Source: a virus (taxonomy: Duplodnaviria; Caudoviricetes). Taken from it: a DNA stretch of 64,000 nt. The translations under genes were made by a program, and so were the position numbers. Location: positions 1-64,000 of IMG/VR virus record IMGVR_UViG_3300031867_000037; one strand, written 5' to 3'. The notes below the pieces were generated by a model. It searched no databases and was not told the origin of the DNA. It worked only from the letters and a program-made list of their open reading frames with translations. How positions within the stretch are numbered: the stretch's first letter is position 1; each line of letters opens with the position of its first letter. Positions 1 to 64,000 of the stretch are shown one piece after another.

Positions 1-35
1 GAGCAATGGTGGATGTGCACCAGAAAGGAGAACCG

Positions 36-236
36 ATGATTAACAAAGTTACAGTAAGATGGTGGGATGGATATTTAGAAACATTTGAAGCTACAGAGGT
101 GAGATTTGGCTGCGACCTGCTTTGGATGCGTCTTGCGAACGGCAAAAACAGACATATTCCCTTGAGAATGGTGCGCTGGTTTGGCATGAGCGAAGAATCG
201 CATGAGCCGGAAAGGAGAACCGATGAGACCGATTGA
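36..236 (+). CDS. hypothetical phage protein
   Basis: RBS AGAAAGGAG before ATG at 36; first of a tightly coupled ORF series. Confidence 0.7.
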   Translation: MINKVTVRWWDGYLETFEATEVRFGCDLLWMRLANGKNRHIPLRMVRWFGMSEESHEPERRTDETD

Positions 237-636
237 TGCAGATGCGGCACTTAAAGCACTCCGCAAATGCCAGACATATCTTTATGACGCACGAGACCCA
301 GAGCTAAAGATTGAGTTAAGCAGTGCGGAGGCGGCTATCAACAATCTGCCGACCATTCAGCCCGAGAAGACACAACTTTCTCAGGAAGGCACAACAAAAG
401 ACGCAATTAGTAGACAGGCGGCGATTGATGAATGTAACAAGCGAGGTGCGGAGCATATAGGCTATGCTATTGCTCACTTGCCGACCGTACAGCCCGAACC
501 GGCAATTCCGCTGTCGTGGATTGAGAAATATATCGAGTGGCTAAAAAGTCTCGATAATGAATTTGCAAATCTGGCGGCGGCACATATTTCTGTTATGGTG
601 AAGAAATGGAGGGATGAGCAGGATGAGACCAATTGA
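223..636 (+). CDS. hypothetical phage protein (MRPIDADA-type N-terminus)
   Basis: RBS GAAAGGAG; N-terminus shared with next ORF. Confidence 0.7.
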   Translation: MRPIDADAALKALRKCQTYLYDARDPELKIELSSAEAAINNLPTIQPEKTQLSQEGTTKDAISRQAAIDECNKRGAEHIGYAIAHLPTVQPEPAIPLSWIEKYIEWLKSLDNEFANLAAAHISVMVKKWRDEQDETN

Positions 637-955
637 CGCTGATGCACTGATAGAATTTTGCGCAGAACGGTGGATACCATTAAATATTGATGCAGTTAAC
701 ATGCAACCGCCAGTACAGCCAGAACCGACGTGGATTCCGGTGAGTGAGAGATTACCAGAAGATATGCAGTATGTATTATTAACTGTACGGAGATTAAATA
801 ATGCATACAATCACGAGCCTTTCATATCTGTTGGATATATAGGATGGAATCAGCACCATTGGTGGTGTGCGCATGATGGAGATTGTGAAATTAGCAACGT
901 AGAAGTCCTCGCATGGATGCCACTTCCAAAAATTTATAATCCAAACAACGAATAA
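614..955 (+). CDS. DUF551-like phage protein
   Basis: WIPVSERLPE ... VLAWMPLP motifs. Confidence 0.7.
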   Translation: MSRMRPIDADALIEFCAERWIPLNIDAVNMQPPVQPEPTWIPVSERLPEDMQYVLLTVRRLNNAYNHEPFISVGYIGWNQHHWWCAHDGDCEISNVEVLAWMPLPKIYNPNNE

Positions 956-973
956 AGGAGAATAAAATTACTA

Positions 974-1147
974 ATGACGGTAAAAGATTTGATTATTGAG
1001 TTATTAGGTACAGACTTGAATAAAGAAGTTTCTGTTGAATATCCAACTTCTGATGGCAAGATTGTTGGCAACTATTCAAGGTATGAAGTAGGAGATAATC
1101 TTAGATTGGTAGAATGTGATTATGGTGTGATTATTGAGGTAGAATAA
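974..1147 (+). CDS. small hypothetical protein (57 aa, MTVKDLIIELL...)
   Basis: AAAGGAG RBS; hand-translated ORF below track cutoff. Confidence 0.6.
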   Translation: MTVKDLIIELLGTDLNKEVSVEYPTSDGKIVGNYSRYEVGDNLRLVECDYGVIIEVE

Positions 1148-1215
1148 AATGATAATGTATATTATAGGTGTTATAGTCGGATTTATACTTGGTTATTTTT
1201 TAGGGTCTGATAATC

Positions 1216-2247
1216 ATGGTAATAAATAATGTACAGTTTAATGTGGAATTAATTGATATACTACAGGAACTTATTTCTCAGTTACGTGCAAATGATATTC
1301 AGTTAATTCAGAAATATAAAGATGGACCAACACACATTCAAGTATGTTGCCCATATCATAATAATGGACAAGAACGTAGACCATCAGCAGGAATAAGAAA
1401 AGACGATGGAGTGTTTCATTGCTTTGCTTGTGGAGAAATACATTCTTTACAAGAAGTAATATCATATTGTTTTGGACGTACTGATGATATTGTAGGAAAG
1501 TTTGGTTGGCAGTGGTTATTAAAGAATTTTGCAACAGTACAGGTAGAGGAACGAAAAGATGTCGAACTTGATTTTAAGCGGAGTAGTGTTCGTATTGGGA
1601 ATGAATGTGGTAATGTTAAACAATATCCACAGCAGTTTAAATCAGATAAACATATCACTGGGAATTTTAATGGATATGTTACAGAAGAAGAATTAGATAA
1701 ATATAGATATATACATCCTTATATGTATCAGAGAGGATTAACAGATGAAGTTATTGAACTTTTTGATATTGGTTATGATTCTGCCACTAAAAGCATTACT
1801 TTTCCTGTTAAAGATGTTAATGGTAACTGTCTTTTTGTTGCTCGTAGGTCCGTTATAAGTAAGTTCTTTAACTATCCTGAAGGCGTAGAGAAACCACTTT
1901 ATGGATTGTATGAAATAATGAAATTTTATAATGAAAGATACCTTATATCGGAAGTAATTGTATGCGAATCTATGTTAGATGCTTTGTCGTTTTGGACAAT
2001 AGGAAAGTTTGCTTGCGCTCTTAATGGATTAGGTAATGAATTACAATTTAAACAGTTGAGAGAATTGCCGTGCAGAAAAATAATACTTGCTACTGATATG
2101 GACGAAAGGGGGTTAGCGGCGAGAAAAAGAATACGACATAATATACAGAATAGAAAGATAATAACAGAGTATTTCTTCCCAAAAGGAAGAAAAGACGCAA
2201 ATGAGTGTACTAAAGAAGAATTATTAAATTTAGAGGAGGTGTTTTAA
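1216..2247 (+). CDS. dnaG: DNA primase (CHC2 zinc finger + TOPRIM)
   Basis: CCPYH...FHCFAC zinc finger; VCESMLDA and ATDMDERG TOPRIM motifs. Confidence 0.9.
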   Translation: MVINNVQFNVELIDILQELISQLRANDIQLIQKYKDGPTHIQVCCPYHNNGQERRPSAGIRKDDGVFHCFACGEIHSLQEVISYCFGRTDDIVGKFGWQWLLKNFATVQVEERKDVELDFKRSSVRIGNECGNVKQYPQQFKSDKHITGNFNGYVTEEELDKYRYIHPYMYQRGLTDEVIELFDIGYDSATKSITFPVKDVNGNCLFVARRSVISKFFNYPEGVEKPLYGLYEIMKFYNERYLISEVIVCESMLDALSFWTIGKFACALNGLGNELQFKQLRELPCRKIILATDMDERGLAARKRIRHNIQNRKIITEYFFPKGRKDANECTKEELLNLEEVF

Positions 2248-2471
2248 TGGTTCCAAAAGAAACAAAAAACTTACAGTGGCGTGATGCGTGGTTTCATATG
2301 CTCAATGGTGCAAGAATTAAACGTCCTTCGTGGGAAGGATATTGGGCGTGGGAAAATGCAACTATTATGATGCATTGTCGTGATGGTAGTGTGCAGAATA
2401 TTCTTGACACTGAAAATCCTGCATATACGTTTACTAACGTAGCCGCAAAAGATTGGATGGTAGTAGAATAA
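2247..2471 (+). CDS. DUF2829/Tad2-like small protein
   Basis: NGARIKRPSW...TIMMHCRDG...AKDWMVVE pattern resembles DUF2829. Confidence 0.55.
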   Translation: MVPKETKNLQWRDAWFHMLNGARIKRPSWEGYWAWENATIMMHCRDGSVQNILDTENPAYTFTNVAAKDWMVVE

Positions 2472-2495
2472 GTTTACATTTTCTAAAACTCGTTG

Positions 2496-2524
2496 TTGAC
2501 TTCTATTATAATATGTAGTACAAT
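2496..2524 (+). promoter_or_regulatory. sigma-A type promoter (TTGACT-17-TACAAT)
   Basis: Consensus boxes, 17-bp spacer ending ATGTAG; near-copy at 15215. Confidence 0.8.
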
Positions 2525-2572
2525 TAAACAGTAGCGATACACACTATAGAACTTATAGAAAGGATAAGAACT

Positions 2573-2941
2573 ATGCGAAAGACAAGAAATTTAACTGTTG
2601 AAATCGACGGCACAAAACTCAGGAACATTTTTACGGCTCGTGGACTTAATCTTTGTGATGTGTCAAGAGACTGTGGGTATGAGGGTTCATATTTTAGTCA
2701 TGTTTGTCGGGATAACAAGATAACTAAACCGGCTAGTGTTCTTTTGCAAGATAGGTATAAAATTTATCTTGGCGATTATGAAATAACTAAGCCCGAAATT
2801 GTTAGTGCAGAGTTGTTGCCGGTAGAGTTTGCACGTAGTGCAGAAGTAGAGTTTACAATATCGGAAGATACAGCAAAGAAATTACACCAGATTATTTATT
2901 CAGCAGTTTATGAAGCTATGAAACTGGCGCTGAATGGATAA
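2573..2941 (+). CDS. putative HTH DNA-binding protein
   Basis: XRE-like pattern LRNIFTARGLNLCDVSRDCG; RBS GAAAGGA. Confidence 0.55.
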   Translation: MRKTRNLTVEIDGTKLRNIFTARGLNLCDVSRDCGYEGSYFSHVCRDNKITKPASVLLQDRYKIYLGDYEITKPEIVSAELLPVEFARSAEVEFTISEDTAKKLHQIIYSAVYEAMKLALNG

Positions 2942-2966
2942 ATATAAAAAGAAAGGAAAATAAACT

Positions 2967-3629
2967 ATGGCAAGATTTAACACAGAAACAGCAGACAAAT
3001 ATGGTGGACAAGGTGGAGCAGGGTATTTTTCACTCAAGAATGATAAGGACGTTGCTAGAGTACGTTTTATGTACAACGGCATTGATGATGTAGAAGGATA
3101 TGCTGTGCATCAGGTAGAGATTGACGGCAAGAAGCGTTATGTAAATTGTCTCAGAGAGTACAATGAGCCTAAAGATAAATGCCCGTTCTGCCGCGAAGGC
3201 ATGTTTACTACAGCGAAGTTATTCGTTCCTCTTTACAATGTCGATGAAGATAAGGTACAAGTTTGGGAAAGAGGAAAGAAATTTGTTGCCAAAATTTCTT
3301 CTATCTGTGCCCGTTATCCGAATGTAGTATCTCATGTGTTTGAAATTGAGAGAAATGGCAAGAAGGGTGAGCAGACAACTACCTATGAAATTTATGAGGT
3401 AGACAAAGACGAAACTACACTCGAAGATTTACCCGAAGCGGCTGACCCGCTTGGCACAATCGTACTTGACAAGTCAGCAGATGATATGGATTTCTTCCTT
3501 GATAACGGATATTTCCCGCCTGATGGAGATGAAGTTCCTGTAAGACGTCGGTCTAGTAGAAGTGAAGAATCTTCTGGAGAAATACGAAGCACAAGACGTA
3601 CTCCGGCAAATCGTAGAGAGGCTTTTTAA
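2967..3629 (+). CDS. single-stranded DNA-binding protein (phage OB-fold type)
   Basis: YFSLKNDKDVARVRF, CPFC, VWERGKKF motifs; charged tail; lies between primase and polymerase. Confidence 0.7.
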   Translation: MARFNTETADKYGGQGGAGYFSLKNDKDVARVRFMYNGIDDVEGYAVHQVEIDGKKRYVNCLREYNEPKDKCPFCREGMFTTAKLFVPLYNVDEDKVQVWERGKKFVAKISSICARYPNVVSHVFEIERNGKKGEQTTTYEIYEVDKDETTLEDLPEAADPLGTIVLDKSADDMDFFLDNGYFPPDGDEVPVRRRSSRSEESSGEIRSTRRTPANRREAF

Positions 3630-3651
3630 TCAATTAAGAAAGGAGAACTAT

Positions 3652-3936
3652 ATGAACGAGGAAAAGAAAACATATGCGCCTGGCACAGTGACTATTAGTT
3701 CTGAGGAATATCGTGACATTCTCACAGAGGCGTTTGACGCAAAAAAGGATATGGATAAGTGGTACAGTCAATATTGGGAAGAGTATCATAAAAAGCGTAA
3801 TCTTGAAGAAGAAAATGCGAAACTCAAAGAACAGGTTGCTATGTTAGAGAAAGAACTTGCCGAAATGAAAAAGAAATCTGGAACAATTTCGCCAGAAGAA
3901 ATTGTAGCTATGATGACTGCTACAATTAAGAATTAA
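3652..3936 (+). CDS. hypothetical coiled-coil protein
   Basis: RBS AGAAAGGAG; heptad LEEENAKLKEQVAMLEKELAEM. Confidence 0.7.
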   Translation: MNEEKKTYAPGTVTISSEEYRDILTEAFDAKKDMDKWYSQYWEEYHKKRNLEEENAKLKEQVAMLEKELAEMKKKSGTISPEEIVAMMTATIKN

Positions 3937-3947
3937 GAGGCGGTAAT

Positions 3948-6257
3948 ATGGCATTATTTAGTGTTCCTAAGAGAGCGGGTAAAGCACAAGATAAAGCCAT
4001 TGCTAAATCAACTAAAAAGTCTGCTAGTAAGTCCACTACTGTAAAAGGTGGTGGACTGCTAGGACAGATAAATCAAATAAAAGCAATGGTAGAAAAACAT
4101 CTCGGCAAGTTTAAGAATGATTATGAGATAATCACAACCGTTGATGATTTGAACAAGTATTTTTGTGCTTGTTATGAAAACGGTGTTATTAGTATTGACA
4201 CCGAAACAACGGGTCTTGACCCGATTGTAGATAAGATTGTAGGACTTTGTATTTATACACCAAATCAGAAACCGGCATATGTGCCAATTAATCATGTGTC
4301 ATATGTTACAGGTGTGAGAGTTGATAATCAGCTTACAGAAGGACAGGTTGCCGGACAGTTAAAGTGGTTAATAGCAAGAAGTGACTTAGATATAATAATG
4401 TTTAATGCCAAATTTGATATGCGAGTAATAAGAAATCAGCTTGGCGTAAAGAACATTTATTGTACGTGGGATTGTTACCTTGCGGCGAAGTTAATGAATG
4501 AAAATGAGGAAAGTCACGGACTTAAAGCACTTCACCAGAAATATGTGCTTGACGGTAAAGAGGATGAATTTAAGTTCGATGCGCTTTTCAAAGGTTTATC
4601 AGCAGACAAGATTCCTATTAATACATTCTATCTTTATGCGGCACATGATGCAGTTATTACGTATGAATTGTATGAATACCAGAGACAGTATCTATATTAT
4701 GATGAAACAAAACCGCATGAAGACAGAAATGGGATGAATGGTGTATCTTGGGTGTTCTTCAATATTGAAATGCCGTGTATAAAAGTAGTTTGTGATATGG
4801 AAGATAACGGGGTGAAATTTGATTTTGAATATCAGCAAAAGTTATCGGAGAAATATAATAAACTGCTAGAAGAAAAGACGAAAGAATTTTATAGGTGTTG
4901 TTCTGTATACGATTCAGAAATTGAAGAATATAAACGGAAGAATGTAAATAATAAACTAGATACTCCTATTAATATGGGAAGTCCTACACAGATTGCAATT
5001 CTTCTTTATGACATTTTACAAATTGAGCCGCCCGACCCAAAAAGTCCTAGAGGTACTGGTGAAGCAATTCTGCAAAAGATTGATAATCCTATTGCAAAAG
5101 CTATATTGGATTATCGAGAGTTGTCGAAACTTATTGGCACATATATTGATAAATTACCAGATTGTGTAAATCTGAAAGATGGTAGAATACACTGTAGTTT
5201 TAATCAGTATGGTGCAAAGACTGGTAGATTCAGCAGTTCAGACCCAAATCTTCAAAATATTCCTAGTCATAATAAAGATATTCGAAAGATGTTTGTGGCA
5301 TCAGATGGTTATGTTTTAATGTCTAGTGACTACTCACAGCAAGAACCGAAGGTTATGACGCAGATGTGTGGTGACCCGAAGATGATTAAAGCATATCAAG
5401 AAGGGAAAGATTTATATGCAGAAATCGCCGCATTGTCATTTAATACAACTTATGAAAATTGTCTTGAATTTAGACCCGACGGCACAACTAATCCGGATGG
5501 AAAGAATCGTAGAAGTCAAGCCAAGAGCATCTTGCTTGGAGTGCTCTATGGTAGAGGAGTGCCGTCTATTGCAGAACAGCTTGGAACGACAACAAAGAAA
5601 GCACAGGCAATAAAAGATTCTGTATTCAAAGGATTTCCTGCAATTCCGCAGTTTGAAGAAGATAGTTTAGATATGGCATATGAAAAAGGATATGTTACTA
5701 CCCTGTGGGGAAGAAAACGCAGATTGCCCGATTTACAACTTCCTGAATACGAGTTCAAATGGAAAGACGGAGCAAAACCAGACGATGACCTACTTGATTT
5801 TAATGAAGAAGTGTTCGGAGAAGTGGAAGACCAGACCGTGCCAGATGAACTTGTACAAAAGTATACACGAAGATTGAGACAAGCATATTTCGGTCAGAAA
5901 AGAAAAATCTTTGAAGATGCTAACAAAGAAGGAATATGGGTTGTCGATAATGGAGCAAAAATAGCAGATGCACAAAGACAATGTGTAAATGCTAGAATCC
6001 AAGGCTCAGCGGCAGATATGAGTAAGTTGGCAATGATTTTAGTTGGCAATGATGAAAGACTAAAAGAATTAGGATTCAGACTTCTTATACCTGTACACGA
6101 TGAATTAATAGCAGAGTGTCCAGAAGAAAATGTAAAGGAATGTTCTGAAAGATTTGCAATGCTTATGTCAAAAGCGGCAGAAAGTGGATTAAGTATTCCT
6201 ATTAAGTGCGATGTTGAAATAACCAAAGCGTGGTACGGAGAAAGCGTGAAAATATGA
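3948..6257 (+). CDS. polA: family A DNA polymerase with 3'-5' exonuclease
   Basis: Exo I DTETTG; motif A DYSQQE; motif B AKSILLGVLYG; motif C VHDEL. Confidence 0.97.
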   Translation: MALFSVPKRAGKAQDKAIAKSTKKSASKSTTVKGGGLLGQINQIKAMVEKHLGKFKNDYEIITTVDDLNKYFCACYENGVISIDTETTGLDPIVDKIVGLCIYTPNQKPAYVPINHVSYVTGVRVDNQLTEGQVAGQLKWLIARSDLDIIMFNAKFDMRVIRNQLGVKNIYCTWDCYLAAKLMNENEESHGLKALHQKYVLDGKEDEFKFDALFKGLSADKIPINTFYLYAAHDAVITYELYEYQRQYLYYDETKPHEDRNGMNGVSWVFFNIEMPCIKVVCDMEDNGVKFDFEYQQKLSEKYNKLLEEKTKEFYRCCSVYDSEIEEYKRKNVNNKLDTPINMGSPTQIAILLYDILQIEPPDPKSPRGTGEAILQKIDNPIAKAILDYRELSKLIGTYIDKLPDCVNLKDGRIHCSFNQYGAKTGRFSSSDPNLQNIPSHNKDIRKMFVASDGYVLMSSDYSQQEPKVMTQMCGDPKMIKAYQEGKDLYAEIAALSFNTTYENCLEFRPDGTTNPDGKNRRSQAKSILLGVLYGRGVPSIAEQLGTTTKKAQAIKDSVFKGFPAIPQFEEDSLDMAYEKGYVTTLWGRKRRLPDLQLPEYEFKWKDGAKPDDDLLDFNEEVFGEVEDQTVPDELVQKYTRRLRQAYFGQKRKIFEDANKEGIWVVDNGAKIADAQRQCVNARIQGSAADMSKLAMILVGNDERLKELGFRLLIPVHDELIAECPEENVKECSERFAMLMSKAAESGLSIPIKCDVEITKAWYGESVKI

Positions 6258-6820
6258 TTTATTTAATTGTTGGTCCAAGCTGTGCAGGTAAAACTCAATT
6301 TGTAACTAATTCTTTTATAAAGGATTCTAGTTTAGTTTGCAGTAAGGCTGAGTATATAAAAGTTACAGAAGCCGATAATTATTATCTAATAGGCGACTGG
6401 ACATTGAAAACTAAAGTACGTGGCACCGATAAAATACCTAGACATCAGTATAAACTTATTGTGCCGCAAATAGAGGCGTTGTTAAATAGGCCAAACCAGA
6501 AAGACATTGTTGCAGAAGGTGTAAACCTGTGTTGGAAATTTGTTTTTGACGACCTAATCAAATACAGTGCAGATATTAAACTGATATATTTACAGTGTTC
6601 TCTTGCAAAATCAATACAGCGTAATAAAGAATTAAGCGGTACTCAACGAGAGAGCAATATTAAATCAACGTGGACAAGAACTGATAATATAGTTAATAAG
6701 TATTATGGGTATTTTGATACGTATACGTGTCGAACAGATGGAGATATTGATTTTAGTAGTTTTGGACTTGATACCGCCACTTTGTATAAATACTCTGCGC
6801 CACAAAAACCATTAATATAA
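6254..6820 (+). CDS. P-loop nucleotide kinase-like protein
   Basis: Walker A GPSCAGKT; LIG..GTDK and AEG motifs; ATGA overlap with polA stop. Confidence 0.75.
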   Translation: MIYLIVGPSCAGKTQFVTNSFIKDSSLVCSKAEYIKVTEADNYYLIGDWTLKTKVRGTDKIPRHQYKLIVPQIEALLNRPNQKDIVAEGVNLCWKFVFDDLIKYSADIKLIYLQCSLAKSIQRNKELSGTQRESNIKSTWTRTDNIVNKYYGYFDTYTCRTDGDIDFSSFGLDTATLYKYSAPQKPLI

Positions 6821-6839
6821 TTGGAGAGAGACATTTATT

Positions 6840-7259
6840 ATGGATAGTAAGAAGCGTTTATTTTCGATAAAGGCAAATCCAGTTGAAGAATTGAGGAGTA
6901 GCGTATATACAAATAAAATAACTATACCTCAATATTTACCATCGCCAGTGTGTCCTAAATTGTATGAATTAGTTGACACTACGGTCTATACTAGATTGAT
7001 TAGGGATATTAATCAATCGGATGTGCCAGTTGATGTAAAAGAATTTTTGAAAGTGTGTGCAACTAGACATATTGTATTTAATTATTCGAAAATAGCCGAC
7101 TATTATGCACACTCTGATAAGGAGATTCAAAAGTTGATGGAAGAATCTGCGTTGGTTATAATTGATGTTGATGATGCTATTGCGAATGGATATGTTAAGT
7201 TGAGCAAGAATATTGAAACTATAATGAAAAAATCAGGAGTTGTTGCAAGTGAGGAATGA
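6840..7259 (+). CDS. conserved helical phage protein paired with glycosyltransferase
   Basis: RHIVFNYSKIADYYAH...MEESALVIID motif. Confidence 0.7.
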   Translation: MDSKKRLFSIKANPVEELRSSVYTNKITIPQYLPSPVCPKLYELVDTTVYTRLIRDINQSDVPVDVKEFLKVCATRHIVFNYSKIADYYAHSDKEIQKLMEESALVIIDVDDAIANGYVKLSKNIETIMKKSGVVASEE

Positions 7260-8100
7260 TTTTGCAATTTTCATTTTAACACACGGAAGACCGAATAAAG
7301 TAGTTACATTGGACACTTTAGTAAAGAGTGGTAATACAAATAAAGTTTATCTGGTCGTGGACAACGAAGACAGTTTATTAGATAGTTATTATGCAAATTT
7401 TGGTAAATCTAATGTCATTGTATTCGATAAAAAGAAAAAAAGTACAGAATTTGATACAATGGATTTATCAGACGATAGGCGTGCGATAGTTTATGCTAGG
7501 AATGCGTGTTTCGACATAGCTGAAAAATTAGGCATTCGATACTTTTTAGAGTTGGATGATGATTATACTGTGTTTCGAAGTCGTGTTTGGGATGGAAAAA
7601 AATTGGCAACTTGGTATTTGCGAGACTTTGATGCAGTTGTGGATGAAATGCTAGAATTTTTAGATACGTCTGGTGCTATAACTGTTGCGTTTTCTCAAAC
7701 TGGAGATTTTATAGGCGGAGTTGGTTCAAAGGTTTATAAAGAACGATTGACCCGTAAAGCTATGAATAGTTTTTTTTGCGACACAACAAAGCGGTTTGAT
7801 TTTATAGGCAGAATAAACGAAGATGTAAATACCTATGTGTTACTTGGAAGTAGAGGAAAATTGTTGTTTACGATAGCCGATATGAGTTTAAATCAACTTA
7901 CAACTCAACATTGGTCAGGCGGAATGAGTGAATTATACTTAGATAGTGGTACGTATGTAAAGTCGTTTTACAGTGTTATAGCTAATCCTTCATCAATTAA
8001 AATTTATGAAATGGGTGACACTCATAAACGAATCCATCATAACATAAATTGGGAACATGCGGTGCCAAAAATTGTAAGCAGTCGATTTAGAAAGGAGTAA
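7240..8100 (+). CDS. TAGT/GREB1-like GT-A fold glycosyltransferase
   Basis: IFILTHGRP, ARNACFDIA, ELDDDY (DxD), FIGRINEDV motifs. Confidence 0.8.
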   Translation: MLQVRNDFAIFILTHGRPNKVVTLDTLVKSGNTNKVYLVVDNEDSLLDSYYANFGKSNVIVFDKKKKSTEFDTMDLSDDRRAIVYARNACFDIAEKLGIRYFLELDDDYTVFRSRVWDGKKLATWYLRDFDAVVDEMLEFLDTSGAITVAFSQTGDFIGGVGSKVYKERLTRKAMNSFFCDTTKRFDFIGRINEDVNTYVLLGSRGKLLFTIADMSLNQLTTQHWSGGMSELYLDSGTYVKSFYSVIANPSSIKIYEMGDTHKRIHHNINWEHAVPKIVSSRFRKE

Positions 8101-8103
8101 ATA

Positions 8104-8313
8104 ATGAGTGAAAGAGTATCAACACAAATTCATACAAGAGAATTAGATAGGGCAGTAGCACACAATAATATGAAAAGAGCTGGTAGACGGCATGTAAATA
8201 AGCACGACCATTATGGGCCTGCTTATATGAGAACAAGAACAAAAAGTTATTTTGCAGAACATTGGAGAGATAATACCGAAGGTATCTCAATTATAGATTT
8301 AAGGAGGAAATAA
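8104..8313 (+). CDS. hypothetical basic protein
   Basis: RBS GAAAGGAG; coupled ORF. Confidence 0.65.
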   Translation: MSERVSTQIHTRELDRAVAHNNMKRAGRRHVNKHDHYGPAYMRTRTKSYFAEHWRDNTEGISIIDLRRK

Positions 8314-8510
8314 TGGCAAAGAAAAAGCACAAGAAACAGAAAATAAGAATCTTTTTTAGGGACGGTAAGAAATATATTATTCCGCAGAAGTTTTGGGATG
8401 ATTATGATTTTATTGCCAAAGATAGCGGAATTTATCTTATTATTATCAAAAATGAGCAGTGGATTGCAGGATACAATATGAAAGATGTTACAGCATGGAC
8501 AGTGGGGTAA
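8313..8510 (+). CDS. hypothetical protein
   Basis: RBS AAGGAGG; TAATG overlap. Confidence 0.65.
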   Translation: MAKKKHKKQKIRIFFRDGKKYIIPQKFWDDYDFIAKDSGIYLIIIKNEQWIAGYNMKDVTAWTVG

Positions 8511-8513
8511 ACT

Positions 8514-8723
8514 ATGATAGGAAAGATTACGATATTTTTTGGAGCTGTCTTATTAGTGTGGGGCATTAGCATGAAAATATGGTACAGCGAGCATCCTAAA
8601 GAAGCAGTAGAGGCGTATCTAACAAAGAAGTTTCCTAAGTGGTTTATGGCTTGGATTTACTGTATTATGCTCGAAGTTGTTTTAGCATTGGCGTCAATAT
8701 TTTGGTTTCTATTTTTAAAATAA
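8514..8723 (+). CDS. small two-TM membrane protein
   Basis: Two hydrophobic stretches. Confidence 0.6.
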   Translation: MIGKITIFFGAVLLVWGISMKIWYSEHPKEAVEAYLTKKFPKWFMAWIYCIMLEVVLALASIFWFLFLK

Positions 8724-8736
8724 GGAGAAAGAAGTT

Positions 8737-9837
8737 ATGAAAATTACAGTATCAACTCAGAAACTTAAAGAAATGGTAGCACGTTCAATCAAAGGAGTAG
8801 GCAATAATAAACTTATTCCTATTACAAGTCTGATGTGTATTGAAGTAGATAATGGCGTACTATCACTCATTACTACGGATGCGACAAACTATCTTTATAT
8901 TGTCGGTGATAAGGCTTCAATGGAAGATTTTTATGCAGTAGTTGATGCCAATACATTTTCTAAACTTGTGTCAAGAATGACCTGCGAAAACGTGACACTT
9001 GAGGTAAAGAATAATATCCTGCATGTGAAAGGTAACGGTAATTATAAGATTGAACTTCCGCTCGATGAAAACGGCGAAGCAATCAAATACCCAGTACCAT
9101 ATAAGAATTTAAGACGGTCTGCTCCAGTTGAAGGAACTATAAACAGAACCACAATCCAGGTAATTCTTGACACAATTAAACCAGCACTCGCAGTAACATT
9201 AGAGAATCCGTGTTATACTGGTTATTATATGCATGACAAGATTGTTGCCACTGACACGTTTAAGATTGCAAGCATGGATGTTGAAATGTTTGACAATGCG
9301 TGCCTGATTAGTTCTGAATTAATGGATTTACTTTCTGTAATGACACAGGAGAAAATCAATGTAGAAATTTACGGCGATGATATTGTTTTTCTTTCTAATG
9401 ATTGTATTGTATGCGGAAAGTTTATGGATGGTATCGAGGAATATTCTATTGATGCAATTTCAGATTTGGTAGACACAGATATTGATAGTTTTTGTGCTAT
9501 TCCTAAGGCAACACTTGTTCAGCTACTTGATAGACTTTCACTGTTTGTTGGGCCGTATGACAAGAACGCCGTTTATCTCACATTCACAAAATCTGGTCTG
9601 CAAGTATCGTCAAAAGCCGCTGATGGCGTAGAAATTATTGATTACATTGAAAGTAAGAATTTTACGGACTTCACTTGTTCTATTGATATTCAGATGTTTA
9701 TGCAGGAAGTAAAGGCTATTCAGAGTGATAGAATTGAACTTTACTACGGCGATGATAATGCAATTAAAATGACAGATGGCAATATTACTATTGTAGTAGC
9801 ACTTCTGGAAGATGAATCTGCTGAGGATGAAGAATAA
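8737..9837 (+). CDS. dnaN: DNA polymerase III beta subunit (sliding clamp)
   Basis: 366 aa; LSLITTD, VATDTFKIA motifs; three-domain clamp length. Confidence 0.88.
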   Translation: MKITVSTQKLKEMVARSIKGVGNNKLIPITSLMCIEVDNGVLSLITTDATNYLYIVGDKASMEDFYAVVDANTFSKLVSRMTCENVTLEVKNNILHVKGNGNYKIELPLDENGEAIKYPVPYKNLRRSAPVEGTINRTTIQVILDTIKPALAVTLENPCYTGYYMHDKIVATDTFKIASMDVEMFDNACLISSELMDLLSVMTQEKINVEIYGDDIVFLSNDCIVCGKFMDGIEEYSIDAISDLVDTDIDSFCAIPKATLVQLLDRLSLFVGPYDKNAVYLTFTKSGLQVSSKAADGVEIIDYIESKNFTDFTCSIDIQMFMQEVKAIQSDRIELYYGDDNAIKMTDGNITIVVALLEDESAEDEE

Positions 9838-9847
9838 TTGAGTTGTA

Positions 9848-9887
9848 GGGACAACAGTATATAGGAATTTATACTGTTGTCTCTTTT
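9848..9887 (+). terminator. intrinsic terminator
   Basis: GGGACAACAGTATA / TATACTGTTGTCTC stem followed by TTTT. Confidence 0.65.
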
Positions 9888-9903
9888 AGTAGAAAGGAGA
9901 ACA

Positions 9904-10695
9904 ATGGCTAGGCAAGGATTAAAGAATGTAAGACAACTAATTGAAGCGGCTAAAAAGACACTGCCGCCTGAGCAAGCGTTTTTAAATGATTTGAAGCGGT
10001 CTATAGAAATGACCGCTGATAAAGATACTGGATTACCTAGTAAGACGTATAAGCCATCTGGTATGAATTGTATTCGTGCAAGTTATTATCAGGTATCGGG
10101 CATACAACCAGACGAAGGAAGTTCAAATTATACGCTTGTCGGTATTTGTAATAGCGGTACAGATATTCATGTGCGTATTCAGATGGCGGTTGAACAGATG
10201 AAAGAAAACGGTATGGACTGTGAGTACGTAAATGTTGCGGATTATGTGCGTCAAAGAGGTCTTGATTATCTAAATATTGTTTCTCAGAATGGCATGGAAA
10301 CAAAACTGTATCATACAAAACTTAATATGTCTTTCATGTGTGACGGCATAATTAAGTATAAAAATCATTATTATATTCTGGAGATTAAAACTGAGAATAG
10401 CTATAAGTTCGCAAATAGACGAGGTGTAGACCTGTCACATTATAATCAAGGTACCGCATATTCCATTGCATTTGATATACCAGAAGTTTTATTTGTGTAC
10501 ATTAGTCGGGATATACTTGATATGAAAGCGTTCATGTTTGTTCCTACAGATGAAATGAAACAAAATTTAATTGGTTATATTGAAGATTGTGATGGATATG
10601 TTAAGCGTATGATAGCGCCGCCAAAACCTGAAACCGTTAGCAAAAAATCCTGTAGTTATTGTAGTTATAAAACTCAGTGTCAGAAGGATGGATAA
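9904..10695 (+). CDS. Cas4-like PD-(D/E)XK exonuclease
   Basis: N-terminal Cys (MNCIRA), CDG...LEIKT, C-terminal CSYCSYKTQC. Confidence 0.75.
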   Translation: MARQGLKNVRQLIEAAKKTLPPEQAFLNDLKRSIEMTADKDTGLPSKTYKPSGMNCIRASYYQVSGIQPDEGSSNYTLVGICNSGTDIHVRIQMAVEQMKENGMDCEYVNVADYVRQRGLDYLNIVSQNGMETKLYHTKLNMSFMCDGIIKYKNHYYILEIKTENSYKFANRRGVDLSHYNQGTAYSIAFDIPEVLFVYISRDILDMKAFMFVPTDEMKQNLIGYIEDCDGYVKRMIAPPKPETVSKKSCSYCSYKTQCQKDG

Positions 10696-10697
10696 GT

Positions 10698-10880
10698 ATG
10701 AGTAAGCAAATGTTACATATTGTGTTTGAGTATAGGGATGAAATGTCTGGATGGCAATGGCAAGAGCAGGAGTGTATCGTTTCTTCTCTAGCCGAATGTA
10801 TAGTATTGTATGGTTTAGGCATAGACTGTGAGTATCGAATTATTAGTATTACACCTGTGGAGCGTGATAATGGCAGTTAA
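10698..10880 (+). CDS. hypothetical protein
   Basis: Coupled ORF between nucleases. Confidence 0.55.
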   Translation: MSKQMLHIVFEYRDEMSGWQWQEQECIVSSLAECIVLYGLGIDCEYRIISITPVERDNGS

Positions 10881-11403
10881 TCGAGGAAAAAAATTCGAAG
10901 ATGTTATACGAGAGTCCTTTGAAAAAGTTCCTGGCGTATCTATAGACAGATTACATGACCAAACAACTCATTATAAAGGCAGTACAAATATATGTGATTT
11001 TATAGTGTATAGAGAACCATATGAATATTATTTTGAGTGCAAGTCTGTACACGGAAATACGTTAAGTATTCACAGTAATGACCCAAAGCGTAAATACGGC
11101 AGTATAAGTAATGCTCAGTGGGAAGGATTATTAGAAAAGTCACAAATAGAAGGTGTTACTGCTGGTATTATATGTTGGTGGATAGATAAAGATATTACAA
11201 GATTTATACCGATTGAAACGCTTGTTGTAATGAGGAATTATGATTTTAAAAGTTATAAGTATAACATAGATGTATACCAAGGTGAGAATTCCTATATAAT
11301 AAAAGGAAAAAAGAAAAGAGTATTCTTTGAATATGATATGGAGGATTTTTTGAATGGTATTAATAGATGTTCCACAGGTGGCATACAGAACATGGGTATT
11401 TGA
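10870..11403 (+). CDS. recU: RecU-like Holliday junction resolvase
   Basis: NRGKKFE, CDFIV, FECKS motifs. Confidence 0.8.
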   Translation: MAVNRGKKFEDVIRESFEKVPGVSIDRLHDQTTHYKGSTNICDFIVYREPYEYYFECKSVHGNTLSIHSNDPKRKYGSISNAQWEGLLEKSQIEGVTAGIICWWIDKDITRFIPIETLVVMRNYDFKSYKYNIDVYQGENSYIIKGKKKRVFFEYDMEDFLNGINRCSTGGIQNMGI

Positions 11404-11524
11404 ATATAGAATTTACGATGAAAATGGTAATCGAAATCATTTAATGGAATATGAAGCCGAACGTGATTTAGAAAGAGTATTATCCAGTTATAAGTATTCA
11501 GCAGAACATGACCATGTGAGGTAA
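11354..11524 (+). CDS. small hypothetical protein (56 aa, MVLIDVPQVAY...)
   Basis: GAGGA RBS 8 nt upstream; fills gap before 11530. Confidence 0.5.
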   Translation: MVLIDVPQVAYRTWVFEYRIYDENGNRNHLMEYEAERDLERVLSSYKYSAEHDHVR

Positions 11525-11529
11525 AATCT

Positions 11530-12060
11530 ATGAAGTTTAATTTAACAGATGAAGAACTAGATGAAATCCATGATATTAAAGAAGATGTAGAAGCCAAGTC
11601 CGCCATAATAGACGAAATAGTAAATGGTATTATACAACCATATTGTAAAGATTTGGATAGGTATGTGCTGTTTATTAAAGACTGTCTGAAAGATGGTGAA
11701 AATCCGCCTACAACAGAAGAACTTGACGATTTCTGCCTTAATCTTTCTACCTATATTTACTTTGCGGGCGGTATGTGTGAACAGTTAGGTATTCGTGATG
11801 ATATTGCAAAAGCCGTGTATAAAGAAATGTATCATACTGCAAGAGCAAGTCAGGATAAAGGCACAATAGCCGATAAAGATTCTTTGGCAGAATTAGCTTC
11901 ACAAGAACAGGCAATAGTGTCGGTTTCTTATACTAGAGCGTATAAGATTGTGAAGGCAAAAGTAGAAAATGCGCAGGAGTTGTTATCTAGTGTTAAAAAG
12001 GTACTTTCACGTAGAATACAAGAAATGGAACTTACAAGAATAGGAGGAAGTGGAAAATGA
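11530..12060 (+). CDS. helical protein, possibly UvsY-like recombination mediator
   Basis: All-alpha; KGTIADKDSLAE motif; recombination gene context. Confidence 0.4.
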   Translation: MKFNLTDEELDEIHDIKEDVEAKSAIIDEIVNGIIQPYCKDLDRYVLFIKDCLKDGENPPTTEELDDFCLNLSTYIYFAGGMCEQLGIRDDIAKAVYKEMYHTARASQDKGTIADKDSLAELASQEQAIVSVSYTRAYKIVKAKVENAQELLSSVKKVLSRRIQEMELTRIGGSGK

Positions 12061-12347
12061 GTTGGATTGATATGCTTGGTACTTATGAAGAAAGAAATGT
12101 GGCAAACTTTGAGAACGATATTTTTGAGATAGATACCAGTCGTGTTACGGATAGAGCAGTTCCGTATGAGACAGCAATAGCACATAAAGATTTTAGAGAC
12201 GGTCAGTGGATTGTTCTCGGCTGGAGAAAGACAAAAGAAGAAGCACAGAAATATCATGATGAAATGGTAAAATATTTTACCGACCACGAACACGAATTAG
12301 ACCATATTGACGATGCATATGAAGGGGTTAGATATGAGCGACAGTAA
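12057..12347 (+). CDS. hypothetical protein
   Basis: Coupled ORF with GGAGG RBS. Confidence 0.65.
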   Translation: MSWIDMLGTYEERNVANFENDIFEIDTSRVTDRAVPYETAIAHKDFRDGQWIVLGWRKTKEEAQKYHDEMVKYFTDHEHELDHIDDAYEGVRYERQ

Positions 12348-12636
12348 TTATGACCAGACAGCAAAAGCAGATGCCGGAAAAGCAAAATTAACACTTGTAC
12401 CGAGACAGATTATTTGGGACATAGCAAAAGTACGTGAATACGGAACTGCAAAGTACCATAATGACCCAGAGAACTGGAAGAAAGTGGAGAAGGAAAGATA
12501 TAAAGATGCGGCATATAGACATTTTATGGCATATCTTGACGATGAAGATAGTATAGATAAAGAAAGCGGCATAAAGCATCTATACCATCTTGCTTGTAAT
12601 ATTGCATTTTTGTGTGAAATGGAGAATAAAAAATGA
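12334..12636 (+). CDS. dATP/dGTP diphosphohydrolase domain protein (DUF5664-like)
   Basis: KADAGK...EYGTAKY...NWKK...AAYRH...ESG..HL.H.ACN. Confidence 0.8.
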   Translation: MSDSNYDQTAKADAGKAKLTLVPRQIIWDIAKVREYGTAKYHNDPENWKKVEKERYKDAAYRHFMAYLDDEDSIDKESGIKHLYHLACNIAFLCEMENKK

Positions 12637-12920
12637 ATAAGGCAGACCGTGACTATCTTTATCGAATGATAGATAATTACGGACCTTATGTAACTGCGGT
12701 GCTCTGCTTATCCATGGCGCATAGATATTTGTATGAGGCTGAGAGCAAAAAACCATCTGTTCGTGACAGGTATGTTAAAAAAGCAAGAGAATATTTTACC
12801 TTTGTTAATGAACATTTATATTCTTGTGTGTCTAGTGCAGGAGCATTGCAGTTATATCAAGATGTAAAACATTTATTAGGCGTAGACCTATTAAATAAGA
12901 GGTGCGTTCACAATGATTGA
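12633..12920 (+). CDS. hypothetical protein
   Basis: Coupled ORF. Confidence 0.6.
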   Translation: MNKADRDYLYRMIDNYGPYVTAVLCLSMAHRYLYEAESKKPSVRDRYVKKAREYFTFVNEHLYSCVSSAGALQLYQDVKHLLGVDLLNKRCVHND

Positions 12921-13134
12921 TATGAAGAAAACAGGAGATAACATAAACAGATATAGAGTAGATAGAGGATTTACAGTATTAGATTTAGCAGAAGAATTAC
13001 ATGTAACACGGGCGGCTGTTTATAAGTGGATTTACGGTAATAATATGCCGACTGTAGACAATTTTGTAGAGTTGGCACAGTTGTTAGATACGACAATAGA
13101 CAATCTTATTGTTGCGGAGGTTAGAACTAAATGA
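12913..13134 (+). CDS. XRE-family HTH regulator
   Basis: LAEELHVTRAAVYKWIYGNNMP HTH. Confidence 0.85.
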   Translation: MIDMKKTGDNINRYRVDRGFTVLDLAEELHVTRAAVYKWIYGNNMPTVDNFVELAQLLDTTIDNLIVAEVRTK

Positions 13135-13850
13135 TTAAAGTGGAGAACGTCGAAATATGGGGATTTGAACATGCTATCCGTGGCATGAGAAATCCGATGA
13201 ATAGTTGGGATAAGCGTGATAGCAGTGTAGCATTTCATGCGGTTGAAAATTTTGCCCCAAATGACCCAATGCAGGATAAATATTGGGAATGGAACGATAA
13301 ATATAATTTGAATATTAAAATTGGCAAAAATGATTTAGACCTTATGCGTAGACTGTTTAAAGCAGGTACAGAACACAGGAAGTATCTCCGTCAAATTTTC
13401 GTCAGCATGGACATTACTGCTCCGCTGTATTGGTGGAAAGAGTTTGATACATATAAGGTCGGAACGGTTGCAAACAGTTGCAGTACAATGCATAAGATTC
13501 ATTCGAAGGAATTTGAACTGGATGATTTCAGCCATGAGCATTTAGTGTTCGACTATTACTTCGATGATGAAAAGGACACGGCAACGTGGGGAGAAACGGC
13601 GTTGCGAAAAACGATTTATCAGTTAAATCGTGCCAGAGACCTTTATCTCAAACGTAAAGATAAGAAGTATTGGTGGGTAATGATTCAGTTACTTCCTTCT
13701 TCTTATAATCAGCGCAGGACGGTCACAATGAACTATGAGAATGTAATGACCATTATCAGACAGAGAACAGGTCACAAACTTGATGAATGGAATCAGTTTG
13801 TTGAAACTCTTAAAGGATTACCATACATTACTGAAATAATGGAGAGTTGA
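13131..13850 (+). CDS. divergent ThyX-like (flavin-dependent thymidylate synthase fold) protein
   Basis: HRKYLRQI, APLYWWKEFDTY, QLLPSSY...TMNY pattern; lacks canonical RHR motif. Confidence 0.6.
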   Translation: MIKVENVEIWGFEHAIRGMRNPMNSWDKRDSSVAFHAVENFAPNDPMQDKYWEWNDKYNLNIKIGKNDLDLMRRLFKAGTEHRKYLRQIFVSMDITAPLYWWKEFDTYKVGTVANSCSTMHKIHSKEFELDDFSHEHLVFDYYFDDEKDTATWGETALRKTIYQLNRARDLYLKRKDKKYWWVMIQLLPSSYNQRRTVTMNYENVMTIIRQRTGHKLDEWNQFVETLKGLPYITEIMES

Positions 13851-13921
13851 TGTGTTAGATAAGTTTGCATTGGCAGTAGTATTTTGTATAGTAGTAGCCA
13901 GACTATTCTTTATAGATTGAC

Positions 13922-14197
13922 ATGAAAAAAGTGATTGATTTTTCCACGTATAAAAAGATTAGAGGTTTATCCTTTAACGACTTTAATAGATGGATAACCG
14001 AAGTATATAAAAATGCATATACTGACGGTCGTAATGATAGCGCCACATTAATGAATGAGGATTGTGTTGCCGCACTTACTGAGGACAGATTATTAGAAAT
14101 AATTATGTCTGTTAAAGGTATAGGAAGAAAACGTGCCGAAGAAGCCGTAGTAAAAATATTACAGGAGGGATTATCTTATTATGGGACTGAAACTTGA
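13922..14197 (+). CDS. hypothetical protein with HhH-like motif
   Basis: IMSVKGIGRKRAE helix-hairpin-helix signature. Confidence 0.6.
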   Translation: MKKVIDFSTYKKIRGLSFNDFNRWITEVYKNAYTDGRNDSATLMNEDCVAALTEDRLLEIIMSVKGIGRKRAEEAVVKILQEGLSYYGTET

Positions 14198-15206
14198 TGC
14201 TATAATGAAGGACGTAAATAAACGATTTAAGGAAGAAATCGTAACACAAGGACTTGGAGAGTTTTCTTATAAGAGAATTCCATTTACTTCACCTAGAATG
14301 AATTATTGCACGTTTGGCGGCATACCAATTGGCAAGATTACAGAATTTTACGGCGAAGAGCATGGCGGTAAAACTACTACAGCACTGGACATAGTTGCTA
14401 ATTATCAGAAAAGTGGTGACGATAGGGATGTGTTATATGTAGATGCTGAGAATACATTGGATGTAGATTGGGCAACAAAGATAGGTGTAGATGTGGATAA
14501 AATGTACATATTACAGCCTAAGTCACAGTCTGCTGAGGAGATTTTTCAGATTATTTGTGACAGTGTTGATACAGGGGAAGTCGGCCTTTGGGTACTAGAT
14601 AGTATCGGTGCTTTAATGTCTTCACAAGAACTTGAAAAGACTATGGAAGACAAAACATACGGCGGTATAGCGAAACCGCTTACTTTATTTGGCAAAAAGA
14701 TTGAAATGCTTATGCAGAGACATAAATGCACAGGCATTGGTATAAATCAAATACGAGAAGACTTAAATAGTACGTGGGGCGGAATAGCTACTCCTGGCGG
14801 AAAAGCATGGAAACATTTTTGTGCTGTGCGCATGGAATTTAGACGAGGAAAGTTTATTGACGAGAAAGGAAATGAACTTACAAGGTCAGCAGAAAATCCG
14901 GTTGGTAATATTGTAATGATGTCCATGACAAAAAATAAAACTTGTCCGCCAACGAGAAGAACAGGATTTTACACGATTAATTATGAATACGGTATAGACT
15001 ATTTGAGAGACCTTATTGAAGTTGCCATAAAGTATGACATAATTAAAAAGTCAGGTGCGTGGTTTGATATAGTGGATATTGAAACGGGTGAAATTTTAGA
15101 GGGTAAAATCCACGGACAAGCTAATGTGTATGCAAAATTGGAAGAAGATTCGGATTTATTATCCAGAGTAGAAGAACTTGTAGATTCCGCTATGAAAGAA
15201 AATTAA
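14181..15206 (+). CDS. recA: RecA-like recombinase
   Basis: GEEHGGKTT Walker A; VLDSIGAL; INQIRE; PGGKA; GAWF. Confidence 0.95.
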   Translation: MGLKLDAIMKDVNKRFKEEIVTQGLGEFSYKRIPFTSPRMNYCTFGGIPIGKITEFYGEEHGGKTTTALDIVANYQKSGDDRDVLYVDAENTLDVDWATKIGVDVDKMYILQPKSQSAEEIFQIICDSVDTGEVGLWVLDSIGALMSSQELEKTMEDKTYGGIAKPLTLFGKKIEMLMQRHKCTGIGINQIREDLNSTWGGIATPGGKAWKHFCAVRMEFRRGKFIDEKGNELTRSAENPVGNIVMMSMTKNKTCPPTRRTGFYTINYEYGIDYLRDLIEVAIKYDIIKKSGAWFDIVDIETGEILEGKIHGQANVYAKLEEDSDLLSRVEELVDSAMKEN

Positions 15207-15214
15207 ATTCGTTG

Positions 15215-15243
15215 TTGACTTTTCTTTGTTCATGTAGTACAAT
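15215..15243 (+). promoter_or_regulatory. sigma-A type promoter (TTGACT-17-TACAAT)
   Basis: Same design as 2496 promoter, with a similar downstream leader. Confidence 0.8.
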
Positions 15244-15299
15244 GTTAGAGTAGAAATAAAGCAACAGCAACTATAGAAACTCTAGAAAGGATAAAAACT

Positions 15300-15857
15300 A
15301 TGTTAGCTAAGATTTTAGCGGACTGGAAAGGAGCCGTTGAAGTAAACGGACAGCGTTATGAATCAGTACAAGACGCTGTGAGCGTTTTTAAGACACTTTC
15401 TTCTGACAGTCATATAAGACTACTCACAAAGCAAGAAAATGTCTCTAAAGCGAAAATAGAGCGTTCTAACGATATTACAGAGTATCTTATAGAGGTAAAG
15501 AAGTACATGACACAGAAAGCAAGTCCGGGATTTGATTTCATGGCTAAGTGGAACAACGATAATCCGATGCCAATGAGAATCATGCAAGGCACAGTTGAGA
15601 AAGAAACTCGTGGCATGATTTACATGAAACTTCACGGACTTGCTAAGCCCACAATAACTTGTAGATGCTGTGGCAAAGAACTTACTAATCCGGTATCAAG
15701 ATATTACGGAATCGGCCCAATCTGTTTAGGAAAGATGGGAATATTACGTGATATTGATGATATAGAAAACATTAAAGAAGATTTGGTTAACATCGTTTGG
15801 GAAGGATGGATAATCAAATCAGCAATCACAAAGAAGGAGGAAGTAACTAATGATTAA
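15300..15857 (+). CDS. DUF6011-like zinc-binding protein
   Basis: CRCCGKELTNPVSRYYGIGPIC. Confidence 0.7.
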   Translation: MLAKILADWKGAVEVNGQRYESVQDAVSVFKTLSSDSHIRLLTKQENVSKAKIERSNDITEYLIEVKKYMTQKASPGFDFMAKWNNDNPMPMRIMQGTVEKETRGMIYMKLHGLAKPTITCRCCGKELTNPVSRYYGIGPICLGKMGILRDIDDIENIKEDLVNIVWEGWIIKSAITKKEEVTND

Positions 15858-16110
15858 AGTTGAACTTGGACACATTGAAACATCTGGACCGAAATTCGTT
15901 ATTGCGGCAGAACTTGCAACTATGTTTAATTCTATGAATAAGCAGGGCATGTTTACTAAGGAAGAGGTGCATAAACTCGTGGATGACGGATTTATGACTG
16001 ACGAGGAACTTGACGCAAGAGTAGAGGCGACTTGTAAGGAATCCGGTCAGAGTGTAGAAGAAGGTATGGCAGAGGCCGCTCTTCTGGCAATGCTTGGTAG
16101 TCTGCTGTAA
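15850..16110 (+). CDS. hypothetical protein
   Basis: RBS AAGGAGG; coupled. Confidence 0.65.
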   Translation: MIKVELGHIETSGPKFVIAAELATMFNSMNKQGMFTKEEVHKLVDDGFMTDEELDARVEATCKESGQSVEEGMAEAALLAMLGSLL

Positions 16111-16130
16111 TGTAACTTTAGCAGAATAAC

Positions 16131-16225
16131 GATTCGGTGGCGGAATAGGTAGACGCTTACCAGGTAAGATGCTTTGGATGCCTGATAGCGAGCATCATGT
16201 AAGGTGTAAATCCTTACCCGAATCG
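16131..16225 (+). ncRNA. tRNA-like RNA with 3-nt anticodon-position loop and long extra arm
   Basis: Acceptor GATTCGG/CCGAATC; Leu/Ser-type D arm; T arm GTAAGG-TGTAAAT-CCTTAC; TTAC-CAG-GTAA mini hairpin. Confidence 0.65.
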
Positions 16226-16234
16226 TTATGTTAA

Positions 16235-16318
16235 GCTGGTATGGCGGAATTGGCAGACGCAACGGACTTAAAATCCGTTGATAGTAATATCGTGAGGGTT
16301 CGATTCCCTCTACCAGCA
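16235..16318 (+). tRNA. tRNA-Leu(TAA)
   Basis: Full cloverleaf; anticodon stem ACGGA/TCCGT, loop CTTAAAA; long variable arm; no encoded CCA. Confidence 0.92.
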
Positions 16319-16341
16319 TCGGACATCTTATTATTAAGGTG

Positions 16342-16462
16342 GTCCTCCTGAACGATACCCCACTACGGCGAAAGGCTGTGGGCTACAATTAGTAGCTGTC
16401 CGTCGGTGAATGCATCGAGATTCGGGCAAAGGAACTTCAAATGTTCCGGTGGGGTTTAGGAC
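16342..16462 (+). ncRNA. multi-stem structured RNA containing a T-loop hairpin
   Basis: ACCCCAC/GTGGGGT closing helix with four internal hairpins incl. GGAAC-TTCAAAT-GTTCC. Confidence 0.6.
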
Positions 16463-16500
16463 AAATAGTTGTCTATTAATATTATGTAAAGGAGAAACAT

Positions 16501-16953
16501 ATGAAAGCTGGCGACATTGTGAAAGTAACAAGTTGGGGAAAATCTTACAGCACAAACTATTTTTGGTTCGATAAGTTCAAGGGTGAACTTGACTATCGTT
16601 GGATGATTTGTTATGCGTATGATGACCAAAGAAATTATACAAAGTATTGGTCTGAGACCCATCCAGATAATCCTAAGGATACGAAAAGATATGTTGTGCT
16701 CTTTGTTGGCGATGGTAAGGCACTTATTACCGAGCGAGTTGGATATGAACTTAATAAACATGCAGTAAGTAATTCCGTATATCTTGTTGATGTAGACGGG
16801 CTAGAGGTCATTTGTAGTAAAAATTCCGCCGAGGACACTTCTGAGGAAAATGCTGATGCTGAATCAGATAATAAGGACAAATCAAGTAAAGATGAAGTAG
16901 AGGATTTAGAGAAGCTGGCTGTAGAAGCATTTATTAATTGGCTATTTAGTTAA
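16501..16953 (+). CDS. hypothetical protein with acidic tail, inside RNA array
   Basis: RBS AAAGGAGA; 150 aa ORF. Confidence 0.7.
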   Translation: MKAGDIVKVTSWGKSYSTNYFWFDKFKGELDYRWMICYAYDDQRNYTKYWSETHPDNPKDTKRYVVLFVGDGKALITERVGYELNKHAVSNSVYLVDVDGLEVICSKNSAEDTSEENADAESDNKDKSSKDEVEDLEKLAVEAFINWLFS

Positions 16954-16959
16954 ATACTT

Positions 16960-17197
16960 TAAGAACTGGTTCGTTAGTGAGCGATTAAAGTGCGGTCGAA
17001 GGCCAAGACTGCCGCCAGTTGTAGAAATGAAATACTAGCAGGGTAGTGAACTGTTCACAGGGAAAATGCGTGAAGCTGTGACCGTTATTGGAGCAGAGAT
17101 AATCACAAGGAGTAAGGACAAATGGAACCGAACTTTGGATGGACTACCCATTTGGGAGTGTAAGTGTAGACAAAGGGTACAACAGTGATGTGGTTGT
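16960..17197 (+). ncRNA. putative structured ncRNA
   Basis: No ORF; nested helices AACTGG/CCAGTT, GCGGTC/GACTGC, GGGTAGT/ACTACCC, TCACAG/CTGTGA. Confidence 0.5.
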
Positions 17198-17268
17198 TAG
17201 AGTATGTCAACGGCAACAGTCTAGTCTCCATCAACTAGAAAACGAAGGTTCGAATCCTTCTGCTCCTG
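17198..17268 (+). tRNA. degenerate tRNA-Trp-like with 8-nt anticodon loop
   Basis: T arm GAAGG-TTCGAAT-CCTTC; anticodon stem CTAGT/ACTAG, loop CTCCATCA; short D arm; 5-bp acceptor. Confidence 0.55.
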
Positions 17269-17304
17269 CTCGGTGGTAAGGCTTGCAACGCTGAATCATC
17301 GGAA

Positions 17305-17366
17305 GACCGCAGAACAAAAGTGACAACAAAAACTGTGGGAGTGCGGTTGACTGTCACTAGACCGCA
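17305..17366 (+). ncRNA. two-hairpin element with complementary loops
   Basis: CCGCAG/CTGTGG and TGCGGT/ACCGCA stems; loops AGTGACA and TGTCACT are complementary. Confidence 0.5.
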
Positions 17367-17369
17367 TTT

Positions 17370-17486
17370 CAGAACGTAGCTCAAACGGTAGAGCCGCCCC
17401 TCATGCTGGTTCGAATCCAGCCTGCGAAGCAGTAATTCAAATGGCAGAATCGGGGCTGGTTGCAGGTTCGAATCCTGCCGTTCCGA
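17370..17486 (+). ncRNA. double-elbow tRNA-like RNA (two D arms, two T arms, no anticodon)
   Basis: All helices can be paired by hand; see findings. Confidence 0.75.
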
Positions 17487-17487
17487 T

Positions 17488-17714
17488 GCCGTGGTATCTT
17501 CCCACGTTAAACCAGAGAGGTTTGCAGTAATCCTGAGAGCCCGCCTATTGGCATTAAGCCAAGTAAGGCCTAACCCTTCATGAAGGGGATGTACGGCGGG
17601 AACAAACGAATCCTCCTCCTGTTGGTAACCAGAAAACCAGTCGAGTGAGAAACCTGAAAACGCAGCGGTCTGGCAATGCGGAAGTAGGACGCACCTTTGG
17701 GGATACGGTGCAAC
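17488..17714 (+). ncRNA. putative ~230-nt structured ncRNA
   Basis: Helices CGTGG/CCACG, AAACC/GGTTT, CCCGCC/GGCGGG, TTGGC/GCCAA, GCACC/GGTGC; GC-rich and non-coding. Confidence 0.55.
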
Positions 17715-17716
17715 TC

Positions 17717-17805
17717 GGGAATGTAGCTCAACGGCAGAGCACAGGCAAATTTCGTCCCCGTCCTTCACAGCCTGTTTTTTGTGGGTTCGAATCCCACCAT
17801 TCCGA
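17717..17805 (+). ncRNA. tRNA-like RNA with 23-nt anticodon loop
   Basis: D arm GCTC/GAGC; stem CAGGC/GCCTG; T arm GTGGG-TTCGAAT-CCCAC. Confidence 0.7.
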
Positions 17806-17883
17806 TTGAATCTGTTATTTGCAGATTCAGTTGTTTTAATTCTTTTCTGGCGAGTACCGGTATTGCCGTGCCGGTACTCATTA

Positions 17884-17957
17884 CGGAACGTAGTTTAAAT
17901 GGTAAAACAGTTACATTGCAGATGGGTTGATTGCAGGTTCAAATCCTGTCGTTCCGA
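17884..17957 (+). tRNA. degenerate tRNA (Cys-GCA-like loop, poorly paired anticodon stem)
   Basis: Acceptor CGGAACG/CGTTCCG; T arm with TTCAAAT loop; loop TTGCAGA. Confidence 0.55.
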
Positions 17958-17961
17958 TTAC

Positions 17962-18034
17962 TGCCCCATCGCCAAGAGGTTAAGGCATAGCACTTTGACT
18001 GCTATATTCCCTGGTTCGAATCCAGGTGGGGTAG
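17962..18034 (+). tRNA. tRNA-Gln(TTG)
   Basis: Cloverleaf; stem TAGCA/TGCTA, loop CTTTGAC; T arm CCTGG-TTCGAAT-CCAGG. Confidence 0.92.
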
Positions 18035-18060
18035 CTAAATAAAAATGAGGAGGACAATGA

Positions 18061-18231
18061 ATGGATATTAAATTTTGTAAAGATTCTGGCTGTCATTATT
18101 TTGACGGGTTTGGTTGTGACCGAAGTCCTGTCGTAAAAGAAAATGAAGAAAGGTGTTCCTGTGATGAACGAGAAGCCATACAAGTCAGCGTGGGAGATAT
18201 TCACAGACCCGAAAGAGTTAAAGATAGCTGA
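18061..18231 (+). CDS. possible small Cys-rich protein (56 aa)
   Basis: GAGGAGG RBS 7 nt upstream; overlaps next ORF in another frame. Confidence 0.4.
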   Translation: MDIKFCKDSGCHYFDGFGCDRSPVVKENEERCSCDEREAIQVSVGDIHRPERVKDS

Positions 18232-18562
18232 GAAGATACAGCAAAGAAGATACCAGATGCTTATTCATTCCTGTATTTATTATAGGCTGAATGATAATTA
18301 TATATCTGATACTCAGTGGAATGAATGGGCGCACGAACTGGAACAACTACAAAGTCAGTACCCAACAATATCTGAAAAGGTGACGTTGTACGAATATTTT
18401 AAAGATTGGGATGGAAGTTCCGGAGCATTTCTACCGCTTGATTTACCGTGGGTAGTAAAGAAAGCACAAGATTTATTGGCATATCGAGAAAATAGCAAGT
18501 CTATAGTATTACCACAAAAAGTAGTTCCGAAGAAAAAAAGTTCGAAAAAAAGATTATTCTAG
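18143..18562 (+). CDS. stand-alone NAD-dependent DNA ligase N-terminal (Ia)-like domain
   Basis: IHSCIYYRLNDNYISDTQWNEWAHELEQLQSQYP resembles LigA YY..D.P.ISD.EYD.L..EL..LE..YP; no adenylation KxDG. Confidence 0.65.
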   Translation: MKKGVPVMNEKPYKSAWEIFTDPKELKIAEKIQQRRYQMLIHSCIYYRLNDNYISDTQWNEWAHELEQLQSQYPTISEKVTLYEYFKDWDGSSGAFLPLDLPWVVKKAQDLLAYRENSKSIVLPQKVVPKKKSSKKRLF

Positions 18563-18564
18563 TA

Positions 18565-18593
18565 TTGCTTTTCAGTGTAACGTGTAGTATAAT
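18565..18593 (+). promoter_or_regulatory. promoter TTGCTT-17-TATAAT
   Basis: Spacer ends GTGTAG like the other promoters of this class. Confidence 0.7.
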
Positions 18594-18635
18594 TATAGAG
18601 TAGTAAGTTGCTTGCTCAGTAAGAAAGGAGAGACT

Positions 18636-19133
18636 ATGAGCGGAGTTGATTGGGATTATTATAACAAAGAGGAGTTTAGTAGAATCAGTGACAAGTATTT
18701 GCCGGCAGAGGGCGAGGGTGAAACATTAGCAACACAGATTTGTACTGCGGTGAGCAAATTAGTCTATAAGTGGTACAATGATGGTGATGTATTCGACAAT
18801 TCCTATTATCTTAACGGCTGGGCAAATAATTTATCCAGTTATGCGAATTGGTTATTTACATACGTTCCCGAGGTTCAAAATATTTTGCGTGAAATTAGAA
18901 ACTGTAAGACAGAAGAGGATTATGAGGAATTACTCAAGAAACTCACCGATTATTGTTTCAGAGAAGAATTTATGGACAACATGAGCCGCATAACAAAGCG
19001 TGGTAGTATTTATAATTGTGACGGTCCGTTTCATTTTGAAGCGGACTCAGACGAGGACGAGGACGATGATTGGGAAGAAGAATTTTATGGTTGGGATATT
19101 GACGATGATGAAGATGATTGGGAGGACGAATAA
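18636..19133 (+). CDS. hypothetical protein with very acidic C-terminus
   Basis: RBS AGAAAGGAG; D/E/W-rich tail. Confidence 0.75.
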   Translation: MSGVDWDYYNKEEFSRISDKYLPAEGEGETLATQICTAVSKLVYKWYNDGDVFDNSYYLNGWANNLSSYANWLFTYVPEVQNILREIRNCKTEEDYEELLKKLTDYCFREEFMDNMSRITKRGSIYNCDGPFHFEADSDEDEDDDWEEEFYGWDIDDDEDDWEDE

Positions 19134-19295
19134 ATGGCGGAAATTATGTTAAAAGATGGAACGATTGTAAGTGGTAAACTCTTATATAAATATTTATCAT
19201 TTGAAGGAGATACGAGATATATTTTTTATGTCGAGAATCATGGCGAGATTCGTTGTGTGTTTGAAAATTATGTGTACAAGGAGTATGTTGCATGA
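19134..19295 (+). CDS. small hypothetical protein (53 aa)
   Basis: Hand-translated; coupled at both ends. Confidence 0.55.
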   Translation: MAEIMLKDGTIVSGKLLYKYLSFEGDTRYIFYVENHGEIRCVFENYVYKEYVA

Positions 19296-19624
19296 GACCT
19301 ACAAGATACTACTCTAATAGACAGGAGAAGAAAGTAGCAAAAGCTGTTAGCGGTAAAAGAACTGCTAACAGCGGTGCTACACCGTTTTCAAAAGGTGATG
19401 TAGTCACTACAGATTGGCTTATAGAATGTAAGACTAAAACAAAGGATTGCAGTTCGTTCACAATCAAAGAAGATTGGCTTTTGAAGAACGAAGAGGAAGC
19501 ATTTGCAATGGGCAAGAATAATTCAGCATTGTGTTTTGATTTTGGTCCGAGTGCAAATAAAAGATACTATATTATTTCAGAGCGGTTGTTTGAGATATTA
19601 AAGAACTATATGGAGGATGAATAA
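19292..19624 (+). CDS. PD-(D/E)XK Hjc-type nuclease/resolvase
   Basis: QEKKVAK...NSGA...KGDV...LIECKT. Confidence 0.75.
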   Translation: MRPTRYYSNRQEKKVAKAVSGKRTANSGATPFSKGDVVTTDWLIECKTKTKDCSSFTIKEDWLLKNEEEAFAMGKNNSALCFDFGPSANKRYYIISERLFEILKNYMEDE

Positions 19625-20022
19625 TGAATATTAAAAAGTTAAGTAGGGAAGATGCACTTAAACTGCATACCGAGATGTGGTCAGATATGAAAGAGGATTT
19701 GGGAGATAATCCAAGCGGCGGTGCCAGACTGAATTATAAATCTGAGTGGTGTGATAAGAAGTTTCCGAACTATAGTGTGGCGTTTAATTGTTTGTTGTGC
19801 GAGTATGCAGAACAGAAATTTTCTGAAATGGAGCAAGATGGGTATGAGCCGGATGACCGATGTGAGTTTTGTCCGATTGATTGGAGAGAACTTTCAGCAT
19901 GGGAATATGCAGACGGTGAATTGTGTAAATGCCATCATCCTTATATAAACGGTAAGTGGGATAGTCAAATTTATAAAAGTGCGCCCATTTCAGACATGCT
20001 CGCATTACCAGAAAGGAAATAA
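19624..20022 (+). CDS. Cys-rich hypothetical protein, paralog 1
   Basis: ALKLH.EMW.DM, CLLCEY, CEFCPIDW, APIS..LALPER. Confidence 0.75.
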   Translation: MNIKKLSREDALKLHTEMWSDMKEDLGDNPSGGARLNYKSEWCDKKFPNYSVAFNCLLCEYAEQKFSEMEQDGYEPDDRCEFCPIDWRELSAWEYADGELCKCHHPYINGKWDSQIYKSAPISDMLALPERK

Positions 20023-20024
20023 TT

Positions 20025-20387
20025 ATGAAAGAGAAATTGACAAGAGAACGTGCGTTGGAATTACATCGTAAGATGTGGACAGACATGCAAACTAAACTCG
20101 GAGATACACCATCATTTAGAGATAGAAATAAATTTAAGAGAAACTGGTGTAAAGAGCATGGATTTGAGGATGTAGATTGTTCCTGTTTTTTATGCGAGTA
20201 TTCGGAACAGAACGGTTTATGGTGCGGCGGTGAGTGTTTAATAGATTGGTCGCCTTTAGCCGATGACCCGAATGAGTTCACCAGGTGCACAGACGAATAC
20301 ATAGATGGCGGAGAAATATATGAAGTAGCACCAATTTCAGAGATTCTTGCGTTACCAGAAAGGAGTTTTGAAGATGAAAAATCTTGA
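20025..20387 (+). CDS. Cys-rich hypothetical protein, paralog 2
   Basis: Same motifs as 19624..20022. Confidence 0.75.
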   Translation: MKEKLTRERALELHRKMWTDMQTKLGDTPSFRDRNKFKRNWCKEHGFEDVDCSCFLCEYSEQNGLWCGGECLIDWSPLADDPNEFTRCTDEYIDGGEIYEVAPISEILALPERSFEDEKS

Positions 20388-20529
20388 TAGACTAAAGCCA
20401 GTAATTTATTGGATACTCACACCAACAATGGTAGTTTTTTGTATCGCACAATTATTGAATCATAATTATGCGTGGGCAGTCATTGATTTTGTTTTTGCCT
20501 GCATTGATGTGGCAATAGCTAAATATTAA
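20374..20529 (+). CDS. small membrane protein
   Basis: RBS GAAAGGAG; two hydrophobic segments. Confidence 0.6.
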   Translation: MKNLDRLKPVIYWILTPTMVVFCIAQLLNHNYAWAVIDFVFACIDVAIAKY

Positions 20530-20540
20530 GGAGTAAAGAA

Positions 20541-20771
20541 ATGACTGGAAGTAAGCCAAGAATTATTAATTATATGAAATTGCACGGCGGCATCACAAGT
20601 ATGGATGCATTTAAAGATTTGGGCGAAACAAGATTATCTGCTAGAATCTTTGAACTTAGGAAGTTAGGCTATGATATTTCAACCATTGAGATTGAAAGTA
20701 TAAATAGATACGGTGAAGCAGTTAGATATGGAAAGTATGTTTTGAAAGGAGAACCAAATGAAAGAACCTAA
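20541..20771 (+). CDS. winged-helix HTH protein (HTH_39-like)
   Basis: GITSMDAFKDLGETRLSARIFELRKLGYDI. Confidence 0.75.
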   Translation: MTGSKPRIINYMKLHGGITSMDAFKDLGETRLSARIFELRKLGYDISTIEIESINRYGEAVRYGKYVLKGEPNERT

Positions 20772-20997
20772 GTATTTACACGTTGTATTAAAGAATGGAA
20801 CGGTTAGACGATTTAATTATGATGGAGTAAATTTTCATCTTAGTTCTAACAATATTTTTGTAGTGACCGAAGAAGAATCAGAAAGAACACTCTTTGTTAC
20901 ACCGCAAGAAAATTTATACTATTATGAATGTAATGATTGTGAGTATTCTAGTAAAATTTGGAGGGAAAACGATGGCAACGAAAGCACTGGCGATTAA
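20758..20997 (+). CDS. hypothetical protein
   Basis: RBS GAAAGGAG; coupled. Confidence 0.6.
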   Translation: MKEPKYLHVVLKNGTVRRFNYDGVNFHLSSNNIFVVTEEESERTLFVTPQENLYYYECNDCEYSSKIWRENDGNESTGD

Positions 20998-22012
20998 ATA
21001 TAGACCGAAAACGTGGTCAGAAGTAACTGAACAAGGAAGTACCAAGGTAATTTTACAGCAACAGTTAGAGAACGATGGTGTGAAAAATGCATATCTTTTC
21101 TGTGGTCCTGCAGGATGTGGTAAAACAACGTGTGCGAGAATTTTTGCGCATGACATTAATCACGGTGAAGGTAATCCTATTGAACTTGATGCCGCTTCTA
21201 ATAATGGTGTTGATGATGTTCGTGAGATTATCCAGCAGGCGAAAACAAAGAGCCTTAATTCCGAGTATAAAATCTTTATCATTGATGAATGCCACGCAAT
21301 CAGTAATGCAGGCTGGCAAGCAATGTTAAAGATTATTGAGGAACCGCCGGCAAAGAGTATCTTCATCTTTTGCACAACCGATCCACAGAAGATTCCTAAG
21401 ACAATTCTTTCCAGAGTGCAGAGATATGATTTTCAGAGGATTAGCACAGAGGGAATTGTAAAAAGATTGGATTATATACTTGATAATGAACGTGATGAAG
21501 ATGATGCACATGATATGGATGCTATTGAGTATATAGCCAAATTAAGCGAAGGTGGATGTAGGGACGCAATTACTATGCTTGATAAGTGTCTTGCATATTC
21601 AAAGGATTTAACATTAGACAATGTAGTAAAAGCATTAGGTACAACTGATTATGATACAATGTTCCATCTTACTGATTGTCTCTTACAATTATGCGGCGAA
21701 GAAGCAGATAAAGAAGCCATTCAGATTATAGAAGATATTTACAATAGTGGTAAAGAGTTGAAGACATTTGTAAGGCAGTATGTTCAGTTTCTTCTTGACT
21801 TATCGAAGTTTGACATTGGGTGTGACTGGAAGTATCTTACACTCCCGAAGCTAAAAGAATATGAGATGTGGCTTAATGATTGCGGAGATAGAGAGTTTGA
21901 TGCAATTAATAAATGGCTGTCAGTGTTTGTAAATCTTAATGCCGATATTAAATGGTCGCAGTCTGTTAAGTATGATATTGAAGCGGCAATACTTGTGAAT
22001 TGGAGAACATAA
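20972..22012 (+). CDS. dnaX: DNA polymerase III gamma/tau clamp-loader subunit
   Basis: LAIKYRPKTW, GPAGCGKTT, ELDAAS, IIDECH, TILSR. Confidence 0.92.
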   Translation: MATKALAIKYRPKTWSEVTEQGSTKVILQQQLENDGVKNAYLFCGPAGCGKTTCARIFAHDINHGEGNPIELDAASNNGVDDVREIIQQAKTKSLNSEYKIFIIDECHAISNAGWQAMLKIIEEPPAKSIFIFCTTDPQKIPKTILSRVQRYDFQRISTEGIVKRLDYILDNERDEDDAHDMDAIEYIAKLSEGGCRDAITMLDKCLAYSKDLTLDNVVKALGTTDYDTMFHLTDCLLQLCGEEADKEAIQIIEDIYNSGKELKTFVRQYVQFLLDLSKFDIGCDWKYLTLPKLKEYEMWLNDCGDREFDAINKWLSVFVNLNADIKWSQSVKYDIEAAILVNWRT

Positions 22013-22272
22013 TGAGAAGATACGAAGATGAAGATGTTATAGCTATTGGAACACTAATATCATATGGATATACTTTGCTTAGGATTGAAGCTGATACTAG
22101 AGTTCCCCATTCAACAGCGCATAAATTAGTTATGGATAGATTGCAGAGTTTAGATTGTGATTTATATAATAAGTGCCTTTCTGCATTTAGTGTGAATAAA
22201 CGCCGTAATCTTAACATAATTAACGAAAGGAAAAAGCATGATAGGACAACAACATCTACAAAGTCAGATTGA
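22012..22272 (+). CDS. SpoIIID-like HTH regulator
   Basis: VPHSTAHKLVMDRLQSL...NK matches SpoIIID VSKSTVHKD..ERL..I...NK. Confidence 0.55.
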   Translation: MRRYEDEDVIAIGTLISYGYTLLRIEADTRVPHSTAHKLVMDRLQSLDCDLYNKCLSAFSVNKRRNLNIINERKKHDRTTTSTKSD

Positions 22273-23092
22273 ACAACTTATTGATAATGGCACATTCCCT
22301 AGGTTCAGCATTTTTGTTGGGCCGCGGGGAAGTGGTAAAAAGACATTATTGTTAGAAATGTTCGAAGGAATCTATCTTGAAGATAATAAGGTAGATTCTG
22401 TTCGGAAGATGATAGAGATGGTGTATAAAGTCGGTAATAGAACCTTTATTATGCCAGATGCCGATACAATGTCAGTTGCCGCTAAAAACGCTCTGCTTAA
22501 AGTCATTGAAGAATGTCCCAATGATAACTACTTTATTATGACATTAGAGGATGAAAATAATACTCTTGAAACAATCAGAAGTCGTGGAACAGTATTTCAT
22601 ATGGATAGATATAAGCCAGATGAAATATTTGAGTATTATTGGTCATTAGAAGGAAGTGAGTTGATGCCGCATGGTATGCCTAATGATGCAGAACTTGTTA
22701 GGGAATTATGTGAAACTCCTGGTGATGTACAAATACTTGTAAAAATGGGAGTACAAGAGTTTTATGATTATGCCCAGTTAGTGGTTGATAATATAGCCGA
22801 TGTTTCTTTGGCAAATTCTTTTAAAATTCCTAGTAAAGTAGCATTAAAAGAAGATGCAGAAGGATATGATTTACGATTATTCTGGAAAGCCTTTATTCGA
22901 ATTTGTTTTGAACGTAGTTTTGATGATATGGAAGACAAGTTTGAAGAATGTAAACATTCGGTAAGTTATATGTGTGCGGCACAAGTAACGAGTGGTTATT
23001 TATCACAGTTACGTGTAAAAGGAATAAATAAGCAAATGCTTATGGATAATTGGATAATTGATGTTAGAGAGGTTTTAAATGAAGCGGTATAA
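22238..23092 (+). CDS. holB: clamp-loader delta-prime-like subunit
   Basis: GPRGSGKK, AKNALLKVIEE, ETIRSR. Confidence 0.8.
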   Translation: MIGQQHLQSQIEQLIDNGTFPRFSIFVGPRGSGKKTLLLEMFEGIYLEDNKVDSVRKMIEMVYKVGNRTFIMPDADTMSVAAKNALLKVIEECPNDNYFIMTLEDENNTLETIRSRGTVFHMDRYKPDEIFEYYWSLEGSELMPHGMPNDAELVRELCETPGDVQILVKMGVQEFYDYAQLVVDNIADVSLANSFKIPSKVALKEDAEGYDLRLFWKAFIRICFERSFDDMEDKFEECKHSVSYMCAAQVTSGYLSQLRVKGINKQMLMDNWIIDVREVLNEAV

Positions 23093-23315
23093 ATTAACAA
23101 TAGAAGAAACAAGAACATTTGTCCATGAAGTAATTATTGAAACCGATGTGGACATAGACGATTTGTGCAATAATTTAGAGCAAGAGTTGGAAGTAGCTGA
23201 TGATATATGGTATTCAAATTATAGGGACGAAATGAATATTATTGATATGTCCGAAGACGAAGCGCCAGATATTGATTTGGAGATTTCAGCTTATTCTGAG
23301 GTGGTAGAGAAATGA
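23079..23315 (+). CDS. hypothetical acidic protein
   Basis: Coupled ORF. Confidence 0.6.
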   Translation: MKRYKLTIEETRTFVHEVIIETDVDIDDLCNNLEQELEVADDIWYSNYRDEMNIIDMSEDEAPDIDLEISAYSEVVEK

Positions 23316-23605
23316 AGTTATATAAAGTCAATATTTGTGGTATTCCGCATACAGTTATTTTACGTAAAGATGATTTTGATAGTGATGCAACACACTTTGG
23401 TCAAATTGATTATAAGTCGGCAGTAATTAAGATAAATGAAGATGTTTCATCTGAGCAGAGAGAGGAAACTTTATGTCACGAAATTTTACACGGTATTTTA
23501 ATGCATATCGGTAGACAAGATTTAGGAACCGATGAACAGTTGGTCAGTGTATTGGGTAATGCAATTAATCAAAGTTTTTTAGTAAAGAAGGAAATGATTG
23601 TATAA
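23312..23605 (+). CDS. HExxH metallopeptidase-like protein
   Basis: ETLCHEILHGIL. Confidence 0.7.
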   Translation: MKLYKVNICGIPHTVILRKDDFDSDATHFGQIDYKSAVIKINEDVSSEQREETLCHEILHGILMHIGRQDLGTDEQLVSVLGNAINQSFLVKKEMIV

Positions 23606-24552
23606 TGGATGTTGGTACATTAAAATCCCATATAAAATTAAAAACAATTCCTTCGTTTTTAATTTTCGGTGGAGAAGAATGGAAAGTACAGGAGATATAT
23701 ATTCAGCAGATAGTAAAAGCAACAGGATTTGAAATAAAAAGAATTGATTCAATAACCGATGTTTATGCAAATTTAAAGAATCGTTCCTTTATTCAAAAGC
23801 CGGTCATTTACATAGTTCGTGATGATAAGGAACTTATGCAGAATGAGAAGATACAGGCACAGATAGAAAAGGGCCTGTTGAATGATAACATTCTGATACT
23901 TTTACTCACAAATATTGACAAGCGCACAAAGTTTTATAAGCAGTTTAAAGAGCGTATTTGCTTGTTTGAGCGACTTTCTGATAGTTTATTGAAGAAGTAT
24001 GCGCTAAAAGAATTAAAGCTGTCTGAGAGCGATTTAAAGCGTCTGGTCAATATATGTGAACACGACTATGGCAGAATTTTGCTAGAGATAGACAAGATAA
24101 AATGTTATATGCTGGCATCTGAAATAGCTGGATATGATTGTACCTGTAGTGAAGCGTTACATGATTTGTTAGAGGACGGTACAATATATAATCCGCCGTA
24201 TGATGCAATATTTGATTTAGTGTCAGCGATACTGGATAGAAAAGTAAATAAGGCATTTGATTTACTTCAACAGTCTTATGCAATGGGAGAAGCCACATTA
24301 GTAATATTGTCGGTTTTGTATAAAGGAGCAAAAGCAGTATTACAGATTCAGACTTATGAAGGAGACAATTTAAGTAAAGCTACAGGACTGAGTGGTTGGG
24401 AAATAAAGAACGCAAAGCCGCATGTGAATAAATATGGGGACGAGGAATTAATCTACATACTTCAACTCATTCAGAAGATAGAGCGAGGAATTAAGACAGG
24501 ACGTATGGAAGATGAATTCGCCATGCAGTATCTATTAACGCATATAATGTGA
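23605..24552 (+). CDS. holA: clamp-loader delta-like subunit
   Basis: FLIFGGEE, IDKRTKFYK, LEIDK, IFDLVSAI patterns typical of HolA. Confidence 0.75.
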   Translation: MDVGTLKSHIKLKTIPSFLIFGGEEWKVQEIYIQQIVKATGFEIKRIDSITDVYANLKNRSFIQKPVIYIVRDDKELMQNEKIQAQIEKGLLNDNILILLLTNIDKRTKFYKQFKERICLFERLSDSLLKKYALKELKLSESDLKRLVNICEHDYGRILLEIDKIKCYMLASEIAGYDCTCSEALHDLLEDGTIYNPPYDAIFDLVSAILDRKVNKAFDLLQQSYAMGEATLVILSVLYKGAKAVLQIQTYEGDNLSKATGLSGWEIKNAKPHVNKYGDEELIYILQLIQKIERGIKTGRMEDEFAMQYLLTHIM

Positions 24553-24553
24553 G

Positions 24554-24781
24554 GTGATAATTATGATGGTAAAAGGATATGTAAGAATTTCTTTAAGTTT
24601 GAATGTTTATGACCTTGAAACGGATGCAGTTTGTACTGATAAATACGGAAATGTAACAATATCAGACCCAGACCAGTTCTTTATGGACTGGTGCGATAAT
24701 TGGAAAAATGGAATTGGTGAACTGCTTGGCGCATCAGATGAAGATGTTGACCTTACTTATGAGGAAGAAGAGGAAGAATGA
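24554..24781 (+). CDS. hypothetical acidic protein
   Basis: Coupled ORF. Confidence 0.55.
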   Translation: MIIMMVKGYVRISLSLNVYDLETDAVCTDKYGNVTISDPDQFFMDWCDNWKNGIGELLGASDEDVDLTYEEEEEE

Positions 24782-24782
24782 A

Positions 24783-24992
24783 ATGGTAGAACGTGGTATT
24801 TATAAACACTTTAAAGGAAATGCTTACGGTGTTTTGCACGTAGCAACTCACACGGAGACTGGTGAACGGCTTGTCATTTATAGAAAGTTGTCAGATGTTG
24901 GAGCGTATTATGAAGGCGAAATTTGGGCACGACCTGAATCAATGTTTGAAGAACTTGTAGACGGTGTCCCAAGATTTGAAAGGATTATGTAG
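24783..24992 (+). CDS. DUF1653-like protein
   Basis: GIYKHFKGN.Y.V..VA.HTET.E.LVIY...WARP.SMF. Confidence 0.85.
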   Translation: MVERGIYKHFKGNAYGVLHVATHTETGERLVIYRKLSDVGAYYEGEIWARPESMFEELVDGVPRFERIM

Positions 24993-24994
24993 AA

Positions 24995-25165
24995 GTGGAA
25001 ATTAAAGAGCATGAATATTGTTTACGGTGTGGGAGAAAATTAAAAAATCCTATAGCTAGACAAAAGGGTTATGGTGTAGTGTGTGAAAAGAAATTACGAG
25101 TTGTGGCAAATACTAAACCGTTAATTTACACTAAGCCATCCGAGACATTGCAAGCAGAGAAATGA
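24995..25165 (+). CDS. small DUF6011-like zinc protein (56 aa, GTG start)
   Basis: CLRCGRKLKNPIARQKGYGVVC. Confidence 0.6.
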   Translation: MEIKEHEYCLRCGRKLKNPIARQKGYGVVCEKKLRVVANTKPLIYTKPSETLQAEK

Positions 25166-25190
25166 TTGACAGGTAAACTACAAAGTTCGC

Positions 25191-25224
25191 AAAAAAAATA
25201 AGCTACCCTTTCGGGTAGCTTATT
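25191..25224. terminator. terminator between convergent blocks
   Basis: AATAAGCTACCC-TTTC-GGGTAGCTTATT hairpin; A8 upstream gives a U-tract for the leftward transcript. Confidence 0.85.
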
Positions 25225-25240
25225 CGAATATTCGAATGGC

Positions 25241-25603
25241 TCACATACTAGCCTTCAATTTGCGAATTTCTTCACTACTGATTGGTTCCCATTCTGCTAT
25301 GTACATATAACCTGTTCCTTTTGTTTCTGTGTAGAATTCAAACTCCATAATGAAGTTGTAGCTATCGGAGCGATAGAACTGCCAGTTGTACGGTAATGTT
25401 CTGCAAATCTCTTTTGTTCCGTCTTCGTTGTTCCATTCATCATCACAATGAGTATCCGGATTGCCCCATGTTCTGAAATCTGATACCCAATCGTAAATAT
25501 CAATGCCATGTGATTCTGCTAAATGTCGGCAGTAAGTGAAAAATGCCCTAGGCTTTATGTTGTTATAGCTTGATTCTACTTCCTTGTGTATAAGTTTTCC
25601 CAT
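25241..25603 (-). CDS. early hypothetical protein
   Basis: 120 aa; last ORF of leftward block. Confidence 0.7.
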   Translation of the reverse strand: MGKLIHKEVESSYNNIKPRAFFTYCRHLAESHGIDIYDWVSDFRTWGNPDTHCDDEWNNEDGTKEICRTLPYNWQFYRSDSYNFIMEFEFYTETKGTGYMYIAEWEPISSEEIRKLKASM

Positions 25604-25604
25604 A

Positions 25605-25820
25605 TTAAAAAGCCTCCTTTGCTGTTTTAACTTCCTTGAATTTGCTGTCTAGTACACAATAACCGTCTTTGTAATCATCAGCCTTACCGCCAAACAGTTT
25701 AATAGCCGTATCTATCTCCCTTTGTACTCGCATGATGGCTCCGAGATATGTGTACCCATTAGTGGGCTGGTCACGAAATGGAATTCCTCTATAATCTGCC
25801 ACAAAATATCTTCCTTTCAT
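25605..25820 (-). CDS. early hypothetical protein
   Basis: AAGGAGG RBS. Confidence 0.7.
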   Translation of the reverse strand: MKGRYFVADYRGIPFRDQPTNGYTYLGAIMRVQREIDTAIKLFGGKADDYKDGYCVLDSKFKEVKTAKEAF

Positions 25821-25902
25821 TTAATTATCCTCCTTGAATTTTAATTTTCATTCATACGCCTGATAGTAAATTATCGGGCGCATTGTATGAGAACTAAAAT
25901 CC

Positions 25903-26187
25903 TTACTTGATAGGTTCTACCTGTTCGTCAGTGAACCAGAACGCCTTAACAAGAATGAAGTCACGGTATTTCTTCTTCGGTTCCTCGCCCTCTTCCTCGT
26001 CTGCGACTTCCTGTTTCTTTTTGCTCTTTTTCCAGATAGCAAACTCGGCTACGTGTTCTGCTCCTTTCTTGATTTTGTAACCTCTCATTTTCCAGCCAAC
26101 GAACGTGTTGATTACATTGGTTTCCTTGATGATGCCATCCTTAATAAGTAGAGCGGTGTTAGTTGCAATGATTTCAGCGTTTGTCAT
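25903..26187 (-). CDS. ArdC N-terminal-like ssDNA-binding protein
   Basis: TFVGWKMRGYKIKKG...IW...FWFTDEQVE. Confidence 0.6.
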   Translation of the reverse strand: MTNAEIIATNTALLIKDGIIKETNVINTFVGWKMRGYKIKKGAEHVAEFAIWKKSKKKQEVADEEEGEEPKKKYRDFILVKAFWFTDEQVEPIK

Positions 26188-26231
26188 GGTAAGTTCCTCC
26201 TTTGATTAAACATGTACTATACTGTATCTTA

Positions 26232-26261
26232 ATTATAACATCTGGCAAATAGTTCTGTCAA
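26232..26261 (-). promoter_or_regulatory. leftward promoter TTGACA-18-TATAAT with extended TG
   Basis: Consensus boxes upstream of 26187. Confidence 0.7.
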
Positions 26262-26270
26262 GATAGCGAT

Positions 26271-26576
26271 TTACAGATTCTTATTTAGGTTTTCGCATAG
26301 TCTTTCCAATCGTTTTCTGTCAAGGCGTTTGGCGTAAATAATCTCCTCAAGTTCGTGCCAAACATTAAGTAACATTTGATAATAACCGTCTGCGATTTTT
26401 TCATAATCATCGCCTTCTGGCACATCAAAAGTTAGGTCGTAAATAAGTTCATGGAAAGCGTTTGACATATCATATCCAAGATTGTCTTTTATTATATCCT
26501 CCATTTCTTCCTTAGGGTTGAACATGATAAATGACTGTTCAGGTATCTCTTTTTTAGGTATTGTAATTGTATGCAT
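26271..26576 (-). CDS. early hypothetical protein
   Basis: AAGGAGG RBS before ATG at 26576. Confidence 0.7.
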   Translation of the reverse strand: MHTITIPKKEIPEQSFIMFNPKEEMEDIIKDNLGYDMSNAFHELIYDLTFDVPEGDDYEKIADGYYQMLLNVWHELEEIIYAKRLDRKRLERLCENLNKNL

Positions 26577-26657
26577 AATTCCTCCTTGTTTGCAATTAAT
26601 GGTTTCAGTGTGATAGACAATCCGAAGATTGTCCACCACGGCTCAAATCATTAATTA

Positions 26658-26891
26658 TTATCTAACCCACATCTTCCACGGAAATGTTCTTCCAACTCTA
26701 TCCGTGTATGATTCATAGATTAAATAGGCAGTCAGATAAACTTTGTCAATGCCGAGTTCTCTCTTGATGTAATCAAAGCACTGGTCGAATGTGTTGCCTT
26801 CGAACATTACTTCACTATTACCAAATCGTTTTGTGTCCGCAATCACAACTATGTAGTTGTCAGCCTTAACTTCGATTCTGATATTCTCCAT
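26658..26891 (-). CDS. early hypothetical protein
   Basis: AAAGGAGG RBS before MENIRIEV. Confidence 0.65.
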   Translation of the reverse strand: MENIRIEVKADNYIVVIADTKRFGNSEVMFEGNTFDQCFDYIKRELGIDKVYLTAYLIYESYTDRVGRTFPWKMWVR

Positions 26892-26910
26892 CTTCACGTT
26901 ACGTCCTCCT

Positions 26911-27279
26911 TTATACATCCATCTGTATGCTATGATACACAACCCAGTAACCGTTGACTTTGAATATGCTGTACCACGATGTGAATAACTGACCAGTGCA
27001 GTCATATCCTTTATCAATATATCCGATATAGTGGTATTCCTTGAAGAACTCCTTGAATTCTTCGAGTGTTTCACCGCTGTCTTTGAAGCGGAGCTTTTCT
27101 ACACAGCCTTCATTGTCAAGTCGTACCACTGTTTTGTATTCCTGTTCAATCAACCACAGTTTGTATTCGTGGCGAATTTCACGTTTCCGTTTATTCAGAA
27201 CTTCTTTGAAATACGGATGCGGTAATTCTTTGTTAAGCTGTTCCAGTCTCAATAAATCTCTCCAGTCTGCTCTACTCAT
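26911..27279 (-). CDS. early hypothetical protein
   Basis: AAGGAGG RBS; motif YDCTGQLFT. Confidence 0.7.
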   Translation of the reverse strand: MSRADWRDLLRLEQLNKELPHPYFKEVLNKRKREIRHEYKLWLIEQEYKTVVRLDNEGCVEKLRFKDSGETLEEFKEFFKEYHYIGYIDKGYDCTGQLFTSWYSIFKVNGYWVVYHSIQMDV

Positions 27280-27410
27280 TTTAAATCCTCCTTATTGATT
27301 ACTCCGTAGTAGTCTTGATACTCGTCGTACTCGACCAGAACCTTAGTCTCTATCTCAGCCACGATTGTTCCCCAACCGTAGTTCTCGTCATAGTATCTTT
27401 TACCAAGCAT
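27276..27410 (-). CDS. small acidic/Tyr-rich protein (44 aa, MLGKRYYDENYGWG...)
   Basis: Hand-translated; overlaps both neighbours. Confidence 0.55.
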   Translation of the reverse strand: MLGKRYYDENYGWGTIVAEIETKVLVEYDEYQDYYGVINKEDLK

Positions 27411-27702
27411 ACTGTTTTCTCCTTGTCTCAGTTTCTATCCAGCACAGTTCGTCCTCTAACCAGTCGGTTATCTGCTGTTCTACTGTCCTTTCAAACACAT
27501 CGTCCTCGTCATTCCAGAATCTGTATGTACCGAGAAGTTTGTCATTGAACGGTCCCGACTGTTTGGAGTATCTGAACAAGGAGAATTCAAAAAGTATCTC
27601 GTGCTCATTCCAGCGCCAATCATCTGTATAATAATTGGTACCTTCCAGAATCTTGTCGATTTCTTTTCTAGTGAAATCCATCGCCTCATATACGTCCATC
27701 AT
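27400..27702 (-). CDS. early acidic hypothetical protein
   Basis: GGAGG RBS; D/E/W-rich. Confidence 0.7.
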   Translation of the reverse strand: MMDVYEAMDFTRKEIDKILEGTNYYTDDWRWNEHEILFEFSLFRYSKQSGPFNDKLLGTYRFWNDEDDVFERTVEQQITDWLEDELCWIETETRRKQYAW

Positions 27703-27830
27703 TTGTTTGCCTCCATATCGTGATAATACTCGTCCTCAAGTTCATCATAGGCATCTGGGTCAACTTCGTACATATCTGTCGGGTCGCCCTCTATTCCGTA
27801 CTTTTCGAGTAACCATTCTCTGAATGTCAT
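27699..27830 (-). CDS. small very acidic protein (43 aa, MTFREWLLEKYG...)
   Basis: AAAGGAGG RBS; hand-translated. Confidence 0.6.
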   Translation of the reverse strand: MTFREWLLEKYGIEGDPTDMYEVDPDAYDELEDEYYHDMEANK

Positions 27831-27844
27831 TGTTTTATCCTCCT

Positions 27845-28090
27845 TTACATAAGTTCTTTGATTTCTCGCCTTACCATCCTTGTAAATTCACAGATAGATT
27901 CATAGTCCAGTTCCGAAAGATTGCAGTAGTCATATAAACAATCCACATATCCTTCGAGCAAATCTGCCAATCGTAATAGTGATTCGCAGTTGGACTTGAG
28001 GAAGTCATATTCACTACCAACATATATCATATTGGCGATGATGTTGAATTTTGATTTGTAGCCTTCGTAGCCTTTAAATTTTGTGTACAT
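27845..28090 (-). CDS. early hypothetical protein
   Basis: AAGGAGG RBS before MYTKFKGY. Confidence 0.7.
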   Translation of the reverse strand: MYTKFKGYEGYKSKFNIIANMIYVGSEYDFLKSNCESLLRLADLLEGYVDCLYDYCNLSELDYESICEFTRMVRREIKELM

Positions 28091-28178
28091 CGTGTCCTCC
28101 TTAACTATGTAGATGATGGTTAATTGTTTCACTGATGCAGGCGAAACATGTTCGCCCGCACTATCAAACAATCAATAA

Positions 28179-28403
28179 TCACATCAGGTTGTTGTAGTTC
28201 TCCTTTAAGAACTTTACTGCTTGAATCCAGCTATCAAACGGTTGAACTGTTTCCCAAAAGCCTTCGCCGTAAATAATATTCGCATCTGTTACATACCACG
28301 GTTCATGCTTTAATATGGAATATTTTCCATTTACTGCACGATGCGGTACAAAGAAATTACCGAGTTCAAATTCTAAATCACCAAACACGTTGCGGTATCC
28401 CAT
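28179..28403 (-). CDS. early hypothetical protein
   Basis: AAGGAGA RBS. Confidence 0.65.
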   Translation of the reverse strand: MGYRNVFGDLEFELGNFFVPHRAVNGKYSILKHEPWYVTDANIIYGEGFWETVQPFDSWIQAVKFLKENYNNLM

Positions 28404-28404
28404 G

Positions 28405-28722
28405 TTAAATTCTCCTTATCTCTCCAAACTGTAACCACCAACTGTAATCAAGTCCTTTTCTGTCGAACCAGTCTTCTTGTTCTGCCAGTGATGTATATAT
28501 CCAACTTTGTGATACATCTTCCCAAATGTCGTCATACATTACTTCTATCCTAACGGTTACAAATTCGTTGTACCAAAATTTTGCTTCGTAGTGGCGGTAA
28601 ATGCATTTTGCTTCTGCCCTGGTGAGCCAATCTTTAATCACGGTATCACGAGGCTGAGCGCCATATCCAAATGCTCCATAATCATCATACGTTTCAACTA
28701 CTCTCCATCTACTCATTAGCAA
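28405..28722 (-). CDS. early hypothetical protein
   Basis: Coupled ORF; W/Y-rich. Confidence 0.65.
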   Translation of the reverse strand: MLMSRWRVVETYDDYGAFGYGAQPRDTVIKDWLTRAEAKCIYRHYEAKFWYNEFVTVRIEVMYDDIWEDVSQSWIYTSLAEQEDWFDRKGLDYSWWLQFGEIRRI

Positions 28723-28961
28723 AGTCCTCCATCCTTATATGCTCTGGACATCAGCTTGAGGAATAAATCCTGCAGGTCGCCGTAGTTGTCATTGTCGATG
28801 TAGTAGTCCACGTTCGGGTCGTCCGGCTCAAAGTCACCGTCAGCAACTCCACACATCAGCCACAGGTCGCAGTAGTGTTCATTGTTGATATGGCGTACAA
28901 TGAATTCCATCGCTTTTACCATAAGTGTTCGTTCCTGGTCTTTTGTAAGTCTTTTTGCCAT
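28716..28961 (-). CDS. early acidic hypothetical protein
   Basis: AGAGGA RBS. Confidence 0.65.
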   Translation of the reverse strand: MAKRLTKDQERTLMVKAMEFIVRHINNEHYCDLWLMCGVADGDFEPDDPNVDYYIDNDNYGDLQDLFLKLMSRAYKDGGLC

Positions 28962-29058
28962 TTGTTTGTCCTCTTTGATTTGACTATGTAGATTACCTTT
29001 GTAATCTCACCGAAGTGGGCGAAACAGGTTCGCTCACGACGGTCAAGCTACAATGGAA

Positions 29059-29421
29059 TTAGTAGATTTCAATTACCAGTTTGTCGAATGCCTGAATCAG
29101 AGCGGTTGTAATGTCTTTCAGGTATTTGCAGTTCTTTTTGTCAAGTCGGATTTTGGAAAGTCTGCGGTATTCCTTATCGAGTAAGTTCTCCGTGTATCCT
29201 CCTTTCTTATTAAGTCCCAAACAATTTTTCATGTGGTTTTTGTCAATCCAGAAATCAGACATTTGCCACATATCGGTGTCGTTCTCCTTGTATTCATAGA
29301 GGAATATTAGACAAGCGTTGCCGTTATACAAGCTCACAGTGTATTCACGGTTATCTCCGTTGTAGGTATCAACAAAAGTTGCTTCTCCAACCTTCTTGTT
29401 CCAGTCCCAGTGAAGTGCCAT
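29059..29421 (-). CDS. early hypothetical protein
   Basis: AAAGGAGG RBS. Confidence 0.7.
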   Translation of the reverse strand: MALHWDWNKKVGEATFVDTYNGDNREYTVSLYNGNACLIFLYEYKENDTDMWQMSDFWIDKNHMKNCLGLNKKGGYTENLLDKEYRRLSKIRLDKKNCKYLKDITTALIQAFDKLVIEIY

Positions 29422-29435
29422 TTACTTATCCTCCT

Positions 29436-29681
29436 TTAAAAGAATGTTTCCATTTCATCCAAGTAAAATCTTCTGCCGCATTTTCTGATATAATCTCTTC
29501 CAGATACGGTGTAATAGATTTTATTACGGCTTATTTTTATTCTGCCGTCACCGTAGTTAAAACATGTTACCAGATAATCCTCAATGCCGTAAAGTACATC
29601 GAGAATTTCTAAGCCTCCCCAGTTGCATAGGCAAACATAGGCGATTGGTGGCTTGTCTTTGTACTGCTCCTTGAGTGTCAT
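29436..29681 (-). CDS. early hypothetical protein
   Basis: AAAGGAGG RBS within 42-bp repeated leader. Confidence 0.7.
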   Translation of the reverse strand: MTLKEQYKDKPPIAYVCLCNWGGLEILDVLYGIEDYLVTCFNYGDGRIKISRNKIYYTVSGRDYIRKCGRRFYLDEMETFF

Positions 29682-29686
29682 ATTTT

Positions 29687-29728
29687 GTCCTCCTTTAACT
29701 TTGTAGATGATGTGTGGTCAATCCCACA
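29687..29728. repeat. 42-bp exact repeat, copy 1 (copy 2 at 31165-31206)
   Basis: GTCCTCCTTTAACTTTGTAGATGATGTGTGGTCAATCCCACA at both sites. Confidence 0.9.
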
Positions 29729-29775
29729 AGACTACAGACAATCCGTAGATTGTCTGCAGGTTTGCGGTATTGAAC

Positions 29776-30048
29776 TTATCCGATTACGAAATCGGTATCA
29801 TATGTCTTGGAAATGTGATACAAATGTTCTTTGCCGGATACATCCTTGTAGCGGAAGGCGTATGTGAACTTCCAGCCGCTTGCTGTACAAATTCTGCCGT
29901 CGTAGCCGTTAAGGTCCGACTGTTTTACAAGGCAGTTTCTATACGCTTCTTCCTTCTTGTCTGACCACTTGCCATATACCTGGCGCAGGTCGTGAATGTC
30001 TTTTGCTCGATTGTAGTTGTCCAATAACTGTTCCTGTTTCTTAGTCAT
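29776..30048 (-). CDS. early hypothetical protein
   Basis: GGAGGA RBS. Confidence 0.7.
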   Translation of the reverse strand: MTKKQEQLLDNYNRAKDIHDLRQVYGKWSDKKEEAYRNCLVKQSDLNGYDGRICTASGWKFTYAFRYKDVSGKEHLYHISKTYDTDFVIG

Positions 30049-30050
30049 GT

Positions 30051-30338
30051 TTATTCCTCCTCTTCCTCAATATCAAGGTTAATGACTACTTCTTCCTCAA
30101 TCTCACCGACAATACTATCGGTAACGGCGTCAACCGCATCTGTACCTCCGTCAAGAACATCCTCAAATACTGACGTTCTGGCGATAATGAATATTGCCGC
30201 TGTCTGAATGTGTCTGTCGGTCGGCTTATTTCTCTGTACAAAATTCAGCAGGGAAGAATATGCCTTGTTGCTACCAGCATCAAAGTAATTATGCCGTATA
30301 CAAAAGTTTCTCATGCGGTCCATGTTCCAGTATCTCAT
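30051..30338 (-). CDS. early hypothetical protein
   Basis: AAGGAGG RBS before MRYWNMDRM. Confidence 0.7.
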   Translation of the reverse strand: MRYWNMDRMRNFCIRHNYFDAGSNKAYSSLLNFVQRNKPTDRHIQTAAIFIIARTSVFEDVLDGGTDAVDAVTDSIVGEIEEEVVINLDIEEEEE

Positions 30339-30427
30339 TTTGTCCTCCTTATTTTTATTTGCCACATCTTCGTACTTTTCACGTTAGGCGCTCCATTGAT
30401 ACAACGGCGCCCACGTTACTACTTCCG

Positions 30428-30751
30428 TTAGTTTGTGGACTTTGTAGATATACAAACTCCCAACCTGTTTTCCATTTCGTGGACTAGCTGAATGGCTTCA
30501 CTGCCTTCACAGTTTCTCCACTCGTCAAGGAGTCCTGCATAGTACATTAACTCCTCGACCTCTTCCAGCTTGCGCCCCCAATGCGGAGCAGTTAGAATTT
30601 GTGCTTCGAGCTGGAATATCCGATATGACTGCCACTCGTCAATATCAGGACGTTCCTCACGCTCGATTTTGTCCTGCTTCCAATTACAGTACTTATCCCA
30701 GAGACAACAATAGTCTCCGAGATACAATAAATCCAGTAGCTTATCGAACAC
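30428..30751 (-). CDS. early hypothetical protein (probable GTG start)
   Basis: ORF coupled to 30741..30983; start uncertain. Confidence 0.55.
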   Translation of the reverse strand: MFDKLLDLLYLGDYCCLWDKYCNWKQDKIEREERPDIDEWQSYRIFQLEAQILTAPHWGRKLEEVEELMYYAGLLDEWRNCEGSEAIQLVHEMENRLGVCISTKSTN

Positions 30752-30983
30752 CTTGAACCTCTTCTTCCCAGAACTTGTTACGCAATTCTGTGGCATAGTT
30801 CCAAGTTGCGGCATGCACCTCAGTGGAGCAAATTTTCATAGCTACTGCCGTAACGCCAAATAACTGATGGCTAAATTCAAAGTAACAATCGGTAACATTT
30901 GCATCAAGGTTACGATAACGAGTTGCCTGCTCCTTAGCCTCTGAATATAGGTAATCCATAGCTTCCTTAAATTTATTCAGCAT
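30741..30983 (-). CDS. early hypothetical protein
   Basis: AAGGAGG RBS. Confidence 0.7.
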   Translation of the reverse strand: MLNKFKEAMDYLYSEAKEQATRYRNLDANVTDCYFEFSHQLFGVTAVAMKICSTEVHAATWNYATELRNKFWEEEVQGVR

Positions 30984-30993
30984 GGTGTCCTCC

Positions 30994-31158
30994 TTACTTT
31001 ATAACTACCACTGTGATTTGCCTGTCAAATATGAACTCGGCAATTTCCTTTAGTTCCTTCACAGCTACATCCAACGGTTTGTCCGTGGGTAACGGGCAAG
31101 TTCTAATCTGCACCAACTGTGCCGGTTTACCAAACTCGCCGTACAATTTTGCCTTCAT
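30994..31158 (-). CDS. small hypothetical protein (54 aa, MKAKLYGEFG...)
   Basis: RBS inside 42-bp repeat copy 2; hand-translated. Confidence 0.65.
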   Translation of the reverse strand: MKAKLYGEFGKPAQLVQIRTCPLPTDKPLDVAVKELKEIAEFIFDRQITVVVIK

Positions 31159-31164
31159 AGCAAC

Positions 31165-31206
31165 GTCCTCCTTTAACTTTGTAGATGATGTGTGGTCAAT
31201 CCCACA
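31165..31206. repeat. 42-bp exact repeat, copy 2
   Basis: Identical to 29687-29728. Confidence 0.9.
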
Positions 31207-31256
31207 GTGCTACGGACAATCGTTTGTGGATTGTCCGCAACGGCTGTGCCATTGAC

Positions 31257-31670
31257 TTATTCCAGCATATCCTTATAGTAGTTTTCCCACAGGTCCTGTA
31301 CTCGTAATTCATAGTTGGACCCGTGTGAAGGATATCCTTCGTCAATACACTCCTGTGCTATTCTCTCGCAGGCTTCTTTAAACTCTTCCAGTAACTGGTC
31401 CTGTTTTGTCCACCCGTCTGGGAACCATTTAATTGTATTTACATCTAACCATCCGTGCTCACATCTGGTAGCGGTCATGTGCGTCCACAATATCTGCGGT
31501 ACAACAAAGTCCGCAATTTCAATAATTCGGTAGATGTGAAGTCCGGCGGGAATATGAACTGTAATCCATCCATCATCCTCATTGAATACCTTCACATTAA
31601 AATCCGGTGTAAATACTGTGCCTTCTTTTTTAACGAAACCCTCATATGCATGTCTTGCCATCAGAATCAT
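31257..31670 (-). CDS. early hypothetical protein
   Basis: C-terminal ECIDEGYPSHGSNYELR motif. Confidence 0.7.
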   Translation of the reverse strand: MILMARHAYEGFVKKEGTVFTPDFNVKVFNEDDGWITVHIPAGLHIYRIIEIADFVVPQILWTHMTATRCEHGWLDVNTIKWFPDGWTKQDQLLEEFKEACERIAQECIDEGYPSHGSNYELRVQDLWENYYKDMLE

Positions 31671-31855
31671 TTCCTCACCGCCTTTACATTAAACATCCTC
31701 CACGTACGGCATGCCGGATAATGAATCATGTCTGCCGCAATACTTACGACCATGTGTGGAACATTGGCATACACTTCTCCAGTACACTGGGAAATGTACT
31801 CAAACTTGCCTCCTTCAAACTTCCCAAGGAAGTTGGTGATACGATACAGTTTCAT
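31667..31855 (-). CDS. early hypothetical protein
   Basis: AAAGGAGG RBS. Confidence 0.65.
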   Translation of the reverse strand: MKLYRITNFLGKFEGGKFEYISQCTGEVYANVPHMVVSIAADMIHYPACRTWRMFNVKAVRK

Positions 31856-31878
31856 ATGTTTTCCTCCTTTCCAATTAA

Positions 31879-31963
31879 TTGTCAGACAATTCAGACTTGT
31901 CAGACAATTCAGACTTGTCAGACAATTCAGACTTGTCAGACAATTCAGACTTGTCAGACAATT
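31879..31963. repeat. 18-bp tandem repeat x4.7 (TTGTCAGACAATTCAGAC)
   Basis: Exact copies; each has palindrome TTGTC-A-GACAA. Confidence 0.95.
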
Positions 31964-32046
31964 TAATCATGGCTCCACAGCTGGTCGAGAAAATGGTCCT
32001 CGACGGTCAGCAATAGATACCCCAGGGTAAATATCACTATAAGCAT
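31963..32046 (-). CDS. 27-aa hydrophobic peptide (MLIVIFTLGYLLLTVEDHFLDQLWSHD)
   Basis: Strong AAAGGAGGA RBS upstream. Confidence 0.5.
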   Translation of the reverse strand: MLIVIFTLGYLLLTVEDHFLDQLWSHD

Positions 32047-32128
32047 ACGGTCCTCCTTTGTGCTTGGTCAATAGATACACTACAACGGGCGAAACATGTT
32101 CGCCCGCTGTCTGTGAAGCTATTGGCGA

Positions 32129-32683
32129 TTATTTAGCCAGCTTGTTAGCGTTAGCAAGGATAGCGGCCAGGTTTTCTCTGGAAGACTTCACTCTGATGCC
32201 GTATCCCTTGACCTCATACTCAAGTCCTTCTACCAGCTCCTCACGGTTAGTTGTAATGCACCGGTTGCTATATCTGAATAAGCGGGCAGTTCCACGCTTT
32301 ACATGTACAGCGTCCTTGCTGCCGCGTTCCAGTCTGAGGTCAGCGGTGAGCGGGATGTCAGCCACCAGCTCCTCGAATGTCTTCTGGTGCTTGCGCGGCT
32401 TGCGTTCCTTCTTGTTAGTCTTGTCTGCTGTCTGCTCCTCAGTCTTGTCTGCTGTCTGCTCCTCAGTCTTGTCTGCTGTCTGCTCCTCAGTCTTGTCTGC
32501 TGTCTGCTCCTCAGTCTTGTCTGCTGTCTGCTCCTCAGTCTTGTCTGCTGTCTGCTCCTCAGTCTTGTCTGCGGCGTTAATTGCGTCAACAAGTTGGCGC
32601 TTAGTAAGTCCCTCAGTTGCAATGCCGAGTTCACGTGCCATAGTCTCAAGTGTCTCTTTGTTCATGTTTCTAGTTGCCTTCAT
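32129..32683 (-). CDS. Rho-N/HeH-like domain protein with ADKTEEQT repeats
   Basis: LETMARELGIATEGLTKRQLVDAI; 24-bp tandem repeat in frame; AAAGGAGG RBS. Confidence 0.7.
   Translation of the reverse strand: MKATRNMNKETLETMARELGIATEGLTKRQLVDAINAADKTEEQTADKTEEQTADKTEEQTADKTEEQTADKTEEQTADKTEEQTADKTNKKERKPRKHQKTFEELVADIPLTADLRLERGSKDAVHVKRGTARLFRYSNRCITTNREELVEGLEYEVKGYGIRVKSSRENLAAILANANKLAK
32416..32571. repeat. 24-bp coding tandem repeat (about 6.5 copies)
   Basis: AGTCTTGTCTGCTGTCTGCTCCTC repeated. Confidence 0.9.
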
Positions 32684-33331
32684 AGTAGTATCCTCCTTTA
32701 GATAGATATATAAAATAATTGATATATGAGGTAATGTCCTCACTCATGCATACACTGATTAACAGTGTATGCACTGGTCGGGACATTAAATCTAGGACAA
32801 CACTGTTAATTACTCTGACTGATTAACAGTGTATTCAGCTATCTACTAATCCGCGTGTGTTCGCTGGTATCGCTTTTAATGTGTGTACTCACGACAAGTC
32901 AAATATGCTTGTTGTTCATAGCTGTACAGCGTTCGTGACAATGAACGCTTGTAACGTGTACCCCGGCTTTCCCCAGGCATGTTTCCGTTAGCGTTAGAAA
33001 CATGTACAGTACTTGATTCTAGCAACGTGCGACTACTTAATCCCTACTAACACCCGATAGCTCCGTTCCCCGTGTGTAGTATCTTGCTGACTTGCTAAAG
33101 TAGTATCTAAACGATTTGTGTCGAACTAAGTCGCTATTGGGTGACCGGTGACTTGCTGACATATGTCAGTAGTATCACTCTGACTTGCTGACACTTGCTG
33201 ACATATGTCAGTAGTTCGCCAGTAGTATCAAGGACGCTTCCAACAGCTAGTTAGCGACTTGCTAAAGTAGTATCAGAGACTTTCACACGTATACTAAGTG
33301 CATACGGGCCTGCTTTTCGCGGACTAGCTTT

Positions 33332-33351
33332 TATTCAATTTTCAAAGAACA
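33332..33351 (-). promoter_or_regulatory. rRNA-type boxA antitermination element
   Basis: Minus strand TGTTCTTTGAAAATTGAATA, about 50 nt after predicted TSS. Confidence 0.7.
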
Positions 33352-33407
33352 GACATGATAAAAAGAGATGTAATGTGAAGTAGTGCAAAGTTTCTCTTCA
33401 CATAAAT

Positions 33408-33436
33408 ATAATATCAAATATGTAATATAATGTAAA
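33408..33436 (-). promoter_or_regulatory. early leftward promoter TTTACA-17-TG-A-TATTAT
   Basis: Near-consensus boxes with extended -10. Confidence 0.7.
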
Positions 33437-34198
33437 CAACAAAAGGCAGACAAACTTTGCAATATTGGCGTGGTTTAAGTGTATTGTATGCTTATTTTTA
33501 GCATATAAGTAGACAAAATTTGCACGCCAGAGCGTGTTTACATAATGTGTTAGTCATAGCTAATAGCCAGCTATATATTAAGTAATATTAAATTACTGTT
33601 AAATTTTGTAATAAAGTTGTTACAAAATTATTACAAGGTAAATAGTCAAAATCAGTCATAAATAATCAGGTATAATCACAGCGGCGGTTAGTCAAAAAGT
33701 ATCAAAATCAGTCAAATACATTCATGCATAAATATACAGAAACCATGTATATTTATGCATACCAAACAGCGGTCTATGTATTAGTGTAATATACACTAAT
33801 CTGTGATTCTTATTTTTCGAACTATATAATTGTATGAATTGTGTCTAAGGTTTCGTGAATATTTGACAATTGGCCGCGGCGGAGAGGGAAAAGAAACAAT
33901 ATTAACACAATACAATACAATATATAAACAATTATATACAATAGAATACAATTCAATCGAAACCACTCGAATTGTGTACAAATTTAAAAATCCTGTAGAA
34001 ATTATCTATACAATTCACATGAAAATTTAGCGAATTCGCACGTGGCGGGTCCGAGCGGGTTCGAATTCGCACAACTCGCACATAGCCGCACAAGCTGTCA
34101 GAATATTCTGAAAAATAGCGCGGCAGACCCCCTATAGTCAGAAAAATCGGGGGGTAGGGAAGAGAGATGCATTTTTTGAAATCCTTAAAAGTCTCTAA

Positions 34199-34335
34199 AT
34201 CGCTTGACCTGAATTTTGAAATCACTGAATCCCTTAAATCGCTTGGGTCGAGTTTTTATATCGCTTGAAATCCCTATTATCGCTTGTTTTTCTGAATCCT
34301 AGTTTTTCTATAATCGTAAATCCATAAATCGCTTG
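34199..34335. repeat. five ATCGCTTG direct repeats (candidate pac/TerS-binding region)
   Basis: Copies at 34199, 34238, 34260, 34279, 34328, interleaved with GAA(A)TCC. Confidence 0.6.
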
Positions 34336-34361
34336 GAACATTAGACTACATGCAATACGAC

Positions 34362-34391
34362 TTTACAAACGGTAAATTTTCGTGCTATAAT
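34362..34391 (+). promoter_or_regulatory. late-block promoter TTTACA-18-TATAAT with extended TG
   Basis: Consensus boxes just upstream of 34405. Confidence 0.7.
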
Positions 34392-34404
34392 GCGAACATA
34401 AAAT

Positions 34405-34758
34405 ATGAGCGGGAGGTTGGCTACAATGGCCGTACAAAAATATTTAAGTGTAGCCAAACGGCTACAAAATGCTATTAATACCACATATGACATGAAAATT
34501 GTTATTAATACAAATCAATGGTATAGCGAGAAAAAGAAATGTCTTATGAACCAATATACTGTACGTCAAGTATTTGTTGATGAAGAAGGTAAAAAGACTA
34601 GTGTTGAATTATATAAAACCTATTCTACTATACGCTTGACTTTATTTTTACGGGACTATTGGTTTGAATTAAATGGCTGGGAAGTGCCTACAGATAATCA
34701 AATGTGGGAGGAGATAAAGAAAGACTATGGTGACAAGAAAGATACAGAAACGGTATGA
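34405..34758 (+). CDS. hypothetical protein
   Basis: First ORF of rightward late block. Confidence 0.65.
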   Translation: MSGRLATMAVQKYLSVAKRLQNAINTTYDMKIVINTNQWYSEKKKCLMNQYTVRQVFVDEEGKKTSVELYKTYSTIRLTLFLRDYWFELNGWEVPTDNQMWEEIKKDYGDKKDTETV

Positions 34759-35242
34759 TAAAGATGAAGTCATTAGACTAGGACATAGAAGAGGTAAAAG
34801 CGGTCGTAAAATCACGGAAGATACTCCTCTTAATCCTGTCGAGCAAAGATTTTTACAAGAGTATTTAAAGACAGGAAATATTGGAGAAGCAATGCAACGG
34901 GCTGATAAAATTGAACGGTGTAGTAGAAACGCCTATAAAAAAATGGGTGAAAAGATTCTTAAACAGCCTAATGTTAAAAAGGAGTTAGATAGAATTATGG
35001 AAGAAGTAAGAAAAGATACAATTGCAACTGCGGATGAAGTTATGCAATATTTTACTAATGTTATGCGAGGCGAAGTAAAAGACCAGTTTGGACTTGATGC
35101 GCCACTTACTGAAAGAACAAGAGCGGCACAGGAAATTGCAAGACGAACGATTGATATTGATATTAAAAAGAATCTTATGCAAGAGGTTGATGATAAACCT
35201 ATTCAGATTACCCTTAATTGGGCTAGAAATGACAATTCCTAA
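34727..35242 (+). CDS. terS: terminase small subunit
   Basis: EQRFLQEYLKTGNIGEAMQRA HTH; IATADEVMQYFTNVMRGE...ERTRAA. Confidence 0.85.
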   Translation: MVTRKIQKRYDKDEVIRLGHRRGKSGRKITEDTPLNPVEQRFLQEYLKTGNIGEAMQRADKIERCSRNAYKKMGEKILKQPNVKKELDRIMEEVRKDTIATADEVMQYFTNVMRGEVKDQFGLDAPLTERTRAAQEIARRTIDIDIKKNLMQEVDDKPIQITLNWARNDNS

Positions 35243-35266
35243 CTTCATTGTTTTTCCTCCTTCCTT

Positions 35267-35310
35267 AAAGACGAGTGTATTTTTTATATACTCGTCTTTA
35301 TTTTTATTTT
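35267..35310 (+). terminator. intrinsic terminator
   Basis: AAAGACGAGTGTAT/ATATACTCGTCTTT stem plus T-rich tract. Confidence 0.7.
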
Positions 35311-35357
35311 TTATTGTGCTATACTGAAAAATAATAAGCGGAAAGGAGGTAAAAAAC

Positions 35358-35645
35358 TTGGTGTCTAACTATATGCCGATACTTATATCTATCGCTTCTT
35401 TACTATTCGCCATGTATACATATGGCGCAAAACACAACACAGAAAGCACAACCGAAATGACTACCGTAATTGTCAAGTTAGAAAACATTGGCAAAGGCGT
35501 TAGTGATATAAAATCAGAAATTGCGTCATTAAAAGATGACCAGAAAGATGACCATGATAGACTTATTAAGGCAGAAACATCTTTAGCAAGCGCATGGAAA
35601 CGTATTAATGAAATATCTGCAAAAGTAGAAGGGAGTAATGTATGA
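35358..35645 (+). CDS. holin-associated/XhlA-like membrane protein
   Basis: N-terminal TM then coiled coil; upstream of holin. Confidence 0.6.
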   Translation: MVSNYMPILISIASLLFAMYTYGAKHNTESTTEMTTVIVKLENIGKGVSDIKSEIASLKDDQKDDHDRLIKAETSLASAWKRINEISAKVEGSNV

Positions 35646-35881
35646 CTAAGCAGGATATTATTCGTAAATTAACAAGCAGAAAATTATGGCTCAGTATCGC
35701 AAATTTTACAACTATGGTTCTTATCTATCACGGCGTTGCACAATCTGATGCTGAAAGAGTTGCGGCTATTATTATGGCGGGCGCTTCTGTATTAGGATAT
35801 GTATTTGCAGAAGGCTTAACAGATGCAAAAAACGTGGAATATGGCGTTGTAGATTTATTTGACGAGGACAGTAATGAATAA
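35642..35881 (+). CDS. holin
   Basis: KLTSRKLW, two TMs, YVFAEGLTDA. Confidence 0.8.
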   Translation: MTKQDIIRKLTSRKLWLSIANFTTMVLIYHGVAQSDAERVAAIIMAGASVLGYVFAEGLTDAKNVEYGVVDLFDEDSNE

Positions 35882-37574
35882 CTATAATAAAACTGTATTA
35901 GGTAAGATAATTACTGCGGTTGAATCTGGTGGACAGAAATATGGGCAGGGTGACTGGGGAAACGTCACCCTTCCCTATACTAATAGTGATAAAGAACATA
36001 CGGTCACACTCGGTGCCTATCAATTTGGTGGCGGTAGTAATGAAGGCAGAGACTTACTAAAGCTAATTTTAGCTGATTATCCGAGTACTTTTAAATCACA
36101 CGATAACTGCGGCTTAGAAGAAACTCTCACAATAGATTGGTATGGTACACACTTTAGACCTACGGATAACCAAATTATCGCTATTCGAAAGATTATCAGT
36201 ACAGAACAGGGTGTCTTATCACAGACAAAAATGTATGCGGAAGTACAGCTTCCTAAGTATCTGAAAAGAGCGAAAGAGTACGGTATTCCAGAATCTAATA
36301 TACAAGCTACTATGATGTGGGTTGAAATTGAACATCTCGGCGGATTAAACCCGACAAAGCGAGTGTTCGATAGATGCAATGGCATATATACGTTAGACAG
36401 CATAATGGATGCATTAAAAGTAGACCAAACTATTGCTCAATACAAAGCTAATGGCGTTGGTGCAGTAAAATATTGGTCTAGACACGTAGCTTGTAGAAAA
36501 TTTATTGAGCAATACGCTCAGGAGGAAGATAAAATGGCGAGTGCTTTATCAAGAGCAAAAACATTATTACGACAGCCGCAAGGCGATACAATGACAGGAT
36601 TTACTCCAGATGGAGCATATTATTTCAAAAAAGCAAATCAGTATTACACAACTCCCAAAAAGGGAGATATTATTTACTTCTATTCCGAATCAAAGGGTAG
36701 AATCGGACATACTGGTATTGTTACAAATGTTGATTTAGTAAATAAGTTAGCGTATACCGTAGAAGGCAATACAAGTTCTACAGAATACGCTGAAAACGGC
36801 GGCTGTGTTGCTAGACATGTATATAGTTTCGCAAAGATTGGCGGATTAAATCGTGTAAACGGATTTGGCAGACCTAACTTTGCGGCGGCGGGAATTACTG
36901 CTGACCAATTTGTTGAAACGGCACTTTCTTATTTAGGCTATCTCGAAAAGCGGTCTAATGCTTATCTCGATAGTAAAACAGCTAATGCAGGCAGTGGTAA
37001 TTATCAAAGATTCCAACGAGATGTTGGTGCAGGTAATGGCGACCAGTGGTGCCAGTATTATGTTGATGCAATAGCATTATATACATGCCAAACTTACTAT
37101 ATTGCATATGAGATTCCGCAGTCCAATGATGCTTGCCATATTAATGTGGCACAAGGACAAAAGTGGTTAAATGAGAACTTTGGTGGAATTCTCAAACAGT
37201 ATTGTGGTGCATTACTTGTTGTAGATGGAGACTTTGGTCCAAAAACAAAAAAGGCTGTGGTTGCTGTTTGGAAGTATTCTATGAATCAACTTGTCGATTC
37301 AGACTTAACTCCAGATAATGAGAACTTTGGAGATAAGTGTAAAGAATACGCCAACTATGCGTTAGTAGGCTATGGAACAAGCGGAGTATTTACTTATCTG
37401 TGTCAGCTTTTATTAGCCGCACACGGTTGGTATACAGATAAGATGGATGGTGAAGCCGGTAATAATACTGTCAACGCAATTAAATTGTTCCAGAAGTCTA
37501 TTGAGAAAGAAGTAGACGGATGTTGTGGACCTGATACGTGGTTTAACTTATTTAACGAGGCATTTATTTATTAA
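35874..37574 (+). CDS. multi-domain endolysin (lysozyme-like + permuted CHAP + PG-binding)
   Basis: AVESGG; GHTGIV...VEGNT; WCQYYV; VDGDFGPKT and DGCCGPDTW PG-binding repeats. Confidence 0.85.
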   Translation: MNNYNKTVLGKIITAVESGGQKYGQGDWGNVTLPYTNSDKEHTVTLGAYQFGGGSNEGRDLLKLILADYPSTFKSHDNCGLEETLTIDWYGTHFRPTDNQIIAIRKIISTEQGVLSQTKMYAEVQLPKYLKRAKEYGIPESNIQATMMWVEIEHLGGLNPTKRVFDRCNGIYTLDSIMDALKVDQTIAQYKANGVGAVKYWSRHVACRKFIEQYAQEEDKMASALSRAKTLLRQPQGDTMTGFTPDGAYYFKKANQYYTTPKKGDIIYFYSESKGRIGHTGIVTNVDLVNKLAYTVEGNTSSTEYAENGGCVARHVYSFAKIGGLNRVNGFGRPNFAAAGITADQFVETALSYLGYLEKRSNAYLDSKTANAGSGNYQRFQRDVGAGNGDQWCQYYVDAIALYTCQTYYIAYEIPQSNDACHINVAQGQKWLNENFGGILKQYCGALLVVDGDFGPKTKKAVVAVWKYSMNQLVDSDLTPDNENFGDKCKEYANYALVGYGTSGVFTYLCQLLLAAHGWYTDKMDGEAGNNTVNAIKLFQKSIEKEVDGCCGPDTWFNLFNEAFIY

Positions 37575-37577
37575 AAT

Positions 37578-38894
37578 ATGAGTGAGCAGGATATTAATAT
37601 AAATTTAAGCGATTGTATCATACCAATGTATGATGATTTATTAAATGATATATTACTCCATAAGCACACACACTATGTTATGGCTGGCGGACGAGGAAGT
37701 ACAAAATCCTCGTTCGTTGGCATAGCAATTCCACTTATATTAATACAGAATCCGAAAGTACATGCGGCTTGTTTTAGAAAAGTCGGCAATACAATTCAAA
37801 ATAGTATATACGCCCAGTTATGTTGGGGAATATCCCAACTTGGACTGGATACACTATTTCGTATTCCTAAAACATACGCTACCCCTATAACATATCTTCC
37901 AACTGGTCAGCAGATTTTCTTTTTGGGCTTAGATGACCCAATGAAAATCAAATCTATCAAACCGAAGTTTGGTTATATAGGTGTAACGTGGTTCGAGGAA
38001 TTAGACCAATACGCAGGTCAACGAGAGTTAAGAACCGTTACTCAGTCTACAATGCGTGGCGGTGACGATTTCTGGGACTTTAGAACATTCAACCCGCCCA
38101 TAAGTAAAAATAACTGGGCAAATGAATATGCCGAAGAGTGTGAAATATACAGACAGAATAACACACTTGTAACTAGGAATACTTATTTAGATGTTCCAGA
38201 GCAATGGCTTGGACAGCAGTTCATTGAAGAAGCAGAAGATTTAAAATTAGTAAATCCTAGAGCATATCAACATGAGTATTTAGGTGAAGCTATTGGTACT
38301 GGCGGTGATGTATTTCCAAATGTTGAAGATTTGGATATGGAACAGCTTGTCGATAGATACGATGCTTACGGTAATGTAATAGAATCTAAGCCTATGTGGC
38401 AGACTTTTGACAAGATATATAACGGACTTGACTGGGGTTTTGCAAGAGACCCATTTCATTATGTACGTTGTTATTTTGATAAACGCTATTTAGATTTATA
38501 CATTTTTGATGAATACAGAACAATGCATTGCCGTAATAAAACGGTATTTGATGCATTGTACAAAGAAGAAAAGAAATTATCTACGGAAGAATTATTAATA
38601 GCAGATAGTGCGGAGCCAAAATCTATTATGGACTTTAAATCATATGGTGCATTTATTCGAGGAGCAGAAAAAGGACCCGAAAGTGTACGATACGGAATAA
38701 AGTGGTTACAGGGTTTAAATCATATTTATATTGATAAACGTAGGTGTCCATACACATTTAAAGAATTTGTACAGTATGAGTATGAAAAAGATAGGGACGG
38801 CAACTTCATTTCTGCTTATCCAGATAAAGATAATCATAGTATTGACGCAACCCGCTATGCTATGGAGAAGTATGCGAATAGGAGAGGAAACTAA
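37578..38894 (+). CDS. terL: terminase large subunit (PBSX-like)
   Basis: GGRGSTKS, WFEELDQ, GLDWGF, NHSIDATRYA. Confidence 0.95.
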   Translation: MSEQDININLSDCIIPMYDDLLNDILLHKHTHYVMAGGRGSTKSSFVGIAIPLILIQNPKVHAACFRKVGNTIQNSIYAQLCWGISQLGLDTLFRIPKTYATPITYLPTGQQIFFLGLDDPMKIKSIKPKFGYIGVTWFEELDQYAGQRELRTVTQSTMRGGDDFWDFRTFNPPISKNNWANEYAEECEIYRQNNTLVTRNTYLDVPEQWLGQQFIEEAEDLKLVNPRAYQHEYLGEAIGTGGDVFPNVEDLDMEQLVDRYDAYGNVIESKPMWQTFDKIYNGLDWGFARDPFHYVRCYFDKRYLDLYIFDEYRTMHCRNKTVFDALYKEEKKLSTEELLIADSAEPKSIMDFKSYGAFIRGAEKGPESVRYGIKWLQGLNHIYIDKRRCPYTFKEFVQYEYEKDRDGNFISAYPDKDNHSIDATRYAMEKYANRRGN

Positions 38895-39541
38895 TGTCAA
38901 GATGGCAAAACCTAGACATTATAAACTTTGAAGGTGTCGGAAAGTATAATATTCCAGAACTTGCGCCCACAACAGAGTGTAATGCAAAAGACTGGATGCG
39001 ATTTAGCGCATGTTTAACGGATAGACGAATTTCAAGAAAAAAGGAACAAACCGGTGTACATTTCTTTTTATACGATGGTGAATTTGAAAGATGTTGGAGT
39101 AATCCTACTAGATATGGAGATATGTTATTAGCATATAATTGTGTGCTATCACCAGATTTTAGTCTTTATACATCTTTCCCAAAGGCTGTTCAAATATGGA
39201 ATCATTACAGAAAACAGTGGCTCGCTAAATATTGGCAAGAAGATTTGGGATTAACAGTAATTCCAACTGTAACCTGGGGTGATGAAAGTAGTTATGAATT
39301 CTGCTTTGATGGACAACCAAAACATAGTATAGTAGCTGTGTCAAATATTGGCTGTTGCAAAAACGAAGAAGTGCATAAATTATTCTTACAAGGTTATAAT
39401 GAGATGTTAAAACGATTAGAGCCAGAATTAATACTTGTATACACTAGACGAATATGCGATTATCCTGGCAATGTTAAATATATTCATTATACACCATTTA
39501 AAAACGAAACTTGTGAATTTAATGAGGAGGAAGACGCATAA
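38894..39541 (+). CDS. DUF4417-like protein, copy 1
   Basis: HFFLYDGEFE, LSPDFSLY, VIPTVTWG. Confidence 0.8.
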   Translation: MSRWQNLDIINFEGVGKYNIPELAPTTECNAKDWMRFSACLTDRRISRKKEQTGVHFFLYDGEFERCWSNPTRYGDMLLAYNCVLSPDFSLYTSFPKAVQIWNHYRKQWLAKYWQEDLGLTVIPTVTWGDESSYEFCFDGQPKHSIVAVSNIGCCKNEEVHKLFLQGYNEMLKRLEPELILVYTRRICDYPGNVKYIHYTPFKNETCEFNEEEDA

Positions 39542-40056
39542 TGGGCGGCGGCGGTAACTCAGGTGCAAAGGCACTCGGCCTAGCAAGGGTCGGCGACAGG
39601 CCAAAACGACAAAGTTCAAGCGGCATAAAATTTGCCCGAGAATTATTTGAAAAAAATGATGGAACATTTCTCAGGTCGTTAAAAACACGATTATTAGTTG
39701 ACATTGATAATTTCACTAAAACTGGAAAGGTGTCAGCCAATACAGTATCTTATCGTATTATTTATCAAAATGGTGTTGAAGTAAGCGTTAGGTATAAAGA
39801 CGGTAAAGAAATAATACGAGACCCAAGAGACCCAAGTAAACACTATAAAAGTTTTCGATTAAATAGAATTGCCTATATATCAAGAGCAGATGGAAATCAA
39901 AATTTTTCAGATTCATTAGGATTTTTTTCATCATCACAAGACAAACGAATAAAGAGTATATTTTCAAGCGATAGTAGGTTTAAAAGTTACAGTAACGAAG
40001 TGAAAAAACTTTTTACGCCAAAGCGCAAAAAGAAATCTACTCGTAAGAAAAAATAA
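39541..40056 (+). CDS. basic protein with MGGGGNSG N-terminus
   Basis: Coupled to DUF4417 copy 1. Confidence 0.65.
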   Translation: MGGGGNSGAKALGLARVGDRPKRQSSSGIKFARELFEKNDGTFLRSLKTRLLVDIDNFTKTGKVSANTVSYRIIYQNGVEVSVRYKDGKEIIRDPRDPSKHYKSFRLNRIAYISRADGNQNFSDSLGFFSSSQDKRIKSIFSSDSRFKSYSNEVKKLFTPKRKKKSTRKKK

Positions 40057-40066
40057 TGTATGGAGA

Positions 40067-40723
40067 GTGTGGATGCATTACGATAGAGGAAAACAGCAAA
40101 CAAGAATTTTAGAGCAGAATATTCATAATCTTGTATATGCCCATTTTGATGGTGAAGGCGAATATGATATGCCAATACTTGACCCAGTTCATATAGATGA
40201 TTTAGAAAGTATTCCGTTACAAGGATTTAATTATGCGTTGAAAGAAAAACATCCAGAAAATATAGGCGTTCACTTCTTTTTACATGATTATCAGTTTGAA
40301 CGAGTATGGAAATATCCGGACAGATATACTGAGTGTTTATCTAAATTTGCATTTGTACTCTCTCCAGATTTTTCTCCTTATGCAGATACACCAAAAGCTA
40401 TAAAAGTTTTCAATGTTTATAGAAAAATGTGGTGTGGCAGATATTGGCAAAAACACGGCATGAAAGTAATTCCAACTATTACGTGGGGAAATGATGAAGA
40501 TTTAGCGTGGTGTCTTGACGGAGTACCGAAATACAGTACAATAGCAATATCAACTATGGGAGAAGGCAGATGGGCAAATTTTAAAGCACTGAAACATAAT
40601 TGGGAATATATCATGGATAAATTAGAGCCAGAAACAATTTTACTTTATGGCAAAGATTTATCGAATGAACTAAGCGGTAATATTGTATTTAAAAAATTAA
40701 TTAATTCTAAGGTGGCTATATAA
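40067..40723 (+). CDS. DUF4417-like protein, copy 2
   Basis: HFFLHDYQFE, LSPDFSPY, VIPTITWG. Confidence 0.8.
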   Translation: MWMHYDRGKQQTRILEQNIHNLVYAHFDGEGEYDMPILDPVHIDDLESIPLQGFNYALKEKHPENIGVHFFLHDYQFERVWKYPDRYTECLSKFAFVLSPDFSPYADTPKAIKVFNVYRKMWCGRYWQKHGMKVIPTITWGNDEDLAWCLDGVPKYSTIAISTMGEGRWANFKALKHNWEYIMDKLEPETILLYGKDLSNELSGNIVFKKLINSKVAI

Positions 40724-41010
40724 TGGGCAATTACATATATTATTGGGATAGTGCTAATAAAAAGAAAAGATACGGCGGTAAACGTGGGGCAATGACAAGT
40801 GAGTTCAGCGATAAAGATGCAGGAACAAAACGTACAATGAAACGTGAAACCGCAGGAACAAAACGAGAATTTAAAGGTTCTAAATCCAACGAGTACACGT
40901 TCTACTCACCGTCAAAAGGCACTCTTGTTGTTACGGCTACTTCTTTTGAGGAAGCGTGGAGACGAGCAAAAGCACTTGGATATAGTAGGAGAAATTATAG
41001 GAGTAAATAA
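40723..41010 (+). CDS. small basic protein (MGNY...)
   Basis: Coupled to DUF4417 copy 2. Confidence 0.65.
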   Translation: MGNYIYYWDSANKKKRYGGKRGAMTSEFSDKDAGTKRTMKRETAGTKREFKGSKSNEYTFYSPSKGTLVVTATSFEEAWRRAKALGYSRRNYRSK

Positions 41011-41013
41011 ACT

Positions 41014-42708
41014 ATGTCAATTTGGAATAGCATAGTATCAAAACTAAGGGAGTTAATTACGAGCATGATTGGAAGTAAAACAATCCAAAGAGAATTAAAT
41101 GTATCATATGCAATATCTCCAAAAATGGAGAAAGCAATACAGATGTGGTCCGTTATGTACGCAGATGAAGCACCGTGGTTACACGAACCTGATGATAACG
41201 ACCCGACAAATATTGTATCTTTAGGACTTCCGGCACTAATCGCAAGTGAAAAAGCTAGAACAGCTTTATTAGAACTTGAATCGGAAATTACTGTTCCTAC
41301 AGAACAAGTTGAAATTGATAATCCCGATTATCCAGGCGAAACAAAATATATACGTACACCTGATGGCAGGTCTGTCGCAGTTCCTTCAATGATGCCACCA
41401 CAAAAAATAATGGAAGATAGACCAACTGGAGATTCTTCTAGAGCTGAATATCTTGAAAGTCAGTATAAAAAGCTAAAGAAGCAGATACGGAAACAGATAG
41501 AGTACGGTATTGCAAAAGGTGGATTAGTGATAAAGCCATATGTTGTTGCCAATCAAAGCACAACGGCTGATGGCGTTGATTCTGATTTAACTCCAAGTCT
41601 TGAAATAGAATTCGATTTTGTACAGGCAGACGCATTTTATCCATTAACATTTGATGCTTCTGGTAAAATAACTGAGGCAGCTTTTGTACAATCTAAAGTA
41701 GAAAAGAATGTAGTTTACCGCAAATTAGAGTATCACAAATGGGAAAATAACGTAGTAACGGTTATCAACAAAGCATATAAATCTAATAACTTACGTGCAA
41801 ATACAGATTTGAATAATACTGATTTAGGCGAAGAAATTTCTCTGCAAGAAGTTCCAGAGTGGAAAAATCTTGACGAAAAAGCCACAATTAAAAATGTTAC
41901 TCAGCCGTTATTTGCATACTTTAAAATGCCAGAAGCTAATACGATTGATACAACAAGTCCATTAGGAGTATCTGGATTTAGTAGGGCAGTAAATCTTATT
42001 CGTGATGCCGATATTCAATATAGTAGATTACTTTGGGAATATGAAGGCGGCGAACTTGCGATCGATATTGACCGAGATGCTTTAAGAACTGATGAAGACG
42101 GCAATGGAAATGAGCATACTAGACCAAATCAATTACAACGTAGACTGTTTAGAAAAGTAGACTTAGGGTCTAGTTCAGACACGTATCAGCCGTTCGCACC
42201 TTCATTACGTGATAATCACTATATAGACGGTCTCAATACTATTCTTATGAGAATAGAAGATGTTTGTGGCATCAGTAGAGGTACATTATCCGATAGTGCA
42301 GATGTGGCAAGAACTGCAACAGAATTAAGAATTTTAAAACAGCGGAGTTATCAAACCAACGCAGATATTCAAAGTGCCATTGAAGATACATTAAGGGATG
42401 TAATTTATATTATGGATGTATATGCGACACTATATGAGATTACACCTGATGGCGAATATGATGTAAGTTTTGAGTGGGATGATTCTATTCTTGTTGACGT
42501 TGATGCCGAATTAACGAACCGTATTACGCTTCAAAGCAATAGACTTACTTCCAGAGTTGAGACTAGAATGTGGTATTTTGGTGAGACTGAAAGACAGGCT
42601 AGAGAGGCGCTTGCTCAAATTGATGCAGAAGAAGCCGAAGCTATGGAAAAAGAACTTGCATTGCAAGCTAATCAACAATTTAACGATATGGAAGACAGTG
42701 AGGAATAA
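41014..42708 (+). CDS. portal protein (A118/SPP1-like)
   Basis: GIAKGGLVIKP, SPLGVS, TATEL motifs; position after TerL. Confidence 0.85.
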   Translation: MSIWNSIVSKLRELITSMIGSKTIQRELNVSYAISPKMEKAIQMWSVMYADEAPWLHEPDDNDPTNIVSLGLPALIASEKARTALLELESEITVPTEQVEIDNPDYPGETKYIRTPDGRSVAVPSMMPPQKIMEDRPTGDSSRAEYLESQYKKLKKQIRKQIEYGIAKGGLVIKPYVVANQSTTADGVDSDLTPSLEIEFDFVQADAFYPLTFDASGKITEAAFVQSKVEKNVVYRKLEYHKWENNVVTVINKAYKSNNLRANTDLNNTDLGEEISLQEVPEWKNLDEKATIKNVTQPLFAYFKMPEANTIDTTSPLGVSGFSRAVNLIRDADIQYSRLLWEYEGGELAIDIDRDALRTDEDGNGNEHTRPNQLQRRLFRKVDLGSSSDTYQPFAPSLRDNHYIDGLNTILMRIEDVCGISRGTLSDSADVARTATELRILKQRSYQTNADIQSAIEDTLRDVIYIMDVYATLYEITPDGEYDVSFEWDDSILVDVDAELTNRITLQSNRLTSRVETRMWYFGETERQAREALAQIDAEEAEAMEKELALQANQQFNDMEDSEE

Positions 42709-42710
42709 TC

Positions 42711-43919
42711 ATGTTAAGTGATAACGCCATTGACAATCTTGTACAACCTATTGTAGACAGACAAGAATCTATCAATATGTACGTTATCCTAAAAATGGCT
42801 GATAGATTAAAAGCTGTGCGAGAACTTTCCAGACGAGATGTAGAAAAATTACGAACTTTAGCAGTAACGGGCGCAGATGTACGTGAAATCAATAAAGAAC
42901 TTGCCAAACAATCTGGTTTACAAGAACGGGATATTAAGAACTTAATAAAAACTGTCGGTGCAGATACCTATAAAGACACAAAACCATTTTATGATTACAG
43001 GCATAAATCTTATATACCGTTTGAGAAGAACAGAAAAATGCAACGTATAGTATCTGGAATTGCAAACCAAACTAGAGATACTTACAAAAATATTTCCAAT
43101 TCATCTGCCACAGGATTTGTTATACGTGATAGAGATAATCCTCTTAGAACGCATTTTTATAAAATAGAGGATACCTATAGAAAAATTATTGATGAAGCTA
43201 TACAGGCGTCCTTAACGGGATTAGTAAGTTCTGATACCGCTATTAACTGGGCAATAAAACAATTACTTAATAGCGGTATCAGACGAATTTCTTGGGATAG
43301 CGGTTATACACAGCGATTAGACACAGCAGTAAGAAGAAACGTATTGGAAGGCGTTAAGTTAGTCAAACAAGCAATAAATGACGAAGCTGGAAAGGATTTT
43401 GACGCAGATGGAAAAGAACTAAGCGCACACATGAATTCCGCACCAGACCATGAACCGTTTCAAGGACATATTTTTACAAATGCTGAGTGGAATAAAATAC
43501 AAACATGCAATGACTTTGAAGACATTAACGGCCAAAAATTTTCTGGCGTAGATAGAATTATAGGCGTTTGGAATTGTAAACACGTTGCTACTTCAATCGT
43601 TATAGCAAAGCATAAACCCAAATATACTCCAGAACAGTTACAAAAGTTTATAGACGATAACGCAGAAGGCTATACTGCACCGGACGGTAAACACATGACA
43701 CTGTATCAATGCACACAGAAACAAAGACGCATGGAAACTAGAATACGATATGCAAAAGAAGAACAGATGGCAATGAAAGAATTAGGAAATAAAACAGGTA
43801 AAATACTTGCACGGCAAAAAGTTATACAGTTTACAAACGATTATAAAGCATTTAGTAAAGCATGTGGATTACCAACGAAGATGAAACGCTGTGGCGTATC
43901 TGGGTATACCGCATACTAA
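42711..43919 (+). CDS. phage minor capsid protein (MuF/min_cap2-like)
   Basis: SAHMNSAPDHEPFQG, WNCKH, QRRMETRIRYAK. Confidence 0.8.
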   Translation: MLSDNAIDNLVQPIVDRQESINMYVILKMADRLKAVRELSRRDVEKLRTLAVTGADVREINKELAKQSGLQERDIKNLIKTVGADTYKDTKPFYDYRHKSYIPFEKNRKMQRIVSGIANQTRDTYKNISNSSATGFVIRDRDNPLRTHFYKIEDTYRKIIDEAIQASLTGLVSSDTAINWAIKQLLNSGIRRISWDSGYTQRLDTAVRRNVLEGVKLVKQAINDEAGKDFDADGKELSAHMNSAPDHEPFQGHIFTNAEWNKIQTCNDFEDINGQKFSGVDRIIGVWNCKHVATSIVIAKHKPKYTPEQLQKFIDDNAEGYTAPDGKHMTLYQCTQKQRRMETRIRYAKEEQMAMKELGNKTGKILARQKVIQFTNDYKAFSKACGLPTKMKRCGVSGYTAY

Positions 43920-43949
43920 AAATACGTATATACGTATATAAAATTCGTG

Positions 43950-43978
43950 TTTACAAAGTGGAATAAATGTTTTATAAT
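43950..43978 (+). promoter_or_regulatory. promoter TTTACA-17-TATAAT
   Basis: Upstream of structured leader and scaffold gene. Confidence 0.7.
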
Positions 43979-43984
43979 ACTATT

Positions 43985-44165
43985 GGGTTGATGCTTGTTT
44001 GTCATTGGTTCTTCTTTCGTGATGGTTGAGTGCTAGGACATTTGTTCTGCACTCAACTTTCAAGCATTTGCCCGTTGCGAATGACAACATTTAAAAACAT
44101 TCACATTCTACCGCCAAACTGCCCGGCGGACATATAAGTTTGCAGACATAAAGAAGAATGTAAAA
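43985..44165 (+). ncRNA. structured 5' leader of scaffold/capsid genes
   Basis: Helices ATGCTTG/CAAGCAT, GTTGAGTGC/GCACTCAAC, CCGCC/GGCGG, ACATTCT/AGAATGT. Confidence 0.55.
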
Positions 44166-44175
44166 GGAGCTATGT

Positions 44176-44814
44176 ATGACAGTAAAGGAAATCTTTGACA
44201 AAGCGCAGGATGGAACACTCACATGGGAGCAGTTTCAAACTGCAATGGGCGACTCAAAATTTGTGGACTTGACAGAAGGTAATTATGTATCTAAACAGAA
44301 ATATGATGATGAAATTTCTCAAAGGGATACACGCATTACAGAACTTACAACAACAATTTCCGCAAGAGACACCGATTTAGCAACCCTACAACAGACACTA
44401 AAGGATGCTGGTGATGTTGAGGCTTTAAAGAAAGCGTCCGCTGATTTAGCAGAGTTACAGCAGAGATACGACAAAGAAACAAAGGACTATCAGAAACAGC
44501 TTACAAAACAGGCGTATGAATTTGCAGTAAAAGAATTTGCCAATACTAAGACATTTTCTAGCAATGCCGCAAAAAGAGATTTTACGAACGCTTTACTTGC
44601 AAAGAATCTTAATCTGGAAGACGGTAGAATTATTGGAGCAGAAGATTTTGTACAGATTTATACAAAAGATAATGCAGACGCATTTGTTACTCCGAAAACT
44701 GAACCGAAACCACAATTTGTAAGCGGTCCTGGTAAGAAAGAATCTGCTAAATTAACATTAACAGAAATGATGCAATTAAAAAATAACGACCCTAATGCAG
44801 TTATTGATTTTTAA
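44176..44814 (+). CDS. capsid scaffolding protein (Phage_GP20-like)
   Basis: GNYVSKQKYD, coiled coil; precedes MCP. Confidence 0.8.
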   Translation: MTVKEIFDKAQDGTLTWEQFQTAMGDSKFVDLTEGNYVSKQKYDDEISQRDTRITELTTTISARDTDLATLQQTLKDAGDVEALKKASADLAELQQRYDKETKDYQKQLTKQAYEFAVKEFANTKTFSSNAAKRDFTNALLAKNLNLEDGRIIGAEDFVQIYTKDNADAFVTPKTEPKPQFVSGPGKKESAKLTLTEMMQLKNNDPNAVIDF

Positions 44815-44827
44815 CGGAGGTTAAATT

Positions 44828-46036
44828 ATGCCGTATTTTGATTCTAAAATTTTTAATGGTGAGGTATTCCAGAAGTATGTCGATAGAGTACCGAACCTCA
44901 AACTTAATGAACTGCTTAAATCCAGAGCAGTTACTTCCCGTCAGGACTTAGCAAGTGCTATGGCTGACCAAGTTGGTGGTAATTATATCACTACTCCGCT
45001 GAAAGGCCTTATTAGCGGAACTACGCCGCTCAACTATGACGGTGTAACAGATATTACATCCCAGAATACACAGACATTCAGCCATTCTAGAGTAGTCGTT
45101 GGTCGTGCGCAGGCATGGACTGAGAAAGACTTCTCTTATGATATTACAGGCGGTGTAGATTTCATGGAGAATGTCGCACAGCAGGTCGCTGAGTACTGGG
45201 ATGAAATTGACCAGGCAACTCTTGTTTCTATTCTTACTGGCGTATTCAGTATGTCTGATACAGAAGGTGCAAGATTTGTTTCTGAGCATACTCACGATAT
45301 TACCGCAGTTGCTAACAGCGAAGGTAGAACAGGTTTCATGGATGCTACTTCTCTGAATACAGCCATTCAGAAGGCATGCGGTGACCACAAGAACAAATTT
45401 AGTCTCGCAATTATGCATTCCGTAGTTGCAACAAATCTTGAGAACATGAAGGTCCTTGTTTACCTCAAGTATAACGATGCAAACGGCATGGAGCGTGAGA
45501 CTGGACTTGCTACACTGAATGGTAGACTTGTCATTGTTGATGATAGTATGCCGGTCCTGGAAGACCCGAATACTGCAACTTTCTCTAAGACAACTGATAC
45601 AGCGGTTACAGCAGGTAAGACTTACTACACAAGAACAGGTTCTTCCGGCAATTATACTTACACAGTAGTTGTTAATCCGCAGGATTCTTCTATTAATTCT
45701 TATTATGAGAAGACTGGTAACGGTAATCCGGTTTATGTAACATTCCTGTTTGGTGACGGCGCTATCGAGTATACGAACTGCGGCGCTAAAGTTCCGGCAG
45801 AAATGAGCCGTGACCCGAAGACTAATGGTGGTCAGGATACACTGTACAACAGACAGAGAAAATGTTTCTCCCCGTACGGTATTTCTTTCACGAAAGCCCA
45901 CATGTCTACTCTGTCTCCGACAGACGCAGAACTGTCTGACGGCGCTAACTGGGAGCTTGTTAATACAGGCGGCGCAAACAAGAAGTACATCAATCTGAAA
46001 GCTATCCCGATTGCACGTATCCTTTCTCTCGGCTAA
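44828..46036 (+). CDS. major capsid protein
   Basis: Strong codon bias; FNGEVF.KY, MHSVVAT, GRLVIVDD motifs. Confidence 0.85.
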   Translation: MPYFDSKIFNGEVFQKYVDRVPNLKLNELLKSRAVTSRQDLASAMADQVGGNYITTPLKGLISGTTPLNYDGVTDITSQNTQTFSHSRVVVGRAQAWTEKDFSYDITGGVDFMENVAQQVAEYWDEIDQATLVSILTGVFSMSDTEGARFVSEHTHDITAVANSEGRTGFMDATSLNTAIQKACGDHKNKFSLAIMHSVVATNLENMKVLVYLKYNDANGMERETGLATLNGRLVIVDDSMPVLEDPNTATFSKTTDTAVTAGKTYYTRTGSSGNYTYTVVVNPQDSSINSYYEKTGNGNPVYVTFLFGDGAIEYTNCGAKVPAEMSRDPKTNGGQDTLYNRQRKCFSPYGISFTKAHMSTLSPTDAELSDGANWELVNTGGANKKYINLKAIPIARILSLG

Positions 46037-46065
46037 TACGATTTTTACGAAGGCGGTGAATTTTA

Positions 46066-46491
46066 ATGTATCTTACATATGAAGAATATCAAGTATTTGG
46101 TGGTACATTAGAAGAAACCGCCTTTAATGATATTGAATTTGAAGCAGAATCTTACATAGATTGGTATACATTTAATCGTTTATGGAAACAAACAGAATAT
46201 CCAGAACGACTAAAGAAGTGCGTATTCCACATAATTCGTTTACTTGAACGGCAACTTGCTCTAATGGGTCAACCGGTTACAACGTCTGGACAGTCTGGTG
46301 ATACAGGCGGTTCACAGATTGCGTCAATGTCAAATGACGGTGTTTCTATTAGCTATAATGTAGTTAATGCACATGAAGCACTAGAACTTACACGGCGAGA
46401 AGTTGATAAAACTATAGAGAAACAACTTGCAGGAGTAACGAATAATCTAGGAAAGAAATTATTATACAGAGGAATATATCCCGATGAATAA
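46066..46491 (+). CDS. head-tail adaptor protein
   Basis: YLTYEEY...IDWYTFNR...SNDGVSISY...LLYRG. Confidence 0.75.
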   Translation: MYLTYEEYQVFGGTLEETAFNDIEFEAESYIDWYTFNRLWKQTEYPERLKKCVFHIIRLLERQLALMGQPVTTSGQSGDTGGSQIASMSNDGVSISYNVVNAHEALELTRREVDKTIEKQLAGVTNNLGKKLLYRGIYPDE

Positions 46492-46933
46492 TATATATCC
46501 GCCTTGGTGGAATACTACAATCACTCTTTATAATAAATTTGTTGACCCTCAGACTAATATAGTTAAATGGTATAGACACGTAATAAGAGGCACATTTTGG
46601 AAATATGCCGGCAATAAAGTTGTCATTGATAAAACAGTTTTAGAAACCAACGATATAATTTGTCGAATTCGTAAAGACGAATTATTTAAAAACAAATTTG
46701 AATGGGTTCGACTTCCTAATGATGAAATGCCAAACTATTTCACACTTGCGCCGGAAGATGTTATTATAAAGGGAGAAGTCGATGATGAAATAAATGAATA
46801 CCAATCTGGAAAACGTGCAACAGATTTAAAGAAGAAGTACAAAAATTTACAAGGTTGTTTAGAGATTCAGCAATGGACAGATAATACTGGTGATGAACGT
46901 GGTATAGAACACTACTACGTGAAAGGAATATAA
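46484..46933 (+). CDS. head closure-like protein
   Basis: Synteny; TITLYNK. Confidence 0.6.
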   Translation: MNNIYPPWWNTTITLYNKFVDPQTNIVKWYRHVIRGTFWKYAGNKVVIDKTVLETNDIICRIRKDELFKNKFEWVRLPNDEMPNYFTLAPEDVIIKGEVDDEINEYQSGKRATDLKKKYKNLQGCLEIQQWTDNTGDERGIEHYYVKGI

Positions 46934-47400
46934 TGGCTAGAAGTCCTACTGTAAACATACAAGTAAGTCATTTTCGTACAAATAAACAACAGGAATTACT
47001 CAAACTGTTAAATGATAATTCCGTACGAAAAGAAATAAATACGATGATAAAAGACGCCATTAATAATTTTGTTCCTTACGATGAAGGTAGATTACGCCGT
47101 TCAGCCTTAGTAACGCATAAGTCCATTACGTGGGGCAGAAATCTTGGGCATGCCCACTATCAATATGAAGGACAAGTATACGGGCCGAATATTCCAGTAA
47201 TAAAGAACGGCGAAATCGTTCGATGGGTTTCACCGCCAGGCAAAAAGAAATATCCTACAGGCAGAAGGTTACGATATTCTACACCGGGAACACAAGACCA
47301 CTGGGATGAAGCCTTTAAAGGTCCTGTAAAGTTAGCGACTAACCAAGAAATCACCAGATATTTAAAACGATTGTGTAAGGAACGAGGATTAAAAGCATGA
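46933..47400 (+). CDS. minor capsid / tail completion protein
   Basis: FVPYDEGRLRRSA...AHYQYEG...W. Confidence 0.7.
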   Translation: MARSPTVNIQVSHFRTNKQQELLKLLNDNSVRKEINTMIKDAINNFVPYDEGRLRRSALVTHKSITWGRNLGHAHYQYEGQVYGPNIPVIKNGEIVRWVSPPGKKKYPTGRRLRYSTPGTQDHWDEAFKGPVKLATNQEITRYLKRLCKERGLKA

Positions 47401-47879
47401 CGGTAGATAAAAATAGTGCAGTAATTGAATATTTTTTAAACTGTCCTGTAATACTAGAAAATCCTTTGTACTTCAACTTTATTAATGCCGAAGATAATAC
47501 AAATCAAATTGTAACCCAAACAACAGAACGATATGCCGAAAGAAAATATGTGGACGGCAGTGTTCTGAAAACATATACCTTTACTCTCATTATTCATAAA
47601 TCTGTGGCAGATATACCTATTGTAAAAGTGTCAGGATACCCAAATGAAAATATGCTTGATATATCAGATGTGCAAGCAATTATTGATTGGATAAGTACAC
47701 AAGACGATGCACACACTTATCCAGATTTTGGTACAGACTGTATTATTGAATCTATGTCAACTACTACAGACACGCCAAGTTTTGATGGCATAGACGATGA
47801 ACCATCACCGGCACTTGCAGTATATAGCATAACAGTAGAAATAAAATACTTAGACATAAGCAAACAAATTTGGAGGTAA
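47397..47879 (+). CDS. tail terminator-like protein
   Basis: Synteny before major tail protein. Confidence 0.6.
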   Translation: MTVDKNSAVIEYFLNCPVILENPLYFNFINAEDNTNQIVTQTTERYAERKYVDGSVLKTYTFTLIIHKSVADIPIVKVSGYPNENMLDISDVQAIIDWISTQDDAHTYPDFGTDCIIESMSTTTDTPSFDGIDDEPSPALAVYSITVEIKYLDISKQIWR

Positions 47880-47885
47880 TTTATT

Positions 47886-48398
47886 ATGGCAGTTTCACCG
47901 TTTAACCTTGCCGATGGCCAGAGAGCCGAACGAAAATTACTTATTACCGTAGCAGAGTGGACAGAAGGCAGTACGCAGGTGCGTGAACTTCTTGGTAGAC
48001 GTACAGAGGATTCTAGTATTGACTATAATCCGGACATTGAAACAACTACTGACATTCTCGGTAATAACTATACTGATATGAACAGAACACAGCCGCAACA
48101 GGATTTCGACCCGTACACAATTCTTGGCGGCTCAAAACTTGGCGCTAAACTTAATGATATTAGACGGAGAAATGCTCTGTCTGAACTGAATCAGTTTACC
48201 GTATATATCATTACGGCATTTGTTGGCACAAGTGGTTCCTATGAAGCTGAAAAACATGTTGACTGTACAATTACTTACAACAGCATTGGTGGAGATTCTA
48301 CAGTTAATATGCCGATTTCTGTATATTTCAGCAACAAGATTACACTCGGTACAGTTGATAAGTTGGCGGATGATTTCACATTCACTGAGGCATCATAA
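47886..48398 (+). CDS. major tail protein
   Basis: Synteny; strong RBS; beta-rich. Confidence 0.7.
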   Translation: MAVSPFNLADGQRAERKLLITVAEWTEGSTQVRELLGRRTEDSSIDYNPDIETTTDILGNNYTDMNRTQPQQDFDPYTILGGSKLGAKLNDIRRRNALSELNQFTVYIITAFVGTSGSYEAEKHVDCTITYNSIGGDSTVNMPISVYFSNKITLGTVDKLADDFTFTEAS

Positions 48399-48424
48399 TT
48401 AATACGAAAGAAGAGGTAGTTACA

Positions 48425-48910
48425 ATGGCAAGCAAGCGCAAATATGACGGCGAGTTAGATTTAAGATTATCTAGTCGGAAAAGATTTAGAATTGATGGTG
48501 ACGATAATAGAGTCCTGGAGTTAAATACATCAGACCTTAATCTTATTACTAGATTAAGAAGTGCATATCCGCAACTTAAAGATATTGCACAGAACGCATT
48601 TAAAGATTTACCGGATGCGGTTATCGAAGATGAAAATTATGATTTCATGGAAGATGAAGCAACAAGTAAACTTTCCGAAGCGTTACAGGATGCAGATACA
48701 AAAATGCGGTCGTTACTTGATTACATTTTTGATTCTAATGTATCGGAATTATGTGCGCCACACGGTTCTATGTTTGACCCAGTTAATGGTAAACTCAGAT
48801 TTGAGCATATCATTGACACACTCGCACCGTTATATGAAACTGACATATCAACCGAAATGAATAAAGTGACTGCTAACGTGAGTAAGCACACAGCGAAGTA
48901 TACAAAATAA
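48425..48910 (+). CDS. tail assembly chaperone
   Basis: Synteny between MTP and TMP. Confidence 0.6.
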   Translation: MASKRKYDGELDLRLSSRKRFRIDGDDNRVLELNTSDLNLITRLRSAYPQLKDIAQNAFKDLPDAVIEDENYDFMEDEATSKLSEALQDADTKMRSLLDYIFDSNVSELCAPHGSMFDPVNGKLRFEHIIDTLAPLYETDISTEMNKVTANVSKHTAKYTK

Positions 48911-48911
48911 T

Positions 48912-49496
48912 ATGTATGAAATTCCTACAACCGTACGAATAAATGGTGAGGAATACGCAATAAGAAATGATGGGGACTACCGAGTAATTTTGGATTGTTT
49001 CTTAGCGTTAGAAGATGATACGCTAGATTCCAAAGAGAGATTGCTGGCGGCCCTCATCATTTTTTATGAGGATTTTAATAGTATTCAGGACGTTTATTCG
49101 TTTGAATATTTGGAAGAAGCAGTTACGGGAATGTATAATTTCTTTAACTGCGGTCAAGAGCCGTCTGAAAATAACTCCGTCAATTATAAATTGATTGATT
49201 GGGAGAAAGATTCTCAGCTTATATGTTCCGCAATAAATAAAGTTGCCAATAAAGAAATTCGTGCAGAAAAGTATTTACATTGGTGGACATTTATGGGTTA
49301 TTATGCGGCGATAGGTGAATCTGCGCTAACAACTATTATTCATATAAGAGATAAAATAGTTAGGCAGGAACGGCTCGATAAATCGGAGCGAAAATATAAG
49401 CAAAGAAATCCGCAATACTTTGACTGGAATCATAGTTCAGTTGAACAGCGAGAAGCGGATAGACTTGTTACAGAACTTTGGAATAGTGGTGTATAA
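48912..49496 (+). CDS. A118 Gp15-like tail chaperone
   Basis: IDWEKD...I...LHWWTF. Confidence 0.75.
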   Translation: MYEIPTTVRINGEEYAIRNDGDYRVILDCFLALEDDTLDSKERLLAALIIFYEDFNSIQDVYSFEYLEEAVTGMYNFFNCGQEPSENNSVNYKLIDWEKDSQLICSAINKVANKEIRAEKYLHWWTFMGYYAAIGESALTTIIHIRDKIVRQERLDKSERKYKQRNPQYFDWNHSSVEQREADRLVTELWNSGV

Positions 49497-49499
49497 AAC

Positions 49500-52400
49500 A
49501 TGGCTGATATTACATTATCTGTTGATTTAGATGCCAGTGCTGTAAAAAGTACCTCAGATAGTTTACAGCAGGACGTTAAAGACATATTCGATAAGGCAAG
49601 TAGCGCAAAAGATTTGTCTGCGCCATTTAAAAATCTACTTGCAACAATGGATAGATTAGCCCAAAAAAGTGCATCTATAAAACAAAAACTTGAGGACTTA
49701 GAAAAAACTCCAAATGTCGCAACACCAGAGTACGCAAAATTAAGCGCCGAGTATGATAAACTTATTGCAAAACAAGATAGACTTAATGACCGAATGACTA
49801 AATTCAAAGCATTAGGTGGTAATGTAAGCAGTAAGTCTTATAAATCCATGCAGTATGATATGAGCGAACTTAGCGCACAAATAGCAAAAGTACAGGCTCA
49901 GAAAGACAAACTGGAAACGGCAGGCCAAGCATTTACACCTGTAGTAGATACCACACAATATCAGAATCTTTTGACACAGCTTAACGGTGTTAATAATCAA
50001 CTTACATTATGTCGAGACAAGGCACAAGCATTTAGTGAAGTCAAAGTAGATACAGGTATATTTGATAGATTAAAGTCTGCTATAGGCAATGTTGGTACTG
50101 CTATTCAATCCGGTCTCGGTAATTTAAAATCATATTTTAGTAGTTTATCGGGTGTAGTTCCGCCAATATCAATGATTGGCGTTGCATTTACAAACGTAGC
50201 AATGGTGGCAACAAGAGCAATTGGCGGTATTTTTGGACTACTTGCCAAATTACCCGGCGGTGCAGTAAAAGCCGGGTCGGCCATTTTAAAAATTGGTAGC
50301 GGCGCAAAACAAGCACTAACGCCTGTTGTTAAACTTTATAACAACGTGCTAAAACTTGCAGGCGGCGGTATTTTAAATGGCTTAAAAAAATTAGGTTCTG
50401 CCATAGCTAGTGTGGGAAAACATGCAGGTTCGTCAAGTAGCGGATTTGAGAAGGGATTTAAGTCCTTTATTCGATACGGACTTGGTGTACGTTCTATATT
50501 TGCTCTCATTAATAAATTAAGACGGGCACTAATTTCTGGCTTTGAGAATCTGGCACAAGTACATGAACCGTTCAATCGTTCAGTATCTAATATAATCTCC
50601 TCAGTTAATTTATTAAAAAACACAGTAGCAGGAGCATTTGCACCTATTATCGAAGCTGTAGAACCAGCACTTGTTCGATTAATCAATTTATTTAGTGAAG
50701 CGACCGTAAAAGTAGGTCAATTTATTGCGGCAATTACTGGTAAAGAGTTTGTTCGTGCAAATTATGTACAAAAAGATTATGCGGCATCATTAGACGCAAC
50801 AAAGAAAAAGAATCAAGCGGCAGCCAAAGCGGCAAAAGCGGCAGCCAAAGCGGCAAAAAAACAGGCGAAAGAAGAGGAAGAACTTAAAAAACAATTACTA
50901 GGATTCGATGATGTAGAAATACTTCACGAGGATAAAGATAACGATACCGACACGACTACTGACCCAACTGCTGGACTTGACGATACACTAGACGCACTCC
51001 AAGACGATTTCTCTTTTACTGAATCTCCTATAGAAAGTGCTATAGAGACATTTGTTGAAAGATTTAAAAAAGCGTGGCTAAATGCTGACTTTTACGATAT
51101 AGGAAGAATTGTAGGCGAAAAACTTAAAAAAGCATTAGATAGTATTCCGTGGGATTATATAAAAGAGACAGCATGGAGAATAGCAAAAAGTCTGGCAACA
51201 TTTTTAAACGGCTTTATAGAAACTCCTGGATTATTCGCTTCTATAGGGCACACTATTGCAGAAGCGTTAAATACTGGACTGATTTTTGCTAATACTTTCT
51301 TGGAAAACTTTCATTTTGACAGTTTTGCGAAAGCCATCGGTGAAGGTATAAATACTGCTGTAAAAGATTTTGACTGGAATTTATTAGTTACGACCATAGA
51401 CAATGCGATTAACGGAGCATTAACATTTGCATATAATCTTATTAACTCTGTTGATTGGACTACAATGGTGTCGAATGTCGCCAACAGTTTGAACAATGCA
51501 TTTACAGGTATTGATTGGAACCTACTCGCATCCACATTAGTTGACGGTATAAATACTGTATTTGATATATGGTACACATTTGTTACGACTTTTGATTTTT
51601 CAGAATTCGGTATACGAATAGGAACCGCAATATCAAGAGTATTACAAGAAGTTAATTGGGCAGAAGGCGGGGCAAGTTTAGCCGGCACAATCAACGGTAT
51701 CTTCCATGCATTGAACGGATTTATAATGGCGACAGACTGGAGAGCGTTAGGTAAGGCTGTTATTGATGCAGTAGCAGGATTTTTCATTGAATTTGATGCA
51801 AGTGCCGCAGGTGAATTTTTAGGCAATATTCCGATTGTAATATTTGAAACACTTTCTGGTGCAATTCAAGCAGTAGACTGGGCACAACTGCCGACCAACA
51901 TTATAAATTTCATAAAAGACTTCTTATCCGGATTTAATTGGGCAGAAATTGCCAACTTGGCAGGAGAACTTATTGGTGCCGCATTTAAAGCACTTGTAGA
52001 AGTTGGCGGCACATTATTGCAAACAATTAAAGAATGTTTCCACGCAATTATAGACGGTGGCAAAGAGGGAATAGTAGATGCGTTAAAAGATATAGGCACA
52101 TGGATATATGACCACATATTTAAACCGTTTATAGACGGATTTAAAGCCGCATTTGGAATCCACTCTCCTGCCGAAACTATGAAACCGCTTGGCGCCAATA
52201 TTATACAAGGTCTCTACACAGGAATTACAGACATTATTAAAAATGTTGGCATTTGGGTAAAAACGAATATTGCCGATAAGTTTATTACAGCAGTAAAAAA
52301 CGGATTTGGTTTACTTGGTGGAGCGGCTAATCGAATGTTCTCTATCGGTAAATCTGCTATTGAAGGGTTCAAATCCGGTGCGTCAAATGTCATGACAACT

Positions 52401-53561
52401 GCTGGAACTTGGATTAAGAACAATATTGCTGACCCAATTCTCAATCACTTTAAAGGCAACTTCGGTATTGCCAATAATGATTCAAAGACGTTCTCTAACT
52501 ACGGCAGTACAGTTGTCGGTAGTTTACGAAGCGGTATCTCCAATAGTTCTAGTAAGCCAGTTGAAGAAATTTCTTCCATGCAGTCTAGGATGCAAAATGT
52601 TATTACTTCTACAATGAGTAAGTGGTTAGACCACGGCCGTGATTTAATTAGTAATCTCAGCGATGGCATTAAACGTACAACTGATGAAAGTAGAAGAAAG
52701 GTAGAGGACTTATTACAGAGACTTCAAGAAACGGTCAATTCTTATAGAGCAAGATTTAGACAAGCCGGTGAAGAACTTGCTGAAAACATGGCAGACGGGT
52801 TTAGTAGACAATCTCGTTATTTACAGCAAGTAGCAAGGGAAGTTGCCGAAGATATGTATTATAGCTTTACACAGGCTGACTGGTACAGAATCGGTGAAAG
52901 TATCGTGGACGGTATTTATAGGGGTGTTACAGACAATTCTGGCTCTCTCAATATATTGGCTCATAATACAGCTATTGATATGTATAATGCGGCTCGTGAA
53001 GCACTTGATATTCATTCTCCGTCTAGAAAATTCGGATGGATTGGTGAAATGTCTATGAAAGGTTTAGCCGGTGGTGTATTAGATAACAAGGGCACAGTTA
53101 TTTCAAAAATCACTGACATAACCAATGCAATGGAAAAAGAAGCAGAAAAGGCTAGTCCGTCTATTACAATCTCAGAATCAATAGGAGATTGGATAAGGTA
53201 TTTAGATACAGTACTTTCTACATTCGGAAATATGGTATCAGCAGAATTTGATAGATTAGTTGCGTCAATGGGAACATTATCTGCCTATAATGTTCCTGCA
53301 GTAGCACAAGGAAGAATTGTTCCGCCTAGTTCATTTAATAGATTTAATCAGTCGCAAGACTTAATAAATCTGCAAAGGACATTAGATAATTTATCAAGTT
53401 CTATAATAACCTATGATGATTTACAGGCAATTATTGTATCTGCTTTCCAACAGTATCTTAATATCAATTTCTATCTTGAAGATGAACAGCTTGCCCGTCA
53501 TGCAAATGCTGGCAACTTGAAATTAGATAGAAGATATAATATAATTAACAAAACACGATAA
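49500..53561 (+). CDS. tape measure protein
   Basis: 1353 aa, helical, W/F periodic repeats, HSPS motifs. Confidence 0.92.
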   Translation: MADITLSVDLDASAVKSTSDSLQQDVKDIFDKASSAKDLSAPFKNLLATMDRLAQKSASIKQKLEDLEKTPNVATPEYAKLSAEYDKLIAKQDRLNDRMTKFKALGGNVSSKSYKSMQYDMSELSAQIAKVQAQKDKLETAGQAFTPVVDTTQYQNLLTQLNGVNNQLTLCRDKAQAFSEVKVDTGIFDRLKSAIGNVGTAIQSGLGNLKSYFSSLSGVVPPISMIGVAFTNVAMVATRAIGGIFGLLAKLPGGAVKAGSAILKIGSGAKQALTPVVKLYNNVLKLAGGGILNGLKKLGSAIASVGKHAGSSSSGFEKGFKSFIRYGLGVRSIFALINKLRRALISGFENLAQVHEPFNRSVSNIISSVNLLKNTVAGAFAPIIEAVEPALVRLINLFSEATVKVGQFIAAITGKEFVRANYVQKDYAASLDATKKKNQAAAKAAKAAAKAAKKQAKEEEELKKQLLGFDDVEILHEDKDNDTDTTTDPTAGLDDTLDALQDDFSFTESPIESAIETFVERFKKAWLNADFYDIGRIVGEKLKKALDSIPWDYIKETAWRIAKSLATFLNGFIETPGLFASIGHTIAEALNTGLIFANTFLENFHFDSFAKAIGEGINTAVKDFDWNLLVTTIDNAINGALTFAYNLINSVDWTTMVSNVANSLNNAFTGIDWNLLASTLVDGINTVFDIWYTFVTTFDFSEFGIRIGTAISRVLQEVNWAEGGASLAGTINGIFHALNGFIMATDWRALGKAVIDAVAGFFIEFDASAAGEFLGNIPIVIFETLSGAIQAVDWAQLPTNIINFIKDFLSGFNWAEIANLAGELIGAAFKALVEVGGTLLQTIKECFHAIIDGGKEGIVDALKDIGTWIYDHIFKPFIDGFKAAFGIHSPAETMKPLGANIIQGLYTGITDIIKNVGIWVKTNIADKFITAVKNGFGLLGGAANRMFSIGKSAIEGFKSGASNVMTTAGTWIKNNIADPILNHFKGNFGIANNDSKTFSNYGSTVVGSLRSGISNSSSKPVEEISSMQSRMQNVITSTMSKWLDHGRDLISNLSDGIKRTTDESRRKVEDLLQRLQETVNSYRARFRQAGEELAENMADGFSRQSRYLQQVAREVAEDMYYSFTQADWYRIGESIVDGIYRGVTDNSGSLNILAHNTAIDMYNAAREALDIHSPSRKFGWIGEMSMKGLAGGVLDNKGTVISKITDITNAMEKEAEKASPSITISESIGDWIRYLDTVLSTFGNMVSAEFDRLVASMGTLSAYNVPAVAQGRIVPPSSFNRFNQSQDLINLQRTLDNLSSSIITYDDLQAIIVSAFQQYLNINFYLEDEQLARHANAGNLKLDRRYNIINKTR

Positions 53562-53576
53562 TTGGAGAGGTGATAT

Positions 53577-53948
53577 ATGTTAGCAGATAAACCTTTTCAG
53601 ATTGACGGCGTTACTGTGCCAACGCCGTCAAGTTATGATTTTAGTATTGAAGATGTATCTTCTGAGGAAACAGGCAGAACGCTTGATGGCGTAATGCATA
53701 AGGACGTTGTTGCAGTAAAAGATTATTACACATGTACATGGAAGTCTTTGGGATGGAATGAAGCGGCTGAATTGTTAAGACTGGTTGACGGCAAAGAAAT
53801 TGTTACAGTTACTTATGCAGACCCACTCTTTCCTGATATGATGAAGGTTGGAGAGTTCTATGTCGGCAAACGTGCAGGCAAAGCAAATAATTTACGCAAT
53901 ATGAAAAATACGTGGAAGGATATAACATTTCAGTTTATTAGGATTTAA
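53577..53948 (+). CDS. distal tail-like protein
   Basis: Immediately after TMP; GRTLDGVMHKD motif. Confidence 0.65.
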   Translation: MLADKPFQIDGVTVPTPSSYDFSIEDVSSEETGRTLDGVMHKDVVAVKDYYTCTWKSLGWNEAAELLRLVDGKEIVTVTYADPLFPDMMKVGEFYVGKRAGKANNLRNMKNTWKDITFQFIRI

Positions 53949-53950
53949 TT

Positions 53951-56296
53951 ATGAAAAATATATCGAACGCATTTAAGCGGGCATTATTTTACAATAAGCG
54001 AGATTATATTGCTCTTGCCGACATAACTCTTACAGATGGCACAGTTTTACACTTAACTAACGATGAAATTTGGCAGGGCGGATATTCAAGAGAAGAAGCA
54101 ATTTCTGAGGACGAAAACTTTACGGTTCTTGGCTCCGCTATTATAAATTCTGCCACACTTATTATTAACAATATTAGCGATAAATTTTCTGAATACACAT
54201 TTGAAAAGGCTACTGTTCAACTACACGAAGCCATGGAGTTTACTAATGAAACTCCGTCCAGAACTGAATCGCTGTACGCCGGTGAATACACAGTAGAAGA
54301 TACAAAATATAACGGCGCTACAATAAAATTATCTTTAGTGGATAATATGTCTAAATTTGATAGACCTTATTCAGAAAGTAGCTTATCTTATCCTGCTACT
54401 TGTGATTCTATTATCCGAAATGCTTGTTCTGTTTGTGGTGTAACATTACAAACATTTGAATCCGCATTAAAGAATTTATCCATTCCTAATCCGCCTGAAA
54501 AAGAAGGAATTACATTCAGAGAAGTAATTAGTTGGGTCGCAACTATTTGTGGATGTTACGCTAAATGCGATACTCGTGGTAGATTAGAATTAAAGTGGAT
54601 TGATAGAACACTTTTACAGCAAACATTAGACAGTATAGATGGTGGTGAATTTGACGCAGGAACCCCATATTATACTACAGGCGTTAGTTTAAACGGTGGA
54701 ACATTTAATCCGTGGAATACAGGCGATGTATATGATGGCGGAGACTTTGCAGAACTAGATAATATCGCAACTATAAAAGGATTATCTTCACAAGATATTT
54801 GTGTTGACGATACAGTTATTGCAGGAGTTAGAATCTTAATAAAAGATAAGACGGCAGACAGTAACCAAGATATATTGTCATATGTGTATCCGTCTAATTA
54901 TACAGAAGGATTTGTTGTAGAGGTTTCAGACAACGAATTTATAACCACCGACAATGTTCAAACTATTTTGACACACTTAGGAACACTGTTATATGGCATG
55001 ACATTTAGAAAATTAAATGTTACTCAACTAAGTGACCCATCTATTGAAGCCGGTGATATAGGACTTGTAATTGATAGAAAACAACACTCTTATGCCATTA
55101 TTGTTACTAGATGCACATTTAAGATAGGTTCCATGCAAACTATTGTTTGCGGTTCTGAGTCGGCATTAAATAATTCATCCACAAGATTTTCACAAGCAAC
55201 TAAAACATTCCTTGAAACTAAAGCGATGATGAATGTTGAAAGGAATGAAAGAGTAATTGCATTACAACAATTATCAAACGCCTTAAACTCTAAAGCAGGT
55301 TTATATACAACAGTACAAACAACTTCTAGTGGTAGTATTTATTACATGCATGATTTGCCAAATTTGTCTGAATCTAAAGTTGTTTGGAAAATGACAAATG
55401 AAGCGTGGGGTGTTACTACTAATTATAACGGCGCACACCCAGAACAGACCGTATGGAATGCAGGTATGACTGTTGACGGCAATACTATTGTTAATATACT
55501 ATCTGCGGTAGGAATTAGTGCTAGTTGGATTAACACAGGAGAATTTTCTGCACATGATAGTAACGGTAACGAAACATTTTATGTTAATGCAGATAGCGGT
55601 GTTGTTAGAATCGTAGCAAATTCATTCTCCTTGTCAAATGGGAGCACTATTGATTCTATCGCACAGGCAAAAGCGTCTGCGGCAGTTAATGGTCAAACAC
55701 AACAATCAATTTTCAATAAATTAACCAATAATTCCGCTGACCAAGGAATTTACCTTGAGAACGGTAAAATATATATTAATTCGTCTTACATTAAGACGGG
55801 TGAACTTGTAGTTGGTGGACTGAATAACACATACGGTAAAATCACTGTAAAAGGTGTGAGCGGCACCGTGGCAAAAATTGATTTATCCGGAATAACAGCA
55901 GTTGGACACGAAAATTATGACGTTAATATACCGCTTAATATATTATTTACTGAGTATGGATTAAGCAGATACCATGATGATATTACAGTACCAGATATAG
56001 GACTTGGTTTCAGCAATATGACTGTAAACAATGTTCGATACCCGTATGCACAGTTGTGGGCATCTATGTTGGAACTAACTGCTCGGAATGGATTACCAAT
56101 AAGTCTATCATTTAGTAATCAAGGCAATAATTACGGCACAGAAATATATAGATTTGAAGTAGCTAAAGCCACATTCTCTGCTAAGTTGACAGCATCAGAA
56201 TTACACGCATCAAACGGATATAGCGGCACCGTTTATACAAATAATTTAAAGTTTACAATAAAAGACGGTATTGTAACTGAGGTAACTTCTACATAA
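53951..56296 (+). CDS. baseplate hub / tail-associated protein
   Basis: DNMSKFD, EAGD, VWKM...GVT...NAGMTVDG motifs. Confidence 0.75.
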   Translation: MKNISNAFKRALFYNKRDYIALADITLTDGTVLHLTNDEIWQGGYSREEAISEDENFTVLGSAIINSATLIINNISDKFSEYTFEKATVQLHEAMEFTNETPSRTESLYAGEYTVEDTKYNGATIKLSLVDNMSKFDRPYSESSLSYPATCDSIIRNACSVCGVTLQTFESALKNLSIPNPPEKEGITFREVISWVATICGCYAKCDTRGRLELKWIDRTLLQQTLDSIDGGEFDAGTPYYTTGVSLNGGTFNPWNTGDVYDGGDFAELDNIATIKGLSSQDICVDDTVIAGVRILIKDKTADSNQDILSYVYPSNYTEGFVVEVSDNEFITTDNVQTILTHLGTLLYGMTFRKLNVTQLSDPSIEAGDIGLVIDRKQHSYAIIVTRCTFKIGSMQTIVCGSESALNNSSTRFSQATKTFLETKAMMNVERNERVIALQQLSNALNSKAGLYTTVQTTSSGSIYYMHDLPNLSESKVVWKMTNEAWGVTTNYNGAHPEQTVWNAGMTVDGNTIVNILSAVGISASWINTGEFSAHDSNGNETFYVNADSGVVRIVANSFSLSNGSTIDSIAQAKASAAVNGQTQQSIFNKLTNNSADQGIYLENGKIYINSSYIKTGELVVGGLNNTYGKITVKGVSGTVAKIDLSGITAVGHENYDVNIPLNILFTEYGLSRYHDDITVPDIGLGFSNMTVNNVRYPYAQLWASMLELTARNGLPISLSFSNQGNNYGTEIYRFEVAKATFSAKLTASELHASNGYSGTVYTNNLKFTIKDGIVTEVTST

Positions 56297-56312
56297 TAAG
56301 TGAGGTACAACA

Positions 56313-56534
56313 ATGCAAATAGATTTAATTAAAAATCAAATTGGCGGATTAATAAACGGGTTTCTTGCACAAAAGTTAGTAACACCAACAGAAATGCGCT
56401 ATGTGCTTAAAGCAATTCAAAGTGAAGTTGCTGAACTGGAACTAACTGAGAGTTACATTAAACATTCGCAAATAGAGCATAAAAAAGAACAATCAGAGCA
56501 TAAACAGGAACAATTAGAGGAGAATAACGAGTAA
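56313..56534 (+). CDS. small coiled-coil tail-region protein
   Basis: Synteny. Confidence 0.55.
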   Translation: MQIDLIKNQIGGLINGFLAQKLVTPTEMRYVLKAIQSEVAELELTESYIKHSQIEHKKEQSEHKQEQLEENNE

Positions 56535-56896
56535 TGGCTATTCAATTAAGACGAGGAAATTATACAAATTTTGACCCGTCAAAAATGCGTCCTGGTGAAG
56601 TTGCAGTAGTGCAGACTGGTGACCCAAATACACGTAGCGGAAAAGCTATGTATATAGCACCAACTTCAAATGAAGTAAAACGAGTAGCATTTGTTGATGA
56701 TGTGGAAGAAATCGTGTATAATGTAACTGATGATATAGCGGAAGAAATTAATGACCAAGTAGCTGAAAATGTTAGTGCGGCACAAACAGCGGCTAATAAT
56801 GCAGCCAATAGCGCACAAAAGGCATCACAGTATGTCGTAAGATTTTCAGACCCAAATTCAGATGGTAATATTGTAGTAACTATTGGAGGTGCATAA
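56534..56896 (+). CDS. tail-region protein (IQLRRG...GE motif)
   Basis: MAIQLRRG...PGEVA typical of fibre N-terminal domains. Confidence 0.65.
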   Translation: MAIQLRRGNYTNFDPSKMRPGEVAVVQTGDPNTRSGKAMYIAPTSNEVKRVAFVDDVEEIVYNVTDDIAEEINDQVAENVSAAQTAANNAANSAQKASQYVVRFSDPNSDGNIVVTIGGA

Positions 56897-57075
56897 TGTT
56901 AAGTTATTCTAAGGCACAAGACAGGGGCGGAACAAAGAGGTATGTCGAAGGTAGCTGTTTATCTACTGACACAAAACCAACAACAAATATTGCAAACGGT
57001 TCTATGTTATTAGAAATGGATACTGGTAAAATATTTGTATTTGATGAAGAAAACTCTGAATGGAAGGAGTTTTAA
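56896..57075 (+). CDS. small tail-region protein (59 aa)
   Basis: CLSTDTKPT...NGS...EMDTGK...FDEE..W; hand-translated. Confidence 0.7.
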   Translation: MLSYSKAQDRGGTKRYVEGSCLSTDTKPTTNIANGSMLLEMDTGKIFVFDEENSEWKEF

Positions 57076-57076
57076 T

Positions 57077-57211
57077 ATGGACATTTTATCATATCTTTTA
57101 GGATTAAAGAGCGGTGAAAAGAAGGGTAAAGATGTGGAAATAGAGAGTGATTATATTTTTACGGACCCTAATTCAGACGGTAATATTGTAGTAACAAAGG
57201 AGGGTGAATAA
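57077..57211 (+). CDS. small tail-region protein (44 aa)
   Basis: MDILSYLLG...FTDPNSDGNIVVT; hand-translated. Confidence 0.65.
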   Translation: MDILSYLLGLKSGEKKGKDVEIESDYIFTDPNSDGNIVVTKEGE

Positions 57212-60000
57212 TGGCTAATATATCCTTCAAATCAATTACTTTTCCGGGATTGGCAAACAAGTATCAAGTTCCGGAGATTAGTAATGACTTAATGACACAA
57301 GGAAAAGCCGCAGATTCAAAAGCAACAGGTGATGCGCTTAGTGCATTGGAAGATTTAATGGACGATGAAGTAGGTGAAATAAAGGCTGATTTAGAAGATA
57401 ACGTAAATGATTTAAAGAGCGCAACAGGCAACATTGCGGATCGTCTGGACGCAATAGACGGTGAGGGATATATTCATTTTACAAATCATCAATCAATTAC
57501 GTTTGTCGATTCAAGCCACATTTGGACATACACAACCGGATTAAATAAATATGCCGCCGTTACAGAAGATGATATGTTCCATCTCAGCGCGGGGGATAAA
57601 ATCCATGTTACTGGCGGTGTGGTGTATGGCGTTTTTTATAGGAAGGATGCGGATGGGGCTTACGGGAGCACAACAGGCGCTAGCAGTGATTACACGGCAT
57701 TGCATGACGGAATGTATGCAATTTCCGCGACCCTTAACCCGCAAGTAAATTTAACTGATTCGGAATTCAAACGGCTTGTTAGTTATTTCAGCATTATTCG
57801 GGCTGAGTATGCGCTAAAGGATATCAACGCGACATTGACGGAACAGCGCGAGGATATTAATATGCTGTCCGCTGGCCTGAAAGACAATACCGCAACAGAT
57901 GCAATCCCAATGATTGATGGGAAATACTTTAATCTGACCGGGTCTACTGTGACAATAACAAACAATGTGCCAGTGCCAAGCAATAATGATGCAACTTATA
58001 AATGCGGATATATGGCTTGTTCTCCGGGCGATGTGTTTACAGTAAGCGGCCTTGGTGGGAATGCGGCGAGGCTATGGGGGTTCATCAGCAGTTCCGGGAC
58101 GGTTTTGAGTTCCAAGTCCGACGCAGGAGCGAATGAAACAAATAAAACAGTTATAGCGCCTACAAGTGCCGCATGGATTATTATCAATACAAAAAACGAT
58201 TTGATATCCTATAAAGGAACACTTGTACAGTTGCGTTTGAGCGCACTGGAAACGAACAGCGCGACAAAAACGGAATTAAATACTGCCGACAGCAACACGA
58301 ACGCGAGGATTGACAAGACTAATACCGATATTATCAACATTACCGGGAATACTCCTGTTGATATGGCGACCGGGAAATATATCAATCTTACGGGCGCGTC
58401 TGTAACCATGTCTGACGGAGTGCCGCAAGCAAGCGCTTCAGACGCAAACTACAGTTACGGTGTTATCCAGTGCGTTGCGGGAGACATTATTACCGTAAAC
58501 GGTAAAGGCGGCGGCGCAGCCCGGTTGTGGGGCTTTGTAAAAAGTGACGGAACTGTACTTGATTACAAGGCCAATGCGGATGCGGTAGGGACAAATACAA
58601 TGATTGTTGCGCCTGTCGGTGCGGCATGGGCAATTATCAACACGAAGGCCGGAGGCATATCGTACAAAGGGACTTTGGTTTATGCGCGTCTCGATACCAT
58701 AGAATCCGATATACTGAATAATCCGACAAGCGGAATAGGGAATTGCACGATCAGATGCGCGAAGGAGCAGTCATTTACTGATGGCAGTCATCCCGTTATA
58801 CAGTGGTATCTGCTTGAAAAACCCGGCAGTGTACATGAACTGTATTATTCTAAAGACCTGTTCTATAAACGGTATCTGACAACTTTTGACGGCGATACAT
58901 ATATGTATAGTTGGGGTATCCTGCAAAACGGTGATATTATCGTCTGCCGGGATGCAAGCAGCATAAACAAAACGGATAAGAATGATGCAAATCGTGTCAA
59001 TCCGTATGTGTATCTTGCGTCTGAAAGGTGGAAAGTACGTCATGAAGTAAACTTTGGCAGTGCAATAAAACCATGCGGATGGTTGCAGAATTCCGGGTTT
59101 AAGGTGCTTGCCGATGGTAGTGCCATATGGTGCGAATATACACGGCAAAGTACCGCAACAGCAAATGTCTGGAAGCTCAGTGGTGATCCGCTTGACCCGA
59201 ATAACTGGGTAATCACGAAGTCCTTCCCGATAACAACAGAGGATAATTTGTATGGCTTTAAACATTGCCATATGATTTCACAGGACTTCTATACCGGTGT
59301 GTGCTATTTCTCAACTGGTGATGATGATGCTCACAGTATGATGTTCGCCAGTACGGATAATGGCTCGACATGGACACAGTTGGTATCGCATGATAGCAGT
59401 GGGGAGAACGACCTTGGGTATGCCAATGGAAGCCAGATTTATTGCCGCAACCTAACGCTGACTTTTACCAAAGATTATATCTATTGGTCTACAGACGCAC
59501 CGGAAGCGGTTTTGCACAAGATACTTCGCGCCGGAAGGGATGCAAATGGCATTCTTGATTTCAGCAATTGCGATATTCTTGCAACAATTCCAGAAGTATC
59601 TTCACTTGCAACATACGGAACTGTACTGATACCTGAATTGGACGCCATTTTGCTTTTGGAGCGTTCTGATAGCGGAGCAACTCAAATGCCTGTTAGGTTG
59701 TACACGCTCAAAGACAACGAACTGCATACGCTTGGTACGCTGAAAAGCGTAAGCAATGGTGTGATAAATCTGGGATTCCGCACACGTTTCTCTGAATGGT
59801 ATCCGAACGATTGCAAGTGCCACATCGGGTATGAACTGCGTCAAAATGGTTGGAACGACTGTGTGAACAGAATTGCCGCGTTTGGAAACAATGGGAACAA
59901 CGTAACGGGATACGGTGCGAATAACATCAATAATTTGGTCGTTAAAGTATATTTTGACGGCACAGATTACGGCATGGTGCTCGATACCATCTATGTGTAA
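57211..60000 (+). CDS. tail fibre / receptor-binding protein with C-terminal beta-propeller-like domain
   Basis: 929 aa; internal duplicated ~110-aa domain; Asp-box STDNGSTW. Confidence 0.7.
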   Translation: MANISFKSITFPGLANKYQVPEISNDLMTQGKAADSKATGDALSALEDLMDDEVGEIKADLEDNVNDLKSATGNIADRLDAIDGEGYIHFTNHQSITFVDSSHIWTYTTGLNKYAAVTEDDMFHLSAGDKIHVTGGVVYGVFYRKDADGAYGSTTGASSDYTALHDGMYAISATLNPQVNLTDSEFKRLVSYFSIIRAEYALKDINATLTEQREDINMLSAGLKDNTATDAIPMIDGKYFNLTGSTVTITNNVPVPSNNDATYKCGYMACSPGDVFTVSGLGGNAARLWGFISSSGTVLSSKSDAGANETNKTVIAPTSAAWIIINTKNDLISYKGTLVQLRLSALETNSATKTELNTADSNTNARIDKTNTDIINITGNTPVDMATGKYINLTGASVTMSDGVPQASASDANYSYGVIQCVAGDIITVNGKGGGAARLWGFVKSDGTVLDYKANADAVGTNTMIVAPVGAAWAIINTKAGGISYKGTLVYARLDTIESDILNNPTSGIGNCTIRCAKEQSFTDGSHPVIQWYLLEKPGSVHELYYSKDLFYKRYLTTFDGDTYMYSWGILQNGDIIVCRDASSINKTDKNDANRVNPYVYLASERWKVRHEVNFGSAIKPCGWLQNSGFKVLADGSAIWCEYTRQSTATANVWKLSGDPLDPNNWVITKSFPITTEDNLYGFKHCHMISQDFYTGVCYFSTGDDDAHSMMFASTDNGSTWTQLVSHDSSGENDLGYANGSQIYCRNLTLTFTKDYIYWSTDAPEAVLHKILRAGRDANGILDFSNCDILATIPEVSSLATYGTVLIPELDAILLLERSDSGATQMPVRLYTLKDNELHTLGTLKSVSNGVINLGFRTRFSEWYPNDCKCHIGYELRQNGWNDCVNRIAAFGNNGNNVTGYGANNINNLVVKVYFDGTDYGMVLDTIYV

Positions 60001-60110
60001 CCTAACTCAATGGACACTTTAAATCATCGCATTAGTAAACTAAACGCCCATTTAGAATCATTCGATAAACAGGCACAACTACAATAATAGAATAATGAGA
60101 GGATTATTAT

Positions 60111-60317
60111 ATGCAAATTTATGATTTTGTAGAACCTGAATTGGATACATTCCGAAACCTGTGTAACTTCTCAGAACACGAATTGCAATATTTTAATCTA
60201 AGGGCAAAACGAAAGTCTAATGTTGAAATTGCTCTAGGAATGAATGTTTCAGAAAGTCAAGTATCCAAATTAGCAAGGCGTGTAAAAAGCAAAATAAATC
60301 GTATAAATAGCATATAA
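60111..60317 (+). CDS. LuxR/sigma-region-4-type HTH protein
   Basis: SNVEIALGMNVSESQVSKLARRVK. Confidence 0.75.
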   Translation: MQIYDFVEPELDTFRNLCNFSEHELQYFNLRAKRKSNVEIALGMNVSESQVSKLARRVKSKINRINSI

Positions 60318-60346
60318 AATAAGAAGTAATTCGATACTCAAATTAT

Positions 60347-60380
60347 AGAGACACTGTAGAATCTACAGTGTCTCTTTTAT
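60347..60380 (+). terminator. intrinsic terminator
   Basis: AGAGACACTGTAG/CTACAGTGTCTCT plus T tract. Confidence 0.75.
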
Positions 60381-60414
60381 TATATACTTCTTTTGAAAGC
60401 GAGGAGTAATATCT

Positions 60415-60795
60415 ATGGGTTACGTAAGTTATAATCCTAACCCCGAAAGAAAATTAGTTGGTGATTGTGTTATTAGAGCGATAGCAAAAGCCACTAATAG
60501 TTCATGGGAAGATGTGTTTTTAGATATTATGATACAAGCATTTTGTATGCACGATATACCATCTTCTAATGATGTGTGGGGAACATATTTATCACAACAC
60601 GGTTTTAAACGATATATTATTCCAGATACTTGTCCTAATTGTTACACGATTAAACAATTTGTTGAGGATAATCCTAATTTAGAAGGTATCCTTGCAACCG
60701 GCACTCATGTTGTAGCATTTGGGGAAGGTATCTTTTATGATACATGGGATAGTGGCAATGAAATACCAATCTATTATTGGCGAAAGGAGAAATGA
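60415..60795 (+). CDS. hypothetical protein with papain-like C/H/D pattern
   Basis: GDCVIRAI...HVVA...YDTWDS. Confidence 0.55.
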   Translation: MGYVSYNPNPERKLVGDCVIRAIAKATNSSWEDVFLDIMIQAFCMHDIPSSNDVWGTYLSQHGFKRYIIPDTCPNCYTIKQFVEDNPNLEGILATGTHVVAFGEGIFYDTWDSGNEIPIYYWRKEK

Positions 60796-60798
60796 TAA

Positions 60799-61236
60799 AT
60801 GGCATATAATAACGGATTTCCTATGAATTATCAACAAATGTATCCTCAATATAGTTATGTTCCACAACAAACAACAGTTGTACCACAACAACCACAAGTT
60901 GTACAACAGCCCGTAAGTGATAATGGAATTTTATGGGTACAAGGTGAAGCTGGAGCAAAATCTTGGGCAGTTGCACCTGGTAAAAGTGTAATGCTTATGG
61001 ATAGTGAATCTAATACTTTCTATATTAAATCATCTGACCAGAGTGGGATGCCGCTGCCGTTAAGAATCTTTGATTATACGGAACGAACTGTTCAACAATC
61101 TGCTCCGCCGGTTGCACAACATGTAGAATTTGATACTTCTCAATTTGTAACTAGGGAAGAATTCAATAAAAAACTAGATGAATTGATGGCAAAGAATAGC
61201 AGAACAGCAAAGAAGGGAGATGCTTCTAATGGCTAA
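60799..61236 (+). CDS. Q/P-rich hypothetical protein
   Basis: WVQGEAGAKS...LMDSE...FYIKS. Confidence 0.7.
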   Translation: MAYNNGFPMNYQQMYPQYSYVPQQTTVVPQQPQVVQQPVSDNGILWVQGEAGAKSWAVAPGKSVMLMDSESNTFYIKSSDQSGMPLPLRIFDYTERTVQQSAPPVAQHVEFDTSQFVTREEFNKKLDELMAKNSRTAKKGDASNG

Positions 61237-61453
61237 TTCTTTATACAATGTATTAGGCAATAATTCTTCACTTCCCGCACCGTTTAATAATATGCAAAAT
61301 TTTGTACAGAAATTGAACAATTTTAGACAAACATTTCAAGGTGACCCAAGACAGCAAGTTCAACAACTTCTTAATTCAGGTCAAATGTCGCAACAGCAAT
61401 ATAACCAACTTTCTCAAATGGCGACACAAATCCAAAATATGTTAAACAAGTGA
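61229..61453 (+). CDS. small Q/N-rich protein
   Basis: GDPRQQVQQLLNSGQMSQQQYNQL. Confidence 0.7.
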   Translation: MANSLYNVLGNNSSLPAPFNNMQNFVQKLNNFRQTFQGDPRQQVQQLLNSGQMSQQQYNQLSQMATQIQNMLNK

Positions 61454-61511
61454 TACAAAAACCATGCGCAAGGTTTCAGTATAAATATTATTTTTGAAAG
61501 GAATTAATACT

Positions 61512-62393
61512 ATGTCTTTAACAGAAGAAAGCGGAGGTAACGGTATGATTATGCCCGTTTCGCCTATGTATGGCGGTGGTGGCTCTGGCTTTGGCGGTTG
61601 GGGCGGAGACAACGGCTGGTGGATTATTCTTCTTTTCTTATTCGCACTCGGTGGCTGGGGTAACGGCTTCGGTGGCGGATATGGTGGAGGTGGCGCAATG
61701 CCGTATATTTTGAACAACTCTACAAATGCTGATGTTCAGAGAGGGTTTGACCAGCAGTCAGTAATGGCTGGGATTGGCAGTTTACAGAATGGAATTTCTG
61801 GAATTTCTACTCAGCTTTGCAATGGATTTGGGGACGTACAGCAGTCCCTCTGCAATGGTTTTGCAGGAGTTAATGCAACAGTTAATAATGGGTTCTTTAA
61901 TGCTGAGACAGCGGCTAATTCCCGTCAGATGGCAAATATGAATCAGGCATTTGGTGCACAGACAGCTATGATGCAGGGATTCAACGGATTACAGAGCCAG
62001 TTTGCAGATTGTTGTTGTGAAAACAGGCTTGCAAGTGCAGACCTTAAATACACGATTGCAACAGAAAATTGTGCAGATAGGGCGGCACTTAATGAAAGCG
62101 TCAGAGACATTTTACAGAATCAGAACGCAGGTATTCAGAGAATTCTTGATACTATGTGCCAGGATAAGATTGATGCCAAGAATGAAACTATTGCACAGCT
62201 TAGGTCTGAACTTATGTTTGCACGTGGACAGGCTTCTCAGGATGTGCAGACAGCGACAATTCAAGCTGGTCAGAGAGCCTTAGCAAATGAAGTCGAACAG
62301 TATGTACTTCCGACACCGAGACCGGCGTACATTGTACAGAATCCGAATTGTTGTACACAGAACTTCGGCGGTTGTGGATGCGGTGTAGCATAA
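61512..62393 (+). CDS. Gly-rich, TM-bearing, Cys-tailed hypothetical protein
   Basis: WWIILLFLFA TM in Gly-rich region; DCCCEN; C-terminal CCTQNFGGCGCG. Confidence 0.75.
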   Translation: MSLTEESGGNGMIMPVSPMYGGGGSGFGGWGGDNGWWIILLFLFALGGWGNGFGGGYGGGGAMPYILNNSTNADVQRGFDQQSVMAGIGSLQNGISGISTQLCNGFGDVQQSLCNGFAGVNATVNNGFFNAETAANSRQMANMNQAFGAQTAMMQGFNGLQSQFADCCCENRLASADLKYTIATENCADRAALNESVRDILQNQNAGIQRILDTMCQDKIDAKNETIAQLRSELMFARGQASQDVQTATIQAGQRALANEVEQYVLPTPRPAYIVQNPNCCTQNFGGCGCGVA

Positions 62394-62406
62394 GCGGAGG
62401 TACAAT

Positions 62407-62871
62407 ATGGCAGAATATTTAACCAGAGATGCAGTAGAGAGCGTACAACTTAATACTCCAATCTCATTTGTGGATTCTATTCCGTGTAATCGTGGCTATG
62501 TATTTCATCAGAGCGGCACAGGAATTTTTGTTCTGCGTGGAATTGTAAATAATCCTAATGCTTGTTTTGCTAGATACGATATTAGTTTTACGGCTAATAT
62601 TGCGATTCCTACCGGCGGTGTAGTAACACCAATAGCAACTGCAATAGTTGTGTCTGGAGAAAGTCGAGACGGAAGTCGTAGCATATTTACTCCTGCGGCA
62701 GTAGATACATATGGAAATGTTACTAGCAGAGCAACAGTAGATGTTCCTCGTGGATGTTGTTTTACTGTATCAGTAGAGTATGTAAACGGCTCAGTTAATG
62801 ACCCGACAGTAACACCGACACCGCTTATCAATGTAGTTGACGGCAGTTTAAAAATTAGTAGAACAGCATAA
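62407..62871 (+). CDS. beta-rich protein, possibly BclA-CTD/C1q-like
   Basis: All-beta pattern HQSGTGIFVLRG...RYDISFTANI. Confidence 0.55.
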   Translation: MAEYLTRDAVESVQLNTPISFVDSIPCNRGYVFHQSGTGIFVLRGIVNNPNACFARYDISFTANIAIPTGGVVTPIATAIVVSGESRDGSRSIFTPAAVDTYGNVTSRATVDVPRGCCFTVSVEYVNGSVNDPTVTPTPLINVVDGSLKISRTA

Positions 62872-62888
62872 GAAAGGAGGTATGTCTG

Positions 62889-63485
62889 ATGAATAAACAT
62901 TGCGAAGCAGTAAAAGAAATTCTGGAAGACCAGATTAAAAAGATTGCGAAAAAAGGAGACATAACTCCTCAAGAACTTGATAGTCTGTATAAAGCATCTG
63001 CCGTTGTTCTTGATTTTGAAACAAGGGAGGCGATGAAACGTGCCGAAGAACAAAACCCAATGCAGGGCGAACAGTCTAATGATTATTCTACGGCAAACTA
63101 TAATCGCAGAGGCAGTTATATGAACGGTCAGTCTACACACTATCCGTGGTTTATGTATCACGATGGAATGAGTAGAGAAAGAAATTCATATGGCCCTATT
63201 TGGAATCAAGAAATGGAAAATAAATCATTAAAAGAAGTACATTCTAACGACCAGGCTTATGACAGTGCTTATGACGGAGCCTATGATGGAAGTTATGATG
63301 CATCTACCGAAAATTCATATCGCAGAGGTCGTGATGCAAGAACTGGTAGATACGTAAGCAGGGACGGCAATTCAGCAGATAAACAACGCATGATTGGTAA
63401 GTTACAAGATATGATGGATGATGCAAAATCACCGCAGGAGCGAAGTGCTTTACAGCAATGTGTTGACAGACTGGAAAAAATGTAA
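62889..63485 (+). CDS. hypothetical protein (RGRDARTGRYVSRD motif)
   Basis: RBS AGAAAGGAGG; S/Y/D-rich repeats. Confidence 0.7.
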   Translation: MNKHCEAVKEILEDQIKKIAKKGDITPQELDSLYKASAVVLDFETREAMKRAEEQNPMQGEQSNDYSTANYNRRGSYMNGQSTHYPWFMYHDGMSRERNSYGPIWNQEMENKSLKEVHSNDQAYDSAYDGAYDGSYDASTENSYRRGRDARTGRYVSRDGNSADKQRMIGKLQDMMDDAKSPQERSALQQCVDRLEKM

Positions 63486-63496
63486 TTATAATACTA

Positions 63497-63523
63497 GAGG
63501 GAGAGAAATCTCCCTCATTTTTA
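63497..63523 (+). terminator. intrinsic terminator
   Basis: GAGGGAGA-GAAA-TCTCCCTC plus T tract. Confidence 0.7.
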
Positions 63524-63541
63524 AATTGAGCGTATATTATA

Positions 63542-63889
63542 ATGGATATAAACACTGTCAATGCACTAATAGATGAATTGGAAGAGAGTGAACCTTCATT
63601 ATCTAATATAAGAAATCTTTCAGCATTATATACTGTAAAGGCGCATTTATTAGGCACTTCCAATTATGATTCTACTACTGCCGAACTGAATGATATATTA
63701 CCGTCTTATATGCAGTATATTGATGCAAAAAAGGACTATCAAATGTACAAAACTACTGCAAAGGATGTGTGCATAAATATGCAAAAATTATGCAAGGAAA
63801 TAAAAGAATTCATACAGACTTTGTACAATAATACAGATATGCCAGAAGAACGAGAAATAATTAAACAGATGGTTAAAGAGATACAGTAA
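63542..63889 (+). CDS. hypothetical helical protein
   Basis: Last ORF of post-tail module. Confidence 0.65.
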   Translation: MDINTVNALIDELEESEPSLSNIRNLSALYTVKAHLLGTSNYDSTTAELNDILPSYMQYIDAKKDYQMYKTTAKDVCINMQKLCKEIKEFIQTLYNNTDMPEEREIIKQMVKEIQ

Positions 63890-63906
63890 TGTATCTCTTA
63901 TTTTTT
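63876..63906 (+). terminator. intrinsic terminator
   Basis: AAGAGATACA-GTAA-TGTATCTCTT plus T tract. Confidence 0.75.
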
Positions 63907-63917
63907 ACAAAAGAATG

Positions 63918-63946
63918 TTGAAATCTACTATAATATGTAGTATAAT
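63918..63946 (+). promoter_or_regulatory. promoter TTGAAA-17-TATAAT
   Basis: Spacer TCTACTATAATATGTAG nearly identical to the 2496 promoter. Confidence 0.75.
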
Positions 63947-64000
63947 GTTTATAGATAGAAAATTATCAATTCAGGAGAACAGTATGAAAAACATAAATAT

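Follow-up and report, generated by a model that had tools for sequence, protein, structure and literature searches.

Phage T4 encodes two small RNAs, RNAC and RNAD, within its tRNA gene cluster and matures them alongside the tRNAs. These stable phage RNAs, also called species 1 and 2, still have an unknown function (PMC9697503). GOLLD and ROOL are large structured RNAs of phages and prophages, also of unknown function, that are often found beside tRNA islands, and the linker of GOLLD can itself carry tRNAs (PMC12286853). YrlA, which occurs in phages, is a substrate for tRNA enzymes (PMC4201824). In plant mitochondria, non-decoding tRNA-like structures called t-elements are located at the ends of RNAs and serve as signals for RNase P and RNase Z (PMC1920247). 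The literature holds general notes on phage tRNA-like structures (PMC10690425), and we found in it no description of the RNA families presented here.

The locus lies in a 64,000-nucleotide stretch of a rumen phage genome (the window). A 1.9-kb cluster at positions 16131 to 18034 contains two real tRNA genes and one small protein gene among five tRNA-shaped and several further structured RNAs, and all the features described below are on the plus strand. The G+C content is 45% in this array and 34 to 38% in its flanks, and the host of the phage is probably a Gram-positive bacterium (Bacillota). Pfam scans of 30 ORFs revealed genes for replication, packaging, and lysis and no tRNA- or RNA-processing enzyme among them, and neither TROVE (Ro60/Rsr) nor RtcB had a match in the 74-kb phage record. 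When GenBank phages were searched with blastn, the matches were solely at the level of tRNAs, plus one element (unit A, see below) in Leuconostoc phages. Rfam was searched with the window at gathering thresholds and with positions 15900 to 18300 at E ≤ 10 and permissive filters. GOLLD, ROOL, YrlA, and ribozymes had been raised in the initial annotation, which was made from the sequence alone, and none of these families was matched even at E ≤ 10. Since Rfam gave only tRNA and chance-level matches, these candidates and riboswitches were rejected. Neither GOLLD (RF01998) nor ROOL (RF03087) was matched at either cutoff, and 14 related loci had no match to them either.

The tRNA-Leu(TAA) (16235 to 16318) and tRNA-Gln(TTG) (17962 to 18034) genes are canonical, being called by ARAGORN and scoring 63 and 58.1 bits, respectively, with the Rfam tRNA model (RF00005; threshold of 29). 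ARAGORN called no tmRNA in the window. The same model gave 49.9 bits for unit T4, 45.6 for unit T3, and 42.5 for the double-elbow RNA (DE); unit X fell below the threshold (19.6 bits, on positions 17198 to 17268 only), and unit A had no match. A 5-bp anticodon stem with a 7-nt loop carrying U33 and a purine at position 37 was found only in Leu and Gln. The anticodon arm is replaced by a hairpin with a 3-nt loop in A, has an 8-nt loop in X, has no loop in DE, has a 23-nt loop in T3, and has two of its five stem pairs mismatched in T4. In all units, the acceptor and T stems form one continuous 12-bp stack, and CCA is encoded in none of them. The initial list of two canonical and five abnormal units thus stands, with each at its place, as does the retention of the acceptor, D, and T arms in the five; the T arms had been described as intact or near-intact and the D arms and acceptor stems as mostly intact, but the T loop of A is non-canonical and the D arm of X is weak (3 bp). 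The array had also been taken for RNA throughout, and this part had to be revised: about one quarter of it is protein coding (ORF150, 16501 to 16953), so that, among four interleaved segments thought to be structured RNAs, one holds a protein gene of 150 amino acids, while W and Y5 are indeed conserved structured RNAs.

W (17488 to 17716) is a structured RNA of approximately 225 nt for which we found 14 homologues, with conserved 5′ and 3′ domains and a variable central domain. Its fold comprises 39 pairs, with 98.5% of the cells paired and 7 pairs changed on both sides, which none of 500 shuffles equaled, and includes a 7-bp loop-loop pseudoknot between the first and the last hairpins. The minimum free energy of W was no better than that of shuffled sequence (z = −0.03), and the fold therefore rests on covariation. 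A minus-strand ORF of 177 amino acids (17235 to 17768) was rejected, since indels among the W homologues break its frame. Y5 (16965 to 17019) is a conserved RNA of about 55 nt with three helices, identified by blastn matches in contigs L007, L016, L022, and L025; across 6 sequences, compensatory changes were seen at 4 of the 17 pairs in its consensus. A strong hairpin at 17838 to 17883 has a 3′ end like that of Y5 (86% identity between 17869 to 17910 and the Y5/DE junction of L022). Downstream of Y5, the conserved module Z (17020 to 17153) shows 84% identity to L025:6346-6487. It is found in different locations in relatives (in L025/G003 it comes after X, in L434 after a tRNA-like unit), and a tRNA-shaped unit follows it in all three copies read, those of the window, L025/G003, and L434.

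ORF150 starts with an ATG preceded by the Shine-Dalgarno sequence AAAGGAG. Relative to a related contig, 17 of 32 differences were at codon position 3 and indels were solely outside the ORF. The gene belongs to no Pfam family, and its protein had no relative in the viral-contig search. Between tRNA-Leu and ORF150, the sequence contains an untranslated stretch with hairpins (16319 to 16500) that is partly dispensable, with positions 16381 to 16427 replaced by 3 nt in the related contig. Bovine gut RNA-library contigs matched W at 17541 to 17708 (168 nt, 1 difference) and 17601 to 17711 (both from size-fractionated libraries) and the inside of Y5-Z at 16977 to 17127 (151 nt, 0 differences); these are assembled contigs, for which contaminating DNA is a possible source and from which RNA ends are not readable. 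Units A, X, DE, T3, and T4 were not convincingly covered by such contigs, which we take as uninformative rather than as absence.

On balance, we favor reading the array as a tRNA-punctuated operon of noncoding RNAs that is processed by RNase P and RNase Z of the host, the most likely role of the tRNA shapes being that of cutting signals and stable frames. Two decoding tRNAs (Leu-UAA and Gln-UUG) are encoded beside five tRNA-shaped RNAs that originated from tRNA-Leu, tRNA-Pro, and possibly tRNA-Trp. The latter have kept the parts read by the host RNase P, RNase Z, and CCA-adding enzyme (the D/T elbow plus a 5-bp T stem on which a 7-bp acceptor stacks) and, having lost the anticodon loop, would be unable to decode. 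A 12-bp stack of acceptor and T stems (7 and 5 bp) and the absence of an encoded CCA are features read by RNase P and RNase Z. Cleavage of the putative common precursor on the 5′ and on the 3′ side of each tRNA-shaped module would give products with defined ends: the tRNAs; A, X, DE, T3, and T4; and the intervening W, Y5-Z, and perhaps the ORF150 mRNA. Release of this type had been proposed in the initial annotation, and the anatomy of the locus fits it, the cleavage itself being what we infer. W is almost always flanked by tRNA-shaped modules, an arrangement close to obligate: in 13 of the 14 phage contigs, a tRNA or tRNA-shaped element ends 0 to 2 nt upstream of it, and in 12 of the 14 such an element begins within 2 to 4 nt downstream. 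Y5 and Z likewise adjoin tRNA-shaped units, Y5 being immediately upstream of such units in relatives. Against punctuation, a terminator-like hairpin (17803 to 17833) followed by a T run (up to 17843), identified by consensus scan alone, falls inside the array and splits it, and no convincing promoter candidate was found for the array.

Unit A (16131 to 16224) is, by its sequence, a non-decoding tRNA-shaped RNA derived from tRNA-Leu. It has a 7-bp acceptor (GATTCGG/CCGAATC), a Leu-type D arm (GCGG-AATAGGTAGA-CGC), a mini hairpin with a 5-bp stem and a 3-nt loop (CTTAC-CAG-GTAAG) in place of the anticodon arm, then a long variable arm, and a T arm (TAAGG-TGTAAAT-CCTTA) whose loop, TGTAAAT, is the non-canonical one. 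Family A comprises 96 distinct members of 88 to 221 nt, present in more than 119 IMG/VR viral contigs and 31 GTDB bacterial genomes. A perfectly complementary 5′ acceptor strand and a Leu-type D arm accompanied 111 of the 156 pattern matches. The members have 46 distinct acceptor strands, with every Watson-Crick pair type seen at the covarying acceptor pairs 1 to 5, and carry hypervariable inserts of ~35 to ~170 nt within a constant frame. Most phages carry A by itself, with no tRNA gene at all in the loci of 102 of the 148 copies, and punctuation alone does not account for this.

The conservation of family A bears on a second reading, possible though we consider it unlikely, in which the tRNA-shaped RNAs are trans-acting mimics or decoys that occupy a host protein reading the acceptor or the elbow of tRNAs. 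It does not conflict with the punctuation model, of which it could form the second half. The proposed targets are RNase P itself, an aminoacyl-tRNA synthetase such as LeuRS, or a toxin that cuts or modifies the variable arm or acceptor end; host translation would be protected or redirected during infection, and the loss of the anticodon would render the mimics harmless to decoding. Recognition by LeuRS is independent of the anticodon, and defense nucleases that target tRNAs exist. The D arm of family A is near-invariant in sequence, far beyond the needs of the fold, and A73 is present in 60 of the 96 members. Moreover, A is alone in small phages such as the Leuconostoc phage LN34, and among the genes next to 148 copies, no flanking protein was conserved (the clusters had at most 6 members), which implies that a partner must be a host factor. 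Yet the discriminator base and acceptor pairs 1 to 5 of A vary freely, and its T loop (UGCAAAU) departs from the tRNA consensus. As for anticodon nucleases, to which the abnormal arms had been linked, the connection is weak, because such enzymes need an anticodon loop and these RNAs have none to cut.

The decoy reading also draws on units X and DE. Unit X (17154 to 17268; 115 nt) is larger than initially delimited and consists of a 7-bp acceptor, a T arm, the weak 3-bp D arm, two additional hairpins, and an anticodon-like hairpin. The loop of the latter, CTCCATCA, has 8 nt in the window and 7 to 8 nt in the family, with an invariant CCAUCA; in the loop CUCCAUCA, position 37 is a pyrimidine. 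In alignment A3, 97.3% of the cells were paired and 6 pairs had changed on both sides, which was reached by 0 of 500 shuffles. X is 87 to 96% identical in 9 phage contigs, among which the neighboring Nlig-Ia protein is only 52 to 71% identical, a contrast that speaks for the decoy reading. Approximately 40 nt of extra sequence are kept near-invariant in X, and punctuation alone does not account for them.

DE (17370 to 17486) consists of two tRNA bodies joined via one stem and was recognized by the Rfam tRNA model with a 50-nt insert. The outer body is of tRNA-Pro type in its acceptor, D arm, T arm, and A73. Its anticodon stem (GCCCC/GGGGC) leads into the insert, which is a second, complete, and circularly permuted tRNA body with the order T arm, closed acceptor hairpin, TA, and D arm. 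With homologues L022:1207-1329(−) and L276:461-582, pairing is kept in 105 of 106 helix cells, 9 of the 30 pairs that could be compared are compensatory, and the permuted inner order is present in all three homologues compared. DE conserves two complete elbows, which is in favor of the decoy reading, and punctuation alone does not account for its full second tRNA body. Its leader (17269 to 17369) is conserved from 17298 to 17369 in related contigs (covering 17298 to 17486 and 17298 to 17370). A scan of viral and metagenome sequences for the Pro-type DE pattern returned only three distinct sequences beyond the window, and a looser two-T-loop scan returned mostly other things. Taken with the near-invariant D/T arms of A, the conserved second body of DE suggests that the RNAs released under the punctuation model may also bind a host factor that recognizes tRNAs.

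It was also considered, and is very improbable in our view, that the odd units are tRNA pseudogenes decaying after recombination in a tRNA island and that the interleaved segments are junk spacers. Canonical tRNAs do occupy syntenic slots in relatives, with tRNA-Trp(CCA) in that of X, and Ile(TAT) or Met(CAT), which are absent from the window; unit T4 resembles DE without its inner body; and the order of the modules is shuffled among relatives (Y5-X, Y5-DE-X, Y5-DE-W-T3, and A-W). However, every abnormal unit has relatives in other phages that share the same abnormality and show compensatory base changes, W and Y5 covary, and X is better conserved than the neighboring protein. The initial argument that the anticodon-arm abnormalities are not random decay is hence borne out. 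Judging from these comparisons, none of the five abnormal units is a decaying pseudogene, each belonging to a family with the same abnormality, and covariation largely refutes that explanation for A, X, DE, W, and Y5.

Units T3 (17717 to 17805) and T4 (17884 to 17957) have a tRNA-Pro-type frame, with the 23-nt loop on the anticodon stem in the former and an unpaired anticodon stem in the latter. A tRNA-Pro-type acceptor and T arm were found in 40 distinct sequences, of which 14 were called canonical tRNA-Pro(TGG/GGG); in most of the remaining ones (61 to 123 nt), the anticodon arm is deleted or replaced. In the slot after W, which is the position of T3, relatives have a 17-nt loop or lack the anticodon arm altogether. 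T4 is a paralogue of the outer body of DE, and its relatives in L077 and L047 (71 to 72 nt) have the same unpaired middle region. That some of these units are real decoding tRNAs of odd shape deserves little credence. T4 would be tRNA-Cys(GCA), X a Trp-type tRNA or a quadruplet reader with its 8-nt loop, and T3 and DE spliced, intron-containing precursors. ARAGORN calls T4 Cys(GCA), and its 7-nt loop, UUGCAGA, has U33 and a purine at position 37, but two of its five stem pairs are mismatched, its acceptor and A73 are those of tRNA-Pro, and it has relatives without any anticodon, so the call is probably fortuitous. X has CCA in its loop and the discriminator G of bacterial tRNA-Trp; against this, the invariant part of the loop is CCAUCA, position 37 is a pyrimidine, position 33 is either C or U, and two hairpins are inserted. 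Removing the insert from T3 or DE leaves no anticodon loop, RtcB and Ro-type proteins are not encoded in the phage genome, and the Rfam search of 15900 to 18300 gave no group I intron and no family besides tRNA.

Equally hard to sustain is that positions 16964 to 17716 form a single large, ornate RNA like GOLLD or ROOL, with built-in tRNA-derived modules. In its favor, no spacers separate the modules, GOLLD and ROOL often occur near phage tRNA islands and the GOLLD linker can carry tRNAs (PMC12286853), and W combines a conserved 3′ domain and a variable domain with ends joined by a pseudoknot. However, no large RNA was matched in Rfam (E ≤ 10, permissive filters), the RNA-library contigs match single modules, and the different orders and combinations of modules in relatives indicate independent units.

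A broader generalization, which we hold to be doubtful, is that Gram-positive phages repeatedly turned tRNA genes (Leu, Pro, and perhaps Trp) into non-decoding, trans-acting “tRNA-frame” RNAs, whose frames double as punctuation for structured RNAs such as W. If true, these would be, for example, bivalent (DE) or single mimics that capture a host tRNA-recognizing enzyme or a tRNA-targeting immune effector, and DE would be a natural two-headed tRNA mimic without a described counterpart. If the RNAs are processed and stable, the “tRNA islands” of phages would be partly misannotated, and much of what tRNA finders miss or mislabel in them (here a spurious tRNA-Cys) would correspond to a repertoire of conserved noncoding RNAs that borrow the host tRNA maturation. 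Family A is found in well over 100 phage and prophage genomes, including those of culturable dairy Leuconostoc phages, which makes a function of A testable by ordinary phage genetics, and the compact, covariation-supported folds of DE and W are good targets for structure determination.

Among the known systems, the array resembles the t-elements and tRNA punctuation of organelles in that tRNA-shaped modules lie on either side of W, Y5, and Z. Unlike organellar t-elements, which flank mRNAs, these modules are in a phage, have mostly noncoding RNAs as payloads, and are only predicted to be cleaved; they also constitute strongly conserved families with extra domains. As with RNAC and RNAD of phage T4, the RNAs of the array are located in a phage tRNA cluster, a likeness of location, and T4 infects a Gram-negative host, whereas that of our phage is probably Gram positive. 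To our knowledge, nothing resembling the double elbow or the W pseudoknot has been described for RNAC and RNAD. Compared with GOLLD and ROOL, the RNAs of the array are of smaller size, and they form modules whose arrangement is shuffled from one relative to another. The inner body of DE has the order T arm, closed acceptor-like hairpin, D arm, as in the tRNA-like module of YrlA (PMC4201824), and in both cases this body is reached through a helix at the position of the anticodon stem. In contrast to YrlA, there is no TROVE gene in the phage, no Ro-binding helix (the shared stem of DE has only 5 bp), and no Rfam match, and the helix of DE continues into a second tRNA body, whose acceptor end is open. 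In the engineered “tRNA scaffold,” a tRNA frame carries a cargo RNA so that bacteria express it stably. Engineers use this principle for the stability of recombinant RNA, and nature appears to use the same one; here too the anticodon or variable region is swapped for unrelated RNA, as in the frame of family A around inserts of 35 to 170 nt. Scaffold RNAs are artificial and carry a cargo, while the natural inserts of A may be functional cargo or neutral expansions.

The virus record (74 kb, about 92% complete) encodes a primase, a family-A DNA polymerase, a TET-associated glycosyltransferase (TAGT), a sliding clamp, a clamp loader, RecA, a terminase, an SPP1-type portal and a CHAP/PG-binding lysin, a gene content that points to a tailed phage whose host is probably Gram-positive. 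The TAGT gene (7240-8100, E=4e-36), just downstream of that of the DNA polymerase, hints at DNA base hypermodification. A region of about 7.5 kb (24552-32058) has no ORF of at least 150 aa and shows reversed GC and AT skews, which suggests a block of small minus-strand genes. The RNA array (16131-18034, plus strand) was found mostly in sequencing runs of bovine or other ruminant gut metagenomes, and its G+C content is 45%, versus 34-38% in the flanks. It is bounded by a small ORF on one side and by a stand-alone Nlig-Ia gene (18143-18562) on the other. The latter, directly downstream, encodes only the NAD-binding domain Ia of NAD-dependent DNA ligase; a tRNA array lies just upstream of it in 10 of the 14 related loci found via this protein. 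Solo Nlig-Ia has been proposed as a phage NAD+ sensor (PMC9503650).

ARAGORN called Leu(TAA) at 16235-16318, "Cys(GCA)" at 17884-17957 and Gln(TTG) at 17962-18035. The Rfam tRNA model also matched 17717-17805 (with a 23-nt loop), 17370-17486 (with a 50-nt insert) and, below threshold, 17198-17268. Reading of the sequence recovered the five abnormal tRNA-like units described in the initial annotation, including the 3-nt loop of the element at 16131-16224; the unit said to have an 8-nt loop is real, but its extent was wrong and it is a 115-nt RNA (17154-17268). The proposal that the abnormal anticodon arms do not reflect random decay was borne out, each of these units belonging to a family. The non-tRNA structured segments reported between them stood in part: RNAs W (17488-17716) and Y5 (16965-17019) carry covariation, but 16501-16953 is not a structured RNA. 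This segment is an ORF of 150 aa preceded by a Shine-Dalgarno sequence, 17 of its 32 listed differences from a related contig fall at third codon positions, and the indels of that contig lie on either side of the ORF with none inside; it is therefore a gene. A hairpin-rich stretch directly follows tRNA-Leu (16342-16462), and part of it (16381-16427) is missing in a related contig.

The T and D arms of the first unit, A (16131-16224), were found in more than 119 IMG/VR contigs and 31 GTDB genomes among the matches listed, the genomes being mostly Bacillota (Lachnospiraceae, Leuconostoc, Fructobacillus, Levilactobacillus, Oceanobacillus and Erysipelotrichaceae, among others). In 111 of the 156 listed matches, the 5' acceptor strand is fully complementary and leads into a Leu-type D arm. 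Distinct sequences among the listed members number 96 and measure 88-221 nt. Their acceptor strands are of 46 different kinds, with every Watson-Crick pair type at pairs 1-5, and the D arm of the listed members is nearly invariant. Many of them have the anticodon arm replaced by a short hairpin (CUUA-N3-6-UAAG), so the 3-nt loop in the window is a family trait, and a hypervariable insert occupies the variable-arm position. The element is mostly solitary (102 of 148 listed copies are in loci without a tRNA gene), and no conserved protein neighbour was found in the flanks of the listed copies. Leuconostoc phage LN34 (28 kb) and its relatives carry an unannotated copy close to the genome end.

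Nine phage contigs carry unit X (17154-17268) at 87-96% identity, with adjacent Nlig-Ia proteins that share only 52-71%. As modelled, X has, besides an acceptor stem and a T arm, a weak D stem, an anticodon-like hairpin and two additional hairpins. On the alignment used for this unit (A3), 97.3% of cells pair and six pairs changed on both sides, a result reached by none of 500 shuffles (slid controls, 0-2). The loop carries an invariant CCAUCA, complementary to an invariant GUGAUG of an inserted hairpin. In the related contig L005, X fills the exact slot of tRNA-Trp(CCA) in L004, L006 and L012.

The units at 17370-17486, 17717-17805 and 17884-17957 share the outer frame of phage tRNA-Pro(UGG) (CGGAACG/CGTTCCG, A73). 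Canonical tRNA-Pro(TGG/GGG) was called in 14 of the 40 distinct IMG/VR sequences that have the Pro-type acceptor and T arm; most of the others (61-123 nt) have lost the anticodon arm or carry a shortened version or a substitute. A regular D arm is retained in 32 of the 40. The unit at 17884-17957 groups with 71-72-nt relatives sharing its unpaired middle region. The loop of the unit following W measures 23 nt in the window and 17 nt in L276 and L434; in L016 this unit lacks an anticodon arm. In the double-elbow RNA (17370-17486), helix pairing across three homologues identified the 50-nt insert as a circularly permuted tRNA body. The order is outer acceptor strand, TA, D arm, shared stem, 4-nt linker, inner T arm and closed acceptor hairpin, then TA, inner D arm, shared stem, linker, outer T arm, acceptor strand and A73. 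With the two homologues beyond the window, one in a 161-kb phage and one in a metagenome contig, 105 of 106 helix cells pair, compensatory changes affect 9 of 30 comparable pairs, and the inner acceptor hairpin is kept while varying in length. Stem-enclosed permuted bodies (T arm, closed acceptor hairpin, TA, D arm), some without an outer tRNA half, also occur in the unrelated IMG/VR phages L241, L164 and L242, so the module is not limited to the Pro-type double elbow. An 87-nt tRNA-Pro-type frame with the middle-region palindrome CGTGTACACG is nearly unchanged in 38 IMG/VR loci (including L042, L046, L066 and L151); ARAGORN reads it as nothing, Arg(ACG) or Val(AAC), depending on the copy.

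W has 14 homologues, in which conserved 5' and 3' domains flank a variable central one. Its 39 modelled pairs, among them a 7-bp pseudoknot that links the first hairpin loop with the last, are 98.5% paired, and seven changed on both sides (0 of 500 shuffles reach this). Y5 has 17 consensus pairs, four of them compensatory in six sequences, and the RNA at 17020-17153 (Z) is found at other positions in relatives. The orders Y5-X, Y5-double elbow-X, Y5-double elbow-W-T3 (T3 being the unit after W) and A-W occur among relatives; because order varies, the modules are independent and not one large RNA. In 13 of 14 contigs a tRNA or tRNA-shaped element (12 times of Pro-type or A-type) ends just ahead of W, leaving 0-2 nt between its 3' end and the start of W; in 12 of 14, the 5' end of another such element lies within 2-4 nt past W. 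Directly after the W-T3 pair of L276, a type-II tRNA frame (901-1190; acceptor GGGGCGA/TCGCCCT, Leu-type D arm, T arm) holds an insert of about 230 nt, possibly an intron or very large cargo. Relatives also contain tRNA matches of 126-135 nt (L012:4448-4573, L004:4865-4992, L003:4703-4828, L006:4821-4955), and in at least L012 and L004 the anticodon arm is intact and of Thr(TGT) type, while the variable arm, of about 55 nt, includes a T-arm-like hairpin. A conserved RNA of about 140 nt with a T-arm-like end (GGGGGATGTTCGAATCGTCC) follows tRNA-Ile/Met in L008 (4330-4470) and L037 (reverse strand, 1990-1855), and is absent from the window.

Among assembled contigs of public runs, in which DNA carry-over is possible and RNA ends are unreadable, a 168-nt contig from a size-fractionated RNA library lay wholly inside W (17541-17708, one difference), contigs from a second such library lay on 17601-17711, and a 151-nt metatranscriptome contig was identical to 16977-17127.

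The acceptor/T stack and the D/T elbow are the recognition elements of RNase P, RNase Z and the CCA-adding enzyme. The tRNA-shaped units keep a contiguous 12-bp acceptor/T stack and this elbow, do not encode CCA, and lack the anticodon loop, the sole element needed for decoding. This retention of processing elements with loss of the decoding one, together with the tRNA-shaped elements flanking W, supports a plausible reading of the array as a tRNA-punctuated noncoding-RNA operon. Punctuation does not account for everything: A is solitary and its D arm invariant in sequence, X is nearly identical in phages that have diverged, and the double elbow keeps a whole second body. For this reason the tRNA-shaped RNAs, once released, probably also have a target in trans, a host factor that recognises tRNA. 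They may be decoys, as proposed earlier, though hardly for anticodon nucleases, since they have no anticodon loop. As family assignments, GOLLD and ROOL were rejected (no match in Rfam searches of the window and related loci), as were tmRNA (none reported by ARAGORN) and a YrlA-type Y RNA (no Ro gene, Ro-binding helix or model match).

The array units are genuine and form a conserved set of phage noncoding RNAs, largely without earlier description. The literature on these families offered only general remarks that phages have numerous tRNA-like structures without a known role (PMC10690425). The array has an analogue in the t-elements of plant mitochondria (PMC1920247) and is reminiscent of RNAC and RNAD, the unexplained RNAs of phage T4 (PMC9697503).

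What the first reader, a model, noticed from the sequence alone, without database searches (positions are those of the whole stretch)
17370..17486. Double-elbow tRNA mimic: two tRNA bodies fused through one shared anticodon helix, with no anticodon
Seen in sequence, outer tRNA: acceptor CAGAACG(17370-76)/CGTTCCG(17479-85) with one mismatch; D arm GCTC-AAACGGTA-GAGC(17379-94); T arm GCAGG-TTCGAAT-CCTGC(17462-78). Its anticodon stem GCCCC(17396-400)/GGGGC(17452-56) does not close a loop. It opens into a second, circularly permuted tRNA body: variable TCAT, T arm GCTGG-TTCGAAT-CCAGC(17405-21), acceptor stem closed as hairpin CTGC-GAA-GCAG(17422-32), U8-A9, D arm ATTC-AAATGGCA-GAAT(17435-50). Spacer positions 8, 9 and 26 are in register in both bodies. 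Established: bacterial YrlA Y RNAs carry a permuted tRNA-like domain with a closed acceptor stem. Inference: this is a dumbbell with two D/T elbows that cannot decode. It could be a bivalent decoy or scaffold for elbow-reading factors (RNase P, T-box leaders, ribosome, tRNA-modifying or tRNA-sensing defence proteins). I know of no described RNA with this architecture.
Basis: partly seen in the sequence, partly recalled or inferred. Interest (0 to 1): 0.92.

Follow-up and report, generated by a model that had tools for sequence, protein, structure and literature searches.

The report
Two-headed phage tRNA mimic
A 117-base phage gene encodes an RNA built as two tRNA bodies joined through one shared stem, with no anticodon; unrelated phages keep the same design through compensating mutations, so it is a real tRNA look-alike that I found described in no paper and whose target is unknown.

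Summary
An outer tRNA (acceptor, D arm, T arm) has a 5-bp 'anticodon' stem that closes no loop. Instead it encloses a back-to-front tRNA body: variable linker, T arm, loop-closed acceptor hairpin, U8-A9, D arm.

A covariance model built only from five such RNAs of other phages scores this element 110.8 bits (E 3e-25). Ordinary tRNAs score at most 52.8 bits. In those five RNAs 95.9% of pair cells are standard pairs, against 64.8% when shuffled (0/500), and 30 of 34 pairs change on both sides, including the shared stem.

The design occurs in at least 7 phage lineages. In four loci it stands without any tRNA gene nearby. It cannot decode: only 5 unpaired bases remain where a 7-base anticodon loop belongs.

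The inner module resembles the tRNA-like module of YrlA Y RNAs. However, Rfam's YrlA model does not match, there is no Ro60-binding stem, and there is no Ro60 gene.

This copy has no orthologue in 18 syntenic relatives. It sits in a hypervariable island of anticodon-altered tRNA mimics.

Function is inferred. Most likely it is a non-decoding, bivalent mimic that binds tRNA-recognising proteins, perhaps tRNA-targeting defence nucleases. This scan has noted the same architecture in other genomes. I found no paper describing it.

The parts
17370..17376 (+). outer acceptor stem, 5' strand (CAGAACG)
   Evidence: Pairs with 17479-85 at 6 of 7 positions, with A2.C71 mismatched. Aligned as the acceptor by Rfam tRNA and by model R2.
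17377..17394 (+). U8-A9 and the outer D arm (GCTC-AAACGGTA-GAGC), with A14, A15, G18, G19 and A21
   Evidence: The outer D stem is paired in 40 of 40 cells across 10 double-elbow RNAs.
17395..17400 (+). C26 and the 5' strand of the shared 'anticodon' helix (GCCCC)
   Evidence: 5 of 5 pairs with 17452-56. The helix is 50 of 50 paired in 10 RNAs with 2-5 pair types per position. It cannot be extended at either end.
17401..17404 (+). inner variable linker (TCAT); the last U can form the 15-48 pair with inner A15
   Evidence: Direct reading. Position 48' is a pyrimidine in 10 of 10 RNAs.
17405..17421 (+). inner T arm (GCTGG-TTCGAAT-CCAGC)
   Evidence: The T1 helix is 50 of 50 paired across the class.
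17422..17432 (+). inner acceptor stem closed as a hairpin (CTGC-GAA-GCAG)
   Evidence: The equivalent hairpin is 4-8 bp in other members, 39 of 40 cells are paired, and all four modelled pairs covary.
17433..17451 (+). inner U8'-A9', inner D arm (ATTC-AAATGGCA-GAAT) and C26'
   Evidence: G18'G19' is present in 10 of 10 RNAs, and U8' and A14' in 9 of 10. Connector lengths of 2 and 1 nt match those of tRNA.
17452..17456 (+). 3' strand of the shared helix (GGGGC)
   Evidence: See 17395-17400.
17457..17478 (+). outer variable region (TGGTT) and outer T arm (GCAGG-TTCGAAT-CCTGC)
   Evidence: The stretch 17461-17487 is 27 of 27 identical to the T arm and acceptor 3' strand of the tRNA-like L172:3887-3977 in a relative.
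17479..17486 (+). outer acceptor 3' strand (CGTTCCG) and discriminator A; CCA is not encoded
   Evidence: The canonical tRNAs of this phage do not encode CCA either.

Best explanation
The element is the gene for one small RNA that folds as two tRNA-shaped bodies placed tail to tail.

The outer body is a complete tRNA except for its anticodon loop. Its 5-bp anticodon stem opens directly into a second, circularly permuted body: T arm, loop-closed acceptor stem, D arm. This gives two D-loop/T-loop elbows, one free acceptor end and no anticodon. I put this structural part, and membership in a recurrent phage RNA class, at about 0.9.

Inferred steps follow.
1. The RNA is cut from the + strand RNA array like a tRNA: RNase P at C1, 3' trimming after A73, then CCA addition.
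2. It stays in one piece, because the inner acceptor hairpin (4 bp) is too short for RNase P.
3. It cannot read codons.
4. It acts by mimicry, occupying proteins that recognise the tRNA elbow, body or acceptor end.

My preferred target class, at about 0.35, is host tRNA-targeting defence nucleases or toxins. For these, an anticodon-less, two-headed mimic would be an uncleavable competitive binder.
For: Shown:
- All helices and tRNA connector lengths are present.
- The Rfam tRNA model matches full length at 42.5 bits with a 50-nt insert.
- The proposed fold lies within 0.6 kcal/mol of the MFE.
- Model R2, built only from five double-elbow RNAs of other phages, scores this element 110.8 bits, E 3e-25, over all 120 positions. 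No ordinary tRNA in 1.77 Mb of tRNA-rich phage loci exceeds 52.8 bits.
- Covariation in those five RNAs: 95.9% of cells paired against 64.8% shuffled (0/500) and 31-44% when partners are slid; 30 of 34 pairs change on both sides; the shared helix is 100% paired with 4 of 5 pairs covarying.
- In 10 RNAs from at least 7 lineages every helix pairs with its own partner far better than with other sequences' partners (0/5000 permutations for six helices, 4/5000 for the outer D stem).
- Tertiary-contact bases are kept in both bodies: U8, A14, G18G19, Y48, G53, T54-T55-C56, A58, C61.
- Connectors are constant: 1 nt at position 26, 2 nt at positions 8-9, and a 5-bp shared helix.
- In L123, L184, L186 and L189 the double-elbow gene stands with no canonical tRNA gene in 10-15 kb. 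It is therefore not debris of a tRNA cluster.
- Only 4+1 unpaired bases remain between the shared helix and the module, so no 7-nt anticodon loop can exist.

For the mimic/decoy reading (inference):
- The element lies in an island where tRNA-shaped genes keep acceptor, D and T arms while the anticodon domain differs between relatives.
- tRNA-cleaving defences, and phage tRNAs that counter them, are documented in abstracts of PMC10264068, PMC11555353, PMC10802454, PMC13096335 and PMC13056530 and PMC12445682.
- Only a 7-bp acceptor stem made a YrlA an RNase P substrate (PMC4201824).
Against: - None of 18 syntenic relatives (65-91% UvsX identity) has an orthologue. An own-type pattern found nothing in metagenome contigs. 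This copy may therefore be young, and its own selection history cannot be read.
- Thermodynamic folding alone is unremarkable (z -1.15). In a 570-nt precursor context the acceptor and outer T arm are not predicted.
- The acceptor has an A.C mismatch.
- No protein family is shared among the flanks of the double-elbow loci. No Ro60 or SPFH gene occurs in the phages carrying it. No partner is known.
- Ascertainment bias applies. My scans required consensus T loops, and the alignments were fitted to a model first derived from this sequence.
Confidence: 0.5

Rival explanations
1. Y-RNA-like tether. The inner module is an effector-binding module like that of YrlA, and the outer tRNA body is a second handle. 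The RNA would bridge two different proteins, as Y RNA bridges Ro60 and PNPase, rather than soaking one up.
For: The inner module has the V-T-AS-D order of YrlA (PMC4201824). Rfam's YrlA model gives sub-threshold hits (31-35 bits) on the inner modules of L009 and L056. It also hits related bacterial RNAs at 33-43 bits. Those bacterial modules sit beside an SPFH/Band 7 gene in 106 of 120 loci, which shows that such modules are used with protein partners other than Ro60.
Against: There is no YrlA hit on this element at E<=10. No Ro60-binding terminal stem is present. No TROVE gene occurs in this phage or in five other carriers, and no SPFH gene. No neighbouring protein is shared among the loci.
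Confidence: 0.2
2. Processing punctuation. The tRNA-shaped units of the 1.9-kb array serve mainly as RNase P and RNase Z cutting signals that release the neighbouring unknown RNAs (about 240 nt at 16960-17197 and 230 nt at 17487-17716). On this view the anticodon domain is free to drift or to be replaced.
For: The element lies between non-coding stretches in a co-directional array that ends at a terminator-like hairpin at 17803-17833. In this lineage the anticodon domains vary while acceptor and T arms are kept.
Against: Drift would not build and keep a second complete tRNA body with all its tertiary-contact bases. The same design is maintained by compensatory change in unrelated phages. It also occurs alone, without tRNA genes nearby. 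Neither flanking RNA matches any Rfam family, GOLLD and ROOL included.
Confidence: 0.12
3. Neutral recombination product. A recent illegitimate join of tRNA gene pieces in a hypervariable island, transcribed or not, without a function of its own.
For: There is no orthologue in 18 relatives. The 660-nt segment 17270-17930 is absent from relatives such as L165 and L166. The outer body is a paralogue of 17884-17957 and of L172:3887-3977.
Against: It scores higher (110.8 bits) against a model built from other phages' double-elbow RNAs than the training sequences themselves do (92.9-103.2 bits). All seven helices, every connector length and every tertiary-contact base are intact. A chance join would not reproduce an architecture that is under selection elsewhere.
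Confidence: 0.06
4. Intron-bearing tRNA. The inner module is removed and a decoding tRNA is produced.
For: Rfam's tRNA model treats the module as an insert in the anticodon loop.
Against: Only TCAT and C remain unpaired outside the module. Excision would leave 5 bases with no U33 or purine-37 pattern. The 51-nt insert is far shorter than group I introns, the only tRNA introns known in bacteria and phages (established knowledge). No bulge-helix-bulge motif can be drawn at the junctions. Covariation and conserved tertiary bases show that the module itself is under selection as a tRNA-like fold.
Confidence: 0.02

Closest known systems
YrlA, the tRNA-like Y RNA of bacteria and some phages (Rfam RF02553; Chen et al. 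2014, PMC4201824)
   Same: Both have a circularly permuted tRNA-like module closed by a helix, in the order variable region, T arm, loop-closed acceptor stem, D arm. Both keep tRNA-type D-loop and T-loop bases. Neither decodes.
   Different: In YrlA the closing helix continues into the Ro60-binding stem formed by the RNA termini, and the gene lies next to rsr. Here the closing helix is the anticodon stem of a second, complete tRNA body. There is no Ro60-binding stem and no Ro60 gene, and the Rfam model does not match.
Phage-encoded canonical tRNAs that counter tRNA-targeting defences (PMC10264068, PMC11555353, PMC10802454; abstracts seen)
   Same: Both are phage tRNA-shaped genes in accessory, fast-changing clusters. 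They suggest a plausible shared selective pressure from host nucleases that cut tRNA.
   Different: Those tRNAs decode and replace or evade cleaved host tRNAs. This RNA has no anticodon and could act only by binding.
Engineered tRNA scaffolds, in which a foreign RNA replaces the anticodon loop so that the chimera is processed and stabilised like a tRNA (recalled from memory: Ponchon and Dardel 2007; not checked here)
   Same: A payload is inserted at the end of the anticodon stem of an otherwise intact tRNA body.
   Different: This RNA is natural, and the payload is itself a tRNA body. Neighbouring genes in this and other phages carry other payloads at the same site.
Circularly permuted tRNA genes of the red alga Cyanidioschyzon merolae (recalled from memory: Soma et al. 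2007; not checked here)
   Same: The 3' half (T arm, acceptor 3' strand) lies upstream of the 5' half (acceptor 5' strand, D arm).
   Different: Those precursors are circularised and re-cut to give a normal decoding tRNA with an anticodon loop. Here the permuted body has no anticodon loop and is nested inside another tRNA.

Membership tests
tRNA (Rfam RF00005) | Covariance-model score at or above the gathering score of 29 bits over the full model | tested here: met
   42.5 bits, model positions 1-71, at 17370-17486. This applies to the outer body only.
tRNA (Rfam RF00005) | Anticodon stem closing a 7-nt loop that carries an anticodon | tested here: not met
   The stem encloses 51 nt, and only 4+1 bases there are unpaired. 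ARAGORN calls no tRNA.
YrlA (Rfam RF02553) | Permuted tRNA-like module in the order V, T arm, closed acceptor stem, D arm, enclosed by a helix | tested here: met
   Direct reading. The order is as described in PMC4201824.
YrlA (Rfam RF02553) | Covariance-model score at or above the gathering score of 69 bits | tested here: not met
   No YrlA match at E<=10 in 15500-19000. Other double-elbow loci reach only 31-35 bits.
YrlA (Rfam RF02553) | Terminal Ro60-binding helix, and a gene adjacent to an Ro60 (TROVE) gene | tested here: not met
   The termini form a tRNA acceptor stem. There is no PF05731 match in this virus record or in five other carrier records.
Double-elbow (two-headed) phage tRNA mimics, a class defined here and in earlier notes of this scan; I found no publication | Seven helices in the order acceptor, D, shared stem, T, closed acceptor, D, T, with tRNA-length connectors | tested here: met
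   Model R2, built from five members in other phages, gives 110.8 bits, E 3e-25, full length. Ordinary tRNAs score at most 52.8 bits.
Double-elbow (two-headed) phage tRNA mimics | Helices kept by compensatory change among orthologues of this very locus | tested here: inconclusive
   No orthologue in 18 syntenic relatives or in a metagenome scan. Covariation is shown only across the class.
Intron-containing tRNA (group I or bulge-helix-bulge type) | Excision restores a 7-nt anticodon loop; group I core or BHB motif at the junctions | tested here: not met
   Five residual bases, a 51-nt insert, no Rfam intron match, and no BHB can be drawn.
GOLLD / ROOL large ornate RNAs (suggested by another first-reader note for 16964-17716) | Match to the Rfam models | tested here: not met
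   No such match at gathering score in the window or at E<=10 in 15500-19000.
tmRNA or two-piece tmRNA | tRNA-like domain together with a tag reading frame | tested here: not met
   ARAGORN finds no tmRNA, and there is no Rfam tmRNA hit on the element.

The most novel reading that the evidence does not exclude
The two-headed RNA is a dedicated phage counter-defence RNA. It would be an uncleavable, bivalent tRNA look-alike that clamps dimeric or multimeric tRNA-cutting immune nucleases or toxins through its two elbows and one acceptor end. More broadly, phages would use the tRNA body as a natural display scaffold whose anticodon position carries exchangeable payloads: a second tRNA body here, and other inserts in neighbouring genes.
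Probability: 0.3. Interest if true: 0.9.

Novelty: new variant of a known kind. Interest (0 to 1): 0.75.

Why it matters
tRNA mimicry is a recurring way to hijack the many proteins that read the tRNA shape. Phage tRNA clusters are now known to take part in the contest with tRNA-cutting immune systems.

A natural single-chain RNA with two complete tRNA elbows on one helix would be a new structural solution. It is kept by selection in unrelated phages, and in some of them it is the only tRNA-shaped gene nearby.

It offers a defined, small (117 nt) object with which to ask three questions:
- which host factors recognise the elbow alone;
- whether bivalency matters;
- whether phages use non-decoding RNAs as anti-defence agents.

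It also links phage tRNA-like genes to the YrlA type of module outside the Ro60 context.

Tried and rejected
- **Orthologues.** ORF 16501-16953 has no relatives. The UvsX-like recombinase found 18 syntenic loci, but none carries the element. An own-type degenerate pattern found nothing in metagenome contigs.
- **BLAST against 50,697 phage records.** The 2-kb region 16100-18100, which contains this element, and three other double-elbow RNAs were queried. The 2-kb query matched only tRNA-Leu and a tRNA-like unit at 16124-16225, and the other three found nothing, so no cultured carrier was identified.
- **MAFFT alignments.** Alignments of the double-elbow RNAs (A1, A2, A5) were structurally inconsistent and were not used for models.
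- **First model R1.** It was built from this sequence alone and also matches ordinary tRNAs by deleting the insert. I therefore filtered hits by length and rebuilt the model from other phages only (R2).
- **Partner-protein searches.** No shared neighbouring protein, and no TROVE, RtcB or SPFH gene in this phage.
- **Rejected readings.**
  - An intron: residual loop too short, no intron motif.
  - GOLLD/ROOL: no Rfam match.
  - A real gene in antisense ORF 17235-17768: no Pfam family, and it opposes all neighbouring genes.
  - A T-box decoy: this needs an anticodon to pair with the specifier (established knowledge).

Full report
**What is in the sequence**

The window is most of a 74-kb virus record, about 92% complete.
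- Outer body: a 7-bp acceptor stem with one A2.C71 mismatch, U8-A9, a 4-bp D arm with an AAACGGTA loop, then C26.
- Shared stem: GCCCC pairs with GGGGC 51 nt downstream.
- Inside the shared stem, in order: TCAT, a T arm with a TTCGAAT loop, the hairpin CTGC-GAA-GCAG, TA, a D arm with an AAATGGCA loop, and C.
- After the stem: TGGTT, a second T arm with a TTCGAAT loop, the acceptor 3' strand and discriminator A.

Rfam's tRNA model matches the outer body full length at 42.5 bits and treats 50 nt as an insert in the anticodon loop. ARAGORN calls nothing.

The proposed fold is within 0.6 kcal/mol of the MFE. RNAfold alone is not decisive, either for the 117 nt (z -1.15) or in a 570-nt precursor context. 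Two exact T loops this close occur once in the window and never in 100 shuffles.

Both bodies carry the bases that build the tRNA elbow and core: U8, A14, A15 with U48, G18G19, A21, G53, T54-T55-C56, A58, C61.

**Is the architecture real? Evidence from elsewhere**

Three scans of IMG/VR contigs gave many loci:
- two close T loops;
- a D arm too close to a T loop;
- T loop, then TA plus a D loop, then a T loop.

Most hits are other things (see the last section). The full seven-helix design is present in:
- L123:11348-11467;
- L186:5337-5459 and its homologue L189:11734-11856;
- L184:7691-7813 (L190 is identical);
- L183:8874-8994;
- L055:8912-9039;
- two jumbo phages, L126:8818-8946 and L009:6441-6571, with two further paralogues in L009.

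To avoid circularity I built model R2 only from five of these (A6). R2 scores the window's element 110.8 bits, E 3e-25, over all 120 positions. That is above the training sequences themselves (92.9-103.2 bits). No ordinary tRNA in 1.77 Mb of tRNA-rich phage loci exceeds 52.8 bits.

On A6, 95.9% of pair cells are standard pairs, against 64.8% after shuffling (0/500) and 31-44% when partners are slid. Thirty of 34 pairs change on both sides. The shared helix is 100% paired with 4 of 5 pairs covarying, and all four modelled pairs of the closed acceptor hairpin covary.

In ten RNAs from at least seven lineages, each helix pairs with its own partner strand far better than with other sequences' strands:
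- shared helix 50/50;
- T1 50/50;
- closed acceptor 39/40;
- permutation result 0/5000 for six helices and 4/5000 for the outer D stem.

Inner-body G18'G19' is kept in 10/10, U8' and A14' in 9/10, and Y48' in 10/10. Connectors have tRNA lengths, and in six of eight parsed members, this element among them, the shared helix is exactly 5 bp and cannot extend.

Two caveats apply. The scans required consensus T loops. The alignments were fitted by a model first derived from this sequence.

**Not debris of a tRNA cluster**

L123, L184, L186 and L189 have no canonical tRNA gene in 10-15 kb around the double-elbow gene. Their contexts differ:
- a portal gene (L123);
- terminase genes (L184);
- RecT and exonuclease genes (L186);
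- here, a UvsX-like recombinase, a small ligase-like ORF and a clamp loader.

Each of G000, G002 and G003 has one copy, and G001 has three.

**This copy in its own lineage**

The UvsX-like recombinase found 18 syntenic relatives at 65-91% identity.
- They share tRNA-Leu, a 60-nt block (16960-17020), a 118-nt block (17149-17266, 87-93% identical), tRNA-Gln and the downstream ORF.
- They lack 17270-17930, which holds the double elbow, a 230-nt non-coding stretch, the tRNA body with a 23-nt loop and the so-called tRNA-Cys.

Only L172 has a tRNA-like gene with the same acceptor and T arm (27/27 identical), but its anticodon domain is a different 40-nt sequence. A second family in the same island behaves the same way.

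So in this lineage the tRNA body is kept and the anticodon position is what changes. The element itself has no orthologue in hand. An own-type pattern found nothing in metagenome contigs.

By UvsX the nearest cultured phages are Streptococcus Dp-1/MS1 and Clostridium phages at about 42%. A Bacillota host is therefore likely.

**What it cannot be**

- **An intron-bearing tRNA.** Only five unpaired bases remain outside the module, the insert is 51 nt, and no intron family or bulge-helix-bulge motif is present.
- **A YrlA in the strict sense.** The inner module has the YrlA order (PMC4201824). However, Rfam's YrlA model does not match at E<=10, there is no Ro60-binding terminal stem, and no TROVE gene occurs in this or five other carrier phages.
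- **GOLLD or ROOL**.
- **A protein-coding stretch.** The antisense ORF 17235-17768 matches no Pfam family and runs against all neighbouring genes.

**How it most likely works (inference)**

The outer acceptor/T-arm stack and elbow are what RNase P, RNase Z and the CCA-adding enzyme need. In the jumbo-phage members ACCA is encoded at the outer 3' end. I therefore expect tRNA-type end processing.

In YrlA RNAs only a 7-bp acceptor stem was an RNase P substrate. The 4-bp inner hairpin here should therefore stay closed and the RNA remain one chain.

The two junctions of the shared helix are alike: C-[5 bp]-U on both strands. The molecule is thus a pseudo-two-fold dimer of tRNA top halves stacked D stem, shared stem, D stem.

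With no anticodon it can act only by being bound. Three points make an uncleavable bivalent decoy my first choice, at about 0.35:
- its position in an island whose members differ precisely in the anticodon domain;
- the documented host nucleases that cut tRNA anticodon, variable or anticodon-arm regions;
- the documented phage tRNAs that counter them (abstracts).

The alternatives are a Y-RNA-like tether between two proteins (0.2) and a processing signal in the RNA array (0.12). No partner protein is indicated by gene neighbourhood.

**Novelty**

Three full-text searches and Rfam release 15 gave no description of this design. A 2026 preprint on three bacterial tRNA-mimic families concerns other folds.

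Earlier notes of this scan report the same architecture on other genomes. I treat them as agreeing leads. My evidence is the set of tests above.

I file the element as a new variant of a known kind: a tRNA mimic built from a YrlA-type module.

**Other things seen**

- Phage contigs hold many tRNA-likes without an anticodon arm (58-65 nt), and tRNA bodies whose anticodon loop is replaced by 20-60-nt non-tRNA inserts.
- Bacterial chromosomes, mostly Bacteroidota, hold tandem T-arm / closed-acceptor / D-arm modules. These lie about 350 nt upstream of an SPFH/Band 7 gene in 106 of 120 loci, and only one of five genomes tested has Ro60.

Noticed in passing
window 16129-16226 (+); also L164, L166, L169, L172 (two copies), L179: A second tRNA-like family. 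It has a Leu-type D arm (GGCGGAATAGGTAGACGC) and a T arm (AAGGTGYAAATCCTT). The acceptor stems differ between copies yet stay complementary. A hypervariable 40-60-nt middle replaces the anticodon and variable arms. Leuconostoc phages match it at 75% identity.
   Followed up: partly
window 17717-17805 (+), with 17803-17833: A tRNA body (Rfam tRNA 45.6 bits) whose perfect CAGGC/GCCTG stem closes a 23-nt pyrimidine-rich loop. A 13-bp terminator-like hairpin with a T run follows it directly. The unit is absent from the 18 relatives.
   Followed up: partly
window 17884-17957 (+); L172:3887-3977: ARAGORN's 'tRNA-Cys(GCA)' has only about 3 of 5 anticodon-stem pairs and is a paralogue of the double elbow's outer body (acceptor CGGAACG/CGTTCCG). 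The L172 counterpart has the same acceptor and T arm but a different 40-nt anticodon domain and is called 'tRNA-Tyr'. Both are probably non-decoding.
   Followed up: partly
window 17149-17270 (+) and 16960-17020 (+): Two non-coding blocks are conserved at 87-94% in relatives. The first ends in a T arm and is a weak tRNA match (19.6 bits) with an oversized 5' part. Neither matches an Rfam family.
   Followed up: partly
window 17487-17716 (+): A 230-nt non-coding stretch lies between two tRNA-like units. It is absent from relatives and has no Rfam match (GOLLD and ROOL included).
   Followed up: partly
window 16501-16953 (+): A 150-aa ORF sits inside the RNA island. It has no PHROG, no Pfam family above threshold and no relatives in IMG/VR, and relatives lack this segment.
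   Followed up: partly
phage loci such as L124:1218-1280, L128:1385-1443, L131:1105-1164, L140:7165-7223, L040:3741-3799: tRNA-like genes of 58-65 nt are widespread. They have a 7-bp acceptor stem, a D arm and a T arm but no anticodon arm; a 9-13-nt linker takes its place. They often lie directly after a normal tRNA.
   Followed up: partly
L009:6284-6418 (-), L126:8976-9096 (+), L031:1050-1155, L098:5802-5919, L038:2785-2911, L103:10091-10218: These are tRNA bodies whose anticodon loop is replaced by 30-60-nt inserts that are not tRNA-like. In the jumbo-phage family the acceptor stems carry a conserved 1-2-nt bulge in the 3' strand and end in an encoded ACCA.
   Followed up: partly
Genome-contig loci L191-L310 (for example L191, L200, L216, L230): Bacterial chromosomes, mostly Bacteroidota with some Bacillota, Chlorobiota and others, carry tandem permuted tRNA-like modules (T arm, closed acceptor, D arm, repeated). 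A conserved GTATGCTG motif precedes them. They lie about 350 nt upstream, on the same strand, of an SPFH/Band 7 protein in 106 of 120 loci. Rfam YrlA matches are only sub-threshold, and only 1 of 5 genomes tested has an Ro60 gene.
   Followed up: partly
L020:4616-4732 (-), L081:3324-3450 (-): These are nested two-T-loop RNAs in which the two linkers (identical GCAAGAGAT in L020) cannot pair. They look like a double elbow without the shared helix, or like two armless tRNA-likes in tandem, and may hint at how the architecture arose.
   Followed up: no
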